In this document: positions 1 through 11,755 of the stretch, piece by piece | Layout of the letters: every line of letters begins with the position of its first letter | How positions within the stretch are numbered: the stretch's first letter is position 1 | Source: a virus | Direction: 5' to 3' (one strand) | UHGV virus genome: UHGV-0258651 | DNA length: 11,755 nt | Translations under genes and position numbers: made by a program | The notes under the pieces: model-generated | Told to the model about the DNA's origin: nothing | The model's database searches: none | What the model saw: the letters and a program-made list of their open reading frames with translations, nothing else

Positions 1-182
1 CCAGTGAGCATATTGCGCCGCTTCAGGATGCTGCAGATCTGGAAATTGCAACGGAGGAAGAAATCTCGTTGCTGGAAGCATGGAAAAAGTATCGGGTATT
101 GCTGAACCGTGTTGATACATCAAGTGCACCGGATATTGAGTGGCCTGCTTCCCCAGTGGAATCAAGGAGTAAACAAGCATAA
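1..182 (+). CDS. tail fiber assembly protein, C-terminal fragment (5' end lies outside window)
   Basis: Frame 3 is open from the window edge and translates to ...[47 protein letters not shown], with stop TAA at 180-182. The [21 protein letters not shown] tail matches the conserved C-terminus of lambda Tfa / P2 gpG-type proteins as I recall it; not searched. Confidence 0.7.
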
Positions 183-215
183 GGCTTTCATTTCAAACCA
201 TTGTAGTCCAGTTTT

Positions 216-1454
216 TTGTATAGTACCCTGCTCATTTCGAATGACATGAGTGATTTGGAATTTCAGGGTGCCATTATGAATGTTATTTCATCATTAAAAC
301 AGCTTAACAGACAGCGAAATATTAAAACAAAAAAGATAAAGACGAAGGCCAGACTGGCATTTCTAAAAATGCGATACAGAAGGAAAACATCATTACAGCC
401 GGATAGTTATAAAACAGTGTGCATTTTCATGCACATGCAGGCCATTGGTGACGGCATCGTTACCTCAGGGTTTATTAAACAACTTCAAGAATCCGGCATG
501 GTGGTATATGTGATAGCACCTCCAAGAGTATCATTCCTCTTTACTGATATTGTTGGCGTGGATGCCTTTATTTCTTACGAGAAAAATAAATTTAACGAAC
601 TAAAAGCAAAGATAAAAAAACTGAATGTAGATCTTGTTGTTGACTTCTCAAATTTTGATAACACAGCGATAACCAGATTGCAAACACTACATTTACTTAA
701 ACCTAAACACTCTATCTGTTTTAATCATCCTGCCGTAACTATTTTTGATACAAATATAACCGATAATCGTTCCATTCACTCATCTGAAAGAATGAAAAAA
801 GTTTTATCTTTACTAAAGATAAAAAATAATGATTACGCTGCAGCGCTTAATTTTGACAACAAAATATATGAACCAGCAAATATTGTTGCAAATGAATTCA
901 GGAAGAAAAACAAAAAATTAGTTATATTTAACCCTTATGGCTCTCAGAATAGCAGAACCTTGTCTGATGAACAGATAAACAAAGTACTAGCTTACCTTAA
1001 CAACCTTAAGGGATATCACACAATAGTTTTTAACATGGGAAAACAGATTAATCACAATGGATTGGATAATGTGTCTCTATCTCCATTTTCTGATGCAGGA
1101 TGTTCATTTGCATTGGTTCGCCATGCTGATTTTGTTATAACTGTAGATACTGCTATTGTACATTTAGCCAGTGCATTAAACATTAGACAATACTGTATAT
1201 ATAATAACAGAATGCATGAAGGAAAATTCGAAAATAATATAGTGTGGGGGCCAAACAGCAAATTAGCGACTCAACTCACCACATCCGAACATCTAAGGTC
1301 TGAAGGGGGCGACGATATGCATAAATTCGACATAATGCTTTTAATTAATGCTATCAAACAAGATTTGACAAACGATATACCGAATTACCACTCGGATTTA
1401 GGTTGTAAAAATAGCTCCAGAAACCCAGAATTAGAAAGTAGCAAATCTTTATAA
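216..1454 (+). CDS. glycosyltransferase family 9 (heptosyltransferase-like) protein, AT-rich moron; true start uncertain
   Basis: 412-aa ORF from the track. It has an N-proximal KTVCIFMHMQAIGDGIVTSGFIKQL segment and a C-terminal VITVDTAIVHLASALNIRQYCIY segment, resembling the GT9 (WaaC/WaaF-type) signatures. Strongly AT-rich compared with the neighbouring tail genes. The track start at 216 is a TTG; in-frame ATGs at 246, 276 and 369 are alternative starts, and no convincing SD precedes any of them. Confidence 0.55.
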   Translation: MYSTLLISNDMSDLEFQGAIMNVISSLKQLNRQRNIKTKKIKTKARLAFLKMRYRRKTSLQPDSYKTVCIFMHMQAIGDGIVTSGFIKQLQESGMVVYVIAPPRVSFLFTDIVGVDAFISYEKNKFNELKAKIKKLNVDLVVDFSNFDNTAITRLQTLHLLKPKHSICFNHPAVTIFDTNITDNRSIHSSERMKKVLSLLKIKNNDYAAALNFDNKIYEPANIVANEFRKKNKKLVIFNPYGSQNSRTLSDEQINKVLAYLNNLKGYHTIVFNMGKQINHNGLDNVSLSPFSDAGCSFALVRHADFVITVDTAIVHLASALNIRQYCIYNNRMHEGKFENNIVWGPNSKLATQLTTSEHLRSEGGDDMHKFDIMLLINAIKQDLTNDIPNYHSDLGCKNSSRNPELESSKSL

Positions 1455-1507
1455 CGTAGAAACCTCAACTGTTTTATCAGGACCTACGATATATTATATA
1501 ACAACAA

Positions 1508-1541
1508 GCCGCCCATTACCCAATATGAGGGTATTGGCGGC
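1508..1541. other. imperfect stem-loop between convergent GT9-like gene and gpU
   Basis: gccgcccattaccc / aatatga / gggtattggcggc forms a roughly 13-bp stem with one bulge. It lies between the stop of the + gene (1454) and the stop of the - gene (1551). No clean T-run on either side, so its role as a terminator is uncertain. Confidence 0.3.
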
Positions 1542-1550
1542 AATATAAAA

Positions 1551-2045
1551 TCAGAACAGCCCTTTAACTGAACTGGCCGCGCTGTTAAGAGATGATGTCA
1601 CCTTATCTTTGAAGCCGGACAACATATCGCTGAACGATGAGGATTGCAGGCGCTCCCGCAAATCCTCATCACAGCGTTCAAGAGTCAGTGAAAATTCTAT
1701 CTTTTTCGCCTTACCGTAGCGATCAAACTCGGAACGGGTCGTATTCGTTTCAGTCAGCACATACATGCCGTAAATCTGCCCGACACCATCAATCAGAGGC
1801 CAGGGGCGTCCTGTATACGCCTGCGTGGTCAGCAGCGACAGGGACACTTCGCCACCTGTAATTTCAGGATAAAGCACACCAGAAAGAACGATGCGATCAT
1901 CACCTGCACCGATATACTGCCAGCTTGCTGAACGGTTAACGCGTTCATTTTTCACATGCCGCCAGCTTTTGTTTTGCTGTAACTGTTGATGCGGCAATGT
2001 ACGCAGCTCAAAAACAAACATGCCATAGATCATCATCATGGCCAT
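1551..2045 (-). CDS. U: phage tail protein gpU (P2 gpU family)
   Basis: 164-aa ORF; MMMIYGMFVFELRTLPHQ...WRH...YPEITGGEVSL...WPLIDGVGQIYG pattern fits the P2 gpU family, and it sits immediately downstream of the tape measure gene. The GGAG SD is 8 nt upstream of the third ATG (2039), so the true start is probably 2039 or 2036. Confidence 0.8.
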   Translation of the reverse strand: MAMMMIYGMFVFELRTLPHQQLQQNKSWRHVKNERVNRSASWQYIGAGDDRIVLSGVLYPEITGGEVSLSLLTTQAYTGRPWPLIDGVGQIYGMYVLTETNTTRSEFDRYGKAKKIEFSLTLERCDEDLRERLQSSSFSDMLSGFKDKVTSSLNSAASSVKGLF

Positions 2046-2051
2046 GACTCC

Positions 2052-4895
2052 TCAATCTTTATCGTAAAAACTGCCACGTCCGGCACGGGCGCGCCGTTCC
2101 ATCTCTGCCCTGACCATTTCGCCGACCAGTTTCGCCAGTTCGCGGGGATTCTGTGTAACAACGTTATGCAGATGAACATGAATTTCACCACCAAATCCGG
2201 AGGCAACAGACTCCCGGTTACGGGAAGTTACAGGAACTGATGCCACTGGAGATCGTATAGCCTCCGCCACCGGGCGGGAGCTGGCCGCAACAACAGGGAC
2301 CAGCGCCGGAGGCAGCGGAGCCGGGACCACGGGTGTGATATTAATTGCGGGGGCAGGCTTACTGACCTGCGCAATCTTCCGCTCCTGCCACTCCCCACGA
2401 ACAGCAAGTGCTCGGGGCAGGTTTTTAAAGACAATATCGCCGGGGCCAATGCGTTTTTTCGTCTCCTCAACCAGCTTACCTGTGTTATCAGCAATTTTGC
2501 TGAGTCTGCGCAGCGTACCGGTATTGCTGTCTGTGAGCGGTTTATTGTCTTTGGGGTTATCACCTCCGGTGCCATTGCCATTTTCCACAGGCTTCGGCGG
2601 ATTGATTTTCGCCAGGTCCCCCTGAAGCAAGGCAACCTTGTCCTGAAGAATGGCCGCACGCTGTGCGTCTTCGATTTTCTTGCGCGCCCTTTCCGCTTCA
2701 TCCGGAAGCACACCAAGCTTTTCAAGTATCCACGCCAGCGTATCCAGCAACATTTTTGCAGGTGTCAGAACAAGTTGTAACGCACCGCCAAGAACGTTAC
2801 CGAATATCTCGCCAGCACTGGTACATTTATCCAGAGTTTCCTTGCTGGACTCCATCGGTGACAGCAGCGATTTAAACCAGTTAAACACCTGGCTGATCCC
2901 ACTCCCGATTGCGTCAAAAACAGGACCAAACCGTTCAAAGGTTTCGCGCAACGGGGTCAGCCTTTCCATAATCCCGCTGAACACCCCGGCAAAAAATGCC
3001 CTGATGGGATCCCAGTATTTCCAGATAAGAACGGCAGCTCCGGCAAGCGCAGCCACGATAAGACCAACCGGACTGAACAGCGCCCCGATAGCGCCTCCCA
3101 GTAAAGAAACGGAACCCGTCACCATTCCCCATAGTGCTGGCAGAACCCTGACAGCATTCATTGATCCGGTCAGGAGGGAAAAACCAAGACGCAGTTTTGC
3201 CAGCGGGCCAGCAAGCACACCAATAGCCAGCGACAACGAGCCAACCGTTGCAGTCATTGCCAGCAGTGCACCGCCTGCAATCAGTAGCTGGCGCGTCAGT
3301 GCGGGATGGGCCTGCGCCAGCGCCGTCACCTTTGATACCACACGCGTGAGCCACTGCGTGACAGAACGCAGCGGACCGTCAATCAGATCTGCAATGCGGA
3401 TGCGCAACCCTTCCCATGCACTGCCGAGTGATTTCAGATCGCCGTCAAGGTTGTTGGCCATAACCTTTGCTGTGCGTTCAGCCTCACCGCGTGCGCCTTC
3501 AAGTTCTTTTCTCAGTTTAGGTAAGGAACCGTCACCCGCTGCATCAACGAGCGCCATAAACGATGTGAAAGCCTCTTCTCCGGCAATGTCCTTAAAGAAC
3601 GATACCCGGTCAACTTCCCCGTATTTGCGGGTGGCTTTATAAAGGTCGGCCAGCACATTCTCCATCGGGCGCATTTTGCCGTTCGCGTCAGAGACTGCCA
3701 CACCAAGCTCTTTCAGCGCCTCTGCTGCCGCCTTTGGCGGTGATGCCAGACGAGCCAGGCTGGCACGCATTGCCGTCCCGGCATCACTTCCCCTGATACC
3801 CATATTCGCCAGCACGCCCGCCATCGCTGCGGCCTGCTCCAGCGATATTCCCAGCTTGCCCGCCACCGGACCTGCATATTTCATGGTTTCGCCCAGTGCG
3901 CGAAGGTCAGTGTTGGTACGGGTAAACGCTGCGGTGAGCGTGTCACCGACCCGGTCCATCTGGTCGGCAGAAAGGCCGAACTGCGTCAGGATGTTTGAGC
4001 CAATATCCGCCGTCTCGCCGAGATCCATACCGCCAGCCGTTGCCATGCTCAGCACACCGGGAAGCGCAGCCTGAATGGCCTGTGGTGTGAAGCCAGCCAT
4101 TGCAAGAAATGCCTGCCCACTGGCGGCATCGCCTGCGGCGAACTGCGTTTCAGAGCCAAGTTTTAACGCCTGCTCACGCAGCGCCTTAAACTGCGGGCTG
4201 TTTTTGTCGATTCGCGTCAGTGCCTGAACGCGGGACATCTCTTTCCCGAACCCGATCGCAGGCTGCAAAAAACGCCCGGCAGCATAGCCGCCAGCCGCTG
4301 CCGCACCAATTGCCAGCGCACCACCTGTTTTCAGTTTTCCTGCTGTTTCCTGCGCGCGCGAATACCGCTCACGCGCCCGCGTTACACGCGCAAGCGCCTG
4401 CCGTTCGCGTTCAAGCTGGTTGTTGTACTGTTCGGTGCGTCTGATGGCCTGCTGGATGGTGTTATCGCTGCCTGTCAGGGAAATGCCGTGGCGTTTCAGC
4501 TCTCCGCCAAGTTCCCGCATTTTCTGAATTTCCCGTGTGCGCGATTCATTCAGGCGTTCAAGCCGGGTGCTTAACTGCTGCATCAGCTTTTGTTGTTTTT
4601 CGCTGAGCACTGTACCCGTGCGTTGTAACTGATTAAGGGCGTTAAGCTGGCGTCGTGCTTTCACGATGCCCGCATCCGCTTTACTGACAGCGTCACGGGC
4701 GCGCTCAAATGAACGCGCCTGACGCTCGAGATTTTTGATCGCCCCCTGCGTTCGCTGGATGGAGTCACCAAACTGCCCCATCAGGCGGCGGGCGTTTTCG
4801 GCAGGCCGGGTCAGCCTGTCAACGGCGCTGAAAGCGACCCGGATATCAAGAGTCTTCATTGTCTGCATTCCCGCTGCGAAGTGCCGCCCGCTCAC
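2052..4895 (-). CDS. T: tail tape measure protein (P2 gpT-like)
   Basis: 947-aa ORF, coiled-coil/Ala-Gly-rich with central hydrophobic segments (GGALAIGAAAAGGYAAG...), located between E/E' and U as in P2. The track start at 4895 is GTG; in-frame ATGs at 4868 and 4859 are more likely starts. The E' extension overlaps this start. Confidence 0.85.
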   Translation of the reverse strand: MSGRHFAAGMQTMKTLDIRVAFSAVDRLTRPAENARRLMGQFGDSIQRTQGAIKNLERQARSFERARDAVSKADAGIVKARRQLNALNQLQRTGTVLSEKQQKLMQQLSTRLERLNESRTREIQKMRELGGELKRHGISLTGSDNTIQQAIRRTEQYNNQLERERQALARVTRARERYSRAQETAGKLKTGGALAIGAAAAGGYAAGRFLQPAIGFGKEMSRVQALTRIDKNSPQFKALREQALKLGSETQFAAGDAASGQAFLAMAGFTPQAIQAALPGVLSMATAGGMDLGETADIGSNILTQFGLSADQMDRVGDTLTAAFTRTNTDLRALGETMKYAGPVAGKLGISLEQAAAMAGVLANMGIRGSDAGTAMRASLARLASPPKAAAEALKELGVAVSDANGKMRPMENVLADLYKATRKYGEVDRVSFFKDIAGEEAFTSFMALVDAAGDGSLPKLRKELEGARGEAERTAKVMANNLDGDLKSLGSAWEGLRIRIADLIDGPLRSVTQWLTRVVSKVTALAQAHPALTRQLLIAGGALLAMTATVGSLSLAIGVLAGPLAKLRLGFSLLTGSMNAVRVLPALWGMVTGSVSLLGGAIGALFSPVGLIVAALAGAAVLIWKYWDPIRAFFAGVFSGIMERLTPLRETFERFGPVFDAIGSGISQVFNWFKSLLSPMESSKETLDKCTSAGEIFGNVLGGALQLVLTPAKMLLDTLAWILEKLGVLPDEAERARKKIEDAQRAAILQDKVALLQGDLAKINPPKPVENGNGTGGDNPKDNKPLTDSNTGTLRRLSKIADNTGKLVEETKKRIGPGDIVFKNLPRALAVRGEWQERKIAQVSKPAPAINITPVVPAPLPPALVPVVAASSRPVAEAIRSPVASVPVTSRNRESVASGFGGEIHVHLHNVVTQNPRELAKLVGEMVRAEMERRARAGRGSFYDKD

Positions 4896-5375
4896 GCCAG
4901 CTAACCACTTCGCCGGGCGTCATCATGAAGATTTCGGCGGGCGACCAGTTAAAAATGGCGGCAATATCCGCCACAAAGTCTTCTATGTGCTCAAAGCACA
5001 CAACCGTGATCAGGCTTCCGTCGCCTGTTCGTTCTTCCCGCCAGAGTCCGCACCGCTCAAAAAATTTACGGCAACCACACATAACTGAATAAAGTCACGG
5101 GATGCCATTTTTTTGATCGTCACTTCATCCAGTCGCGGTGATGTCACGCGTGACAGCAGCGTAAACATGGATTCCGCTTTCAAATTCAGCACATCAGACA
5201 GCGACAAATCTCGCAGAGATCCAGCCTGCTCAATAGCTCCGGTGATCTCCACATACGTGATTTTTTCGCCGCCTCGCTCAATTGGTTGGGTAAGTTTTAC
5301 GCCACGCTCACTGGTTTCTTTCACAGTGTCAGTAACTACCGTGTTTTCGGTATCGATGTTTTTCGTCTCTTTCAT
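4846..5375 (-). CDS. tail assembly chaperone E+E' (programmed -1 frameshift fusion product)
   Basis: E frame (5375..5010) and the overlapping -1 frame ORF (5082..4846) are joined at slippery heptamer T_TTT_TTG (minus strand, 5064..5058), which is in the correct phase of the E frame. After the shift the reading continues ERCGLWREERTGDG... to a stop at 4846. Same arrangement as P2 E/E' and lambda G/GT. Confidence 0.75.
5010..5375 (-). CDS. E: tail assembly chaperone gpE (unshifted product)
   Basis: 121-aa ORF directly downstream of FII on the minus strand, with AAGGAG SD 7 nt upstream of ATG at 5375. Contains the slippery site near its 3' end. Confidence 0.8.
   Translation of the reverse strand: MKETKNIDTENTVVTDTVKETSERGVKLTQPIERGGEKITYVEITGAIEQAGSLRDLSLSDVLNLKAESMFTLLSRVTSPRLDEVTIKKMASRDFIQLCVVAVNFLSGADSGGKNEQATEA
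5058..5064 (-). other. -1 ribosomal frameshift slippery heptamer TTTTTTG
   Basis: Plus strand 5058-5064 is caaaaaa, which is T TTT TTG on the minus strand. Zero-frame codons TTT and TTG were verified by stepping codons back from the E stop codon at 5012..5010. Confidence 0.75.
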
Positions 5376-5429
5376 CAGGAAACTCCTTTCAGTCAGAGGC
5401 GACGCACTGCGCCGCCTGCATATTACTTA

Positions 5430-5942
5430 TCAGCCAAGCCCGAGCGCGGAACGGATGCGATCGGGCACAATGTCCTTGCCGTCCTTCCGGTAAATGAAGT
5501 TCAGCAGGTCAATCTCCCACAACGGGCGATCGTTAACACTCAGCTTGTAGTAGGTGTTTTTAATGGCGTAAGTGTGTGATGTGGCTTCGCCCTGTTTGGC
5601 TTCCCCCATATCAATTTCCGTCACACGTCCGCGCATTTCGACTTCATACAGGTCGCTTTCTGCATCGGTGTAGTATTCACCCGCAAAACGCAGCAGCGTG
5701 CCGTCAATCGTGCCGCCATACTTAAGGAACAGCTCACGAACTGCGCCCCCCATGACAAAGCTCGCATCAAGCGCGGAGTCGTCCAGACCGAGATCAATAC
5801 TTACCGCTCCCATCATGCCACCACCCCGGTAGCTGTCGGTTTTGCGCGTCAGCTTAGGCAGAGTGACGGACGTCACCTTACCCACTTCGTTTTCACCATC
5901 CACAAACAGCGTAAAAAAGCGAAGATGTTTTGGTACAGCCAT
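5430..5942 (-). CDS. FII: tail tube protein (P2 gpFII-like)
   Basis: 170-aa ORF (P2 FII is about 172 aa) immediately downstream of the sheath gene. Its start ATG overlaps the FI stop (TGATG at 5944..5940), indicating translational coupling; GGGAGG SD upstream. Confidence 0.9.
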   Translation of the reverse strand: MAVPKHLRFFTLFVDGENEVGKVTSVTLPKLTRKTDSYRGGGMMGAVSIDLGLDDSALDASFVMGGAVRELFLKYGGTIDGTLLRFAGEYYTDAESDLYEVEMRGRVTEIDMGEAKQGEATSHTYAIKNTYYKLSVNDRPLWEIDLLNFIYRKDGKDIVPDRIRSALGLG

Positions 5943-7126
5943 CAGGCACCTCCCAGCACCGCAAATGCGGGACCAAAGAATTCATCAGTAAACGACTGGT
6001 AAAGCTCCATGTCTTCCAGCGGGGGAACAGGCGTATATTTGTAGCGAATACGCACGCGCCCCTGACGTAAATTCGTGGTGCCGTTATCCACCACGTCATA
6101 CCAGCACGACGCCCCAATCAGTTTCCCGGCAGTAACCAGTGAATCCAGTTTTGCCCTGATAGCACTGATAACATCCTTCACGTTCGCAGGCGTCAGTGGA
6201 CTGTCGATGGTTTCAAACTGCGCTTCCGCAATTGAATCAGCCAGCACCTGTGCGGTTCGGGTATACACCTCAAAGATGTAGGCGTTCGTTTCCGGTGTGC
6301 GGTTGCCCCAGAAGCGGAACCCGTTGCGACGAATAATGGTCGTGATTTCTTTGTTGTTGAGGCTGTTGGCATCACTGTCTTCGGCCTGCAACGACCAGAA
6401 CACATGCCTGGACATCCCCAGCACATTTTTAACCGGAACGTTGGACAGCGATTTGTGCCAGCCCTGCTCATGGTCAATGTACGCACGAAGGCCGCACGCA
6501 TAGGCAGGCGCGGGGAACGTTTCGTTTTTGCCACTTTTCGGGTTGTAGGCGATGAAGTCCGGCCATAAGAGCATCACCTCACGTTCGTTGAATTTCTGGC
6601 GGTAGGTAATTGCCTCAGCCATCGTGTTACAGTCATGACATGAGGCATACACAAACGCGCGCAGTTTACCCGCAATCACGCACAGGGATTTTGTCACCGC
6701 CTCCGTGTCCAGCTCCGGCGCGGCCAGAATACGCGGACGGTATCCGATGCTTTCATCCTGCTCTGCAACAAGCAGCGCATACATCCCCGTATAGCTGCCG
6801 TCATCCTCAGAACCACCGATAACCAGTTGATCCTGCGTCTTACCGCCTTCTTCTTTGTGTTCAGCCACGCGAACGACGATCACTTTTGTGCTCACCTGGT
6901 CTGCGATAGCCTTAAGCGCACGATAAAGCGTCCCCGTAGTCCCGCATTTTCCCAGCACGTCATTGACGCGGGTCAGCAGTGTGGGCTTGTTCAGCGGGAA
7001 CAGCTCCGCATCCGCATCATCCGCCGTTGCCACGATACCGATAACGCTGGAATCAACATCATTAATCGCTGTTACCAGGTCGGTACTTTCCGTGACACGG
7101 GCACCATGAAAACGAGTTTCACTCAT
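5942..7126 (-). CDS. FI: contractile tail sheath protein (P2 gpFI-like)
   Basis: 394-aa ORF (P2 FI is about 396 aa), sheath-like sequence, AAGGGG SD about 8 nt upstream of ATG at 7126. Followed by tube, chaperone and tape measure genes in canonical order. Confidence 0.9.
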   Translation of the reverse strand: MSETRFHGARVTESTDLVTAINDVDSSVIGIVATADDADAELFPLNKPTLLTRVNDVLGKCGTTGTLYRALKAIADQVSTKVIVVRVAEHKEEGGKTQDQLVIGGSEDDGSYTGMYALLVAEQDESIGYRPRILAAPELDTEAVTKSLCVIAGKLRAFVYASCHDCNTMAEAITYRQKFNEREVMLLWPDFIAYNPKSGKNETFPAPAYACGLRAYIDHEQGWHKSLSNVPVKNVLGMSRHVFWSLQAEDSDANSLNNKEITTIIRRNGFRFWGNRTPETNAYIFEVYTRTAQVLADSIAEAQFETIDSPLTPANVKDVISAIRAKLDSLVTAGKLIGASCWYDVVDNGTTNLRQGRVRIRYKYTPVPPLEDMELYQSFTDEFFGPAFAVLGGA

Positions 7127-7282
7127 AGCTTCAGCCCCTTGTATCCGTTAAATGATTCGGCAACAATCATCACCCACCACGCGCGTAATCTCACCCCTGC
7201 GCCGTTCTCCCGCCACGGCGACAACAAAAAGCAGTAACCCACTCCGCACGCACATGCGACCATGCCGCACAGGGAGGGAAAG

Positions 7283-8392
7283 ATGACCAACACCACCATG
7301 CAATTGCTCAGTCAGGGCACAGACCCCGTGAAAATGCCGGATTTTGATATTCTCGCGGAGGGGGAAACGCTGTCCGGCGTGGCAGAGCGCCTGATGAGTC
7401 TGTCACTGACCGACAACCGGGGATTTGAAGCGGACCAGCTCACCATCACGCTGGATGATGCGGATGGTCAGTTGCAGCTACCGCCACGGGGCGCGCGCCT
7501 GACGGTTCTCATTGGCTGGAAAGGCGAACCGCTGACAGAAAAAGGCACTTACATTGTTGATGAAATCGCTCACGAAGGACCGCCGGACAGGCTGACGGTT
7601 TCAGCCAGAAGCGCAGATTTTCGGGATGAATTTAACGTTAAACGTGAGGTGTCCTGGCATGATGTGACCGTTGAGCGAGTGGTATCCGCCATCGCTCATC
7701 GGTACGGTCTGAAACCGCAAATCAGCGAAATGCTGATGGACATCGAAATCGACCACGCCGACCAGACCGAAGAAAGTGACATGTCCTTCCTTACGCGCAT
7801 GGCGGAAATGCTGGGCGCAATCACCACGGTAAAAAGCGGCAATCTGTTATTCATCATGCCAGGTGGTGGCGTGAACGCACAGGGCCAGCCGTTGCCCTCG
7901 TTCGCCATTACACGCAGCAGCGGCGATCGCCATCAGTTCCGCATTGCTGACCGCGAGGCGTATACGGGGGTACGCGCCTACTGGCTTGATCTTAATTACG
8001 GGAAAAAGAAAAAAGTCAGCGTGAAACGCCGCAAACCGCCAAAACCCAAAAAGGAGAAAAGCAGCAGCCGTGAAGGTGATTATATGGAAGGCGCGGAAGG
8101 CAATGTGTTTGTGTTACGCAAGACTTATCAGAACGAGCAGGCAGCAAGACGCGCAGCGGCGGCAAAGTGGCAGCAGCTACAACGCGGAGCCGCATCATTC
8201 TCCATCACGCTGGCGCGTGGACGTGCAGAACTCTACCCCGAAATGCATGGCACGGTAACAGGATTTAAAAGCGAGATTGATAATCAGGACTGGATCATTG
8301 CAAAAGCCGAGCACACCATTGATAACAGCGGCTTTACCACGCAGCTTGAGCTTGAGGCAAAAATCCCGGAATGGATAGCGGAAACAGAGTGA
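7283..8392 (+). CDS. D: tail protein gpD (P2 late control gene D family)
   Basis: The ORF track starts at 7262, but a strong SD (GGGAGGG, 7272-7278) precedes the in-frame ATG at 7283 (MTNTTMQLL...). Product of about 370 aa with gpD-like sequence (LTITLDDADGQL..., C-terminal ...FTTQLELEAKIPEWI), and ogr follows directly as in P2. Confidence 0.8.
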   Translation: MTNTTMQLLSQGTDPVKMPDFDILAEGETLSGVAERLMSLSLTDNRGFEADQLTITLDDADGQLQLPPRGARLTVLIGWKGEPLTEKGTYIVDEIAHEGPPDRLTVSARSADFRDEFNVKREVSWHDVTVERVVSAIAHRYGLKPQISEMLMDIEIDHADQTEESDMSFLTRMAEMLGAITTVKSGNLLFIMPGGGVNAQGQPLPSFAITRSSGDRHQFRIADREAYTGVRAYWLDLNYGKKKKVSVKRRKPPKPKKEKSSSREGDYMEGAEGNVFVLRKTYQNEQAARRAAAAKWQQLQRGAASFSITLARGRAELYPEMHGTVTGFKSEIDNQDWIIAKAEHTIDNSGFTTQLELEAKIPEWIAETE

Positions 8393-8434
8393 GCAACTTA
8401 GAATAGCGGCAGCACCACGTTAAGGGAGGTCGCT

Positions 8435-8695
8435 ATGTTCCGTTGTCCGCTTTGTGGCGCATCTGCCCGTATCCGCACCAGTCGTCCGGAAAATGATTCA
8501 AACACTGTGCGACAAAAGTATTACCAGTGTAACAATCTGGAATGCGGCGTATGCTTCTCAACACTGGAAGCTTTCCATAAATTCACATCAAAACACGCCT
8601 CCGGCGTTCACTCTTCAGAAGGTATCCCGTGGCATGATCTGCCAGCTTCACACAGGGGAAACAATCAGATGAGTTTGCCTTTATCTCAGAATTAA
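8435..8695 (+). CDS. ogr: Ogr/Delta-family zinc-finger late transcription activator
   Basis: 86-aa ORF starting MFRCPLCGASARIRTSR...YYQCNNLECGVCF, a C-x2-C...C-x4-C zinc finger closely matching P2 Ogr (MFHCPLCQHAAHARTSR...). AAGGGAGG SD upstream; positioned immediately after D. Confidence 0.85.
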   Translation: MFRCPLCGASARIRTSRPENDSNTVRQKYYQCNNLECGVCFSTLEAFHKFTSKHASGVHSSEGIPWHDLPASHRGNNQMSLPLSQN

Positions 8696-8886
8696 CAGGC
8701 AGAATTGCCGGAGTAACAAAAAAGCGATAGATTACGCGCGGGTGCCTTTCGGCTGATGGTCGGAGGGAATACCCGAAGGCCAGATGTGGAAAGGCCCCGG
8801 AAAACATTTCTGTTTAACCGAGGCCCTAACATATCTACCTTAAGCAAGTGATAGGTTAGCGCCTCTCCAACAAAGGAGCAAGCGCT

Positions 8887-9027
8887 ATGTCGCAAAAATC
8901 GCTTACAGCCATCACATTCTGCGTGACGGTAATCCTCATCATCTGGATGCTGCACGGTTCGCTGTGCGAAATACGGATGAGCTTCTGGGGAGCGGAGTTT
9001 GCGGCGTTCTTACAGTGTAAGCAGTAA
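8887..9027 (+). CDS. Hok/Gef-family type I toxin (small membrane peptide)
   Basis: 46-aa ORF absent from the ORF track (below its size cutoff): MSQKSLTAITFCVTVILIIWMLHGSLCEIRMSFWGAEFAAFLQCKQ. It has a single hydrophobic helix followed by SLCEIR...AAFL.CK, matching HokA-type toxins (recalled HokA: ...FTWMIRDSLCELHIKQESYELAAFLACKLKE). AGGAG SD 8 nt upstream of the ATG. Confidence 0.7.
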   Translation: MSQKSLTAITFCVTVILIIWMLHGSLCEIRMSFWGAEFAAFLQCKQ

Positions 9028-9053
9028 GGAAACCGCGACGGGGAAGGCAACTT

Positions 9054-9072
9054 CCCCGTCAATCGGTTGCCA
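9054..9072. repeat. direct repeat copy A (CCCCGTCAATCGGTTGCCA), within about 45 bp of imperfect similarity
   Basis: 19-nt perfect match to 11221-11239. Flanking sequence is also similar (GAAGG.AAC.. upstream, CGAGGTCG downstream). Copy A is preceded by a 7-bp stem with GCAA tetraloop (9040-9057). Confidence 0.9.
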
Positions 9073-9116
9073 GGCGAGGTCGAAAAGGCACCCTATTCTC
9101 GCAGTCATGGACAAAC

Positions 9117-9151
9117 AAACCCGCAGCGTAAAAACTGCGGGTTTTCTTTTT
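9117..9151. terminator. rho-independent terminator, likely bidirectional
   Basis: aaa-CCCGCAG-cgtaaaaa-CTGCGGG-ttttcttttt: a 7-bp GC-rich stem with an A-run before and a T-run after, about 90 nt downstream of the hok-like stop. Confidence 0.6.
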
Positions 9152-9175
9152 GTTACCCTCATACGCGAGGGTAAC
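9152..9175. other. perfect 9-bp-stem hairpin (GTTACCCTC-atacgc-GAGGGTAAC)
   Basis: Perfect inverted repeat seen directly, immediately after the terminator. Function unknown. Confidence 0.5.
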
Positions 9176-9389
9176 ACTCAAAGTGAGGCAATATGTAGGC
9201 AACGGTTTTATTTAACACATAAAAATCAATGCATTAAATGGATATTTACTAGCATGGGTACTGGCTTAAAATATCACAACCCTGTTTTATAACGTACTGA
9301 ATTTATTAGGTGTGACGGTTTTCCAATGGGGCTTCCGACATTACGTTCAGCTGATGCTTTTCTTATGTAACGAGAAGACATATATTGGT

Positions 9390-9421
9390 AAGCGATGAAG
9401 CGATGAAGCGATGAAGCGATG
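9390..9421. repeat. tandem octamer repeat, 4 perfect copies of AAGCGATG
   Basis: aagcgatg x4 at 9390-9397, 9398-9405, 9406-9413 and 9414-9421, lying 98-129 nt upstream of the ATPase gene start. Confidence 0.95.
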
Positions 9422-9440
9422 AAACGTCTGTTTGGTTATA

Positions 9441-9485
9441 AACTTCACACTAATAATTTCTAAATGAAATTATTAGTGTGAAGTT
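9441..9485. promoter_or_regulatory. perfect palindrome (20-bp arms, 5-bp spacer), candidate operator or 5'-UTR structure of the ATPase gene
   Basis: AACTTCACACTAATAATTTC-taaat-GAAATTATTAGTGTGAAGTT; the arms are exact reverse complements. It ends 33 nt upstream of ATG 9519. The palindrome is certain; the regulatory role is inferred. Confidence 0.5.
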
Positions 9486-9518
9486 GATGTTTATTGTGAT
9501 TATAACTAAGGAATTAAA

Positions 9519-10988
9519 ATGAAATTATCTCCAGCAGAATTGAAGTTAGAAAGGGGTAAGGTTCAAGATAATAAATTCAATCAATATGTTAAACGTATCA
9601 CATTAAAAAATGTCAGAGGGTTTGATGAGGAAATTGTGGAGTTTAAAACACCAGTTACAGCTCTTATCGGGACTAATGGTGGAGGGAAGTCGACTATATT
9701 AGGTGCTGTAGCTCTCGCTTATAAAAATGTTAAGCCAAGCAAGTTTTTCCCTAAATCATTTTATGGGGATGATTCAATGAGTGATTGGGAAATTGGATTC
9801 GAATTGACTGACAAGCCTATTTCAAAAGATAAAAATATTAACAGGACTGCAAAATTTAAACAGATGAAATGGCGCAGAGATAATTTCCCAGAGCGAAATG
9901 TTGTATATGTAGAAATACAAAGAACTGTTCCTGCAGGCGAACTAACTAAGTTTAATAAATTTTTATCTGGCGATGCTAAACAATTTGAAGAAAAAAATCT
10001 CAACCCTGAGACAATAAAATATTGCTCTGCCGTTTTAGATAAAAAGATAGAAGATTACAGATGTATAATAAATAAGCACGATCCATCTTCAAGAATGTTT
10101 GTAGGTAAGGCAATTAATGGTTCTGGTTATTCTCAGTTCCATTTTGGTGCAGGTGAAGCATCAATAATAGATACTATTGATAGAATAGAGACTGCTGCTG
10201 ATAATTCTCTTGTTTTAATTGAAGAAATTGAAAATGGACTGCATCCTGTTGCAGTGCGGTTGTTTGTTAACTATTTGACAAATGTAGCAAAGAGGAAAAA
10301 GCTGCAAATAATATTTACAACACATTCGCAGGATGCAGTAAACGAGCTAGAGCCAGAAGCTGTTTGGGCTTCTATTAACAAAAAAGTATGGAATGGCAAA
10401 CTAAGTATTGAAAGTTTACGCGCTATAACGGGGCAGAAGATAAATTCGAAAGTTATATATGTTGAAGATTCTTTTGCAAAAGAGTGGGTTGAAAATGCGA
10501 TGGATCGATATATTCCAGAACTAGCCTCAACAATAAAAGTCTACACGGCAGGTGGTTACCCCAGCGTGGTTAAAGTAAGTCAATATCATAATGAGAACCC
10601 TACTATAAATTATCCATCAATCGCATTAGTTGATGGGGATATTAAAGGTAGACCCGGAACTAAAGATCTGCCTGATAATGCAATGTTCATCGGGGATGAT
10701 TATCCTGACGCTACGGTTTTTCATTATATTGCAAATAACATAGAAGAAAATGCCTCAGTTTTGAGGCAAAGATGTTTGTTAACAAGATTTGACGCTGAAA
10801 AGATTAAATCGGAAGTTGAGAGTGTGATGCATTCTGCATGTGATCACCATGTTTATTTTACTAGATTAAGTGATAAATTAGATTTTGCCTCAGAACTATT
10901 CATTCGGGCTGGTATGATAGATTTATTTAATGAGAAAAATCCAGAATTTTGGTCCCCAATTATGGACTTCATTAAAAAAGGTCTATAG
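9519..10988 (+). CDS. ABC-type (SMC/RecF/OLD-like) ATPase fused to a Toprim-like domain; candidate OLD/PARIS-like defence nuclease
   Basis: 489-aa ORF with AAGGA SD 6 nt upstream. Walker A GTNGGGKST (aa 51-59), Walker B/D-loop LVLIEEIENGLHP, H-loop IFTTHS. The C-terminal half has VIYVEDSF and IALVDGDIKG, acidic motifs typical of a Toprim fold. AT-rich, with its own upstream palindrome and downstream terminator. Confidence 0.6.
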   Translation: MKLSPAELKLERGKVQDNKFNQYVKRITLKNVRGFDEEIVEFKTPVTALIGTNGGGKSTILGAVALAYKNVKPSKFFPKSFYGDDSMSDWEIGFELTDKPISKDKNINRTAKFKQMKWRRDNFPERNVVYVEIQRTVPAGELTKFNKFLSGDAKQFEEKNLNPETIKYCSAVLDKKIEDYRCIINKHDPSSRMFVGKAINGSGYSQFHFGAGEASIIDTIDRIETAADNSLVLIEEIENGLHPVAVRLFVNYLTNVAKRKKLQIIFTTHSQDAVNELEPEAVWASINKKVWNGKLSIESLRAITGQKINSKVIYVEDSFAKEWVENAMDRYIPELASTIKVYTAGGYPSVVKVSQYHNENPTINYPSIALVDGDIKGRPGTKDLPDNAMFIGDDYPDATVFHYIANNIEENASVLRQRCLLTRFDAEKIKSEVESVMHSACDHHVYFTRLSDKLDFASELFIRAGMIDLFNEKNPEFWSPIMDFIKKGL

Positions 10989-11053
10989 TAATAATGCAAA
11001 AATATAATATTTAGTTTGCGATTTATATTTTTCATAATGAATTGTTGAGAAAA

Positions 11054-11090
11054 TAAGAGAGCATCGAAAATTGAGGCTCTCTTATTTTTA
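11054..11090 (+). terminator. rho-independent terminator of the ATPase gene
   Basis: TAAGAGAGC-atcgaaaattgag-GCTCTCTTA followed by TTTTTA: a 9-bp stem plus T-run, 66 nt after the stop at 10988. Confidence 0.6.
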
Positions 11091-11148
11091 TGAGATATCT
11101 CTAATGTATTAATCGTTTTATTTTGGCGCTACCACCACTGATGCTAAC

Positions 11149-11535
11149 TTGTCGATCAGACATTCGCACTATTCAATATCTTTTAGGCTCCGCAATGAAA
11201 ACGCCCCCGAAGGAACAATCCCCCGTCAATCGGTTGCCAAAGGCCATTTAGGTAAATCGCCTTCGAGGTCGTTCGATGGCTGCATGACGTTCCCGGTTAT
11301 CCCGTCAAAGAAAATGCACTCGACCGGAAAACCAGAAGAACTAATGGCGGAGTTGCTCAGGACTGCGAATAGTGGCGGAACAGTCCTTGATCCTTTTATG
11401 GGGCCAGGGACAACGGGTGTGGCTGCACTGAAAGCAGGGCGAAAATTTATTGGTATAGAAACCAGTGATCATTATTTTGAGGTAGCAGCGCAGCGGCTTC
11501 GGGGGACTATTACCACAACCATTTCAGCTACATAA
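11149..11535 (+). pseudogene. DNA methyltransferase (beta-class N6A/N4C type) 3' fragment, 5'-truncated
   Basis: The C-terminal roughly 75 aa of the 128-aa ORF read HSTGKPEELMAELLRTANSGGTVLDPFMGPGTTGVAALKAGRKFIGIETSDHYFEVAAQRL, the conserved end (H-x-T-x-KP ... DPF.G.GTT, motif I) of PF01555-type methylases. The catalytic DPPY motif and the preceding roughly 180 aa expected upstream are absent; the upstream sequence is AT-rich and non-coding. Confidence 0.5.
11221..11239. repeat. direct repeat copy B (CCCCGTCAATCGGTTGCCA)
   Basis: 19-nt perfect match to 9054-9072. It sits at the 5' junction of the methyltransferase remnant. Confidence 0.9.
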
Positions 11536-11540
11536 GACAA

Positions 11541-11562
11541 AGCCCGCATTTTTTTGCGGGCT
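11541..11562. other. stem-loop (AGCCCGCA-tttttt-TGCGGGCT) just after the methyltransferase-fragment stop; weak terminator candidate
   Basis: 8-bp stem seen directly. The downstream tract is only moderately T-rich on either strand. Confidence 0.35.
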
Positions 11563-11635
11563 TGTCTATCATTACTGATGTGGACAGTTTGTGGATGTTT
11601 ATAAGAAATAAGCTAATAGAAACAATTTGTTAGCT

Positions 11636-11663
11636 TTACAAAAAACGCGCCCGAAGGCGCGTT
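11636..11663 (-). terminator. rho-independent terminator for the convergent minus-strand gene
   Basis: Minus strand reads AACGCGCC-ttcg-GGCGCGTT followed by TTTTTTGT (plus-strand A-run 11637-11645), starting 24 nt after the minus-strand stop codon at 11689..11687. Confidence 0.6.
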
Positions 11664-11686
11664 GGCGATACACTCAATATAAAGGA

Positions 11687-11755
11687 CTACTCTTCTTCAA
11701 CTTCTTCGACGAAGTTGGCGTCTTTCACCGATGTTGCGGCACGACGTGCTTCGCC
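11687..11755 (-). CDS. 3' end of an unidentified minus-strand gene (probably flanking chromosomal gene); 5' part outside window
   Basis: Minus-strand frame is open from the window edge and translates to ...GEARRAATSVKDANFVEEVEEE, with stop TAG at 11689..11687 and a terminator directly downstream. I do not recognise the family. Confidence 0.45.
   Translation of the reverse strand, partial: GEARRAATSVKDANFVEEVEEE

Follow-up and report, generated by a model that had tools for sequence, protein, structure and literature searches.

The window (i.e. the whole stretch of 11,755 nucleotides that was analysed) covers the right arm of a prophage of E. coli and ends in the host gene raiA. Its tail region (1551-8700) exhibited 95-97% identity to phage P88, PhiR44_2 and other members of Xuanwuvirus (Peduoviridae), and the host element is, on these matches, a P88-like (Xuanwuvirus), P2-family temperate prophage of E. 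coli. A tail fibre assembly gene (tfa, gpG-like) contributes its 3' end as the first feature (1-182, plus strand, stop codon at 180-182). This end was identified from the RefSeq annotation of a 99%-identical locus (L001), and among 5426 E. coli genomes it matched tfa genes in 3072. Further tail genes (i.e. gpU, tape measure, E/E', tube and sheath) occupy 1551-7126 on the minus strand. From the glycosyltransferase side, gpU (1551-2045; Pfam Phage_P2_GpU, E = 5.5e-39) is the first gene of an inverted U-T-E-FII-FI block, and a gpU of this type is present in 1354 of the 5426 genomes. The genes gpD (7262-8392) and ogr (8435-8695) follow on the plus strand, and a further ORF at 9519-10988 matched the PADLOC model HEC-04 (E = 1.8e-203).

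An ORF on the plus strand at 216-1454 (412 aa in its TTG-start form) lies between tfa and gpU. The initial annotation had placed this ORF before the sheath operon; it instead converges on the 3' end of gpU, the neighbouring tail genes being on the minus strand. As compared to P2, the U-T-E-FII-FI block is inverted, which is the usual arrangement in Xuanwuvirus (e.g. P88 and PhiR44_2). As the arrangement is the norm for the genus, a local rearrangement of the FI-U block tied to the insertion was rejected; no long inverted repeats were found flanking this block. A GC-rich hairpin (1508-1541) is situated between the convergent genes (RNA fold of 1440-1560: -26.9 kcal/mol, z = -3.6) and is probably the terminator for gpU, as the minus strand carries its T-rich tail. 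The same hairpin was present in two acetyltransferase-carrying prophages (L070 and L071) and absent from P88 and PhiR44_2.

Composition and start codon of the glycosyltransferase gene

The ORF is contained in an AT-rich cargo segment (183-1495) that is specific to prophages carrying the glycosyltransferase and is bounded by a GC shift and by homology break-points. Homology to sister prophages and phages returned only at 1496-1548, so the cargo was taken to extend over about 183-1495. GC content was 0.342 over 183-1495 as compared to 0.545 over 1551-8695. Sliding GC values of 0.29-0.38 were observed across the ORF as compared to 0.50-0.62 in the tail genes, whilst GC3 was 0.305 in the ORF and 0.577 in the tape-measure gene. 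The sharp contrast with the flanking tail genes described in the initial annotation was therefore reproduced, and the deviant composition, combined with sharp break-points relative to sister phages, indicates that the gene is foreign, as expected from the horizontal acquisition suggested there.

The best candidate for the start codon is ATG 276, giving a CDS of 392 aa (276-1454 with the stop codon included, plus strand) for a WaaU-like GT9 glycosyltransferase. This start is used by RefSeq, and homologues in a 30-member family alignment start at the equivalent position. Six residues downstream of it (i.e. N11, R12, N15, K19, K22 and R35, including the motif LNRxRNIKTKKIK) were at least 90% conserved in this alignment, and the 20 codons upstream of 276 were without counterpart in most homologues. 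A start at 369 or at 429, the latter being the first position of the PHROG profile, would lose conserved residues. The start had previously been left uncertain between TTG 216 and ATG 246, 276 or 369; of these, the family alignment and RefSeq retained ATG 276 and rejected the other three.

Because the start is placed at ATG 276, the gap between the tfa stop and the gene is 93 bp, not about 33 bp as first proposed. This intergenic leader (183-275, plus strand) contains AGGG 7 nt before the ATG. No sigma-70-like or terminator-like sites were detected in 183-275. Their absence would fit transcription reading through from the fibre genes, and hence the co-transcription suggested in the initial annotation, but is weak as negative evidence. 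A conserved promoter or leader was sought by aligning this region with the upstream regions of seven homologues, and no conservation was found.

Fold and catalytic motifs

The protein exceeded the cut-off of Pfam PF01075 (26.9 bits versus 22; E = 3.6e-6), a match that is weak by sequence, covers only residues 225-332 of the 412-aa form and is confined to the C-terminal donor domain. Searches of PDB sequences with the single sequence and with a profile returned chance matches or a marginal 45-residue match to WaaC (E = 0.08), and hence sequence alone could not place the protein; placement was achieved by a fold search and by comparison to WaaU. In a confident AlphaFold2 model based on the family alignment (pLDDT 89.7, pTM 0.85), a long helix at the N-terminus (residues 3-33) precedes two Rossmann-like domains, and the last 25 residues form a disordered tail. 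The modelled GT-B fold was nearest to solved GT9 enzymes, with LPS heptosyltransferases outscoring TibC by 10 Z units and a Foldseek ranking in agreement with the Z-score ranking. This structural alignment to heptosyltransferases was a strong confirmation of the GT9 signatures recognized in the initial annotation, with which the profile match, the fold and the catalytic motifs all agree.

In WaaC, D13 acts as the catalytic base and the D261-T262...H266 motif contributes to donor binding. The equivalents in the prophage protein are G58-D59 (447-452), corresponding to WaaC G12-D13, and the GT9 donor-binding motif D291-T292-A-I-V-H296 (1146-1163), which was aligned to WaaC D261-T262...H266 with HMMER and hhalign. 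The GD pair and residues D291, T292 and H296 were invariant across 30 family members and in WaaU, WaaQ, WaaC and WaaF. At the position of WaaC K192, a phosphate contact, the protein has R227 (954-956), which is invariant in the family alignment and is also Arg in WaaU. As the catalytic and donor residues of WaaC are kept and are invariant in the family, the protein looks catalytically competent and unlike a pseudo-enzyme. Profile, fold and catalytic motifs together indicate that it is a divergent, genuine GT9 enzyme.

The N-terminal helix (residues 3-33; 282-374; pLDDT 82-89) aligned to the N-terminus of WaaU. This region had been described as lacking GT9 character, a description that does not hold for a conserved helix common to WaaU. 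The first 40 residues contain 14 Lys or Arg and zero Asp or Glu, and the helix is presumed to be a membrane-interface anchor. An exhaustive HMM search of 1.84 billion representatives produced 118 proteins at E <=1e-30 and 755 at E <=1e-10. Since most of these relatives matched from the first profile positions, the helix is a trait of the family. In PHROGs, the protein fell into one unannotated family; the profile of this family begins at residue 72 (numbered from the TTG start) and therefore leaves the conserved N-terminus incomplete. The disordered C-terminal residues (368-392; 1377-1451; pLDDT <50) form a region reached by only three of 29 aligned homologues (P0002, P0003 and P0004).

The protein resembles the protein O-heptosyltransferases of the BAHT type (i.e. 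TibC/AAH) in its GT9-like GT-B fold and similar length, and a BAHT could conceivably glycosylate the tail fibre or a host adhesin. Such a role is highly improbable. TibC was not the nearest structure, lying 10 Z units below the LPS heptosyltransferases, and the extra length is accounted for by the WaaU-type N-terminal helix and the disordered tail. TibC binds iron through a Cys motif; the family alignment is without invariant cysteines for a site of this type. Moreover, chromosomal homologues are located among LPS core genes and not beside autotransporters.

Relationship to WaaU

BLASTP against K-12 WaaU yielded 23% identity between residues 24-339 and 16-334, respectively (316 residues, E = 4e-18). 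An hhalign comparison with WaaU had a probability of 99.4% (E = 7e-22) over 307 columns that included the N-terminal helix, as compared to only 48 columns (E = 1.5e-5) with WaaC. In tblastn searches of the homologous loci with marker proteins that included WaaC, WaaF, WaaQ and WaaU, WaaU was the top GT9 for most loci; in some Orbaceae and Vibrionaceae loci it was outscored by an Orbus GT9. As judged from these alignments, the protein is a full-length WaaU homologue, and WaaU is the nearest of the four K-12 GT9 paralogues compared. WaaU is encoded in the waa core cluster, and this copy is prophage cargo. As identity is only 23%, neither donor nor acceptor can be transferred from WaaU with confidence; the annotation of WaaU is itself 'putative'.

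Scores fell far below the cut-offs of the NCBIfam heptosyltransferase equivalogs TIGR02193 and NF007742 (HepI/HepIII; 22.8 bits versus 185.3 and 23.5 versus 467, respectively), and 0 families of the PADLOC-DB defence models matched the protein at E <=0.1. The protein is neither an orthologue of HepI/HepIII nor a BAHT, and it is not among the known defence proteins.

Genomic contexts of homologues

Homologues in chromosomal LPS loci exhibited 39-55% identity. In Serratia marcescens, the homologue (54% identity) is part of the waa cluster, in the order WaaL, GT9, WaaG, WaaP, WaaB, GT8, GT8, homologue, WaaA and CoaD. The Orbus sasakiae homologue adjoins two genes of the sulfatase family (to which EptA-type transferases also belong), a GT2 and a second GT9, whilst Gilliamella homologues occur with a second WaaU-like gene in clusters rich in WaaJ/WaaO-like GT8 genes. 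A Citrobacter homologue is located between asmA and an O-antigen-type cluster, and an orphan copy in P. rettgeri adjoins a hexapeptide protein. The link to the LPS core made in the initial annotation is strengthened by these waa and LPS clusters and by WaaU being the nearest of the four K-12 paralogues.

These contexts also bear on whether the protein is an active GT9 with an acceptor other than the E. coli LPS outer core (i.e. O-antigen, ECA or capsule) or a donor other than ADP-heptose (e.g. UDP-hexose or HexNAc). The low identity to WaaU, the distance from the heptosyltransferase equivalogs and the Citrobacter homologue, which heads its O-antigen-type cluster outside waa, would all be in keeping with a different specificity, as would replacement of the phosphate-contact Lys of WaaC by Arg. 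WaaU, however, likewise has Arg at the K192 position, and core genes surround the homologues in Serratia and Orbaceae. To our knowledge, characterised GT9 enzymes use ADP-heptose as donor and the LPS core (or, for BAHTs, proteins) as acceptor, which also counts against this explanation. We consider a different donor or acceptor unlikely.

A second group of homologues is carried by prophages. In Providencia stuartii, P. alcalifaciens and Providencia sp. PROV039, the homologue is directly after the fibre gene, with or without tfa, in Pam3/E217-type myovirus prophages. A P. rettgeri prophage with a Mu-type baseplate has the order fibre, tfa, homologue, GT2, DinI and integrase. A position directly after fibre or chaperone genes was thus observed in at least three unrelated temperate myovirus architectures (i.e. 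P88/P2-type, Pam3/E217-type and Mu-like baseplate). Between the E. coli and Providencia prophages, the tfa proteins gave no cross-match at E 1e-8, and the upstream DNA is unconserved, which argues for repeated capture at a similar position and not for one fibre cassette. Co-transfer with a particular tfa or fibre was accordingly rejected, the association being positional with no shared cassette. Homologues in Providencia prophages are paired with a GT2 or a hexapeptide acetyltransferase. A conserved two-gene module of the glycosyltransferase and GT2 is not claimed, as the Orbus and P. rettgeri GT2s are only generically similar (30% in the GT2 domain).

A megablast search of 50,697 phage records returned no copy of the gene, and tblastn against phage records gave only two distant matches (23% identity) in large Campylobacter phage records. 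The best explanation for the origin of the gene is a low-GC gammaproteobacterial LPS locus, from which it would have been acquired by a P88-like temperate phage.

A variable cargo locus and its distribution in E. coli

The gene was initially assigned to a Z/fun-like accessory locus after tfa, and this assignment is upheld by sister phages in which the same site is empty or contains other cargo. The tfa-gpU locus is empty in PhiR44_2, contains an alternative fibre/tfa segment and a DNA invertase in P88 and strain AR_0086, and carries hexapeptide acyl/acetyltransferases in O157:H7 F6321 and strain 98208. The O157 acetyltransferase is 40% identical (E = 4e-40) to the acetyltransferase beside the homologue in the P. 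alcalifaciens prophage. Non-fibre cargo, in the few cases sampled, was glycan-modifying and not intracellular defence. Deviant composition and presence or absence at a fixed site in otherwise collinear phages identify the gene as a moron.

The gene was detected in 49 of 5426 complete E. coli genomes (~1%), including clinical carbapenem-resistant isolates, with 98-99.8% identity; in RefSeq it is labelled 'glycosyltransferase family 9 protein'. These 49 carriers compare to 1354 genomes with a gpU of the same prophage type. The 90% cluster has 536 members, with E. coli as the species for all those read. Prophages with the gene were found at three chromosomal sites (i.e. raiA in the window, near flk/fabB in L001 and near ihfA/pheT in L002). 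The latter two prophages (L001 and L002) are degraded, with head and tail genes missing and gene D truncated, yet both retain an intact glycosyltransferase gene. Codon changes between the window and L002 were synonymous in 10 cases (245 sites) and non-synonymous in 9 (934 sites), giving a pN/pS of ~0.24 from small numbers.

An inert passenger, silenced in E. coli or without a cognate acceptor and persisting through recent acquisition, would account for the low prevalence, the very low GC content, the lack of a detectable promoter and the <=2% divergence between copies, which leaves little time for decay. This explanation is quite unlikely. The pN/pS value, though derived from few substitutions, argues against it, as do retention of an intact gene where adjoining prophage genes are deleted or interrupted, carriage by prophages at three chromosomal sites and the 536-member cluster with E. 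coli for all those read.

Expression could alternatively be restricted to the late phase by read-through of the tail-fibre operon, with a lytic role such as blunting re-adsorption of progeny to debris. The gene is in the same orientation as tfa and 93 bp downstream, no promoter-like or terminator-like site separates the two, and homologues in other prophage types likewise follow the fibre genes directly. Minutes of late expression, however, could hardly replace the LPS already on the surface, and the gene is intact in prophages that lack head and tail genes and hence cannot grow lytically. A P. rettgeri homologue, moreover, has its own hairpin and TATAAT-like box upstream. The chance that expression is confined to the late phase therefore appears small.

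Proposed function

Our favoured interpretation, held with moderate confidence, is that a GT9 enzyme of the WaaU branch modifies the outer core of the lysogen's LPS by adding a sugar, probably heptose, and thereby changes phage receptors. We infer the donor, the acceptor, the expression and its timing in the lysogen, and the phenotype as follows. Through its cationic N-terminal helix, the enzyme would be kept on the cytoplasmic side of the inner membrane, where one sugar, probably L,D-heptose from host ADP-heptose, would be added to the outer core of nascent lipid A-core. The lysogen would then show an altered outer core, so that LPS-core receptors for other phages may be masked or changed; phages with the fibre type of the prophage itself may possibly be affected too. 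An altered outer core may also change the attachment site or ligation of O-antigen. In the K-12 core, the HepIV residue transferred by WaaU is placed on GlcIII, to which O-antigen is attached (PMC13293308), and when waaU is deleted a terminal glucose becomes exposed that can serve T4 as receptor (PMC7414163).

Several points count against modification of the outer core in lysogens. With no promoter-like site, the gene is possibly expressed only with the late tail-fibre operon, and lysogenic conversion of the classical kind would then not occur. In E. coli, H-NS commonly silences foreign DNA that is rich in AT. Lastly, only 49 genomes carry the gene as compared to 1354 with the prophage type.

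The recurrent position after fibre genes suggests a broader idea, which we put forward tentatively and regard as rather doubtful: that WaaU-like core glycosyltransferases are recurrent receptor-masking partners of tail-fibre modules, capping the core epitope bound by the phage's own fibres. Such partners would provide self-exclusion and protection of progeny. They would also represent a cytoplasmic, core-level lysogenic conversion, distinct from the periplasmic O-antigen systems (i.e. Gtr and Oac).

The outer core of LPS is a primary or secondary receptor of many coliphages and the site of O-antigen attachment. If the outer core is indeed the target, a mobile outer-core enzyme could alter phage susceptibility, core typing by antibody or PCR, serum sensitivity and O-antigen ligation whilst the waa locus is unchanged. 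Host-range prediction and in-silico core typing would miss the gene because both read the waa cluster only. No new principle is involved, as phage-borne LPS modification and GT9 enzymes are well known. In the literature, no study was found of this gene or of prophage-borne WaaU/GT9 enzymes; a paper on the receptor of a 'phage P2' was set aside as it concerns a different, newly isolated phage.

Comparison with known systems

The closest of the known systems is K-12 WaaU (i.e. RfaK, b3623; ADP-heptose:LPS heptosyltransferase IV), to which the prophage enzyme has end-to-end homology. Common to both are a cationic helix at the N-terminus, the catalytic GD pair, the DTxxxH motif, an Arg where WaaC has K192 and a 'Y-N/P-N ... 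W-G/S-P-N' stretch, and both genes are AT-rich and of outer-core type. Unlike WaaU, the enzyme is prophage-borne, and WaaU lacks both its conserved acidic 'E-x-GDD' insertion and its disordered tail. Identity to WaaC/WaaF (PDB 2H1F, 2GT1, 6DFE and 1PSW) and to a Veillonella GT9 (3TOV) is 12-15%, and similarity at the sequence level extends over only 45-48 residues for WaaC. WaaC and WaaF are inner-core enzymes, acting on Kdo2-lipid A and HepI, and are without the N-terminal helix.

The locus is comparable to Z/fun of P2 in its syntenic position right after the tail fibre assembly gene and in its variable cargo. It differs in that the protein is unrelated and in that the locus abuts the 3' end of gpU, the FI-U block being inverted in Xuanwuvirus; the Z/fun phenotype of P2 (i.e. 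T5 exclusion) is not implied for the prophage glycosyltransferase. As with the prophage serotype-conversion genes (e.g. GtrABC for glucosylation and the O-acetyltransferases of Oac type, from P22, SfV, Sf6 and similar phages), the gene is a non-essential moron beside the tail-fibre/att end with a predicted change in LPS or receptor, and acetyltransferases occur at the same locus in sister prophages. The Gtr system is periplasmic and relies on an Und-P-linked sugar and a GT-C enzyme. Unlike these serotype-conversion systems, which modify the O-antigen, the prophage gene encodes one cytoplasmic enzyme of GT-B type, with relatives that act on the core.

Cargo genes of the prophage and their homologues

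The GT9 glycosyltransferase gene was intact in E. coli strains MB06101 and 165 (loci L001 and L002) despite its residing in a defective prophage. These carrier prophages contain IS elements and a truncated gpD, and internal deletions have fused their head genes to tail genes (regions noted: L001 12180-13401 and 21367-22220; L002 8312-9286 and 19358-20211). A tblastn search of 50,697 phage records with GT9 produced matches only in two 174-kb Campylobacter phage records, each containing a distant WaaU-like ORF (MG065691.1, 142249-143205; MG065686.1, 30918-31874) with 23% identity across residues 24-339. A homologue in Symbiopectobacterium purcellii (L013, 8001-9112) is flanked by IS21, IS630 and DDE transposase genes and may be a pseudogene, as its longest ORF begins late (i.e. 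at 8153).

In other E. coli P88-like prophages, one of them in O157:H7, the tfa-gpU locus holds a hexapeptide-repeat acetyltransferase gene on the minus strand (sister prophages L070, 4291-4863, and L071, 4304-4849). Acetyltransferases of this type also adjoin the GT homologue in Providencia, again on the minus strand (L004, 9167-9733; L074, 9146-9535). The O157 and P. alcalifaciens proteins share 40% identity. The presence of acetyltransferases at the tfa-gpU locus and beside the Providencia GT homologue, together with this level of identity, suggests a common pool of glycan-modifying cargo.

The second AT-rich cargo gene of the prophage (9519-10988, plus strand; GC 0.349) lies 3' of ogr, in a hotspot between the D/ogr end and the attachment site. 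Its 489-aa product, an AAA_15/AAA_21 ATPase, matched the PADLOC candidate defence protein HEC-04 from end to end (E 1.8e-203), and a homologue is named 'ATP-dependent nuclease' in RefSeq. Immediately 5' of the start codon are four consecutive units of the tandem 8-mer AAGCGATG (9390-9421), followed by an inverted repeat of 23 nt with 96% complementarity and a 5-nt loop (9438-9488); these repeats could constitute an operator or terminator.

Ends of the window and gene order

At the prophage/host junction, an ORF adjoining the host gene raiA (11149-11535, plus strand) matched an N6_N4 DNA methylase profile. Only profile positions 160-221 of 221, its C-terminal 60 residues, were covered by the match, so this ORF probably encodes a truncated methyltransferase. 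At the opposite end of the window, nucleotides 1-124 (plus strand) matched Rfam family IS009 (RF02111) with 133.8 bits, above the gathering score. The match falls within the 3'-terminal coding region of tfa, in DNA common to tfaQ/tfaR of the K-12 cryptic prophages, and probably reflects coding sequence and not an independent RNA.

The U-T-E-FII-FI block (1551-7126) is on the minus strand, while D and ogr (7262-8695) are on the plus strand, divergent from the sheath gene. Gene order in the window differs from that of P2, relative to which the U-T-E-FII-FI block is inverted. A local rearrangement was rejected as the source of this inversion, since the same layout is found in P88/Xuanwuvirus, for which it is standard.

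Follow-up and report, generated by a model that had tools for sequence, protein, structure and literature searches.

Inversion of the FI-U tail gene block is the standard gene order of P88-group phages, with a predicted late activator box shared by FI and D

Genes and features of the window

The window analyzed here is the whole 11,755-nucleotide stretch of the virus genome UHGV-0258651. Gene identities and strands were assigned from a listing of open reading frames and a Pfam profile search of the window. At its left end lies the 3′ end of tfa, the equivalent of P2 G, on the plus strand (1–182). The gene is cut by the window edge and is not itself truncated; in matching Escherichia coli prophages tfa is annotated as a protein of 199 aa with the same end point. 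It is followed on the plus strand by a cargo gene encoding a GT9-like glycosyltransferase (277–1454; PF01075, 3.6e-06). The longest open reading frame would start this gene at 216, and RefSeq (PGAP) places the start at 277. Its GC content of 31–35% compares with 52–60% for the tail genes.

The next six reading frames all lie on the minus strand, and read leftward they begin with the tail sheath gene FI (5942–7126; PF04984, PF22671 and PF17482), the first gene of the leftward operon. Then come the tail tube gene FII (5430–5942; PF04985, 7.5e-47), the tail chaperone gene E (5010–5375, from the open reading frame listing), the E′ frame (4846–5082; PF06528), the tape measure gene T (2052–4895; PF10145, 2.6e-57) and finally U (1551–2045; PF06995, 5.5e-39). 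Homologous annotation in P88 and E. coli, where T has 2808 nt, puts the start of T at 4859. The sequence T TTT TTG (5064–5058) is found inside the E/E′ overlap and in the E reading frame, which is what a programmed −1 frameshift yielding E+E′ requires, and such a frameshift is predicted here; the P2 record annotates one in E+E′. The genes of the block are intact and full-length throughout 1551–7126.

To the right of FI there is a spacer of 156 bp (7127–7282), and then the plus-strand gene D (7283–8392; PF05954), encoding the baseplate hub or late control protein D. The ATG at 7283 is preceded by a ribosome-binding site of its own, GGGAGGG. The gene for an Ogr/Delta-type zinc-finger late activator, ogr, begins 42 nt 3′ of D on the same strand (8435–8695; PF04606, 5e-14). 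Further right, beyond hok, the window carries a gene for a HEC-04 ATPase and a truncated methyltransferase gene. The original prediction, that FI to U lie on the minus strand in canonical order and as a contiguous block while the end of tfa, D and ogr lie on the plus strand, is therefore borne out, as are the divergent FI|D spacer and the strong Shine-Dalgarno sequence of D.

Comparison with phage P2

Comparison with the annotated P2 record confirms that the FI-U block is inverted with respect to the P2 order. In P2 the genes G, FI, FII, E, T, U, D and ogr share one strand as had been stated, but fun(Z), which had been included with them, is on the opposite strand. The window resembles the P2 FETUD operon in its gene families, its internal order, the T TTT TTG sequence, the presence of an Ogr-family gene downstream of D and a predicted Ogr-type box upstream of FI. 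It differs in that FI-U is inverted relative to G, D and ogr, leaving D outside the FI operon. D is the last gene of this transcription unit in P2, whereas here D and FI are on different strands and point away from each other across the 156 bp. The proteins are only 33–48% identical to those of P2 (FI 46%, D 48%, Ogr 36%). The D protein is 99% identical to that of phage P884B11.

The arrangement in phages and prophages

Comparison of synteny with P2-like relatives, as the original prediction had proposed, revealed the same gene order in the P88 group. Positions 1548–9151 are collinear with phage P88 (genus Xuanwuvirus) with 97% nucleotide identity. This is 65% of the window, the remainder being cargo, and other parts of the prophage fall outside the window; the ICTV genus threshold is ~70% identity over the full length. 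Among others, the phages PhiR44_2, P884B11, Citrobacter Shae_phiSM and Chuche are also collinear over 1548–9151, with 95–97% identity, and the annotations of P88 and Chuche give the same strands. The window thus has the P88-like order tfa(+), U-T-E′-E-FII-FI(−), D-ogr(+), followed as in the P88 group by hok, though the HEC-04 ATPase and truncated methyltransferase genes to the right of hok set it apart from that group. Going rightward, the match to P88 sets in at 1548, where U has its stop codon. The interval 1455–1550, which had been put forward as one breakpoint of the inversion, is therefore not recognizable as such.

Related phages with this arrangement are intact. P88 is induced by mitomycin, forms plaques with a burst size of ~65 and has a contractile tail of 137 nm (PMC5285337), and Citrobacter phiSM is a functional phage whose receptor consists of glucose residues in the LPS core (PMC6456863). 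The Chuche record is that of a complete phage genome, with mud as its source. The same order is present in the Novemvirus phiT5282H, the Senquatrovirus SEN5, the Reipivirus ST16-OXA48phi5.4, the Reginaelenavirus 3LV2017 and Serratia phage KSP20. Counting Xuanwuvirus, five ICTV genera of Peduoviridae have it, in addition to KSP20. A single orientation is shown by the 13 phage records whose coverage is 80% or more.

Prophages give the same picture. Of 5426 complete E. coli genomes, 1379 match at all and 1301 have an uninterrupted FI|D junction; among the matches listed, the partial ones are IS30 insertions or truncated matches. The left part of the window (1–2100, comprising the end of tfa, the GT9-like gene, U and the start of T) is covered to at least 80% in 48 complete E. 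coli genomes. One full-looking E. coli prophage was found to have the same order. We also scanned one genome per species, scoring the identity of FI to that of the window and the orientation of D. D is divergent from FI in 42 prophage loci (plus two degraded) spanning ~20 genera of Enterobacterales, with FI identities of 55–98%. A further 32 loci with FI identities of 48–51% have the P2 order. Gene order therefore tracks FI identity with no exceptions, being divergent at 55% and above and P2-like at 51% and below. We conclude that this is the standard, long-fixed order of the P88 group, a large branch of the P2-related phages. It is not the novel architecture that had been suggested. Neither the papers about P88, phiSM, SEN4/5 and Serratia PP4/KSP20 nor a 2026 survey of P2-like defense hotspots mentions an inversion or a difference of orientation.

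An order that is standard in phages able to form functional tailed particles reflects neither misassembly nor decay, two explanations that had been offered. Misorientation of the 5.7-kb block by an assembler would have in its favor only that the order differs from that of P2. Both junctions turn up in independent phage genomes, P88 having been sequenced from phage DNA (PMC5285337), and the E. coli genomes contain the FI|D junction and the tfa-GT9-U region in the numbers given above. The probability of an artefact is negligible.

That the rearrangement is recent and peculiar to a prophage remnant in decay might be suspected from the truncated methyltransferase gene, from the IS30 insertions in D or truncations in some O157 strains, and from the close relative MB06101, which is clearly degraded and lacks the genes from head completion to tail fiber. 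However, the open reading frames of the block are full-length and 97% identical to those of the functional P88, the order is common to structurally complete prophages and to phages of five genera, and it follows the FI phylogeny without exception. This origin is very improbable.

A programmed inversion by a Gin/Cin/Pin-type invertase was considered because P88 has an invertase gene nearby. There, this gene and an invertible tail-fiber segment adjoin U, with the invertase gene ending 35 bp from the U stop codon. Yet no inverted repeats flank the block. Our search gave chance-like pairs, and none pairs 1455–1550 with 7127–7282, in agreement with the earlier failure to see clear repeats at the junctions. 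The open reading frame listing and Pfam search revealed no invertase gene in the window, and phiT5282H and SEN5 have the same order without any invertase. Moreover the 13 phage records, 1301 of the 1379 matching E. coli genomes and the 42 loci of the species scan all have one and the same orientation. On the basis of this census and the lack of repeats we reject an invertase-mediated flip, which we regard as highly unlikely.

The spacer between FI and D

Ogr-dependent late promoters of the P2/186/P4 type require the Ogr protein and a contact with the RNA polymerase alpha subunit for their transcription. They have a dyad TGT-N12-ACA centered ~55 nt upstream of the start, with a −10 element and no −35 element. 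A strict search of the window for TGT-N12-ACA gave no sites in 7127–7282. When one half-site was relaxed the spacer contained a single match, a predicted Ogr-type box at 7206–7223 (center 7214.5). Its plus-strand sequence is TCT-N12-ACA and its minus-strand sequence TGT-N12-AGA. It is one base removed from the P2 consensus, having TCT in place of TGT. The box stood out only after this relaxation and comparison with the spacer between P and O and with other genera. A P88-type prophage has the motif GTTCT-N12-ACAACAAAAG again in its P|O spacer. Within a phage, the P|O and FI|D spacers vary together as to whether the half-site is TCT or TGT. Exactly one box is present in 32 of 36 distinct related spacers from ~20 genera; the other four have no single box with the search pattern. 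The center of the box lies 80.5–95.5 nt from the FI ATG in 31 of the 32, the outlier being at 185.5 nt.

Elements resembling −10 hexamers are found on both sides of the box at an offset of 44–49 nt from its center, in each of six lineages compared. On the minus strand the hexamer GATGAT (7166–7171) is the putative −10 element of a promoter for FI (pF), with a predicted start at ~7159. The hexamer at this offset fits nAnnAT in 31 of the 32 related spacers. On the plus strand GACCAT (7258–7263) is the corresponding candidate for a D-ogr promoter (pD), with a predicted start at ~7270. A hexamer at the pD position is present in most of the 32 single-box spacers; in the six lineages five fit nAnnAT, and phiT5282H has GATCCT. 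With a start at ~7270 the leader ahead of the D ATG would be just ~13 nt long, which counts against pD. A scan for the sigma-70 consensus gave nothing useful at either junction, with 17 promoter-like hits where 15.2 were expected. The hexamer TAGAAT (8399–8404) lies upstream of ogr, which may have a promoter of its own with this as its −10 element.

The predicted geometry is that of the divergent late promoters pP and pO of P2. The P2 record has one activator site (3057–3087) for both pP (start 3016) and pO (start 3127). One central dyad box lies between divergent late genes, with −10-like hexamers 44–49 nt to each side. The P2 starts were mapped 56 and 55 nt from the center of the site; those in the FI|D spacer are predicted at ~56 nt. 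P2 annotates such a geometry only at P|O, whereas in the window it is also predicted at FI|D. We found no mapped transcription start in P88-type phages, and our promoter model rests therefore on conservation of sequence and the analogy with P2.

The original prediction held that the inversion uncouples D from the tail operon. D is indeed physically separated from FI-U, but uncoupled is probably too strong a term because the conservation suggests that D and ogr are driven from the late activator box of FI. D-ogr are thus probably under late control from the same box as FI-U.

Inversion in place or import

The FI-U genes might have been imported in reverse from another contractile-tail phage as a replacement module, rather than inverted in place. 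Seven prophages of canonical order, in Erwinia, Pantoea, Mixta, Winslowiella and an uncultured gammaproteobacterial MAG, have D proteins 65–68% identical to that of the window but FI proteins only ~50% identical, a discordance across the junction that such an import could explain. Against this, the FI, FII, E, T and U proteins are about as far from P2 as are the head, baseplate and D proteins. Divergence from P2 is similar in all these modules, mostly 31–63% identity, with S (25%) and H (73% over part of its length) as outliers, and this evenness argues against a recent import of FI-U. In addition, the identities of FI, U and D fall together within the clade, and the pF-type box and −10 element travel with FI as a simple inversion predicts. 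We therefore consider import unlikely, and retain inversion in place as the preferred explanation.

The gap between tfa and U

Everything between the tfa stop codon (182) and U is a variable cargo slot. Its content varies among close relatives. The GT9-like gene is absent from P88, phiT5282H and SEN5; in P88 the slot is filled by the invertible fiber segment and invertase gene, and Chuche has a different glycosyltransferase in the cargo position. The GT9-like gene has no match in PADLOC. Two variable loci have been described in enterobacterial P2-like phages (PMC9122126), and the variable cargo loci of P2-like phages also include the old/tin locus. The slot is like the fun(Z) locus of P2, between G and FI, in having a low-GC accessory gene directly after the tail fiber assembly gene. 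It is unlike it in being bounded by the 3′ end of U and not by the FI promoter, as a result of the inversion.

Between the convergent stop codons of the GT9-like gene and U, folding predicts a GC-rich hairpin (1508–1541), a candidate bidirectional terminator, followed on the minus strand by TTGTTGTT. The 96-nt stretch around it gives fold z-scores of −3.0 and −3.7. A simple terminator scan did not flag the hairpin because its stem has a bulge. In phiT5282H and SEN5 the tfa|U gap contains a conserved structured element that might have been a relic of the junction; the window lacks it.

Discussion

Taken together, the data are best explained if the window comes from a P88-like (Xuanwuvirus-type) prophage of the P2 family and forms its right arm, with the gene order normal for that lineage, combining an ancient inversion, promoters that share a box, and a cargo slot. 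We put the probability of this reading at about 90%. A large clade of Enterobacterales peduoviruses would owe its order to a single ancient inversion, relative to P2, of the FI-FII-E/E′-T-U block in their ancestor, and the inverted order would have stayed fixed ever since in phages whose contractile tails work. The event would have brought the FI promoter and its dyad-symmetric Ogr box beside D. The central box is proposed to serve two divergent late promoters in the manner of P2 pP and pO, with pF reading leftward through FI, FII, E/E′, T and U, and pD rightward through D and then ogr. If the shared box does serve pD, D would stay in the late regulon despite having left the operon. At the other end the inversion would have created the convergent tfa|U gap that acts as the cargo slot, here holding the GT9-like gene and then the hairpin.

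By extension, the late regulon of the P88 clade may run largely from two bidirectional Ogr boxes, at P|O and FI|D, with a pair of divergent operons driven from each. We lean slightly towards this view. In an E. coli P88-type prophage the stretch from O to tfa gave no third box, though in SEN5 the interval between S and V contains a candidate. On the two-box reading the ancient inversion would have been tolerated because a dyad-symmetric Ogr box works in both directions. D would have gained a late promoter once placed beside the box, and ogr would have gained positive feedback through pD. The conserved box with its symmetrical −10 elements provides a testable picture of how an operon can be split by an inversion and still remain in its regulon.

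The convergent tfa|U gap offers a defined place in which to seek cargo genes in the P88 clade. About one quarter of complete E. coli genomes carry the P88-type order. P2 is not a universal template for prophages of the P2 family, and departures from its gene order should therefore be compared with the right subgroup before they are called rearrangements.

Strand organization of the tail genes

The genes of the window were placed using a six-frame ORF list and a Pfam scan. The minus strand carries sheath FI (5942-7126), tube FII (5430-5942), E (5010-5375), the E' frame (4846-5082), tape measure T (2052-4895, with the homologous annotated start at 4859) and gpU (1551-2045), and a T TTT TTG heptamer lies in the E frame at the E/E' overlap. 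On the plus strand are the 3' end of tfa (to 182, read from the sequence), a low-GC GT9-like gene (216/277-1454), gpD (7283-8392) and ogr (8435-8695). In the annotated P2 record G, FI, FII, E/E', T, U, D and ogr all lie on one strand, with the pF promoter transcribing FI to D. The FI-U block is therefore inverted relative to P2, as the original prediction proposed from this same reference order. FI and D diverge across a 156 bp spacer (7127-7282), and GGGAGGG 5' of the D ATG gives D a ribosome-binding site of its own, as noted before. It had also been noted that the junctions lack clear inverted repeats, and in our search of the window no repeat pair joins the left and right junction regions. 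Within the tfa coding sequence, positions 1-124 (+) match Rfam IS009 above the gathering score (133.8 bits), probably reflecting conservation of the tfa gene and not a separate RNA.

The same order in functional phages

Using megablast against phage genomes, window 1548-9151 gives one collinear match to Escherichia phage P88 (Xuanwuvirus, Peduoviridae) at 97% identity, and PhiR44_2, P884B11, Citrobacter phage Shae_phiSM, Chuche and others match at 95-97%. In the annotated P88 and Chuche genomes U, T, E', E, FII and FI lie on the strand opposite H/tfa and D/ogr, as in the window. P88 is induced by mitomycin C, forms plaques with a burst size of ~65, and has a contractile tail of ~137 nm by EM (PMC5285337). 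phiSM is released spontaneously, forms plaques and lysogenizes E. coli K-12 (PMC6456863). Chuche is a complete phage genome deposit with mud as its source. Since intact related phages have this order, the suggestion that it represents a prophage remnant, an assembly artifact or a novel architecture does not hold. An assembly error is ruled out by the many independent records, and a scramble specific to a remnant by the intact functional relatives. A blastn search with the FI-D junction (window 6527-7882), together with annotated records, revealed divergent FI and D in Novemvirus phiT5282H, Senquatrovirus SEN4/5, Reipivirus ST16-OXA48phi5.4 and Reginaelenavirus 3LV2017, and also in a Serratia KSP20 fragment (2009). 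The arrangement is thus already public, both in characterized phages and in annotated records dating back at least to the KSP20 entry. It passes without comment in the papers on P88, phiSM, SEN4/5, Serratia PP4/KSP20 and P2-like defense hotspots, within an incomplete coverage of the comparative literature.

Distribution and origin of the inversion

Among phages searched by tblastn, those with FI no more than 49% identical have FI and D on the same strand, ~5 kb apart; they include P2, 186, PSP3, Klebsiella ST437-OXA245phi4.1, 500465-1, Shewanella M16-3, ENT4 and Vibrio MAR. We built an FI alignment and scanned one genome per bacterial species. The scan gave 80 loci, and in every one we determined the positions of FI, U, D and ogr. 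The two groups split cleanly. At 55-98% FI identity, 42 loci (plus 2 degraded) have D divergent immediately upstream of FI and ogr after D, while all 32 loci at 48-51% have the P2 order. The former come from ~20 genera: Salmonella, Citrobacter, Enterobacter, Kosakonia, Symbiopectobacterium, Mixta, Erwinia, Trabulsiella, Klebsiella, Raoultella, Serratia, Brenneria, Pantoea, Pectobacterium, Yokenella, Providencia, Morganella, Photorhabdus, Xenorhabdus and Dryocola. A contig of the scan labeled Vagococcus sp. (Firmicutes; L013, NZ_JBQPOM010000071.1) carries a P88-type prophage with FI 98% identical to that of the window, which suggests a contaminated or mislabeled assembly.

An uninterrupted FI-D junction (≥95% identity) is present in 1301 of 5426 complete E. 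coli genomes, and the partial matches among those listed are IS30 insertions or truncations, never the opposite orientation. In 48 E. coli genomes a match extends over ≥80% of window 1-2100, a segment running from the end of tfa through GT9 and U into T. One of these, STEC2018-607, has a structurally complete prophage with this order beside a tRNA-Leu gene. Its proteins are mostly 31-63% identical to those of P2 (S 25%; H 73% over part of its length). FI (46%), FII (44%), E and T (33% each), U (46%) and D (48%) do not stand apart from its head (34-47%) or baseplate (44-61%) genes. Given this divergence and the wide distribution, the rearrangement is old, fixed and lineage-defining. A switch driven by an invertase is rejected, because flanking repeats are lacking, no invertase gene is present in the window, phiT5282H or SEN5, and a single orientation is found among the phage records, E. 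coli genomes and P88-type loci surveyed.

Alternatively, FI-U might have been imported in reverse orientation. In seven prophages of P2 order (L056, L057, L068, L071, L080, L082 and L085, from Winslowiella, Mixta, Erwinia, Pantoea and an uncultured gammaproteobacterial MAG), D is 65-68% identical to that of the window, yet FI only ~50%. Their U is 52-59% identical, so the discordance lies between U and D and may be relevant to the origin of the inversion. This mismatch leaves import a slim chance, and we regard it as very improbable beside inversion in place.

A cargo slot between tfa and U

The left junction was proposed to be an inversion breakpoint at 1455-1550. It is instead the edge of a cargo slot, since the similarity to P88 begins at 1548, the U stop codon, and the content of the stretch from the end of tfa (182) to U differs among relatives. 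phiT5282H and SEN5 have only 150-200 nt of structured sequence with a GC hairpin, P88 has an invertible fiber segment and an invertase gene, Chuche a different glycosyltransferase, and ST16-OXA48phi5.4 a DUF262 pair; in the window and the 48 E. coli genomes the GT9-like gene occupies this stretch. The counterpart of the slot by position in P2 is the fun(Z) locus behind G, which belongs to the two loci described as variable among P2-like phages of enterobacteria (PMC9122126). The cargo-free gaps of phiT5282H (L005 744-897) and SEN5 (L006 6934-7136) share a conserved, strongly structured element, containing the near-palindrome AACGGTGCTGCAGCACGGT and the GC hairpin AGCGGGC-N4-GCCCGCT, which is absent from the window. 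In the window the convergent stop codons of GT9 and U are separated by a hairpin (1508-1541) that may terminate transcription of both genes. The GT9-like gene (277-1454, +) is of the heptosyltransferase family, with a GC content of 31-35% and no match in PADLOC. As the receptor of the related phiSM is the glucose of the LPS core (PMC6456863), a role in LPS core modification and superinfection exclusion is plausible.

Further features lie to the right of ogr. A hok/mok-type toxin region (8719-9070) shares 85% identity with part of many Stx-converting phages; P88-type prophages carry it under the annotation Hok/Gef. The strongest hairpin of the window, a 23-nt inverted repeat (9438-9488; 96% complementary, 5-nt loop), is directly upstream of an ATPase gene (489 aa; 9519-10988, +) of low GC content (33-37%). 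This has Pfam domains AAA_15 and AAA_21, is labeled 'ATP-dependent nuclease' in E. coli genomes, and is a full-length match to the PADLOC candidate defense protein HEC-04 (E = 1.8e-203). P88 and Chuche lack it at this place. A type II DNA methyltransferase gene next in the window (11149-11535, +) is reduced to its C-terminal half, where Chuche has com and an intact methyltransferase gene, and it therefore appears that the HEC-04 cassette replaced the 5' part.

A predicted shared late promoter element

With D split from FI-U, its late expression needs an explanation. P2 has a single annotated 'activator binding site; pO, pP promoters' (3057-3087), and the P (3016) and O (3127) starts are 56 and 55 nt from its center. 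One box for the late activator Ogr can therefore serve two divergent promoters. A strict search for the consensus TGT-N12-ACA found no match in the FI-D spacer of the window. The sole relaxed match is TCTCCCGCCACGGCGACA (7206-7223), reading TGT-N12-AGA on the other strand, and its extended motif GTTCT-N12-ACAACAAAAG is also central in the P-O spacer of the P88-type E. coli prophage. −10-like hexamers occur at offset 44-49 from the box center (7214.5) on both sides, GATGAT (7171..7166) towards FI and GACCAT (7258-7263) towards D; the mapped pO of P2 has GAAACT at the identical offset. Starts near 7159 (−) and 7270 (+) are predicted from these positions, the latter leaving a leader of only ~13 nt before the D ATG.

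The layout of box and hexamers is kept in phiT5282H, SEN5, ST16-OXA48phi5.4, 3LV2017 and KSP20, while the remaining spacer has diverged (62% mean column identity). Exactly one box occurs in 32 of the 36 distinct P88-type spacers of the species scan. Its center is 80.5-95.5 nt from the FI ATG in 31 of the 32; the only match in one Providencia spacer is at 185.5. On either side the hexamers at offset 44-49 conform to nAnnAT: A in positions 2 and 5 and T in position 6 each occur in 31/32 spacers towards FI, and in 31/32, 24/32 and 29/32 respectively towards D. Moreover the half-site variant covaries within a phage, with TCT...ACA in both the P-O and FI-D spacers of the E. coli P88-type prophage and phiT5282H, and TGT...ACA in both spacers of SEN5. 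We consider it probable (roughly 0.6-0.65), from this conservation and the analogy with P2, that a single central Ogr box activates pF (FI to U) as well as a promoter for D-ogr. In addition ogr may have a −10 of its own, with TAGAAT (8399-8404) as candidate.

Other features of the relatives were observed. A search of the interval from O to tfa in the E. coli P88-type prophage (L004 9194-20182) gave no Ogr-type box; S and V there are only 11 nt apart. SEN5, in contrast, has TGT-N12-ACA between S and V (L006 1264-1281), so members of the clade may vary in how many late promoters they have. The M-L spacer of the same E. coli prophage (L004 12106-12206), inside the would-be O late operon, has a long GC-rich hairpin followed by TTTTTT that may be an attenuator. 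In many E. coli genomes the RefSeq annotation cuts D down to an 801-nt 'VgrG/Pvc8 family' gene with an overlapping pseudogene (L003 27602-28402, L004 27594-28394). By tblastn the first 120 residues of D align from the upstream ATG at 98% identity, and the short form is probably a start-site annotation problem.

The rearrangement is real yet ordinary for its lineage, and its only mildly new element is the inferred bidirectional late activator box shared by FI and D. Were that box to work both ways, as we propose, the inversion would have been tolerable.

Follow-up and report, generated by a model that had tools for sequence, protein, structure and literature searches.

A direct repeat on either side of a predicted prophage defence gene is a recombination scar, not a recombination site

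The 19-bp sequence that occurs on both sides of a predicted defence ATPase gene in the viral genome UHGV-0258651 (the whole stretch analysed, 11,755 nucleotides, is referred to as the window) is a recombination scar and not a recombination site. It is a product of ordinary prophage mosaicism and very probably plays no role in moving the ATPase cassette. Most probably, two different hok loci each contributed the same short segment, the downstream copy having been left by a second P2-like right end that was otherwise mostly deleted. The initial annotation had considered two origins for the repeat, namely that the cassette was inserted or exchanged at a short conserved site, or that the 3' regions of two paralogous small genes were brought together. 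The latter proved essentially right, the downstream copy being a fragment of a second hok 3'UTR. The former is not borne out by the breakpoints of relatives, the limits of the cassette, strains rl0044 and EC361, the Salmonella version of the cassette or the absence of an empty junction.

The window covers the right end of a P2-like prophage of E. coli that lies between pheL and raiA and is integrated in the raiA terminator. Its 26-bp attachment core, CAAAAAACGCGCCCGAAGG(C/T)GCGTTG, is repeated at attL, where it adjoins pheL and the integrase, and at attR, and is present once in the empty chromosomal site of strain 3A. On the plus strand, the segment 11536-11664 comprises the terminator of a methyltransferase (MTase) gene (11536-11566), the working P arm with its TGTGGA repeats and, at 11639-11664, the raiA terminator as attR core (CAAAAAACGCGCCCGAAGGCGCGTTG). 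As the initial annotation stated, no recombinase is present in the window. The prophage encodes a single recombinase, the integrase at its opposite end, outside the window; the core used by this enzyme is the raiA terminator and not the 19-mer.

The repeat itself is genuine. The exact 19-mer CCCCGTCAATCGGTTGCCA occurs twice, both times on the plus strand, at 9054-9072 (copy A) and 11221-11239 (copy B), and is far above chance, with no match in 200 dinucleotide shuffles even when three mismatches were allowed. The described similarity upstream of the 19-mer (GAAGG.AAC) is likewise real, and the immediate upstream flanks diverge at once, reading CAACTT at copy A vs ACAATC at copy B. Because the flanks differ immediately, copy B was not duplicated from copy A. 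Downstream, the supposed continuation of the similarity does not hold up: CGAGGTCG is not colinear, starting 3 nt past copy A and 25 nt past copy B, where it sits within MTase-homologous sequence that reads CGGGACCG in strain M11. This downstream match is a coincidence.

Copy A belongs to the ordinary 3' region of the hok mRNA, within the working hok/sok-type toxin locus of the resident prophage (8740-9093, plus strand). The hok ORF (8887-9027) encodes a 46-aa Hok/Gef protein (Pfam HOK_GEF, E 3.7e-07, 30.1 bits at a cut-off of 22), and the Rfam sok model matches 8740-8897 with an E value of 2.3e-08 and a score of 47.9 bits that stays under the gathering score of 59. In the minimum free energy fold, 8740-8754 is paired with 9074-9093, reproducing the fold-back of the 5' tac (8740-8752) onto the 3' fbi (9081-9093), and the GGCACCC element is kept in relatives. 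In agreement with its earlier placement in the hok 3' region, copy A begins 27 nt past the hok stop codon (stop at 9027). With its first 7 nt, copy A supplies the 3' arm of the hairpin in the hok 3'UTR (9037-9060), the stem of which differs between alleles in a compensatory manner (GGGGAAG/CTTCCCC in the window vs GGGGGA/TCCCCC in M11). Rfam matches to manA-II and BSnc120 were disregarded, as their scores are far under the gathering thresholds.

Among relatives in IMG/VR, the 19-mer is present in a single copy in 68/68 contigs, 27-29 nt past the hok stop codon and inside the hok 3'UTR, which identifies it as a component of hok; M11, EcPF40 and FRIK944 also have one copy each. The homology of the 68 relatives to the window runs through the 19-mer and breaks at 9093-9104 or, in about 45 of them, at 9145-9162, but never at 9054-9072, so that cargo breakpoints lie 20-90 nt downstream of the 19-mer. 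In none of these relatives does the 19-mer form the junction between backbone and alternative cargo. An empty-site allele, in which one copy joins the outer flanks, had also been envisaged; of 5426 E. coli genomes, none covered a synthetic version of this junction to 80% or more. The two copies in strains rl0044 and EC361 enclose TM2, com and a full MTase gene as well. Many alternative genes occupy the hok-attR interval, a genuine cargo hotspot.

The listed content between the two copies (terminator, hairpin, octamer repeats, palindrome, ATPase gene and its terminator) stands, but was incomplete. Also present between the copies are a fossil attachment arm with its core (9177-9263), a stretch of ~125 nt from the upstream region of the cassette that is shared with Salmonella, and the 90-bp remnant of a gene (11107-11196). 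Following hok, a terminator (9117-9151) and a GTTACCCTCA..TGAGGGTAAC hairpin (9152-9175) constitute a common linker (9117-9175, plus strand), beyond which cargo modules differ. The fossil arm that comes next, also on the plus strand, is a P arm with an 11-bp core, CATGGGTACTG (9253-9263), belonging to a different integrase type, here called X. The same arm sequence is the working attR of strain EcPF40, inside prpC. Positions 9115-9263 are 96% identical to EcPF40 (L004 3986-4134) over 149 nt, the homology stopping exactly at the end of the core, and the 11-mer is all that attL and attR of EcPF40 have in common. Sequence from 9264 onward was rejected as the P' arm of a type-X site, since the EcPF40 attL continues TCGCACCCC.. 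instead. The type-X arm was detected in 18 of 5426 E. coli genomes, 17 of them with the cassette, and in one IMG/VR contig. All 17 E. coli cassette carriers have the module in common from the fossil arm through raiA, and their left contexts differ.

The cassette opens with an upstream region (9264-9518, plus strand) consisting of sequence shared with Salmonella (about 9266-9395; Blast match to locus L027), a tract of AAGCGATG octamers (9390-9421) and a palindrome with 23-nt arms (9438-9488). The octamer tract varies from 4 to 16 copies among strains and lies upstream of a predicted defence gene whose family was reported to be toxic on induction; it may deserve attention. The gene itself (9519-10988, plus strand) encodes a 489-aa ABC-ATPase-TOPRIM protein that matches the PADLOC profile PDLC04149 (HEC-04) over its full length (E 1.8e-203, residues 2-488 vs profile positions 5-488 of 494), in addition to Pfam AAA_15 and AAA_21, and contains a Walker A motif (GTNGGGKST, 51-59), YVED (314-317) and DGD (372-374). 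Judged by profile and motifs, it is predicted to be a HEC-04/IbfA-type defence gene. It is followed by a terminator hairpin (11050-11088, plus strand; inverted repeat I3).

On the minus strand, a 128-aa gene (phrog_14142) survives as a pseudogene remnant at 11107-11196, comprising its last ~27 codons and containing an in-frame stop. The remnant is 77.8% identical to L019 1063-1152 over 90 nt, and its translation reads LRSLKDIE*CECLIDKLASVVVAPK vs LRSLKDVEACERLIDKLASVVVAPK in Salmonella. There, the 128-aa gene is intact and runs convergently to the ATPase gene, and the pair adjoins raiA without copy B and without the MTase remnant. Homology to the Salmonella cassette ends at ~9264 and 11196, at distances of 190 nt and 25 nt from the repeats. 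The exact ATPase protein is located at raiA in E. coli in 10/10 of the matches listed from public assemblies, and a variant has the same context; the 90% cluster contains E. coli and Salmonella only. Another P2-like phage has a 78% identical homologue in its classical gpA-portal hotspot. Peptide-pattern searches of species-representative genomes confirmed no ATPase elsewhere, and GenBank phages yielded only a 36%-identical Burkholderia phage protein and no match to the 128-aa protein.

Copy B is an isolated 28-nt fragment of a hok 3'UTR (11212-11239, plus strand) that includes the 19-mer and corresponds to the hairpin and spacer just upstream of fbi in hok loci. It is identical at 27/28 positions to the hok 3'UTR allele of the IMG/VR prophages L029, L044 and L088 and has a 23-nt exact match to M11. 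The opposite-strand remnant of the 128-aa gene lies upstream of it, the interior of the MTase gene downstream, and Rfam gave no match at this position. Copy B does not represent a second functional hok locus, as it has no Hok-like ORF and no adjacent fbi or terminator; a 42-aa ORF (11123-11251) was rejected as a second Hok because its translation is not Hok-like. The exact allele, with the loop ACAA, was found in no other sequence of IMG/VR (AACAATCCCCCGTCAATCGGTTGCC, 0 matches) or of 185,579 species genomes (GGAACAATCCCCCGTCAATC, 0 matches), and searching 11095-11245 in E. coli genomes at distant sensitivity returned only the 17 cassette carriers.

The end of copy B coincides exactly with the start of homology to the full MTase gene of M11 (11239-11498 vs L001 5216-5475, 90.8% identity), the position at which the initial annotation saw the MTase homology being lost. 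What remains (11239-11535, plus strand) is the C-terminal part of an N6/N4 DNA methyltransferase gene that is missing the com regulator and about the first 170 codons. Only profile positions 160-220 of Pfam N6_N4_Mtase are covered, and RefSeq annotates a pseudogene without N-terminus. Positions 11238-11755, comprising the MTase 3' part, terminator, P arm, attR and raiA, are 95-97% identical over 518 nt to L029, L044 and L088, where this region follows an intact hok-TM2-com. Copy B, the MTase remnant, the terminator and the attR arm are thus colinear with the intact right end, hok-TM2-com-MTase-attR, of other raiA prophages. At the upstream edge of copy B, the 16-mer AAAACGCCCCCGAAGG (11198-11213, plus strand) matches the prophage att core, that is, the raiA terminator, at 15/16 positions and could represent either the relic of such a core or one half of a generic terminator. 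It cannot be taken as a certain fossil core, since unrelated phages carry this 18-mer as half of a generic terminator, and 11/12 unrelated IMG/VR matches to TGAAAACGCCCCCGAAGG run on as a complete terminator hairpin. It also aligns weakly (12/22 positions) with the start of the hok 3'UTR; being both a common terminator half and weakly hok-like, the 16-mer is ambiguous in origin.

We suggest that the second right end was of the hok-TM2-com-methyltransferase-terminator-attR type, of which copy B, the last ~300 nt of the MTase gene, the terminator and the attR arm would have survived. Copy B is cut at both sides by non-homologous junctions with 1-2 nt microhomology. The most economical starting point would be two raiA-integrating prophages in tandem, the left one with att-proximal cargo consisting of the HEC-04 ATPase gene and the 128-aa gene. 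One deletion may have begun in the 128-aa gene and ended within the middle att core, a second may have removed the body of the right-hand prophage between this core and that prophage's hok 3'UTR, and a third may have extended from the hok 3'UTR into the MTase gene; a single unequal exchange between two related phage genomes would be an equivalent route. We infer the tandem stage as well as the order and mechanism of the deletions. The arrangement seen in the window, 128-aa remnant, core-like 16-mer, hok UTR scrap, MTase remnant, P arm, core and raiA, is colinear with a tandem array. The repeats would bracket the ATPase gene only because every phage of this family has hok near its right end and the cassette was at the extreme right end of the left-hand prophage. 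Against this history, three deletions leaving islands of 16 and 28 nt are an unusual pattern, the 16-mer that speaks for the tandem order is ambiguous in origin, the exact copy B allele did not turn up in IMG/VR or the species genomes, and the abutment of the cassette on the type-X fossil core at 9263/9264 is left unexplained. As to intermediates, neither a tandem array nor an E. coli copy with an intact 128-aa gene was found.

If the 19-45-bp element were a short conserved recombination site, resembling attC or att or anchoring a hotspot, its copies should mark the cassette boundaries. An exact 19-mer at both sides of a low-GC, horizontally acquired, predicted defence gene, within a true cargo hotspot, fits this idea, yet the breakpoints of the 68 relatives avoid the 19-mer, each relative has a single copy, and the cassette limits (9264 and 11196) lie elsewhere. 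Moreover, the copies in rl0044 and EC361 enclose TM2, com and the full MTase too, the Salmonella cassette has no copy B, the empty junction is missing from all 5426 E. coli genomes, and copy B has non-hok sequence at both sides, which is unexpected from a crossover inside the repeat. This explanation is already largely refuted and we consider it highly improbable. We assign negligible probability to a chance match or to a dispersed REP-type element found genome-wide: nothing beyond the short length of the repeat speaks for this, whereas the shuffles gave no match and the sequence occupies one fixed hok-locus position in 68/68 viral contigs and all fetched E. coli loci.

The remaining alternatives concern the way in which the fragments came together. 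Without a tandem stage, one unequal exchange could have combined an incoming phage or DNA (..ogr-hok-fossil arm X-ATPase-128-aa gene) with a resident raiA prophage, the left crossover being homologous in P2 late genes and the right one illegitimate in the resident hok 3'UTR, followed by a separate deletion into the MTase gene. Such an exchange would rest on the same fragment identities, and the varied left contexts joined to an invariant right module indicate that homologous exchange does occur leftward. However, the core-like 16-mer, in its tandem-colinear position between the 128-aa remnant and copy B, is left unaccounted for, and the donor configuration was not found in the species-representative genomes or GenBank phages searched; we regard this route as unlikely. 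Still more doubtful is a graft, in which a type-X phage may have recombined via its own att core at a secondary site just upstream of the HEC-04 cassette, leaving the fossil attR at 9177-9263, before the composite was grafted onto a raiA-type att/int module with the hairpin-rich hok 3'UTR as preferred illegitimate breakpoint. This would be a general route for att-proximal defence cargo and for switching integration site; if true, P2-like phages would have a third defence hotspot in the ogr/hok-attR interval, one fed by integrases, and such grafts would recurrently be marked by hok 3'UTR scraps. Copy B might also be local filler from one complex repair, in which a deletion joined the 128-aa gene to the MTase gene by serial template switching, copying ~16 nt of att core and ~28 nt of hok 3'UTR. 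The islands at 11198-11213 and 11212-11239 do have near-identical templates less than 2.2 kb away in the same prophage and overlap by the 2-nt microhomology GG. Nevertheless, copy B is the L029/L005-type hok allele (CAATC before the 19-mer), not the copy A allele (CAACTT), the adjacent 518 nt stem from the same L029-type lineage, so that inheritance suffices without copying, and the 16-mer may be a generic terminator half. We deem filler synthesis very unlikely.

With the tandem history as the preferred reading, the main value of the analysis is corrective: neither a mobile 'ATPase cassette' nor a new recombination site should be defined on the basis of this repeat. The anatomy is useful in its own right, placing predicted HEC-04/IbfA-type att-proximal cargo between the fossil site of another integrase and the stump of a second prophage end. 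The locus offers a clean worked example of right-end rebuilding by integration, unequal exchange and deletion, in an ogr/hok-attR interval that carries very diverse cargo.

Compared with known systems, the copy A locus resembles hok/sok type I toxin-antitoxin loci of plasmid R1 and its chromosomal and prophage homologues in its Hok/Gef ORF, putative sok-like antisense region and tac-fbi pairing. Copy B differs, being a 28-nt scrap without ORF, promoter, fbi or terminator that cannot work as a hok locus. Target-site duplications and integron attC sites likewise place direct repeats either side of a horizontally acquired gene, but here the repeats lie off the element ends, their flanks are non-identical, no cargo variation is tied to the repeat, and the window has neither a transposase nor an integron integrase, nor terminal inverted repeats that match. 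For the HEC-04/IbfA family, protection against T4 and T5 was reported, and mutants of the Walker A and metal sites (K62, E319, D375 and D377) lose defence (10.1101/2024.01.29.577857; PMC12111858). The predicted defence allele in the window is alike in its full-length profile match, Walker A lysine, TOPRIM glutamate and DxD, with K57, E316 and D372/D374 corresponding to these residues by offset rather than by residue-by-residue alignment; the hypervariable octamer tract and long palindrome in its promoter region go unmentioned in the parts of those two papers cited here. P2-like defence hotspots similarly accommodate single-gene defence systems as accessory cargo, the parts of the two studies drawn on here describing a gpA-gpQ hotspot plus minor att-proximal ones (Rousset et al. 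2022, PMC9122126; NAR 2026, PMC13586616). In the window, the cargo lies between ogr/hok and attR; the hotspots listed in the corresponding part of PMC13586616 include an integrase-att interval and name neither ogr nor hok. Finally, tandem or decayed prophages with fossil att sites, as in P2 and lambda polylysogeny or cryptic remnants, share with this locus two successive right-end modules before one attB, a core at attL and attR, a second, unused arm and core inside the prophage, and truncated junction genes. Here, the second prophage has shrunk to ~450 bp, and the survivor appears to use the remnant's arm and attR.

The 19-mer CCCCGTCAATCGGTTGCCA occurs twice on the plus strand, at 9054-9072 (copy A) and 11221-11239 (copy B), as the initial annotation had located it. 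A repeat search of the window returned it as the sole long two-copy direct repeat of its region, and 200 dinucleotide-preserving shuffles yielded no match, even with up to three mismatches permitted. Of the roughly 45 bp of similarity described around the core, the upstream part is real, but the downstream part, CGAGGTCG, is not: it lies 3 nt past copy A versus 25 nt past copy B, where it falls within methyltransferase-homologous sequence and strain M11 has CGGGACCG. Copy A starts 27 nt beyond the stop codon of a 46-aa Hok/Gef ORF (8887-9027, Pfam E 3.7e-07), confirming its placement in the 3' region of a hok-like gene. In the MFE fold, the 5' end of the hok mRNA (GGGTGCCTTTCGG, 8740) is paired with the 3' element GAAAAGGCACCC (9081-9093), a predicted pairing that corresponds to the tac/fbi arrangement of hok/sok, and the first seven nucleotides of copy A supply the 3' arm of a hairpin in the 3'UTR (9037-9060), whose stem shows compensatory differences among alleles. 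The Rfam sok model scored 47.9 bits over 8740-8897, short of its gathering score of 59. In IMG/VR, 68 contigs match the 19-mer exactly, with one copy in each, located 27-29 nt after the Hok ORF in all 67 that contain enough upstream sequence; M11, the EcPF40 prophage and O157 FRIK944 likewise have a single copy. Together with the change of about 4 of the 19 positions in distant hok loci (an O157 lambdoid prophage, plasmid pUMNK88_Hly), this fixed location indicates that the 19-mer is a component of hok, yet not an unusually conserved one. Intact hok loci do stand in tandem in this phage family: in one IMG/VR relative (L035), the usual hok is closely preceded by a second, divergent Hok ORF (49% identical), some 442-576 nt upstream of the 19-mer.

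The window encodes a tape-measure protein, sheath, gpD, Ogr and Hok, after which comes the 3' end of raiA. The same arrangement forms the right end of a P2-like prophage between pheL and raiA in Escherichia coli ST69 (NZ_CP102488), where the integrase adjoins pheL. The att core, which is the raiA terminator, CAAAAAACGCGCCCGAAGG(C/T)GCGTTG, is found at attL, at attR (11639-11664) and, in strain 3A, once at the unoccupied site. Therefore, the ATPase gene (489 aa, 9519-10988, plus strand), copy B and the methyltransferase remnant (11239-11535) all lie within the present prophage. At the opposite end of the window, near the tail-fibre end of the prophage, positions 1-124 match the Rfam sRNA IS009 strongly (133.8 bits versus a gathering score of 117), the match being cut by the window start. 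A 412-aa ORF with a TTG start (216-1454, plus strand) follows upstream of the tail gene block and shows a weak match to glycosyltransferase family 9 (heptosyltransferase; E 3.6e-06); it is a candidate lysogenic-conversion or cargo gene, and its place is taken in the ST69 relative by a tail-fibre invertase segment.

If the repeat marked the boundaries of alternative cargo, as had been proposed for checking, relatives should diverge from the window there. Instead, the homology of the 68 relatives continues uninterrupted across the 19-mer, with no breakpoint at 9054-9072 in any of them. It ends at 9093-9104, the end of the hok mRNA, in 21 relatives, at 9125-9126 in two and at 9145-9162, past the terminator, in 42, and reaches beyond 9162 in the other three. 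What follows hok varies widely: nothing (attR at serS, ihfA, pgsA or flk), TM2, com-methyltransferase, TM2-com-methyltransferase, a 128-aa gene or one of several other small genes. The hok-attR interval is thus a genuine cargo hotspot, but the 19-mer is not its hinge. The gpD-ogr interval is also variable in this phage family, encoding a PIN-domain protein in M11 (L001 2581-3651) and differing hypothetical proteins in EcPF40 (L004 1937-2761) and O157 FRIK944 (L098 1470-2075); it is empty in the window.

With the Salmonella copy as reference, cassette homology extends from about 9266 to 11196. The E. coli cassette is present in 17 of 5426 genomes, and in every one copy B, the methyltransferase remnant and raiA come after it. 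In Salmonella, the ATPase gene (92-94% identical) is likewise located next to raiA, in the right end of a prophage whose tail module differs; the order is ATPase gene, intact convergent 128-aa gene (phrog_14142), terminator, attachment arm and raiA core, and both copy B and the methyltransferase remnant are absent. Of the 128-aa gene, the window retains about 27 codons from the 3' end, which include an in-frame stop (11107-11196, minus strand). This family, which has no Pfam match, recurs as att-proximal cargo (Salmonella example, L019 1062-1448) and is convergent with hok in two IMG/VR P2-like contigs (L079, L062; 62-65% identical).

To the left of the cassette, the attR region of a prophage integrated in prpC in strain EcPF40 matches window 9115-9263 at 96% identity; the integrase type of that prophage, here called X, differs from the raiA-integrating one. 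The match stops exactly at CATGGGTACTG, the sole sequence common to the attL and attR of that prophage. Past it, the window continues with the cassette, and with neither prpC nor the EcPF40 phage P' arm. The arm and its 11-bp core (9177-9263), a working attR within prpC in EcPF40, thus appear in the window as a fossil attR-type junction of integrase type X that abuts the cassette. The type-X arm is rare, occurring in 18 of 5426 E. coli genomes (17 with the cassette) and one IMG/VR contig. We infer that a type-X phage may once have recombined via its core beside the cassette.

The right junction is composed of four fragments: the 128-aa gene remnant (to 11196), AAAACGCCCCCGAAGG (11198-11213), a 28-nt scrap of hok 3'UTR (11212-11239) and the methyltransferase interior (from 11239). 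The end of copy B is the exact start of homology to the complete DNA methyltransferase of M11 (11239-11498 versus L001 5216-5475, 90.8%), bearing out its assignment to the edge of the methyltransferase homology. Three raiA-integrated IMG/VR prophages (L029, L044, L088), whose right end reads hok-TM2-com-methyltransferase-terminator-arm-attR, are 95-97% identical to window 11238-11755 over 518 nt, and their hok 3'UTR matches 11212-11239 at 27 of 28 positions. The immediate upstream flank, ACAATC at copy B versus CAACTT at copy A, argues that copy B was inherited from this second, L029-type lineage and not copied from copy A.

These junctions bear on the two origins initially considered for the repeats. 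Insertion or exchange of the cassette by recombination at a short conserved site would account for a perfect repeat on either side of it, but is not supported: the breakpoints lie elsewhere and the Salmonella cassette lacks copy B. Moreover, none of the 5426 complete E. coli genomes covered 80% or more of a synthetic junction modelling deletion between the copies (hok..19-mer joined to methyltransferase'), which likewise leaves the expected empty-site, single-copy allele without an example among them. The 19-mers are ~3.65-3.7 kb apart in rl0044, EC361 and others, where copy A is separated from the fossil arm by TM2, com and a complete methyltransferase 90% identical to the remnant, versus ~2.17-2.26 kb in the remaining carriers. 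Carriers share a constant module that extends from the fossil arm to raiA inclusive, and exchange is confined to what lies left of it, which again separates the repeats from the cassette. The other proposal, that two paralogous 3' regions were brought together, proved correct in substance, copy B being a fragment of a second hok 3'UTR.

Copy B is probably a scar, left by either decay of a prophage or unequal exchange. The order of the four right-junction fragments is that of two raiA prophages in tandem after loss of nearly all of the right-hand one, and the joins between the fragments overlap by only 1-2 nt and are thus illegitimate. The core-like 16-mer at 11198-11213, which matches the att core at 15 of 16 positions, fits the tandem order; however, the same 18-mer is a generic terminator half in unrelated phages, and the 16-mer can also be aligned, if weakly, to the beginning of the hok UTR, so that its origin is uncertain. 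In the specific path, two tandem raiA prophages would have undergone three deletions, a course of events that we advance tentatively, with at best an even chance of being right. No intermediates of this path were found among E. coli carriers or public assemblies with the ATPase protein, nor was the exact copy B allele found elsewhere in IMG/VR or 185,579 species genomes.

The region preceding the ATPase gene has several features of its own. An octamer tract, AAGCGATG (9390-9421), lies ~100 nt upstream of the start codon; its copy number ranges from 4 to 16 among otherwise near-identical E. coli carriers, with 4 in the window, and no such tract is present in Salmonella. The tract may tune the defence gene or make it phase-variable. 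Directly upstream of the ribosome-binding region, a palindrome (9438-9488; 23-nt arms, 96% complementary, 5-nt loop) is probably an operator, and Salmonella has another palindrome in the equivalent position (L027, ~2100-2140). There, the gene is preceded by a 1.1-kb non-coding region, of which only the last ~125 nt are kept in E. coli, and L027 1650-2010 is dense in short, iteron-like CATCACA, GTGACGG and GTGATGG repeats. Many Salmonella and E. coli draft assemblies stop within the 5' part of the ATPase gene (window ~9519-9700) and its protein cluster is rich in partial entries (306-476 aa), suggesting a systematic assembly or coverage problem at the AT-rich repeat/palindrome region.

Along its entire length, the 489-aa protein aligns with the PADLOC profile HEC-04 (E 1.8e-203); it has the Walker A residue K57 and the TOPRIM residues E316, D372 and D374. 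HEC-04 combines an ABC ATPase with TOPRIM and reportedly protects against T4 and T5 in a manner requiring these Walker A and TOPRIM residues; IbfA of Salmonella plasmids is described as its homologue (bioRxiv 10.1101/2024.01.29.577857; PMC12111858). The HEC-04/IbfA family was also reported to be toxic upon induction. A 78%-identical homologue occupies the classical gpA-portal hotspot of another P2-like phage. By its sequence, the ATPase gene is assigned to this described defence family, and the observations made here all fall within known prophage biology.

Follow-up and report, generated by a model that had tools for sequence, protein, structure and literature searches.

What do four perfect tandem octamers and a long perfect palindrome do in front of an accessory ATPase gene, and do they need a regulator to do it? 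Both elements lie within 100 nt of each other in an 11,755-nt stretch of viral DNA (UHGV-0258651; hereafter the window, meaning the whole stretch that was analysed). An earlier note on this DNA had described them together as an unusually ordered regulatory region. We compared the locus with other copies of the same gene cassette, with a sister lineage and with more distant homologues, and asked which of the possible roles agrees with the number, the distribution and the predicted folding of the two elements.

The array, the palindrome and their surroundings

The octamer array consists of four perfect AAGCGATG units at 9390-9421 on the plus strand, and both TRF and a repeat search confirmed the four perfect tandem copies that had been reported before. 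TRF describes the AAGCGATG array as a repeat of period 8 with 4.2 copies and 100% matches over 9390-9423, which includes a partial fifth unit. The octamer dimer occurs three times in the window, in overlapping positions that all lie inside the array, against an expectation of 0.01 from 200 shuffles. A spacer of 19 nt (9422-9440, plus strand), whose first base is A or T depending on the allele (ATGAAACG versus ATGTAACG), connects the array to a perfect palindrome at 9441-9485, with two arms of 20 nt each (9441-9460 and 9466-9485) and the loop TAAAT (9461-9465). The arms are 100% complementary and can be extended to 23 nt (9438-9488) at 96% complementarity; G-C accounts for just 5 of the 20 pairs of the stem, and the stem base is A-U-rich. 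The RNA of a 55-nt segment that holds the palindrome folds at -27.0 kcal/mol, compared with -5.25 ± 2.08 kcal/mol for its shuffles (z = -10.5; 0 of 200 shuffles equal). The distance to the ATG at 9519 is 33 nt from the end of the palindrome and 97 nt from the end of the array, without an intervening ORF. The 45-bp length of the palindrome, its position 19 nt past the array and its distance of 33 nt from the start codon were thus all given correctly by the earlier note. The Shine-Dalgarno sequence AAGGA (9508-9512, plus strand) is located 6 nt upstream of the ATG, and an in-frame TAA at 9507-9509 leaves no room for an N-terminal extension of the ATPase ORF into the repeats.

The array and the palindrome are each far above chance expectation. 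Of the ordered regulatory region proposed before, the order itself is therefore real, being non-random far beyond chance, and it is the reading as a binding array for a trans-acting regulator that the evidence given below does not support. In addition, the 12-nt string AAATGAAATTAT is exactly duplicated, once at 9462-9473 in the loop and right arm and once at 9517-9528 at the true start. This duplication is borderline against chance; it may be a trace of a templated origin of the palindrome or a coincidence in AT-rich DNA.

The gene behind the two elements (9519-10988, plus strand) encodes a protein of 489 aa that carries the Pfam ATPase domains AAA_15/AAA_21, so the two elements do stand upstream of an accessory ATPase gene, as had been claimed. 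PADLOC assigns it to HEC-04 (PDLC04149; E = 1.8e-203), with protein residues 2-488 covering positions 5-488 of the 494-position profile. The Walker A segment G51-T59 (GTNGGGKST) and the acidic TOPRIM residues E316, D372, and D374 do not vary among the 24 homologues in our alignment A3 and match the residues mutated in the HEC-04 study (10.1101/2024.01.29.577857). Judged from these features, the gene is an intact full-length member of the family of HEC-04/IbfA-type ABC ATPase-TOPRIM nucleases. HEC-04 is an ABC-ATPase-TOPRIM fusion that defends against T4 and T5 and is toxic when induced (10.1101/2024.01.29.577857), and this toxicity on induction makes dosage control plausible. IbfA of IncI-type plasmids has been reported as a HEC-04 homologue (PMC12111858). 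A term search of the HEC-04 paper (10.1101/2024.01.29.577857) and the IbfA paper (PMC12111858) found no upstream repeat or palindrome, and our literature search found no OLD-like defence nuclease with a non-coding control that is tuned by repeats.

The window covers that end of a P88-like (P2-family) prophage which lies towards attR. The minus strand carries tail genes, namely a gpU-like gene (1551-2045) and the genes for the tape measure (2052-4895), the tube (5430-5942), and the sheath (5942-7126), and the plus strand continues with gpD (7262-8392) and Ogr (8435-8695; Pfam Ogr_Delta). They are followed by a hok/sok-type type I toxin-antitoxin locus (8740-9144), in which the hok CDS (8887-9027) precedes GC-rich hairpins; the Rfam match to sok at 8740-8897 has 47.9 bits, below the gathering score of 59. 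A strong canonical terminator at 9117-9144 lies after hok and upstream of the leader. Megablast matches of 8400-9151 point to P88-like phages, among them Xuanwuvirus P88 and Chuche. Together with the ATPase gene, the leader forms a low-GC mobile cassette at 9178-11148 on the plus strand; the GC fraction falls to 0.32-0.37 between about 9200 and 11100. Mapped against five other loci (L001-L005), its left boundary falls at 9117 or 9178 depending on the neighbour, and its right side abuts a truncated methyltransferase, the C-terminal fragment of an N6/N4 DNA methyltransferase (11149-11535) downstream of the ATPase gene. The upstream neighbour of the cassette differs by genome and is either hok, a YafO toxin-antitoxin pair, or Com with a full methyltransferase. 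The closely related prophage L069, which has a length of 37 kb, is situated between pheA/pheL and raiA.

Several side observations concern these surroundings. Within the methyltransferase fragment, 11239-11498 shares 90% identity with the 3' end of the complete methyltransferase gene that is linked to Com in P88-like phages. Some genomes have both the complete gene and the fragment, placed as direct repeats on either side of the ATPase cassette (2107-2898 and 5027-5358 in L002/L004), which suggests an insertion or replacement by recombination there. The segment 11539-11597, just before raiA, consists of a terminator hairpin AAAGCCCGCATTTTTTTGCGGGCTT and then ATGTGGACAGTTTGTGGATG; the latter, with Int arm-type motifs at ~11578-11597, is similar to Int arm sites of the TGTGGAC type that follow the methyltransferase in phage Chuche, and the region is probably the attR arm of the prophage. 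The ATPase cassette and the methyltransferase fragment stand beside raiA behind two different P2-family prophages, of which one is P88-like with hok upstream (the window, L003, and L069) and the other has a different tail module and the YafO toxin-antitoxin pair (L001, L005, L076, and L077). Since it occurs on two phage backbones, the cassette persists or moves independently of either.

At the other end of the window, a low-GC (0.30-0.38) ORF of 412 aa (216-1454) with a weak match to glycosyltransferase family 9 comes immediately after tail gene U. L069 is otherwise similar but has an invertase and tail-fibre genes in place of this ORF, which is probably another moron or a host-flank gene. Furthermore, a module of ~270 bp with 9-10 copies of TGTGA[CT]GG or its complement in both orientations was observed in L006 (2886-3152), in L007/L008 (2050-2320), in L075, and in phage ESSI2_ev239 (L078, 666-722). 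The TGTGA[CT]GG module precedes different cargo (ATPase or O-acetyltransferase) near attP/int in Evevirus-like P2-family phages, and the window retains only a remnant of it at 9265-9322 (ATATCACAACC...GGTGTGACGGTTTT). The module looks like an array of sites for a DNA-binding protein or a recombination module at the moron hotspot.

Variation in repeat number and distribution among relatives

In 21 other cassette copies with near-identical flanks, the array has 5 to 15 units, and the array of four in the window is the shortest. Unit counts were read directly in 19 loci, the window included: 4 units in the window; 5 in L023; 7 in L001, L027, and L028; 8 in L003; 9 in L004, L011, L018, L020, and L026; 10 in L021, L022, and L025; 11 in L005 (8 plus three AAGAGATG); 13 in L002 and in L019, the latter with one internal AAACGATG; 14 in L017, where the last unit is AAACGATG; and 15 in L024. 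The copy-number spectrum of these 19 loci is broad and unimodal-looking, without obvious preferred classes. The flanks of the alleles with 4-15 units differ by 0-4 SNPs per ~1.8 kb, and a single haplotype, with at most 2 SNPs relative to the window over ~1770 nt, comprises arrays of 4, 5, 8, 9, 9, 10, 10, 10, and 15 units. A 311-nt query found full-length matches in 17 of 5,426 complete E. coli genomes, and the matched lengths of 335, 343, 351, 367, and 383 nt equal 311 plus multiples of 8. The clonal isolates ETEC1717 and ETEC1718 have 0 mismatches across 40.3 kb around the locus; one octamer (7 versus 8 units) and one single-base gap are their sole differences in this interval.

The array is a hypermutable repeat that mutates orders of magnitude faster than its surroundings. 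A tract that changes far faster than its flanks bears the signature of slipped-strand mispairing, and the multiplication of variant units (the three AAGAGATG in L005 and the internal AAACGATG in L019) fits slippage as well. The octamers had been taken for an iterated protein-binding array, and this claim is contradicted by the range of 4-15 units, by the change within a clone, and by the 8-bp period, which is out of helical phase; protein sites in a fixed array should not vary four-fold in number at such a period. Iterons are characterized by a set number, helical phasing, and conservation in relatives, none of which was found for the octamers. What we found instead are two features of a contingency locus, namely a perfect short head-to-tail repeat with a copy number that outpaces its flanks, even within clones. 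Even if neutral, the tract is a very fast marker, which separates isolates that are identical across 40 kb.

The palindrome is invariant in all E. coli cassette copies and lies at a constant 19 nt past the array. It is unchanged even in an allele with 17-18 SNPs across the 200 nt upstream, but the overall divergence among alleles is too low for this invariance to prove constraint.

The sister lineage, represented by IMG/VR and metagenome contigs (L007-L010 and L075), encodes an ATPase that is 93% identical in protein. Its leader can be aligned from GTGACGGTTTTCC through ...TATCTTGGT and then again from CTAAGG to the ATG. The alignments delimit a shared leader or promoter-proximal block (GTGTGACGGTTTTCC...TATATTGGT) at 9311-9389 on the plus strand, and the Shine-Dalgarno block CTAAGGnAnTAAAATG is conserved too. 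Where the array would be expected, the sister lineage has just one degenerate AAGAG(T/A)GAAA(A)TGATG (AAGAGTGAAATGATG), and AAGAGTGAAATGATG is a plausible proto-repeat. The palindrome is absent from the sister lineage, where the longest perfect inverted repeat within 350 nt upstream of the starts has 6-7 nt, and the leader RNA there folds no better than its shuffles (z = -0.5 and 0.0). In pairwise alignment, the sister sequence at the palindrome position is diverged, with 14/20 identities in the right arm and ~10/17 in the left arm. We infer that one arm was probably overwritten by the complement of the other via template switching.

A contig search with alignment A3 recovered 37 loci, while a single-protein query recovered none. 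The distant set includes four enterobacterial homologues (73-78% identity) and 29 more distant loci from genome collections. Upstream of 35 more distant homologous loci, we found neither a tandem array nor a start-adjacent inverted repeat comparable to the palindrome; the best other stems, present in four loci, are GC-rich, have 10-14 nt, and lie 83 to 264 nt upstream. An apparent leader homology around TTGGTAAG..GATG in L015 (78% protein identity) was rejected, as its local-alignment score of 23 is that of unrelated upstream regions (21-24). The sister lineage and the other homologues do without both elements, which are therefore dispensable for the gene and not a trait of the gene family. 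On these comparisons, both elements are young and linked in cis, and they belong to a single allele of a mobile defence cassette. An origin as a dispersed repeat or a mobile-element end was also rejected: the 311-nt query matches only this locus in the 5,426 E. coli genomes, apart from the separate 57-nt module at 9265-9321, and nothing was found in plasmids or phages.

Promoter, leader RNA and the search for a regulator

The consensus and PWM scan of the upstream region gave a promoter candidate at 9245-9272 (TTTACT-16-TAAAAT), a weak promoter-like TTTTCT-17-TATATT at 9358-9386 on the plus strand (PWM score 5.2), from which the start would fall at about the first octamer, and a promoter-like TTCACA-18-TGaAATTAT inside the palindrome (score 6.6), at 9444-9473 on the plus strand and mirrored at 9482-9453 on the minus strand. 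With scores of 5.2-6.7, the sigma-70 candidates do not reach the median of the best scores from shuffles, and a placement of the promoter by this approach was rejected, with a best window score of 6.7 against the shuffle median best of 8.15.

We modelled the leader RNA at several repeat numbers, on the assumption that the array is transcribed. At all of these repeat numbers, the hairpin is paired with a probability of 0.99. Under this assumption, the Shine-Dalgarno sequence is predicted to become more accessible, its unpaired probability increasing from 0.5 without repeats (n=0) to 0.9 at n>=7, and that of the AUG likewise increases from ~0.5 to 0.9. Such a shift in accessibility with repeat number is a weak effect in silico. 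At 20 bp, a perfect RNA helix has the length that a substrate of RNase III requires; the predicted helix of the palindrome has 20 uninterrupted bp at -27 kcal/mol, compared with the approximately two helical turns (at least 20 bp) by which RNase III substrates are recognized. A terminator scan lists the palindrome hairpin followed by GATGTTTATT, with an interrupted T-run and a stem that is AT-rich at its base, and the extended stem of 23 nt is followed by G-UUUAUU. In Rfam 15, no match overlaps 9390-9485 at E <= 1, the nearest being sok at 8740-8897 together with weak chance-level matches, and the assignment of the array or the palindrome to a known RNA family was rejected.

Phase variation by frameshift was likewise discarded: the octamers supply a TGA in each of the plus-strand frames, and the TAA at 9507-9509 precedes the ATG. 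No ORF of at least 50 aa crosses the array and palindrome region on either strand. Read as RNA, the plus-strand octamers form AUG-AAG-CGA-UGA mini-ORFs, in which each stop overlaps the next AUG, and the last AUG of the array opens a uORF of 14 codons (9419-9463; MKRLFGYKLHTNNF and its stop) that terminates in the hairpin loop. This uORF does not encode a conserved leader peptide, as an A-to-T change in the spacer makes its codon 2 TAA in one haplotype (L001, L005, L027, and L028); being unconserved, it is probably not essential. A hairpin with the repeats as one of its arms, as in hmw1A, was rejected as well, since a segment that could pair with the array is missing from the cassette.

The statement in the earlier note that no repressor gene is evident nearby agrees with our annotation, in which the cassette has no other ORF with a DNA-binding domain. 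With no regulator in the cassette and neighbours that vary, any regulator would therefore be encoded in trans. The additional suggestion that such an external regulator would allow infection to trigger expression is unsupported speculation, as no pointer to an infection-responsive regulator was found. The 20-nt half-site, searched with up to 5 mismatches, has only one further match in L069 or the window, a chance-level one with 5 mismatches, and its 12-nt inner and outer parts, searched with up to 2 mismatches, have none beyond chance level in either sequence. The octamer dimer has no other copy in L069, including the int-repressor-cox control region. An operator shared with the prophage immunity region was rejected on the lack of additional half-sites in L069, and a late promoter of the Ogr/P2 type on the lack of a TGT-N12-ACA dyad in 9100-9530. 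A dimeric operator would be accompanied by a nearby regulator or by extra sites and would be conserved in orthologues; for the palindrome, none of these was found. The large 5' hairpin that had been offered as one role of the palindrome is energetically plausible, while the dimeric operator offered as the other lacks further half-sites and is absent in relatives.

Competing explanations and known systems

We tentatively prefer, at a probability that we place slightly under even, a lineage-specific leader in which slipped-strand changes and the -27 kcal/mol hairpin would tune the expression of the toxic defence gene. The array would expand and contract by slipped-strand mispairing, and the palindrome, if transcribed, would fold into a leader hairpin of 20 bp and -27 kcal/mol. 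Acting in cis, the array and the hairpin would set the level of the toxic ABC-ATPase-TOPRIM nuclease in the lysogen. Changes in repeat number would then produce heritable and reversible differences in level between strains, and possibly between cells, which would amount to the behaviour of a rheostat or contingency locus without sites for a trans-acting regulator. Such a rheostat would agree with the unstable copy number, also between clonal isolates, with the multiplied variant units and the proto-repeat of the sister lineage, with the stability of the hairpin, with the weak predicted gain in accessibility, with the toxicity of HEC-04, and with the exclusion of frameshifting; the documented precedent of hmw1A, with a non-triplet repeat and a leader hairpin (PMC12721329), speaks for it by analogy. 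Against it, the relatives dispense with both elements, the copy numbers fall into no obvious preferred classes, the sigma-70 candidates score no better than shuffles, and nothing in the transcript could pair with the repeats. Moreover, mismatch repair is proficient in E. coli, a species in which neutral variable-number tandem repeats are frequent and few proven contingency loci of the repeat-driven kind are known. It is an unlikely further proposal that the locus is a contingency switch or rheostat for an abortive-infection-type nuclease, with slippage making lysogen subpopulations that have different HEC-04 levels. The adjacent palindrome or RNA hairpin would then possibly promote slippage during replication, and clonal E. 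coli would hedge the cost of autoimmunity against protection from phages.

Nearly as likely as the rheostat leader, at a probability clearly short of even, is that both elements are neutral by-products: a proto-repeat expanded by slippage and a quasi-palindrome perfected by template switching, in AT-rich acquired non-coding DNA. Both features occur in one shallow lineage and are missing from the sister, which has an intact gene, and from 35 other homologues; copy numbers vary broadly, with a distribution that looks unimodal; the right arm is nearer to the sister (14/20) than the left (~10/17), which fits the overwriting of one arm; and signals of promoters or binding sites do not exceed background. 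This neutral origin is harder to reconcile with a palindrome that is perfect and unchanged in every allele, though divergence is too low to prove constraint, and with a hairpin that ends 33 nt before a toxic gene, where an effect on the fate of the mRNA is likely if it is transcribed. Whether tuned or neutral, the octamers look like a mutational dial of expression or a by-product, and not like conserved protein-binding sites.

Two other explanations give the palindrome a role of its own and are both improbable. The one that we consider least probable makes it a high-affinity operator for a dimeric repressor encoded elsewhere and the octamers sites for that protein or a different one, with expression freed on infection. 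The dyad symmetry is perfect, repression of a toxic gene is sensible, and the promoter-like TTCACA-18-TGaAATTAT inside the palindrome, although a non-significant match, could be occluded by a bound dimer. Nevertheless, 20 perfect bp per arm far exceed what a protein half-site needs and point to nucleic-acid pairing or a recent duplication, the array has no fixed length (4-15 units) and an 8-bp period that is out of helical phase, and neither the half-site nor the octamer has another copy in the 37-kb L069, its int-repressor-cox region included. The cassette also has no regulator gene and no Ogr-type TGT-N12-ACA dyad, and neither element is found in any orthologous or homologous locus. Only marginally more credible is a palindrome that works without any regulator, as a symmetric bidirectional promoter or as a weak intrinsic terminator or insulator against read-through from upstream prophage genes, with the octamers irrelevant. 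The mirror-image promoter-like matches at 9444-9473 (plus) and 9482-9453 (minus) would suit the promoter, and the listing of the hairpin with GATGTTTATT by the terminator scan and the G-UUUAUU after the 23-nt stem would suit the terminator. The promoter score, in turn, is under the median best of the shuffles; the AT-rich stem base and the interrupted U-tract are atypical of efficient intrinsic terminators; a strong canonical terminator is already present upstream at 9117-9144; and the sister lineage has no equivalent element.

If repeat number does tune the gene, as in the rheostat leader that we prefer, a prophage-borne defence would be heritably heterogeneous within E. coli clones. This would affect the outcomes of phage therapy, measurements of defence cost, and the scoring of defence 'presence' from genomes, since the same gene could be expressed at different doses. 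A true switch would be the first repeat-driven non-coding control of phase or dosage for an OLD-like ATPase-TOPRIM defence gene, located in an E. coli prophage moron. As a caution that applies more widely, a striking, 'ordered' upstream region need not bind a regulator.

The gene itself resembles HEC-04 and IbfA in its full-length profile match, its combination of an ABC ATPase and TOPRIM, and its conserved Walker A and acidic residues, but it occupies an attR-proximal moron site in P2-family prophages beside raiA and not the Hma system or an IncI plasmid. As for the repeats, neutral variable-number tandem repeat loci serve the multi-locus repeat typing of E. coli. The octamers are similar to them as a short perfect repeat with a copy number that differs among close strains, whereas their position in front of a toxic defence gene and beside a perfect palindrome invites a functional reading. 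In phase-variable restriction-modification systems (phasevarions), repeats make the expression of a defence stochastic (PMC7383803). Those repeats are intragenic and act by frameshift, in contrast to the octamer array, which is non-coding and in which stops exclude a frameshift.

Two systems with repeats upstream of the gene are closer. In the case of N. meningitidis nadA, a TAAA tract lies between distal promoter elements and the NadR operators, and its repeat number alters spacing and expression (PMC2791445). By analogy, the nadA TAAA tract would be the nearest model for a DNA-level version of the octamer effect. Both loci have a repeat tract near dyad-type elements, upstream of the core promoter in nadA, but nadA has the cognate repressor NadR and its operators, and no regulator or second operator was found here. 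In H. influenzae hmw1A and hmw2A, the 5'-UTR contains a heptanucleotide tract, (ATCTTTC)n, and a hairpin that is processed by RNase III, and the expression of hmw1A is graded by repeat number (PMC12721329; PMC8262952). The heptamer tract and 5'-UTR hairpin of hmw1A would be the closest documented mechanism to the octamer leader, since both loci combine a non-triplet repeat upstream of the ORF, a copy number that varies by isolate, and a long stable hairpin nearby. In hmw1A, the repeats form the left arm of the hairpin, whereas the octamers pair with no other segment, and a separate palindrome makes the hairpin. Moreover, the locus described here has an 8-nt unit in 4-15 copies in front of a prophage defence nuclease of E. 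coli. Variable tandem repeats and repeat-driven control of expression are kinds already known; if the octamer leader is functional, the host and the gene class would be unusual for them, and control by a repeat plus a leader hairpin would extend from surface genes of Haemophilus and Neisseria to enterobacterial anti-phage nucleases.

Follow-up and report, generated by a model that had tools for sequence, protein, structure and literature searches.

A HEC-04 family ATPase-Toprim gene, probably for anti-phage defence, carried as cargo by a P88-like prophage of Escherichia coli

A P2-like prophage has at its right end a single AT-rich gene, after ogr and a hok-like gene. Is it an anti-phage defence gene and, if so, to which family does it belong? 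An initial annotation of the window (the whole stretch of DNA analysed, 11,755 nucleotides of the virus genome UHGV-0258651) had proposed an OLD/PARIS-like defence gene and left the subfamily unassigned. The gene and the signal preceding its start are as follows:

9519..10988, + strand: HEC-04 family gene for a 489-aa ABC ATPase-Toprim nuclease (ORF, PADLOC, PHROG, RefSeq)
9508..9512, + strand: Shine-Dalgarno sequence AAGGA, 6 nt 5' of the start (sequence read)

The reading frame is intact, starts with ATG and encodes a 489-aa product identical to WP_032167339.1; in strain rl0044, the gene is 100% identical at the DNA level and bears the PGAP name 'ATP-dependent nuclease'. A PADLOC scan matched the protein to HEC-04 (PDLC04149) with an E-value of 1.8e-203 and 674.6 bits, aa 2-488 lying on profile positions 5-488 of 494. 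The second-best profile, AriA (E 8.8e-26), was far behind, and the C-terminal domain scanned alone still matched HEC-04 at E 1.9e-60. PADLOC thus names the subfamily that had been left open, and Pfam AAA_15 and AAA_21, put forward earlier as families to look for, were matched as well. PHROG 3940 was also matched (E 6e-98), and 2185 homologs, mostly of ~490 aa, were found. No NCBIfam model names the protein: none reached its curated cut-off, and the best, PtuA, scored 50 bits where 500 are required.

HEC-04 is an already described family, and the gene at 9519..10988 does not represent a new one. Payne et al. 2024 (bioRxiv 10.1101/2024.01.29.577857) reported the family together with tests of a member. 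This tested member, WP_044502283.1 from E. coli MOD1-EC5853, blocks T4, T5, BASEL and other coliphages, with phage-specific protection of several orders of magnitude in the absence of induction; it is toxic when induced or over-expressed, its defence is abolished by K62A, and its EDD mutant (E319, D375, and D377) is defence-dead (bioRxiv 10.1101/2024.01.29.577857). The 489-aa protein shares 42% identity with it over 378 aa, and the alignment pairs K57, E316, D372, and D374 with K62, E319, D375, and D377, the residues mutated in the tested member. The full-length family match and the conservation of residues essential in the tested homolog argue, at the level of sequence, for the proposed defence role. 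With a probability of roughly 85%, we assign the product of 9519..10988 to HEC-04, a single-polypeptide anti-phage family joining an ABC/SMC-type ATPase to an OLD/AriB-type Toprim nuclease, borne here as prophage cargo. Because the identity to the tested protein is only 42%, the phage range and trigger may differ between the two.

The domains and motifs of the protein are arranged along the gene in the following order:

9582..10394, + strand: ABC/SMC-type ATPase domain, ~aa 22-292 (Pfam, AlphaFold model, Foldseek)
9669..9695, + strand: Walker A / P-loop GTNGGGKST, aa 51-59, with K57 (N53-T59 invariant; K57 equals K62 of the tested HEC-04)
9915..9941, + strand: probable Q-loop region IQRTVPAGE (Q134, R135-A139, E141; invariant or nearly so)
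10143..10157, + strand: ABC signature-like FGAGE, aa 209-213 (Y204-E213 invariant; ~20 aa before Walker B)
10209..10247, + strand: Walker B and D-loop LVLIEEIENGLHP, aa 231-243, with E235 and E236 (L231, L233, E235, E236, and E238-P243 invariant)
10314..10328, + strand: H-loop FTTHS, aa 266-270, with H269 (T267-S270 invariant; aligned to THS of TsOLD)
10434..10703, + strand: Toprim core, ~aa 306-395, four strands alternating with helices
10464..10469, + strand: Toprim E316 and D317, at the end of strand 1 in VIYVEDSF, aa 312-319 (invariant; E316 equals E319 of the tested HEC-04)
10632..10640, + strand: Toprim DxD, D372-G373-D374, in IALVDGDIKG, aa 368-377 (invariant; equal to D375 and D377 of the tested HEC-04)
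10704..10985, + strand: C-terminal helical bundle, aa 396-489 (six helices, pLDDT ~90)

Every motif quoted in the initial annotation of this frame was found where it had been placed, with its catalytic residues invariant. Conservation was scored on a 35-sequence alignment with identities down to 43%, in which K57, E235/E236, H269, E316/D317, and D372-G373-D374 do not vary; since the catalytic residues are invariant across all 35 sequences, the motifs are not chance matches. Pfam places AAA_15, AAA_21, and SMC_N, and also AAA_23, on the ATPase domain (aa 23-290). In the AlphaFold model, which has a mean pLDDT of 85, this domain resembles TsOLD, GajA, PtuA, and the Rad50/SMC heads according to Foldseek, and LVLIEEIENGLHP aligns with the Walker B region of TsOLD 6p74. 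The segment IQRTVPAGE is probably the Q-loop, judging from its position in the ABC fold, and FGAGE would correspond by position to the ABC signature, by analogy with LSGGE/Q of Rad50/SMC.

The C-terminal domain is supported as a Toprim domain by its predicted structure and motifs rather than by sequence profiles, because neither Pfam nor the PDB sequence-profile search found anything relevant above threshold. Pfam placed no Toprim or OLD-type family on the C-terminal half at E <= 0.1; for the isolated domain it returned only a sub-threshold DUF4435 match (E 0.12; 27-bit cut-off), and the PDB sequence-profile search with this domain returned nothing relevant. Foldseek with the isolated domain gave modest matches (E 4e-3, TM 0.40-0.47), with the C-terminal regions of class 2 OLD proteins (6njx and 6nk8) first, above PARIS, while the whole protein matched TsOLD and GajA first and Eco8 also among the top matches. 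The Toprim/OLD/DUF4435-type fold expected earlier was thus recovered by structure comparison with OLD, GajA, and AriB but not by sequence profiles. The C-terminal bundle, with the invariant residues P396, Q417, R418, D442, H444, S458, and G465, appears to be shared in part with AriB and BpOLD, since 158-159 of the 197 C-terminal residues align with AriB and with the BpOLD C-terminal region in the structure comparison.

Compared with known systems, HEC-04 has the same build, an ABC ATPase fused to a Toprim in a stand-alone gene, and almost the same length (489 vs. ~490 aa). The criterion by which HEC-04 was discovered is its embedding in Hma (helicase-methylase-ATPase) systems, whereas the present gene is cargo of a P88-like prophage and no Hma helicase or ATPase was found at the locus; that embedding is how the family was discovered and no functional requirement. 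IbfA, a 518-aa protein encoded by the IncI1 plasmids R64 and pUA1135 in an operon with ydeA/ydfA, exerts abortive-like phage interference (PMC12111858). It is likewise a single ATPase-Toprim protein on a mobile element and matches the PADLOC HEC-04 profile (E 9.1e-42), but it is plasmid-borne and belongs to a distant branch. Because the two proteins share 29% identity and align over aa 29-320 only, the IbfA phenotype may serve as a loose guide to that of the 489-aa protein.

Class 1 OLD proteins share the ABC ATPase with Walker A/B, a signature-like motif and an H-loop (Walker A and Walker B/H-loop align to TsOLD 6p74 at E 1.3e-10), as well as a C-terminal Toprim fold with a catalytic glutamate and DxD. 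However, the sequence similarity is limited to the ATPase motifs: the PADLOC Old profile (E 1.3e-14) covers two short ATPase stretches only, and the length of 489 aa compares with 528 aa in the deposited Thermus scotoductus OLD 6P74 and with 578 positions in that profile. The cargo slot also differs, since P2 old occupies the tin-old position and the present gene lies after ogr/hok at the right end. PARIS consists of two proteins, a large AriA scaffold that releases AriB, a DUF4435/Toprim tRNA nuclease (PMC11464382, PMC12409363). The C-terminal region modelled here resembles the AriB-like Toprim effector fold; unlike the separate AriA and AriB, it is part of one polypeptide, the AriA profile was matched only in part, and no AriB or AriAB profile matched the C-terminal domain alone. 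In Gabija, GajA shares the ATPase-Toprim fold, but the GajB/UvrD-like helicase is absent here and in the homolog loci. The retron type I-B effector (Eco8) has this fold in common as well, and its PADLOC model is the sole other one reaching the C-terminal domain (E 5.4e-4), but no reverse transcriptase or ncRNA lies beside the gene here or in the homolog loci, and the window contains no reverse transcriptase ORF.

The gene lies within an AT-rich cassette with several elements of its own:

9178..11120, unstranded: AT-rich cassette between hok and the methyltransferase remnant (base composition; in rl0044 the left edge follows the intact methyltransferase)
9390..9421, unstranded: tandem 8-bp repeat AAGCGATG, four copies (repeat search)
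9438..9488, unstranded: near-perfect inverted repeat, 30 nt 5' of the ATG (inverted-repeat search, folding)
11050..11093, + strand: hairpin and T-run, probable intrinsic terminator of the cassette (inverted repeat, folding)

As proposed earlier, the gene is far more AT-rich than the phage genes, with 34.9% GC for the gene and 33.7% for the cassette (measured over 9200-11120) against 54.5% at 1551-8695. The inverted repeat has two 23-nt arms (9438-9460 and 9466-9488), 96% complementary and separated by a 5-nt spacer; its 18-nt core has a single location, with 0.01 expected by chance, and as RNA it folds at -27.2 kcal/mol and was flagged as terminator-like. It may be an operator, an insulating terminator or a 5'-UTR hairpin. 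A search of six distant homolog loci found no comparable conserved element, the Pantoea locus having only an unrelated 15-nt inverted repeat, which makes the palindrome a feature of the E. coli cassette alone. Downstream, the hairpin at 11050-11088 (-20.3 kcal/mol) is followed by TTTTTAT. The regulatory elements claimed for the gene thus stood as far as the inverted repeat and the hairpin with its T-run are concerned, but an own promoter or operator was not supported, because promoter-like hexamers are as frequent as in shuffled sequence (9 sites vs. 8.7 expected). The number of AAGCGATG copies varies between otherwise identical flanks: 4 in the window, 13 in rl0044, 8 in ST69, and 9 in S1-CHI-01-A. 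In the cassette, Rfam detected neither a sok/hok RNA nor a retron or riboswitch, and its sole match in the window was IS009 at 1-124.

Two neighbours border the cassette:

8887..9027, + strand: Hok/Gef toxin gene, a neighbour outside the system (Pfam HOK_GEF, E 3.7e-7; RefSeq WP_000078920.1)
11149..11535, + strand: 3' remnant of an N6/N4 DNA methyltransferase gene, a neighbouring pseudogene (Pfam N6_N4_Mtase)

Together with ogr at 8435-8695 (Pfam Ogr_Delta, E 5e-14), these Pfam matches bear out the neighbours named earlier. The methyltransferase remnant covers only profile positions 160-221 of 221, is a pseudogene without an N-terminus in RefSeq, and matches, at 90% identity, the 3' end of an intact methyltransferase gene that rl0044 carries upstream of its HEC-04 gene. 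The HEC-04 gene is followed by the terminator, the remnant, and raiA. The claim of a single ORF without a partner was upheld, neither a helicase nor any other partner gene being found at the locus or beside six distant homologs, and the neighbours differ in every HEC-04 locus examined. A 19-bp direct repeat (9054 and 11221) was considered as the target-site duplication of a mobile unit and rejected: it extends to ~30 bp and represents the hok 3' end, of which a further copy has been joined to the methyltransferase remnant. A scar left by recombination is the best reading of the repeat; neither an integrase nor a transposase was found at the cassette that it flanks.

The host element is a P88-like (Xuanwuvirus, P2-like) E. 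coli prophage adjoining raiA, with 97% identity to P88 over 7.5 kb. The tail block FI-U runs opposite to D-ogr; a rearrangement was considered as the cause and rejected, since P88 and its relatives are collinear with the window over 7.5 kb. The HEC-04 gene is accessory cargo; the slot that it occupies, from hok to the right end of the prophage, is variable, and other phages have different genes after hok. Of 5426 complete E. coli genomes, 1179 have the ogr-hok module but only 18 the HEC-04 gene, which is 97.5-100% conserved among them. Two different P2-family prophages have the same cassette beside raiA, at their attR-proximal end; one is the present prophage, the other that of MB06234. In other strains, a YafO toxin-antitoxin pair adjoins the gene. 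By the initial annotation, mainly housekeeping surroundings of the homologs would count against a defence role. Several homologs do stand among ordinary metabolic genes, one of them overlapping thyX, but others lie in an ICE (integrative conjugative element), beside Mrr/ParD/RhuM or Fic, or as single-gene insertions, and in the P2-like Burkholderia phage phiE094 the homolog adjoins the integrase and is split into two CDS.

This split homolog, the adjoining pseudogene, and the clearly rearranged locus might suggest that the HEC-04 gene is itself an inactive relic like the methyltransferase fragment. We consider this very improbable: the ORF is full-length, aligns end to end with its homologs, keeps every catalytic residue, is conserved at 97.5-100% across 18 genomes, and is flanked by a good Shine-Dalgarno sequence and a terminator. 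A housekeeping or phage-replication repair/recombination ATPase of the RecF/Rad50/SbcC type, with no defence role, would agree with the weak N-terminal matches to the RecF, Rad50, SbcC, and MukB profiles and with the metabolic neighbours of some homologs, including thyX. However, these matches span the P-loop region only and fall far under the curated cut-offs, the protein has neither a coiled coil nor an Mre11/SbcD partner, and the gene, a piece of AT-rich foreign DNA, occupies a slot for prophage cargo; its occurrence in just 18 of 5426 E. coli genomes effectively refutes such a role, which is the least credible of all.

The gene might also be a selfish addiction or toxin module that stabilizes the prophage or cassette, as hok does, with an incidental anti-phage effect. 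It adjoins hok, or a YafO toxin-antitoxin pair in other strains, it is an isolated, horizontally moving single gene, and the tested homolog is toxic on over-expression; yet no conserved antitoxin-like partner lies beside the homologs, and the tested homolog protects phage-specifically by orders of magnitude when uninduced (bioRxiv 10.1101/2024.01.29.577857), so that we hold this reading to be quite improbable. A possible, if rather unlikely, alternative retains the family and changes the mode of action: an OLD-like DNA nickase, comparable to Vibrio cholerae Vc OLD or Gabija GajA, would attack incoming phage DNA or its replication and leave the host alive. It is consistent with the Foldseek rankings, class 2 OLD (6njx and 6nk8) being first for the domain and TsOLD and GajA for the whole protein, and with Vc OLD, a stand-alone class 1 OLD that nicks DNA and blocks phage genome replication (PMC12392090).

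For a HEC-04 defence protein, the following course of events can be proposed. The lysogen would make the protein at a low level and in an inactive state. A cue from the infecting phage would be sensed via the variable inserts of the ATPase, and ATP binding or hydrolysis, probably by head-to-head dimerization at the Walker A and signature motifs, would license the Toprim site. This metal-dependent site (E316, D372, and D374) would then cut nucleic acid, and phage development would halt, with probable harm to the infected cell. Here, we infer the dimerization, the nature of the trigger, and the substrate. We tentatively favour tRNA or another RNA as the substrate, with an abortive outcome, over direct nicking of phage DNA, which is a somewhat less probable choice; the call is weak because other OLD-type enzymes nick DNA and Foldseek puts class 2 OLD above PARIS. 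A bolder and on the whole doubtful proposal is that this HEC-04 variant is the functional counterpart of P2 Old in P88-like phages, an ATP-licensed, tRNA-cutting, abortive 'fused PARIS' that excludes rivals, and that its expression is tuned strain by strain through the 8-bp repeat (4-13 copies) and the palindrome. If true, such tuning would resemble phase variation, a form of control of which OLD-type systems offer no described example so far.

This case confirms that the reading of sequence alone is able to pick out a real defence gene. The finding raises no new question in itself; it adds a clear natural case of a HEC-04 gene carried by a phage. In this it resembles P2 Old and PARIS, which are likewise borne by phages of the P2 type and by satellites of these phages. 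tRNA is cleaved by P2 Old and AriB, DNA by Vc OLD and GajA, and for this reason the compact one-protein HEC-04 is a convenient model for what decides the choice of substrate in ATPase-Toprim immunity.

On sequence, the 489-residue product of the gene at 9519-10988 (+) is a member of HEC-04 ("Hma-embedded candidate 4"), the family defined by Payne et al. (bioRxiv 10.1101/2024.01.29.577857), with every defining feature that sequence can test present. The HEC-04 model of PADLOC-DB (PDLC04149) matched it over its full length (E 1.8e-203; residues 2-488 on profile positions 5-488 of 494), and the runner-up was AriA at 8.8e-26, followed by NsnB, AbiLi, the retron I-B ATPase-Toprim, GajA, and Old. 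The proposal of an OLD/PARIS-like anti-phage gene in the initial annotation is supported by this match to a family with published defence. PHROGs assigned the protein to phrog_3940, of unknown function (E 6e-98); Pfam recognized only the N-terminal 290 residues (AAA_15, E 4.9e-24, and AAA_21, SMC_N, and AAA_23), and no NCBIfam model scored above its cut-offs. A search of a large protein collection returned 2185 homologs; among the best 120 of these, the lengths were 486-540 residues almost throughout, partial sequences aside, and the named members came from alpha-, beta-, and gammaproteobacteria.

Across 35 aligned homologs, with identity down to 43%, the invariant residues comprise the P-loop N53-T59 with K57, the block I133-E141, a probable Q-loop, Y204-E213 including a signature-like FGAGE, L231-P243 with E235/E236 (Walker B and D-loop), and the H-loop T267-S270. 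The C-terminal half contributes V315-E316-D317-x-F319, A344-G346, H357, N360, and D372-G373-D374, and its helices Q417, R418, D442, and H444.

HEC-04 is already a known family: it has been named, a standard database for annotation includes it, and the very mutants that the initial annotation proposed have already been assayed. WP_044502283.1 from E. coli MOD1-EC5853, carried with its native promoter region, reduced the plating of T4, T5, and several BASEL phages; defence was abolished in the Walker A mutant K62A and in the metal-site mutant E319A/D375A/D377A, the protein was toxic under IPTG induction, and its predicted Toprim domain superposes on BpOLD (bioRxiv 10.1101/2024.01.29.577857). Others have thereby shown for the family that defence depends on the Toprim metal site and on ATP being bound or hydrolysed, and that excess protein is toxic. 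Compared with the first 399 residues of WP_044502283.1, taken from Table S2 of Payne et al., the window protein shows 42% identity over 378 residues, and in the alignment the mutated positions correspond exactly to its K57, E316, D372, and D374. A PADLOC HEC-04 homolog has also been reported on IncI1 plasmids: IbfA, whose interference with a P22-like phage is abortive-like (PMC12111858). Scored on the family profile, the window protein is a core member and IbfA an outlier, because the IncI plasmid copy reaches only 9.1e-42 and shares 29% identity with the window protein, over residues 29-320 only.

The AlphaFold2 model of the whole protein had a mean pLDDT of 85.1, and its best solved match in Foldseek was the Thermus scotoductus class 1 OLD nuclease (6p74, E 8e-12); the other best matches were Gabija GajA, the retron Ec83/Ec78 and Septu PtuA ATPases, the retron Eco8 OLD-type effector, and Rad50/SMC heads. 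Because the ATPase dominates such matches, residues 293-489 were modelled alone (pLDDT 88.8, pTM 0.85), giving a core of four strands alternating with helices, followed by six helices. Foldseek placed the C-terminal regions of Xanthomonas and Burkholderia class 2 OLD proteins first (probability 0.99-1.0, TM 0.40-0.47), then PARIS, and then GajA. Sequence profiles are blind to this domain: the one Pfam match was DUF4435 (the family of AriB; E 0.12), PADLOC returned HEC-04 and the retron I-B ATPase-Toprim (5.4e-4) and no other model, and a PDB sequence-profile search found no relevant match. The Toprim assignment therefore rests on the modelled fold and the invariant E...DxD motif, both of which support it. 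The proposed joining of an ATPase to a Toprim domain is thus borne out by the N-terminal AAA profiles and by this C-terminal evidence; of the profile searches suggested earlier, Pfam AAA_15/AAA_21 and PADLOC (as HEC-04) were positive and the Pfam Toprim search was not, and the suggested structure comparison recovered OLD, GajA, and PARIS. The protein would work like the class 1 OLD nucleases and resembles a fused version of PARIS, but both are remote structural relatives whose sequence profiles do not identify it, and the defining partners of Gabija and retron I-B are absent beside the gene.

The gene and its surroundings contain the following features:

8435-8695 (+), ogr (Pfam Ogr_Delta)
8887-9027, Hok/Gef ORF (HOK_GEF, E 3.7e-7)
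9390-9421, 8-bp tandem repeat AAGCGATG, directly upstream of the palindrome, about 100 bp before the HEC-04 start codon
9438-9460 and 9466-9488, palindrome arms of 23 nt each, 96% complementary, 5-nt spacer
6 nt upstream of the HEC-04 gene start, ribosome-binding site AAGGA
9519-10988 (+), HEC-04 gene, 489 codons, ATG start
11050-11093, hairpin and T-run downstream of the HEC-04 gene
11149-11535, N6/N4 DNA methyltransferase, 3' third only (profile positions 160-221 of 221; pseudogene in RefSeq)

The initial annotation had described a compact ORF, whose motifs were all found at the residues it gave, with a terminator after it, to which the hairpin and T-run probably correspond, beside ogr, a Hok-like toxin, and a methyltransferase remnant, which Pfam and RefSeq bear out. 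Its AT-rich cassette is likewise real, with a GC content of 33.7% (9200-11120; 34.9% in the ORF) versus 54.5% in the phage structural genes (1551-8695). The palindromic element also exists, and its 18-nt core occurs once in the window (0.01 matches expected by chance), but promoter-like hexamers are at chance level. The palindrome scores terminator-like as well, folds at -27.2 kcal/mol, and is not conserved upstream of the distant homologs; its role could be that of an operator, of a 5'-UTR hairpin, or of an insulator that stops read-through from hok or the methyltransferase. The tandem repeat AAGCGATG has four copies in the window, 13 in E. coli rl0044, eight in ST69, and nine in S1-CHI-01-A, with otherwise identical flanks; every unit holds an ATG, and a TGA comes two units on.

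Since gpU, the tape measure, E, tube, sheath, D, and ogr are 97% identical to and collinear with those of Escherichia phage P88 and relatives (Peduoviridae, Xuanwuvirus), the window is, by this comparison, the right arm of a P88-like, P2-related prophage. The last bases lie inside the 3' end of raiA, which places the prophage end between 11535 and about 11687. Within 1551-8695, sheath-tube-E-T-U lie on the minus strand and D and ogr on the plus strand, around a 135-bp divergent region (7127-7261). The P2 map differs in this layout, but a rearrangement was rejected because the window is collinear with P88 and related Xuanwuvirus genomes. At 1-124 (+), where the tail-fibre assembly gene region ends, Rfam matched IS009 (RF02111; 133.8 bits, gathering score 117), truncated by the 5' end of the window. 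Between the tail-fibre assembly gene and gpU, a second cargo gene rich in AT (216-1454, +; 34% GC) encodes a 412-residue heptosyltransferase-like glycosyltransferase of family 9 (Pfam E 3.6e-6; phrog_36326, unknown function, E 5.5e-237). Of 5426 E. coli genomes, 49 carry it at a coverage of at least 80%; the rl0044 prophage, collinear in other respects, lacks it. It may serve LPS modification or superinfection exclusion.

The cassette occurs in 18 of the 5426 complete E. coli genomes, always chromosomal and at 97.5-100% identity, with the PGAP product name "ATP-dependent nuclease", whereas the P88-like ogr-hok module (at least 80% coverage) occurs in 1179. From 9390 to its end, the window is 100% identical to rl0044 (protein WP_032167339.1). 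In rl0044 (L001, 10299-11718), a TM2-domain gene and a Com-regulated DNA methyltransferase gene, in a Mu com/mom-like arrangement, stand between hok and the HEC-04 gene; this block is missing from the window, which retains only the terminator 3' of the TM2 gene (9114-9161). The cassette arrived by recombination within or beside a methyltransferase gene, since in rl0044 it is flanked by the intact gene and by a remnant 90% identical to that gene's 3' end. A direct repeat flanks the cassette (9054-9072 and 11221-11239; about 30 bp with gaps, 9043-9072 and 11208-11239). Its right copy is a second, slightly diverged hok 3'-end sequence onto which the methyltransferase remnant is fused without a gap, and no integrase or transposase lies nearby; the repeat looks more like a recombination scar than like a transposon target duplication.

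In MB06234 and EC42405, the HEC-04 gene, remnant, and raiA junction form the end of another P2-family prophage, whose tail module also differs and which has a YafO toxin-antitoxin pair upstream of the gene, and the attR-proximal module seems common to unrelated prophages using the raiA site. The MB06234 prophage (L024; NZ_CM129882.1 1262000-1295200; also L023) carries ParM partition genes, and its YafO pair replaces ogr-hok. Burkholderia phage phiE094 (P2-like, Tigrvirus; NC_055911.1; L020, 2328-5677) has a 36%-identical homolog adjoining the integrase; its annotation as two overlapping CDS suggests a frameshift or sequencing error, and the following 570-residue gene, annotated as cytidine deaminase, may be a further gene for defence or other cargo. 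More distant homologs are found in a Pantoea integrative conjugative element, in Xanthomonas with an Mrr-type endonuclease, ParD, and RhuM, and in Saliniramus with a Fic gene; in Enterobacter, Methylorubrum, and Sulfitobacter, they are single insertions with metabolic genes around them. On a Sulfitobacter metagenome scaffold (L007, 7084-9461), thyX (Thy1, flavin-dependent thymidylate synthase) shares 4 bp at its stop codon with a 54%-identical homolog, an arrangement repeated on three contigs that suggests co-transcription. Across the distant loci examined no neighbour recurs, in keeping with the stand-alone gene first proposed; such scattered contexts without a recurrent neighbour are typical of a single-gene system that is self-sufficient and moves horizontally.

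The window allele keeps all the residues essential in the mutants, together with the ABC signature-like motif and the OLD/AriB-type fold. Two ATPase domains would engage head-to-head in a nucleotide-dependent manner, as in Rad50, SMC, and OLD, the variable inserts may sense a phage cue, and sensing together with ATPase engagement would license the nuclease. The substrate class of the related enzymes is split between DNA (Vc OLD and GajA) and tRNA (P2 Old and AriB). GajA acts on DNA, and the GajA-DNA complex 8wy5 was among the Foldseek matches of both the whole protein and the C-terminal domain. Vc OLD is a DNA nickase (PMC12392090), whereas P2 Old cleaves the anticodon stem of tRNA-Thr (PMC12445682) and AriB cleaves tRNA (PMC11464382, PMC12409363). 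The gene stays of interest for being carried by a phage, and the family for its trigger and substrate.
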